From an uncultured Eubacteriales bacterium (GTDB lineage: Bacteria; Bacillota; Clostridia; TANB77; RGIG9151), in contig CAZXFU010000006.1 of the NCBI GenBank assembly GCA_964640345.1, positions 1-9,544 on the forward strand: a stretch of 9,544 nt of DNA, read 5' to 3'. This document shows, piece by piece, positions 1 to 9,544 of the stretch (position 1 is its first letter; the number at the start of each line of letters is the position of its first letter). Made by a program: the position numbers and the translations under genes. The notes under the pieces are model-generated. The model saw nothing but the letters and a program-made list of their open reading frames with translations, was not told the DNA's origin and ran no database searches.

Positions 1-270
1 AACTTGATTACTCGAAGCAACCAAAAAACCAACCGGATTTATCGTTACTCCGGCACCACTACCACCGCCAAACGGAAGTTGTTTCTCTTGTTGACCCATA
101 CTAAATTCACTTCCGCCTGCCGCAAATCCAAAAGAAACTTTTGAAATAGGAATAATTGTTGTTCCGTCTGGAATAGTAACGGGATTCCCTACAATAGTAT
201 TTACATCAACCATTTCCTTAATATTACTCATAGCCGATGACATCAAACCATCAATCGGATGTTCGTTCAT
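1..270 (-). CDS. ytfJ: Sporulation protein YtfJ (GerW family). The N-terminal 90 codons are present; the 3' end lies beyond the left window edge.
   Basis: My own reverse-strand translation from the ATG (complement of 268-270) gives MNEHPIDGLMSSAMSNIKEMVDVNTIVGNPVTIPDGTTIIPISKVSFGFAAGGSEFSMGQQEKQLPFGGGSGAGVTINPVGFLVASSNQV. This matches the characteristic YtfJ pattern HPI-GLM...KEM-DVNTI-G-PV..PDG..I-P-SKV-FGFAAGGSEF...LPFGGGSG-GV-I-P-FLV. A GGGGGAG Shine-Dalgarno (complement of 277-283) sits 6 nt upstream. The gene lies directly downstream of a ytfI-like gene, as in Bacillus subtilis ytfIJ. Confidence 0.88.
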   Translation of the reverse strand, partial: MNEHPIDGLMSSAMSNIKEMVDVNTIVGNPVTIPDGTTIIPISKVSFGFAAGGSEFSMGQQEKQLPFGGGSGAGVTINPVGFLVASSNQV

Positions 271-288
271 TTTTCTCTCCCCCTTTTA

Positions 289-879
289 TTATCTTCTTTT
301 AACTTTATTTTTCTCAAACAATAGCTTTATAATTTCAATCGCTCTTACCCTTATTTTTGCATTTGCCTCGAGTTTAACACCATTCCCAGAATACCCTGGG
401 AATACACGATAATTAACAGGTCCTAATATATTATCTGCATACTTTGCTGTAACCATACCCAAAATTGCATTAGCTGCTCCTGTTCCTATTGCTGATAAAG
501 CTGCATTATCAAGATCTAAGCAAAGATTTAGATTCATCGTTTCTAGATACAGATTACTAAAATCAAATCTTTTTAAGATATCCGGTACTTTATCAGATTT
601 TTTTACTTCGCTTTTAGCAAAGTCAATTGGGTCAGCTTTACTCTTTATTATATAGCTTATAACCGTATTCAATTTCTCTTTTATAGATTGCTTCTTTCCC
701 TCATTTTTTATCTTCTTCCTCATACTAAAGACAAGTAATCCGGAGAAAACATAAAATTTTAATCTTAACAAATTGCAATCAGATACATTATCAAACTCTG
801 CGTAAACCTTTATATTTGTTGCACAAAAGATTATAAACAATAACAAAATTCCTGTTAATATGGATAAAAATATTATCAT
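289..879 (-). CDS. DUF2953 / YtfI-like sporulation membrane protein (196 aa)
   Basis: ORF track 289..879. It has an N-terminal hydrophobic segment (MIIFLSILTGILLLFIIFCA) and a strong AAGGAGAGAG Shine-Dalgarno before the ATG at 879. It ends 18 nt upstream of ytfJ, which is the conserved ytfI-ytfJ arrangement. The family call rests mainly on synteny and architecture, not on a motif I can verify by eye. Confidence 0.55.
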   Translation of the reverse strand: MIIFLSILTGILLLFIIFCATNIKVYAEFDNVSDCNLLRLKFYVFSGLLVFSMRKKIKNEGKKQSIKEKLNTVISYIIKSKADPIDFAKSEVKKSDKVPDILKRFDFSNLYLETMNLNLCLDLDNAALSAIGTGAANAILGMVTAKYADNILGPVNYRVFPGYSGNGVKLEANAKIRVRAIEIIKLLFEKNKVKRR

Positions 880-946
880 GTTCTCTCTCCTTGATAAGTT
901 TTCTTACATTCTACATTATCGGTAAATATAAAAAAACATTTAACAG

Positions 947-1507
947 TTACTGTTCCCCCTCAAGGAATTTAGCATTTTCTTCTTTCTTGGTAACATCAAA
1001 CTCCGGCAAATCTTTTAAACTTTTATACCCAAATTTTCTCAAAAATTCCTGCGTTGTAGAATACAGCAGCGGTCTACCTGGCAAATCTGCTCTGCCAATA
1101 TCTTCTATAAGCCCAAACTCAGCCAATGTATTTAGAGCATAATCTGAATTTACGCCTCTTATCTTTTCAACTTCAACCCTTGTTATAGGCTGCTTGTATG
1201 CTACTATAGCCAAAGTCTCCATTGCAGATTGGGAAAGTGCTTTTTTAGGCTTTTTTTCCTGTATTTTTCTTATATATTCATGATATTTAGGCTTTGTACA
1301 CATCTGGAACCCGTCTTCTATCTCTCTAATCGTAACAGGTCTATTTTCTTCATCAAACTGCTTATTTATACCTTTAATATATTCTTTTACATCTTTTGCT
1401 TCTACATTTAGTACATCTGCTATATCTGTACATCTTACTACATTTCCAGCTGCAAACAGCATAGCTTCTATTATCGATTCTTTTTCATCTAATTGCACTT
1501 TTATCAT
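947..1507 (-). CDS. scpB: Segregation and condensation protein B (ScpB), SMC-complex subunit
   Basis: The 186-aa product has the typical ScpB N-terminus (IIEAMLFAAGNVV...) and winged-helix core (LSQSAMETLAIVAYKQPITRVEVEKIRGV...NTL...GLI...GR...PGRPLLY.TT..FL..FG). Its start overlaps the scpA stop in an ATGA junction (1504-1507), the canonical scpA-scpB coupling. Confidence 0.92.
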   Translation of the reverse strand: MIKVQLDEKESIIEAMLFAAGNVVRCTDIADVLNVEAKDVKEYIKGINKQFDEENRPVTIREIEDGFQMCTKPKYHEYIRKIQEKKPKKALSQSAMETLAIVAYKQPITRVEVEKIRGVNSDYALNTLAEFGLIEDIGRADLPGRPLLYSTTQEFLRKFGYKSLKDLPEFDVTKKEENAKFLEGEQ

Positions 1508-2262
1508 TCCATTCTTCTTGTTAATTTTATATCTCCGAAATTATAATCTTGTGAAATATTTACCTTTGAAGCACGGTTTAGCTCAAGCATCGCCATAAAG
1601 GCAGTTATAACTTCAATTTTACTCTTTTCTTTTATATTAAAAACACTATTAAAAATTAAATGACCCTTTTTTAATATTCCTCTTAAAATATCTCTTATTT
1701 TGCTTTTCACTGTAACTTTTTCACTTTCTATTAATCTATGCACATCACTTGCATTACTATTAATTTTTTCAATATTTGCCTTTGCAATCTTCATAAACAC
1801 ACTTGGAATAAGTTCAGAAGAATATGTAACATCTAGCTTGGGTTTTAGCTTAATAAAAGCAATTTTTTCCGGTTCTTTGTAATGAAATTGTGAAAATTTT
1901 TCATCATTTTCACGCATAAGCTCCGTAATCTCTTTTATTCTCTTATATTCTACCAACTTCTTAATCAAGTCCTCTTTTGAAACCTCGTCGTCCTCATTTT
2001 CTTCTTTACTTTGGACCGGCAGTAAAGTCTTAGACTTCAAATACAAAAGATTCGAAGCCATAATTAAAAAATCGCCTGCAATCTCTAAATTCATAGCCTG
2101 CATAGAATTTAAATAATCCACATATTGGTTAGTTATTTCAATTATCGGTATATCATATATGTTCATCTTATTTCTTTCAACCAAATGGCAAAGTAAATCC
2201 AACGGTCCTTCAAAATTATTTATTTTTATTTTATATGAATTCGTTTCACTAAAATTCTCCAT
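1504..2262 (-). CDS. scpA: Segregation and condensation protein A (ScpA), SMC kleisin
   Basis: The 252-aa product carries the hallmark ScpA N-terminal motif FEGPLDLLCHLVERNKMNIYDIPIIEITNQYVDYL (compare B. subtilis FEGPLDLLLHLI...IDIYDIP). It lies immediately upstream of scpB and is translationally coupled to it. Confidence 0.92.
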   Translation of the reverse strand: MENFSETNSYKIKINNFEGPLDLLCHLVERNKMNIYDIPIIEITNQYVDYLNSMQAMNLEIAGDFLIMASNLLYLKSKTLLPVQSKEENEDDEVSKEDLIKKLVEYKRIKEITELMRENDEKFSQFHYKEPEKIAFIKLKPKLDVTYSSELIPSVFMKIAKANIEKINSNASDVHRLIESEKVTVKSKIRDILRGILKKGHLIFNSVFNIKEKSKIEVITAFMAMLELNRASKVNISQDYNFGDIKLTRRME

Positions 2263-3133
2263 CTAACTCTTTTACCTCATTCGTCAAGACTTTTTTTTCA
2301 ACACTTTCCTTATATAAAGCCACAATAGTTAACTTGATTAAATTTATAAATTTATTACTAACAAGCTCAGCCGTTTCTTTAACTTCATCATGAGATAATG
2401 GATCCGCTAAAATTCCAGCAGCCATGTTTGTTATACAAGAAATTGCAACAACTCTTAAGTTAGAATGGTGTGCTACTATAGCTTCCGGAACAGTAGACAT
2501 CCCGACAGCATCTGCTCCGAGCGTTCTAAGTGCTTTTACCTCACTAGGTGTTTCATAATTAGGCCCTTGCAAATACGCATAAACTCCCTCATTTATATTT
2601 ATTCCGAGTTCCTCTGAACTTTTCTCAATAATACGCAAAATATTTCTATCATACACATTAGACATATCCGGAAATCTAGGGCCAAATTCATCCAAATTTT
2701 TTCCTCTTAAAGGCGATACACCAGAAAAATTTATATGATCACTAATAAGCATAAGGTCTCCAGGGACATAATTCAGATTAATACCACCAGCAGCATTTGT
2801 TAATATTAAATTTTTTATACCCATTTTCGCAAAAATACGTACAGGAAAAGTAACCTGAGCCATATCATATCCCTCATAATAATGGAATCTTCCATTCATT
2901 ACCAATACAGGGATATAATTTATCTTACCGTAAATAAGTTCGCCCGCATGACCTACAACCGTTGACTCAGGGAAATGCGGTATTTCCTTATACGGTATAA
3001 CTATCCTATTTTCAAGTTCTTCTGCAAACAATCCTAAGCCGGAGCCTAAAACTATAGCTGTTTCAGGTATTCCTGGAATTCTAGCCATAATATATTCAAC
3101 CGTTTCTGTAAACCACTCATTAGGAATATTCAT
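2249..3133 (-). CDS. punA: Purine nucleoside phosphorylase, trimeric PunA/PNP type (294 aa)
   Basis: PNP family motifs are present: IVLGSGLG, GHAGELIYG, GRFHYYEG, TNAAGG, YETPSE and GADAVGMSTVPE. An AGAGGCGGA-type ribosome-binding site precedes the ATG at 3133. The 3' end overlaps the scpA start by 14 nt. Confidence 0.9.
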   Translation of the reverse strand: MNIPNEWFTETVEYIMARIPGIPETAIVLGSGLGLFAEELENRIVIPYKEIPHFPESTVVGHAGELIYGKINYIPVLVMNGRFHYYEGYDMAQVTFPVRIFAKMGIKNLILTNAAGGINLNYVPGDLMLISDHINFSGVSPLRGKNLDEFGPRFPDMSNVYDRNILRIIEKSSEELGININEGVYAYLQGPNYETPSEVKALRTLGADAVGMSTVPEAIVAHHSNLRVVAISCITNMAAGILADPLSHDEVKETAELVSNKFINLIKLTIVALYKESVEKKVLTNEVKELDGEF

Positions 3134-3154
3134 CTTTTCCGCCTCTCTTTACAA

Positions 3155-3628
3155 TTAAATTTCTTCCTCATTATCTTTTAATATTCTTATTGCTTTATTA
3201 ATATCTGCTAAAGAAAAACCTTTTCTCACACAATATAATTTTATCTTATTTTTCTCATCAAAATCTATAGTTTTTAAAAATTTCTTTTTTTCAAGTATTT
3301 TCATTATTGCATCAATATCAGTTATTTCCGGATTATTAAAATATTTTTCTATAAGTTCATCTGATATTCCCTTATTCTTCAGTTTCAATCTTAGCATATT
3401 CTTTGAAAGTTTTTTAGTCTTTTTATTACTTTCTATATTTTTTTTTACATATTCTTCATCACTTATATACTCAAGCTGAATTAAATCACTAATAACCATA
3501 GTAATTTCTTTTTCTGGGAATTCCAATTTTTTTAATTTGTTGTAAACTTCAGTACTTGTTCTCATTTTATACATTATATATTTTATGGCACATGTTCTTG
3601 CCTTTATATATTCTTTCGATTTCTCCAT
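3155..3628 (-). CDS. recX: RecA regulator RecX (short 157-aa form)
   Basis: The product is all-helical and Lys/Glu-rich with the three-repeat RecX pattern: A..YI..K.RT..EV..KL; LEYISDEEYVKK; LSKNMLRLKLKNKGISDELIEKY; KLYCVRKGFSLADINKAI. It is the first gene downstream of recA. A GGAGG Shine-Dalgarno (complement of 3634-3638) lies 5 nt before the ATG at 3628. Confidence 0.8.
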   Translation of the reverse strand: MEKSKEYIKARTCAIKYIMYKMRTSTEVYNKLKKLEFPEKEITMVISDLIQLEYISDEEYVKKNIESNKKTKKLSKNMLRLKLKNKGISDELIEKYFNNPEITDIDAIMKILEKKKFLKTIDFDEKNKIKLYCVRKGFSLADINKAIRILKDNEEEI

Positions 3629-3818
3629 TTTAACCTCCAGGTTCTAAGAAAGGTGGAATGTCCACTCTATGTCGCTTCGCGACAAAATATTAAGGTATCT
3701 TTCGCACTCTATGAAAGTGTTTATTGCTAAATCAAAGATTTAGGCAAACAACTTTTGGTAATAGAAATTTTTTTATTGCTCGTTTCACTCGCTTTTTTAT
3801 AGGAATTTCCTATTACAT

Positions 3819-3849
3819 AAAAAAGAAGAGATAGGTGCATAAACCTACC
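3819..3849 (-). terminator. Candidate intrinsic terminator downstream of recA
   Basis: The minus-strand RNA reads GGUAGGU-UUAUGC-ACCUAUC. This is a 7-bp stem with one G-U pair and a 6-nt loop, followed by CUCUUCUUUUUUAU. It begins 20 nt after the recA stop. Stem strength is modest, and it overlaps the start of a possible sORF (see findings). Confidence 0.4.
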
Positions 3850-3868
3850 CCCTCCTTATGTATTTTAT

Positions 3869-4924
3869 CTATTCTTCTGTTTCTTCCGTAACTTCTTCTT
3901 CACTTCCTATACCTTTTGCAAAAGCTTCAGAGAAATTGTCTCTAACTTTCTTCTCAATTTCTGCCATAAGTAAAGGATTATCTTTTAAATATTGCTTTGC
4001 GTTGTCTCTTCCTTGTGCAAGTCTTTCTCCATTATATGAGAACCATGAACCGCTTTTATTAACAATATCTAAATTAGACGCAATATCTAGAATATTACCT
4101 TCCTTTGAAATTCCTTCGCCATACATTATGTCAAATTCTGCTTCTCTAAAAGGCGGTGCTACTTTGTTTTTTACAACTTTAACTCTTGTTTTGCTTCCGA
4201 TAACCTGATCTGCTCTTTTTAACGTTTCAATCTTTCTTACATCAAGTCTAACTGAAGAGTAAAATTTAAGTGCTCTACCACCAGGAGTTGTTTCAGGATT
4301 TCCGAACATAACGCCTACTTTTTCTCTTAACTGGTTTATAAAAATTACAGTTGTTTTCGATTTATTTATTACACCGGTTAACTTTCTTAAAGCCTGAGAC
4401 ATAAGTCTAGCTTGTAAGCCTACAAATGCGTCTCCCATTTCGCCGTCAATTTCAGCCTTAGGAACAAGTGCCGCAACAGAATCGACAACCACAACGTCTA
4501 TCGCTCCGCTTCTTACAAGAGCTTCACAAATTTCCAAAGCTTGCTCACCTGTGTCTGGTTGAGAAACAATTAAATTATCTATATTAACTCCAAGTTTTTT
4601 AGCATAAACAGGGTCAAGAGCATGTTCCGCATCAATAAACGCAGCTTCCCCACTGGCTTTCTGAGCTTCTGCAATAACATGAAGAGCAACAGTCGTCTTA
4701 CCGGAAGACTCAGGTCCAAATATTTCAACCACTCTTCCTCTTGGTACACCACCGATACCAAGTGCAATATCCAAACTTAAAGCACCGGTAGGTATCGCTT
4801 CTACATTCATTGCAGTTACCTCTCCCAGCTTCATAACAGCCCCTTTACCAAATTGCTTTTCTATCTGAGCCATAGCCGCTTCTAATGCTTTTTTTCTTTC
4901 ATCATTCATTGTATCTTTAGCCAT
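3869..4924 (-). CDS. recA: Recombinase RecA (351 aa)
   Basis: This is an unmistakable RecA: [23 protein letters not shown], Walker [19 protein letters not shown], Walker [11 protein letters not shown] and [37 protein letters not shown] place the start at the ATG at 4924 ([14 protein letters not shown]...), 7 nt after a GGAGGA Shine-Dalgarno. The upstream in-frame ATG at 4957 used by the ORF track has no ribosome-binding site. Confidence 0.97.
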
Positions 4925-4974
4925 AATTATCCTCCATTCTGACAACAAGGTCAGCAAAAATTTTTCATCTGCTT

Positions 4975-4986
4975 GAACATTTGTTC
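4975..4986 (-). promoter_or_regulatory. LexA (DinR) operator / Cheo box GAACATTTGTTC
   Basis: This is a perfect GAAC-N4-GTTC palindrome, the Gram-positive SOS-box consensus. It lies immediately downstream of the recA -10 hexamer and so overlaps the predicted transcription start. Confidence 0.75.
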
Positions 4987-4993
4987 TACAACG

Positions 4994-5022
4994 ATTATAT
5001 TTCCTGTGGCGAAAATTGTCAA
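4994..5022 (-). promoter_or_regulatory. recA sigma-A promoter: TTGACA-17 nt-TATAAT
   Basis: On the minus strand, TTGACA (complement of 5017-5022) is followed by a 17-nt spacer (5000-5016) and then TATAAT (complement of 4994-4999). Both hexamers match consensus at 6/6 with optimal spacing, about 70 nt upstream of the recA ATG. Confidence 0.75.
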
Positions 5023-5030
5023 TATATTTT

Positions 5031-5046
5031 TCGAAAATATTTTCGA
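5031..5046. repeat. Perfect 16-bp palindrome TCGAAAATATTTTCGA just upstream of the recA -35; function unknown
   Basis: Read directly from the sequence. The core CGAAAATATTTTCG differs from the Cheo-box CGAAC-N4-GTTCG only at the symmetric C/G positions. A third TCGA follows at 5053-5056. Confidence 0.9.
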
Positions 5047-5126
5047 TTTTATTCGACGCTTTTTTACATACAATAATTCTTCATTTGTCTTTTATTTCCT
5101 TTTATAAAGTTATACAAACACCTATG

Positions 5127-7307
5127 TTAAATAAAATCCGGTTCCATAAGCATCTCCTTTAGCCCGGAATATCTCTCTTTTTTATTAATATTTCTAACCA
5201 TATACTCAATGCTAGCCAAATTCCCGACAAATACCAAAAGTTCCTTAGCTCTTGTCATAGCAGTATATAAAAGGTTTCTAGTCATAAGCTTCTGACCGCC
5301 CATAAAAACAGGAATAACAACCACAGGGAATTCGCTTCCTTGACTTTTATGAATGGTTGTAGCGAAAGCATGATCAAGTTCCTCAAGCTGAACACTGTCA
5401 TACCAAACTTCTTTTCCGTCATCAAATTCAACCAAAATATCTTCGCTTTCAACATCAATAGCTTTTATTCTTCCTATATCGCCGTTATAAACTCCGTACC
5501 CCTTTTCTGGTCCGTTATCCCACTCTATATCATAATTATTCTTTATCTGCATAACCTTATCTGCAACTCTAAAAACCTTATCTCCCACAACGATTTGCTT
5601 TTTGTAAGATGCATAAGGATTTAAAACCTTTTGTAACTCCTTATTTAAGTTGTTTGCCCCTAAGACACCCTTTCTCATAGGCGTAATAACCTGAATATCC
5701 TCTATAGAATTACACTCCTTAAAATTCGGCAATCTCTCTGAAACAAGCTCTGTTAACCTTACTATAATATCATTATAAGAGCCGGCATTAACCAAAAAAC
5801 TATCGCTTTCTTTCTCGTTAAATCTCGGCATTTCGCCAACATTTATACTATGTGCGTTAACAACAATCATACTTTCTCCTGCCTGCCTGAAAATCTTCGT
5901 AAGCTTAAAAACATTAACACATCCGGACTCTATAATATCTTTTAAAACATTCCCAGGTCCAACAGACGGCAACTGGTCTACATCTCCAACCAAAATAAGT
6001 GTAGTAGAAGCATTTAACGCCTTTAATAAATTATTCATAAGAATCACATCAATCATTGACACTTCATCAACAATAACAACATCCGCGTCCAAAGGCTCTA
6101 TTGATAAATTTGCCAAAGCATTTCTGTCGTCATCATCTATATGCTTTATTTCAAGCAATCTATGAATCGTCTTTGCTTCAACACCGGAAGCCTCAGATAA
6201 CCTCTTTGCCGCTCTTCCGGTGGGTGCACAAAGCACAACATTAGCATTAAATTCTTCAAGAGTCTTTATTATAGCCTTTATTATCGTAGTCTTTCCAGTA
6301 CCCGGTCCACCAGTAATAACAGACACCTGAGAATCAAATACACTCTTTACACATCTTATTTGCTCATCCGCCAGCTCAATACCGTTATCCAACTTTTCCA
6401 CAACGCTTTTTATGTTAAATTTTCCCTTAGTTTCAGATAAATTTTTTATGCAAAAAGAAATATTTTTTTCTGCATTATATAAGCTCGTTAAATAAATCTT
6501 ATCCACATTATAAATCTTTATCTTTCCATCAATAGCCAAGCCCGAAATCGCAGACTCAATCGAATCAACATCAACATTTAAAAAATCAATCAAGTAATTT
6601 ATAACATGCTCTTTTGGTAAATATGTATGTCCCTCATATGAAGCCAGATTCAGCACATACTTTATCCCGGCAGCCACTCTCATAAAATTGTTGGCGGGAA
6701 TTCCTACGTTATTTGCAATATTGTCAGCATTCTTAAAAGAAATTCCCCTGCAAATCTCCAAAATAATATACGGATTGGATTTAACCATATCAAGTGCACC
6801 AGTGCCAAGTTCTTTATATAATTTTACTATATTCTTATTTCCTATTCCGTAGTCGCTCAAAAACGAAGTAAACTTCCACAAATCCCACTGCTCGTTTAAA
6901 GCCCGGCTCATTGAAATCGCTTTTTCCATATTTATTCCTTTTACTTCAATAAGCCTCTCGGGAGTATTTCTAATAACCTCAATGGTCTCTTCTTTAAACT
7001 TATTAACAAGTTTTTTTGCCGTCACAATTCCAACACCCTTTATAATGCCGGATGCCAAATACTTTTCAATCGCCGGAATCCCTTTTGGCATAATCTTCTC
7101 AAAAGTTTCAACTTTAAGTTGCTTTCCATAATCAGGATGATTTACCCAGTTTCCAAAAATTTTAACTTCTTCACCTTCTTGAACATACGGTAAAAAGCCG
7201 ACAACAGTCACATCCTCGTCATCAGCTCCAGAAATATTACAAATAGTATAACCGCTTATTTCGTTCCTATATATAATTGCCACAATTTCTCCGGTAAGCT
7301 CAATCAT
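5127..7307 (-). CDS. recD2: ATP-dependent RecD2-type (RecD-like/YrrC) SF1B DNA helicase (726 aa from the proposed start)
   Basis: SF1 helicase motifs are present: Walker A ITGGPGTGKTT, LCAPTGRAAKRL, Walker B VVIVDEVSMID, LVGDVDQLPSVGPG, IFRQ and ATTIHKSQGSEFPVV...LLYTAMTRAK. It also has the RecD2-type N-terminal OB/HhH region (GIGIVTAKKLV). I prefer the ATG at 7307 (MIELTGEIVAIIYRNE...), preceded by AGAGG. The ORF-track start at 7340 would overlap the upstream gene and adds an implausible MYYKFFYRGFF leader. Confidence 0.9.
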   Translation of the reverse strand: MIELTGEIVAIIYRNEISGYTICNISGADDEDVTVVGFLPYVQEGEEVKIFGNWVNHPDYGKQLKVETFEKIMPKGIPAIEKYLASGIIKGVGIVTAKKLVNKFKEETIEVIRNTPERLIEVKGINMEKAISMSRALNEQWDLWKFTSFLSDYGIGNKNIVKLYKELGTGALDMVKSNPYIILEICRGISFKNADNIANNVGIPANNFMRVAAGIKYVLNLASYEGHTYLPKEHVINYLIDFLNVDVDSIESAISGLAIDGKIKIYNVDKIYLTSLYNAEKNISFCIKNLSETKGKFNIKSVVEKLDNGIELADEQIRCVKSVFDSQVSVITGGPGTGKTTIIKAIIKTLEEFNANVVLCAPTGRAAKRLSEASGVEAKTIHRLLEIKHIDDDDRNALANLSIEPLDADVVIVDEVSMIDVILMNNLLKALNASTTLILVGDVDQLPSVGPGNVLKDIIESGCVNVFKLTKIFRQAGESMIVVNAHSINVGEMPRFNEKESDSFLVNAGSYNDIIVRLTELVSERLPNFKECNSIEDIQVITPMRKGVLGANNLNKELQKVLNPYASYKKQIVVGDKVFRVADKVMQIKNNYDIEWDNGPEKGYGVYNGDIGRIKAIDVESEDILVEFDDGKEVWYDSVQLEELDHAFATTIHKSQGSEFPVVVIPVFMGGQKLMTRNLLYTAMTRAKELLVFVGNLASIEYMVRNINKKERYSGLKEMLMEPDFI

Positions 7308-7329
7308 AAAAAAACCTCTATAAAAAAAT

Positions 7330-8007
7330 TTATAATACAAATATTAGAACACACAAAATATGCAGAATACTTGCAAACAAGCAACACATATGAAAAATAG
7401 AATGCATCCACTTATGATTCTTTCCTTTTCCATACAAAATTGCCCCTATCGAGTAAACAACACCGCCGGCAACAAGAAGTGTAAAGCCAATCCCCCCAAG
7501 ACTGTCCAAAAGTATCCTTGCGGAAAAAATTATAAGCCAACCCATTGCCAAATAACAAACCATAGAAAAAGCCTTAAACTTTTTAAGATCAATCGAATTA
7601 AAAACTATGCCTAAAACAGCAACTCCCCATATAACTCCGAAAATCGACCAACCAAGAGCCGAGCTATATTCTCTTAAAGTACATAACGTAAAAGGCGTAT
7701 ACGAGCCTGCAATAAGTAAAAAAATAGAACAATGATCAATAACCTGAAATACTTTTTTTGCCATAAGATTTGGGTTTAACCCATGATAGATACTGGACAT
7801 CGTATATAACAGTAATAACGTAATACCAAACACAATAGAAGACGCAACGCCATATCCATTATCTCTCATAGCAGAAATAATAATACCAAGAACCAAAGCA
7901 GCAATACCACAAACCGCAGCAACAATATGTGAGACCATATTAAAGATCTCTTCACCCCTAGTGTAAGTCGGCAAAACCCTATCAATCAATTTTATTCTCT
8001 TTGACAT
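7330..8007 (-). CDS. Hemolysin III / PAQR family integral membrane protein (YplQ/TrhA-like, 225 aa)
   Basis: The product has seven hydrophobic segments and the family signatures: E..N..SH near the N-terminus (EEIFNMVSHIV), SSIYH, DH..I (VIDHCSIFLLIAGSYTP) and C-terminal H..FH (HSIFHMCCL). A GAGGTG Shine-Dalgarno (complement of 8013-8018) lies upstream of the ATG at 8007. Confidence 0.88.
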   Translation of the reverse strand: MSKRIKLIDRVLPTYTRGEEIFNMVSHIVAAVCGIAALVLGIIISAMRDNGYGVASSIVFGITLLLLYTMSSIYHGLNPNLMAKKVFQVIDHCSIFLLIAGSYTPFTLCTLREYSSALGWSIFGVIWGVAVLGIVFNSIDLKKFKAFSMVCYLAMGWLIIFSARILLDSLGGIGFTLLVAGGVVYSIGAILYGKGKNHKWMHSIFHMCCLFASILHILCVLIFVL

Positions 8008-8042
8008 TTTGTCACCTCACAAATCTTAAACACTTCCTATAT

Positions 8043-8071
8043 AATTTATTACAATATTTATTGGATGTCAA
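8043..8071 (-). promoter_or_regulatory. Possible sigma-A promoter for the hlyIII-recD2 unit (TTGACA-17 nt-TAAATT)
   Basis: On the minus strand, TTGACA (complement of 8066-8071) is followed by a 17-nt spacer and TAAATT (complement of 8043-8048). The element sits between the upstream terminator and the hlyIII ribosome-binding site. The -10 matches only 4/6, and the AT-rich context makes chance matches likely. Confidence 0.3.
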
Positions 8072-8109
8072 ATAAAAAACTTACCTTAAATAGGAAATAG
8101 TATGCCTAC

Positions 8110-8146
8110 AAAAAATAAGGATGGAAAATCTTTTTCGGATTTTCCA
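8110..8146 (-). terminator. Rho-independent terminator after the repeat/ParA-like gene
   Basis: The minus-strand RNA reads UGGAAAAUC-CGAAAAA-GAUUUUCCA. This is a perfect 9-bp stem (8122-8130 / 8138-8146) followed by UCCUUAUUUUUUG. It lies about 70 nt after the TAA stop at 8217-8219. Confidence 0.72.
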
Positions 8147-8216
8147 CCCCAACTATTGACTTAGAACCTTTTATTAAACCCATACATCATTATTTATAGG
8201 CTTTTTCACAGCTCTT

Positions 8217-9544
8217 TTATCTCTTCTTAAATATATTCTTTATAAATCCGCCTTCCTCGGTATGTCTTGACATAGGTCGCGAGCCAATCGGAAAGACATC
8301 TTGGATTATAATAGAAATAGCCTGTTTAAAATCTTCCGAGAAACCTGCAAAATTCATTTTACCGGTACTTACATTCTCAATATACCTTAAGTAATTCTGC
8401 TCATCAAACTGTACAATAAATCTCTTAACATTCCTCGGCAACAAATTTTCTTCCATAACGCTAAAATCAGGACTTGTATAATATGCTAACGATCCTAAAA
8501 TATCATCAACTTTAACCACAGACTTCATATACTTGTTAATGATTACGGATATCTTATTAGTATCTACATCAGCACTTTTTAATTCCCTTAAGAACATCGT
8601 TATAGGTAAGATATTCAATGTATCCATGTCTTGAACCACATAAATAGATTGAGCATATCTAAACACGTCAGGAGCATCTTTTTTAGTAACAAAATCACAA
8701 TCAATCAATACAACCGAATGTTCACGCTTTGCAATCTCTATAGCTTTATAGACATCTAATTTACTCTTACTTGTCCTTGGAACGCCGGTATAAATACTTA
8801 AATTCCCTAGTTTAAAGGGTCTGTCCTGACCAATCGCAAGATTGTTCAAACTATTTGCTGCAACTTCCTTTTGATCAAGATCCTTATTAGTATAAATCAA
8901 ATAACTGTCTTTACTATAAGTCAAATCCAATATAGCAACATTAACGCCTCTTCCTGCTAAAACATTTGCTATTGCATTGATAATAAAAGTCGTACCGGTT
9001 TTATGTGCTCCAACAAAACATACTGCCTTCTTATAATCTCTTGGCGTATCATACACTTCTTTAATTACTTCTTTTTCAATAACTTGAGTAACTGTTTGAA
9101 TTCTAGACTCTTCAGGTGTAGGACGAGGAGGTTGGAATCTAGAAGGTGACACATACGAAGGTTTTAAGATTTCCGGTTCGGCAGTTTTCTTTGCTTCAAG
9201 TTCCCGCCTCTTTTTCTCTTCTTCTGCTGCTTTTTTCTTTACCTCGGCTTCAATTCTAAGCCTTTCCTCTTCGGCTTTCCTCTTTGCCTCTTCTTCTTCA
9301 ACTCTAATTCTTTCCTCTTCAGCTTTTTTCTTTGCCTCGGCTTCAATTCTAAGCCTTTCCTCTTCGGCTTTTTTCTTTGCCTCGGCTTCAACTCTAATTC
9401 TTTCTTCTTCAGCTTTTTTCTTTGCCTCAGCTTCAATTCTAAGCCTTTCTTCTTCGGCTTTTTTCTTTGCCTCGGCTTCAATTCTAAGCCTTTCTTCTTC
9501 GGCTTTTCTCTTTGTCTCTTCTTCTAGTCTAAGCCTTTCCTCTT
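8217..9544 (-). CDS. 5'-truncated CDS: charged ER/K-type 15-aa tandem-repeat region, then a Pro-rich linker, then a C-terminal MinD/ParA-fold domain with a non-canonical P-loop. Function unknown.
   Basis: The frame of ORF 8217..9152 stays open for every triplet from 9153 to 9542 (130 codons read by hand). There is no stop, and also no ATG, GTG or TTG. The ORF-track 'M' at 9152 is a GTG with no Shine-Dalgarno upstream. The upstream translation is ...[43 protein letters not shown]...[25 protein letters not shown]. The C-terminal part aligns by eye to MinD: [35 protein letters not shown] versus [45 protein letters not shown] versus [20 protein letters not shown] versus [21 protein letters not shown] versus RLVVNRI. 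Confidence 0.7.
   Translation of the reverse strand, partial: [441 protein letters not shown]
9242..9544 (-). repeat. In-frame 45-bp tandem repeat, at least 6.5 copies, running off the window edge
   Basis: Plus-strand units of cctcggcttcaattctaagcctttcctcttcggcttttttctttg begin at about 9242, 9287 (a 48-bp unit), 9335, 9380, 9425, 9470 and 9515 (diverged, partial). Two subtypes occur, caattctaagcc (LRI) and caactctaattc (IRV). Copies differ at only a few positions. A more degenerate copy spans 9181-9241. Confidence 0.92.

Follow-up and report, generated by a model that had tools for sequence, protein, structure and literature searches.

A divergent ParA/MinD-fold domain joined to a receiver-like head by a variable spacer in uncultured Clostridia

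Here, we identify a long gene at the right edge of a 9,544-nt stretch of DNA (the window) from an uncultured clostridial bacterium, and we confirm that the two open reading frames listed there on the minus strand, 8217..9152 (311 aa) and 9239..9481 (80 aa), are the 3' portion of this single gene, which is cut off by the window edge. We favor, with guarded confidence, a reading in which the gene product is a cytoplasmic protein composed of a receiver-like head, a variable spacer, a divergent ParA/MinD domain and an amphipathic tail, and serves as a localization scaffold or tether. The protein belongs to a sizeable, unnamed family whose members carry neither Pfam domains nor names that indicate a function.

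Several lines of evidence bear on the extent of the gene. First, translation of 8217..9542 on the minus strand gives 441 sense codons followed by a single TAA, and the 130 triplets of 9153..9542 in the frame of the 311-aa ORF contain no stop and no ATG, GTG or TTG, as the earlier note on this DNA had stated; the other two minus-strand frames of 9153..9544 contain 3 and 17 stops. Reading in from the window edge, the first in-frame ATG, GTG or TTG is the GTG at 9152, and the 25 nt before it (ACCGGAAATCTTAAAACCTTCGTAT) hold no GGAGG-like Shine-Dalgarno sequence, again in agreement with that note. Second, another assembly encodes a near-identical protein of 866 aa, P0279, which falls into one 90%-identity cluster with P0001, the copy of the 311-aa ORF in the database. 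P0279 consists of a 230-aa head, a spacer of ~330 aa with 11 KKKAEEE units, the same Pro-rich joint, the C-terminal domain, and a tail of the form GGFIKxIFKKR, and its ATG is preceded by the Shine-Dalgarno sequence AAGGATGGTGAG. This is the order that had been proposed for the visible part, namely an unspecified N-terminus, a charged repeat, a Pro-rich joint, a MinD/ParA-fold domain and a basic tail. Third, 56 of the GTDB species loci have informative upstream sequence, and in all 56 the same head is fused in frame to the domain, so that the prediction of a true start past the right edge holds and the domain is not one that routinely occurs alone. The visible 3' part of the gene, 441 codons and the TAA, thus occupies 8217..9542 on the minus strand, with the frame open to the edge and with the full-length, near-identical P0279/L063 as homologue. 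By comparison with its cluster-mate P0279, the unseen 5' part would comprise ~425 codons and the whole gene about 860.

A stand-alone protein of 311 aa that starts at GTG 9152, with the upstream repeat as a separate small ORF or as noncoding DNA, would agree with the public call of P0001 as 311 aa and with one metagenomic contig (L061), in which in-frame stops occur 40 codons before the domain and which may therefore encode a domain-only form. However, the GTG lacks a Shine-Dalgarno sequence and is preceded in frame by 130 sense codons, and besides the 56 informative loci, repeat or spacer and head are in frame in P0279, in L003 to L005 and in L001, the best match to the window among GTDB representatives (85% identity; L001 is itself truncated). 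Moreover, among the matches listed from a search of 1.84 billion representative proteins, the domain sits at the C-terminal end of longer proteins, and the short ones look like fragments. The stand-alone reading is therefore extremely improbable and effectively refuted: the public 311-aa call with its GTG start is a truncation, and the real product has ~860 aa. The 80-aa ORF at 9239..9481 on the minus strand (MKPRQRKKPKKKGLELK...) is a spurious +1-frame reading of a 45-nt repeat; in L001 and P0279, the E/K/R frame runs unbroken into the domain.

The head lies outside the window and was modeled on homologues. The AF2 model shows a five-strand alpha/beta domain with helices, and Foldseek matched it to response regulators and to four CpaE/TadZ receiver-like domains (4dn6, 4dad, 4lda and 4myr) with target-normalised TM scores of up to 0.70. 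In receivers, the phospho-Asp follows strand 3 and is accompanied by an acidic pair, a Thr/Ser and a Lys. At this site, the homologue alignment and the model topology place an invariant Glu; the same topology shows a Ser after strand 4 and no Lys after strand 5. These assignments rest on model topology because an hhalign comparison of the head with CheY was uninformative (0.6% probability, no reliable alignment). The homologue heads thus appear to resemble the atypical receivers of TadZ/CpaE in having no phospho-acceptor Asp, and the head is probably a receiver-like domain plus a helical bundle in which the receiver is predicted not to be phosphorylatable. Since surface proteins of Gram-positive bacteria can carry charged and PKVE repeats, a secreted or cell-wall protein was considered; it was rejected because the full-length homologues begin with the soluble receiver-like domain and have neither a signal peptide nor a sorting motif.

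In the window, the spacer is represented by E/K/R-rich 15-aa repeats with at least 121 residues visible (9180..9542, minus strand), as defined by Tandem Repeats Finder, composition and charge pattern. Tandem Repeats Finder reported a 45-nt unit in 7.0 copies over 9229..9544 with 85% matches, which is the 15-aa unit described earlier; because the copies are imperfect, the repeat is genuine rather than one collapsed in assembly. The repeat contains 69% E+K+R and 13% hydrophobic residues, has no G or P, and its opposite-charge pairs peak at i+4, a pattern that would fit an ER/K single alpha-helix rod of at least 18 nm. The likeness to the ER/K single alpha-helices of myosin VI/X and caldesmon, and to TolA domain II as a charged helix from bacteria, is one of composition only, including the i to i+4 opposite charges, and the 15-residue repeat unit is unusual; likewise, a weak NCBIfam TolA match and an RNase Y match on the repeat are compositional only. 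The repeat is followed by a Pro-rich joint of 25 residues (9105..9179, minus strand), which includes the mis-called GTG 9152 and recurs in P0279; this joint and the 11-residue basic tail are as previously described. Across the family, the spacer varies from ~40 to ~650 aa and its chemistry differs between lineages, some having an ER/K rod, others a polyproline rod of PKVE type, and others again a disordered arm that combines two AT-hooks with acidic LPGF repeats; AT-hooks are present in the spacer in 16 of 60 loci. This variation in length, together with the AT-hooks, indicates that the role of the spacer is not uniform over the family. Of the functions proposed for it earlier (spacer, tether or ruler), spacer or tether is still reasonable; a ruler of fixed length is unlikely because both length and chemistry change between lineages.

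The C-terminal alpha/beta domain (8283..9029, minus strand; residues 42-290 in 311-aa numbering) is preceded by a segment of 25 residues (9030..9104, minus strand) that is conserved in sequence alignments and modeled at low confidence (pLDDT <50, residues 1-33 of the 311-aa model). The earlier note had proposed a MinD/ParA fold and had asked for an AlphaFold/Foldseek check. In the AF2 model, the domain core has a pLDDT of ~80-95, and Foldseek against the PDB returned 352 matches at E<=1e-3, headed by the ParA-family structure 3ea0, MinD (4v02, 3q9l and 1ion), ParF, BcsQ, NifH and FlhG, with a probability of 1.0, target-normalised TM scores of 0.6-0.73 and identities of 10-18% for the top matches. 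The ParA/MinD (SIMIBI) fold is thus borne out by structure prediction and structural comparison, not by sequence. Searches with the domain against Pfam, NCBIfam and PDB chain sequences gave nothing significant; the best Pfam scores were all below gathering (CbiA, E=0.0038-0.32, the latter for the window's own domain; MipZ, E=0.001-0.0026), and the domain falls within none of the curated ParA/MinD models (Pfam CbiA, ParA, AAA_31 and MipZ; NCBIfam).

Searched against the 1.84 billion representative proteins, the family HMM found 374 clusters at 50% identity. With only this number of clusters, the HMM does not reach into canonical ParA/MinD proteins; at 90% identity, the family comprises >2,000 clusters. 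The combination had not been recognized earlier as a named family, and indeed no Pfam or NCBIfam name applies and all database copies are labeled "hypothetical". All 60 genome loci are metagenome-derived or from uncultured organisms, nearly all are labeled Clostridia or Clostridiales, and many come from gut or rumen.

ParA/MinD ATPases form ATP-dependent sandwich dimers and are stimulated by partners, and the signature lysine is needed for the dimer. Their deviant Walker A motif, KGGxxGK[S/T], contains this signature Lys and a catalytic Lys, and some members of the A/D ATPases place key lysines elsewhere (PMC11407121). The domain described here lacks the deviant Walker A motif and has instead a P-loop-like motif, GAHKTGTT (8988..9011, minus strand), with the family consensus GxxKxG[TS][TS]F in 58 of 60 loci. 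By hhalign, residues 43-78 of the domain align with residues 5-40 of E. coli MinD at a probability of only 19%, in agreement with the order of secondary structures in the model; in this alignment, the equivalents of K11, K16 and D40 are Ala, Thr and Thr, respectively. An invariant Lys lies in the P-loop three positions before the lost Walker A Lys, an Asp that pairs with MinD D38 in the alignment is almost invariant, and a Walker B-like strand, VVLIDCDF (8691..8714, minus strand), has in the family alignments the invariant residues D151, D153 and F154, including the Walker B Asp. Judged from these sequences, the nucleotide pocket appears to be conserved but rewired, with both canonical lysines lost and one invariant Lys moved within the P-loop. 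By analogy with its structural relatives, we infer that the domain may bind nucleotide and dimerize; the loss of the K11, K16 and D40 equivalents could equally mean a dead pseudo-ATPase. A BY-kinase was rejected because the C-terminal Tyr cluster is absent.

The gene ends with a hydrophobic and basic tail of 11 residues (8220..8252, minus strand) that is conserved in the window's clade. A/D ATPases bind their matrix through a C-terminal element, either an amphipathic membrane-targeting sequence or a basic surface that binds DNA. The membrane-targeting sequence of E. coli MinD is KGFLKRLFGG; the tail pattern GF[IL]K[NSK][IL]F resembles that of MinD (GFIKNIF here, GFLKRLF in MinD), and the hydrophobic moment of the tail is 0.30 compared to 0.27-0.28 in MinD tails. 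This resemblance suggests that the tail may be a membrane-targeting sequence. The tail is unfolded in the AF2 model, and other clades have other ends (e.g., ...GFEKVVE and ...NNTLNxMKKKY); for both reasons, membrane targeting may not be general. MinD (4v02, 3q9l and 1ion; target-normalised TM scores of 0.65-0.72) is among the best structural matches. By contrast, KGGxxGK[ST] is replaced by GAHKTGTT together with K11, K16 and D40 (by the alignment of 19% probability), sequence identity is 12-16%, the family domain carries an N-terminal extension of 550 aa, and minC and minE are not among the neighbors.

These properties raise the question of whether the protein is a true dynamic positioning ATPase of the ParA/MinD type, in which the relocated Lys restores ATP hydrolysis and which moves in cycles at the membrane, or in the AT-hook lineages at the nucleoid, to position cargo such as a divisome, cell-wall or secretion complex. 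The strongly conserved pocket residues, the tail that resembles a membrane-targeting sequence and the AT-hooks in 16 of 60 loci are in line with this idea, as are the envelope- or division-related neighbors found in many loci (IreB, RuvX, DUF1292 and G5-glucosaminidase) and the ATPase activity that TadZ keeps without both lysines (PMC10482377). However, the signature lysine and the D40 equivalent are absent, no MinE-, ParB- or McdB-like partner is evident, and the domain is permanently fused to a large head and a rod, unlike oscillating A/D ATPases. We consider a dynamic ATPase unlikely.

The gene is followed by an intrinsic terminator with a 13-bp stem and a T-run (8108..8150, minus strand; stem and T-run at 8150..8118) that ends the transcription unit, as the earlier note had indicated; 5 terminator-like sites lie in the region, where 0.8 would be expected. 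That note had also called the gene monocistronic, which is probably incorrect: relatives, the near-identical L063 among them, have a co-conserved gene for a two-TM protein 40-50 nt upstream. By clustering, this protein with a signal peptide and two TM segments is encoded upstream in 52 of 60 loci; L003, L004 and L063 have it as well (TTG start there). In L063, it comprises about 145 aa, and atpC lies upstream. Its assignment as a VirB2/TrbC-type T4SS pilin was rejected: 2 of 16 members matched below threshold (best E=0.0022), and unrelated families matched equally weakly. The 20-kb neighborhoods of the 60 loci lack tad, T4P, min and par genes, in accordance with the earlier reading of the window, and CpaF/TadA, TadB/C and Flp are absent within ~10 kb in all 60; no secretion-type ATPase, platform protein or prepilin adjoins the gene. 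Locus L027 has an unrelated protein with a GxTGSGKT motif 6 kb away. A plasmid or phage partition ParA was rejected on the grounds of the chromosomal housekeeping context and the absence of parB. The housekeeping genes in the window are recA, recX, scpAB, recD2 and hlyIII, and relatives have the atp operon upstream. The gene is not, as had been thought, the sole element in the window that housekeeping annotation leaves unexplained, since ORF 289..879 also has no Pfam match; Rfam gave no match in the window.

In most lineages, but not in the window's own clade, a GGDEF protein is encoded downstream. This neighbor is degenerate in 45 of 49 loci and keeps GGEEF in 4 of 49, and the GGDEF proteins of L006 and L009, read by eye, have no RxxD I-site. 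An active diguanylate cyclase as partner was rejected, given GGEEF in only these 4 neighbors and the missing partner in the window's clade. The E. coli-type cellulose secretion complex BcsERQF combines a MinD-like protein, a REC*-GGDEF* protein and a short membrane peptide that brings the complex to the membrane (PMC7439463). The parts list is the same here, and BcsQ structures (6yb5 and 6yay) are among the Foldseek matches. Against this likeness, the REC* domain is here fused to the MinD-like domain, the GGDEF* protein is a separate membrane protein that the window's clade does not have, and cellulose synthase genes are absent. In light of this precedent for combining such parts (PMC7439463), the C-terminal domain could be a catalytically dead pseudo-NTPase that acts as an interaction platform and joins the small membrane protein and the degenerate GGDEF protein in a BcsE/BcsQ/BcsF-like membrane signaling complex. 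The loss of all three MinD-equivalent residues and the degeneration of the GGDEF partner in 45 of 49 loci speak for this idea. Against it, the window's clade lacks the GGDEF neighbor, no RxxD I-site was found in the L006 and L009 proteins, and the invariance of the P-loop Lys and of the Walker B Asp speaks for a ligand pocket that is still under selection. We regard a dead pseudo-NTPase of this kind as doubtful.

In architecture, the protein resembles TadZ/CpaE, the localization hub of Tad/Flp pili. These proteins share with the family an N-terminal atypical, non-phosphorylatable receiver-like domain and a C-terminal ParA/MinD-fold domain. They differ in that no sequence similarity is detectable (Pfam and NCBIfam; PDB profile searches gave nothing relevant at E<=10), the family gene has no tad locus, and its product has an extra helical bundle, a spacer of 40-650 aa and a MinD-like tail. 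Moreover, 3FKQ, the E. rectale TadZ, is not among the best 50 Foldseek matches. A further shared feature is the loss of both canonical Walker A lysines, with a lysine coming from elsewhere; E. rectale TadZ reportedly lost both lysines, is still an active ATPase and draws on a lysine at another place (PMC10482377, citing Xu 2012; PMC11407121).

We suggest that the protein is a localization scaffold or tether overall and not an oscillating partition ATPase. After the examples of TadZ/CpaE and MinD, the C-terminal domain would act as a slow or non-hydrolyzing module for nucleotide-dependent dimerization and docking, held at the membrane by its own tail, by the co-encoded two-TM protein, or by both. 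The rod would keep the receiver-like head tens of nanometers away, where it could engage another partner. A more far-reaching possibility, to which we assign a low probability, is that the family and its two-TM partner represent an unrecognized system for positioning or tethering in uncultured Clostridia of the gut and rumen, in which a ParA/MinD-derived NTPase with a relocated Lys at the membrane would carry a pseudo-receiver on a lineage-specific spacer, thereby linking the nucleoid or a cytoplasmic complex to the membrane, with a degenerate GGDEF sensor modulating the system in most lineages.

These findings extend the ParA/MinD superfamily by a second lineage, one with no apparent sequence relationship to TadZ, in which both hallmark lysines are lost and the pocket is conserved, and in which the domain is joined by very variable spacers to a pseudo-receiver. 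The ER/K helix, the PKVE rod and the disordered AT-hook arm form a natural series of spacers that tests whether length or stiffness matters. Should the protein act as a scaffold or tether at the membrane, the family may mark an unknown system of cell organization in abundant uncultured anaerobes of the gut.

Here, we identify the protein encoded at the right end of the window as a member of a sizeable protein family of uncultured Clostridia that has no name. Several lines of evidence support the idea, raised in the earlier note, that the ORFs of 311 aa (8217..9152, minus strand) and 80 aa (9239..9481) are a single gene. First, the frame of the 311-aa ORF is open and stop-free up to the window edge; translation of 8217..9542 (minus strand) gives 441 sense codons and then the terminal TAA, and the remaining two minus-strand frames of 9153..9544 contain 3 and 17 stops. 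Second, the GTG at 9152 is the first in-frame ATG, GTG or TTG met from the window edge, and, as the note had observed, no Shine-Dalgarno-like sequence is present in the 25 nt (ACCGGAAATCTTAAAACCTTCGTAT) preceding it. Third, the 80-aa ORF is an off-frame reading of a 45-nt tandem repeat at 9229..9544 (7.0 copies, 85% matches), which encodes 15-aa units. Fourth, P0001, the database copy of the 311-aa ORF, shares its 90%-identity cluster with an 866-aa protein, P0279, whose agreement with the window's protein is 89% over the final 362 residues and nearly perfect once the Pro-rich joint is reached. P0279 starts with a 230-aa N-terminal domain (beginning MKVLFAFNNEKQ), which a non-repetitive stretch separates from 11 KKKAEEE repeat units (residues 357-545); in its gene, on contig L063, AAGGATGGTGAG precedes the ATG. 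Thus, P0279 shows the full-length gene with its N-terminal head, placing the real start beyond the right edge as predicted, and the public 311-aa gene call is a truncation. The annotated two-ORF reading, in which the protein would begin at the GTG at 9152, is effectively refuted by the in-frame continuity and the full-length relatives, and we give it hardly any credence.

The fused architecture holds across the family. When one genome per GTDB species was scanned, 60 loci were recovered, 3 of them cut by a contig end and 1 a fragment; almost all belong to metagenome-assembled genomes carrying a Clostridia or Clostridiales label. The head, i.e., an N-terminal receiver-like domain and a helical bundle, is fused in frame in 56 of the 56 loci with upstream sequence, and full-length homologues at these loci have 562 to 1157 aa. 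A profile search with the ParA/MinD-fold C-domain against 1.84 billion representative proteins returned only 374 clusters; among the 150 matches listed, full-length proteins (up to 1434 aa) bear the C-domain at the C-terminal end and short proteins resemble fragments. The sole possible exception seen is a short metagenomic contig (L061:1-160) with in-frame stops ∼40 codons 5' of the C-domain and a PKVE-like linker still in place, which may be chimeric, have suffered a frameshift or represent a rare domain-only form. A few profile-search matches have other N-termini before the C-domain, one resembling the start of a Ser/Thr protein kinase (P0263) and one a different receiver-type start (P0272), and there may have been domain shuffling around the C-domain.

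As judged by sequence, the C-domain is outside every curated family: scores against the Pfam CbiA, MipZ and MobB models and NCBIfam models were all sub-threshold, and sequence and profile searches against the PDB gave no matches. The note's statement that this is not a named family therefore holds. Its proposal of a MinD/ParA fold, which sequence searches did not match, is borne out by an AlphaFold2 model from a 24-sequence alignment (mean pLDDT 78; about 80-95 in the core, residues 42-290 counted from the GTG at 9152), because the top matches of this model are ParA/MinD structures. Foldseek gave 352 PDB matches at E≤1e-3, the best being the ParA-family ATPase 3ea0, MinD (4v02, 3q9l and 1ion), ParF, HypB, BcsQ, NifH and FlhG, with probability 1.0, target-normalised TM of 0.6-0.73 and 10-18% identity.

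The nucleotide site is unusual. With hhalign, residues 43-78 aligned to residues 5-40 of E. coli MinD (its sequence checked against 3q9l) at a low probability of 19%, and in this low-probability register the signature lysine K11 is replaced by Ala, the Walker A lysine K16 by Thr and D40 by Thr; the register fits the order of strand, loop and helix in the model. A P-loop, GxxKxG[TS][TS]F, is present in 58 of 60 loci, its invariant Lys three positions ahead of the usual one, and the alignments contain invariant Walker B-like VVLIDCDF and QDMD motifs. Such strong conservation of the pocket suggests continued ligand binding; we regard a fully dead interaction platform, which the replaced lysines would accommodate, as unlikely. 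E. rectale TadZ, in the passage of PMC10482377 that cites Xu et al. 2012, has lost both lysines and retains intrinsic ATPase activity using a lysine from an adjacent helix, and section 5 of the review PMC11407121 describes family members that carry key lysines elsewhere. The family does not have the ParA/MinD hallmark motif, and we consider it equally unlikely that the protein is an ATPase that truly acts in dynamic positioning.

In receivers, the phospho-acceptor Asp comes after strand 3. An AlphaFold2 model of the head (residues 1-235 of the homologue P0013; mean pLDDT 79.5) has an alpha/beta domain of five strands at residues 1-130 and, after it, a helical bundle at 135-221. Its Foldseek matches include the response regulators PorX, LiaR, DesR and VraR and four CpaE/TadZ receiver-like domains (4dn6, 4dad, 4lda and 4myr; target-normalised TM up to 0.70). 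At this position the family has an invariant Glu (...VI[LHS]E[ED]LE), as assigned from model topology, an hhalign comparison with CheY being uninformative, and the alpha/beta domain is therefore probably a pseudo-receiver.

Between head and C-domain lies the most variable part of the family. The window's spacer (69% E+K+R, 13% hydrophobic, no Gly or Pro), with opposite-charge pairs peaking at i+4, has the sequence signature of an ER/K single alpha-helix rather than a coiled coil, with a predicted length of at least 18 nm for the portion inside the window and about 28 nm for P0279. The largest clade has a spacer of about 40 aa; L003-L005 and P0002 have Pro-rich repeats of the PKVE type, and L001, L038 and L039 have E/K/R/Q helices. 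In 16 of 60 loci (L037, L041, L044-L054, L056, L057 and L060), spacers of 300-650 aa carry KRGRGRPRKNP-type AT-hooks, two in all but one locus, and six of the 16 also have 3-9 acidic (I/L)LPG(F/L)(D/E) repeats, elements that point to DNA binding and a repeatedly used peptide docking motif in these lineages; the spacers of the window's protein and P0279 have neither element. Of the suggested "spacer, tether or ruler", this variability supports a spacer or arm and argues against a ruler of fixed length.

The note had called the gene monocistronic. This description is probably incorrect, because relatives carry, immediately 5' of the gene, another gene whose small product has a signal peptide and two TM helices, and the window's gene is probably the second of a two-gene unit, its partner expected past the right edge. 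This two-TM partner was found in 52 of 60 loci by clustering (also L003:7997-8383; L004:8441-8827; L063:747-1184; TTG start, following atpD-atpC), and its TM1 begins with an invariant S-x-P. It has no Pfam match, and none of its 287 database relatives has a name other than "hypothetical"; a weak T4SS_pilin match was not convincing. Downstream, 49 of 60 loci encode a membrane-anchored GGDEF-domain protein of about 350 aa (e.g., L006:10948-12012, Pfam E=4e-40, and L009:10961-12022), followed by IreB, RuvX and DUF1292 genes identified by eye. Of these 49 proteins, 45 have a degenerate GG[DE]EF motif (RYMGPKF, RYSGSKF and others), GGEEF being kept only in L006-L008 and L040, and the gene is absent from the window's clade. 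In the window, a terminator at 8150..8118 (minus strand; 13-bp stem and T-run) is followed by hlyIII, recD2, recA, recX, a gene for a purine nucleoside phosphorylase, and ORFs that we interpret as scpA and scpB. The recA ORF (3869..4957, minus strand) starts at a TTG in the mechanical listing, an artefact, and an internal ATG is probably the real start. A 196-aa ORF (289..879, minus strand) with an N-terminal hydrophobic segment has no Pfam match at E≤0.001, and the gene is accordingly not, as claimed, the only element in the window lacking annotation. The neighbourhoods of all 60 loci are devoid of tad, type IV pilus, min and par genes, extending the note's observation on such partners.

The last 11 residues of the window's protein, conserved within its clade, have F, I/L, then I/L, F at i, i+1, i+4 and i+5. 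This hydrophobic/basic pattern is the same as in the established E. coli MinD membrane-targeting sequence, KGFLKRLFGG, and the hydrophobic moment is 0.30 versus 0.27-0.28 for MinD tails. Because L009-L027 and L037-L060 have other conserved endings (e.g., ...F(K/G)(N/V)(L/F)FKK...SGFEKV(V/I)E and ...FSxSMNNTLNxMK(K/R)KY), suggesting clade-specific C-terminal docking motifs, and the tail is unstructured in the AlphaFold2 model, we only infer membrane targeting by this tail.

Altogether, the feature is real and the note's main interpretation of it correct. We somewhat favor a membrane-associated scaffold or tether as the best-supported mechanism. The C-domain, probably dimeric and nucleotide-bound and turning over slowly or not at all, would dock at the membrane through the tail and/or the two-TM partner, and the rod would hold the pseudo-receiver head some distance away, where it could meet another partner. 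The parts list recalls the BcsQ/BcsE/BcsF assembly, which comprises a MinD-like protein, a REC*-GGDEF* protein and a short membrane peptide (PMC7439463). The closest architecture is that of TadZ/CpaE, which likewise combine a pseudo-receiver with a lysine-less ParA/MinD-fold domain; however, the family has neither detectable sequence homology to them nor a tad-locus context, and it is set apart by the relocated P-loop lysine, the inserted helical bundle and hypervariable spacer, and the MinD-like tail. The family is best regarded as a new branch of the ParA/MinD superfamily, so far uncharacterised.
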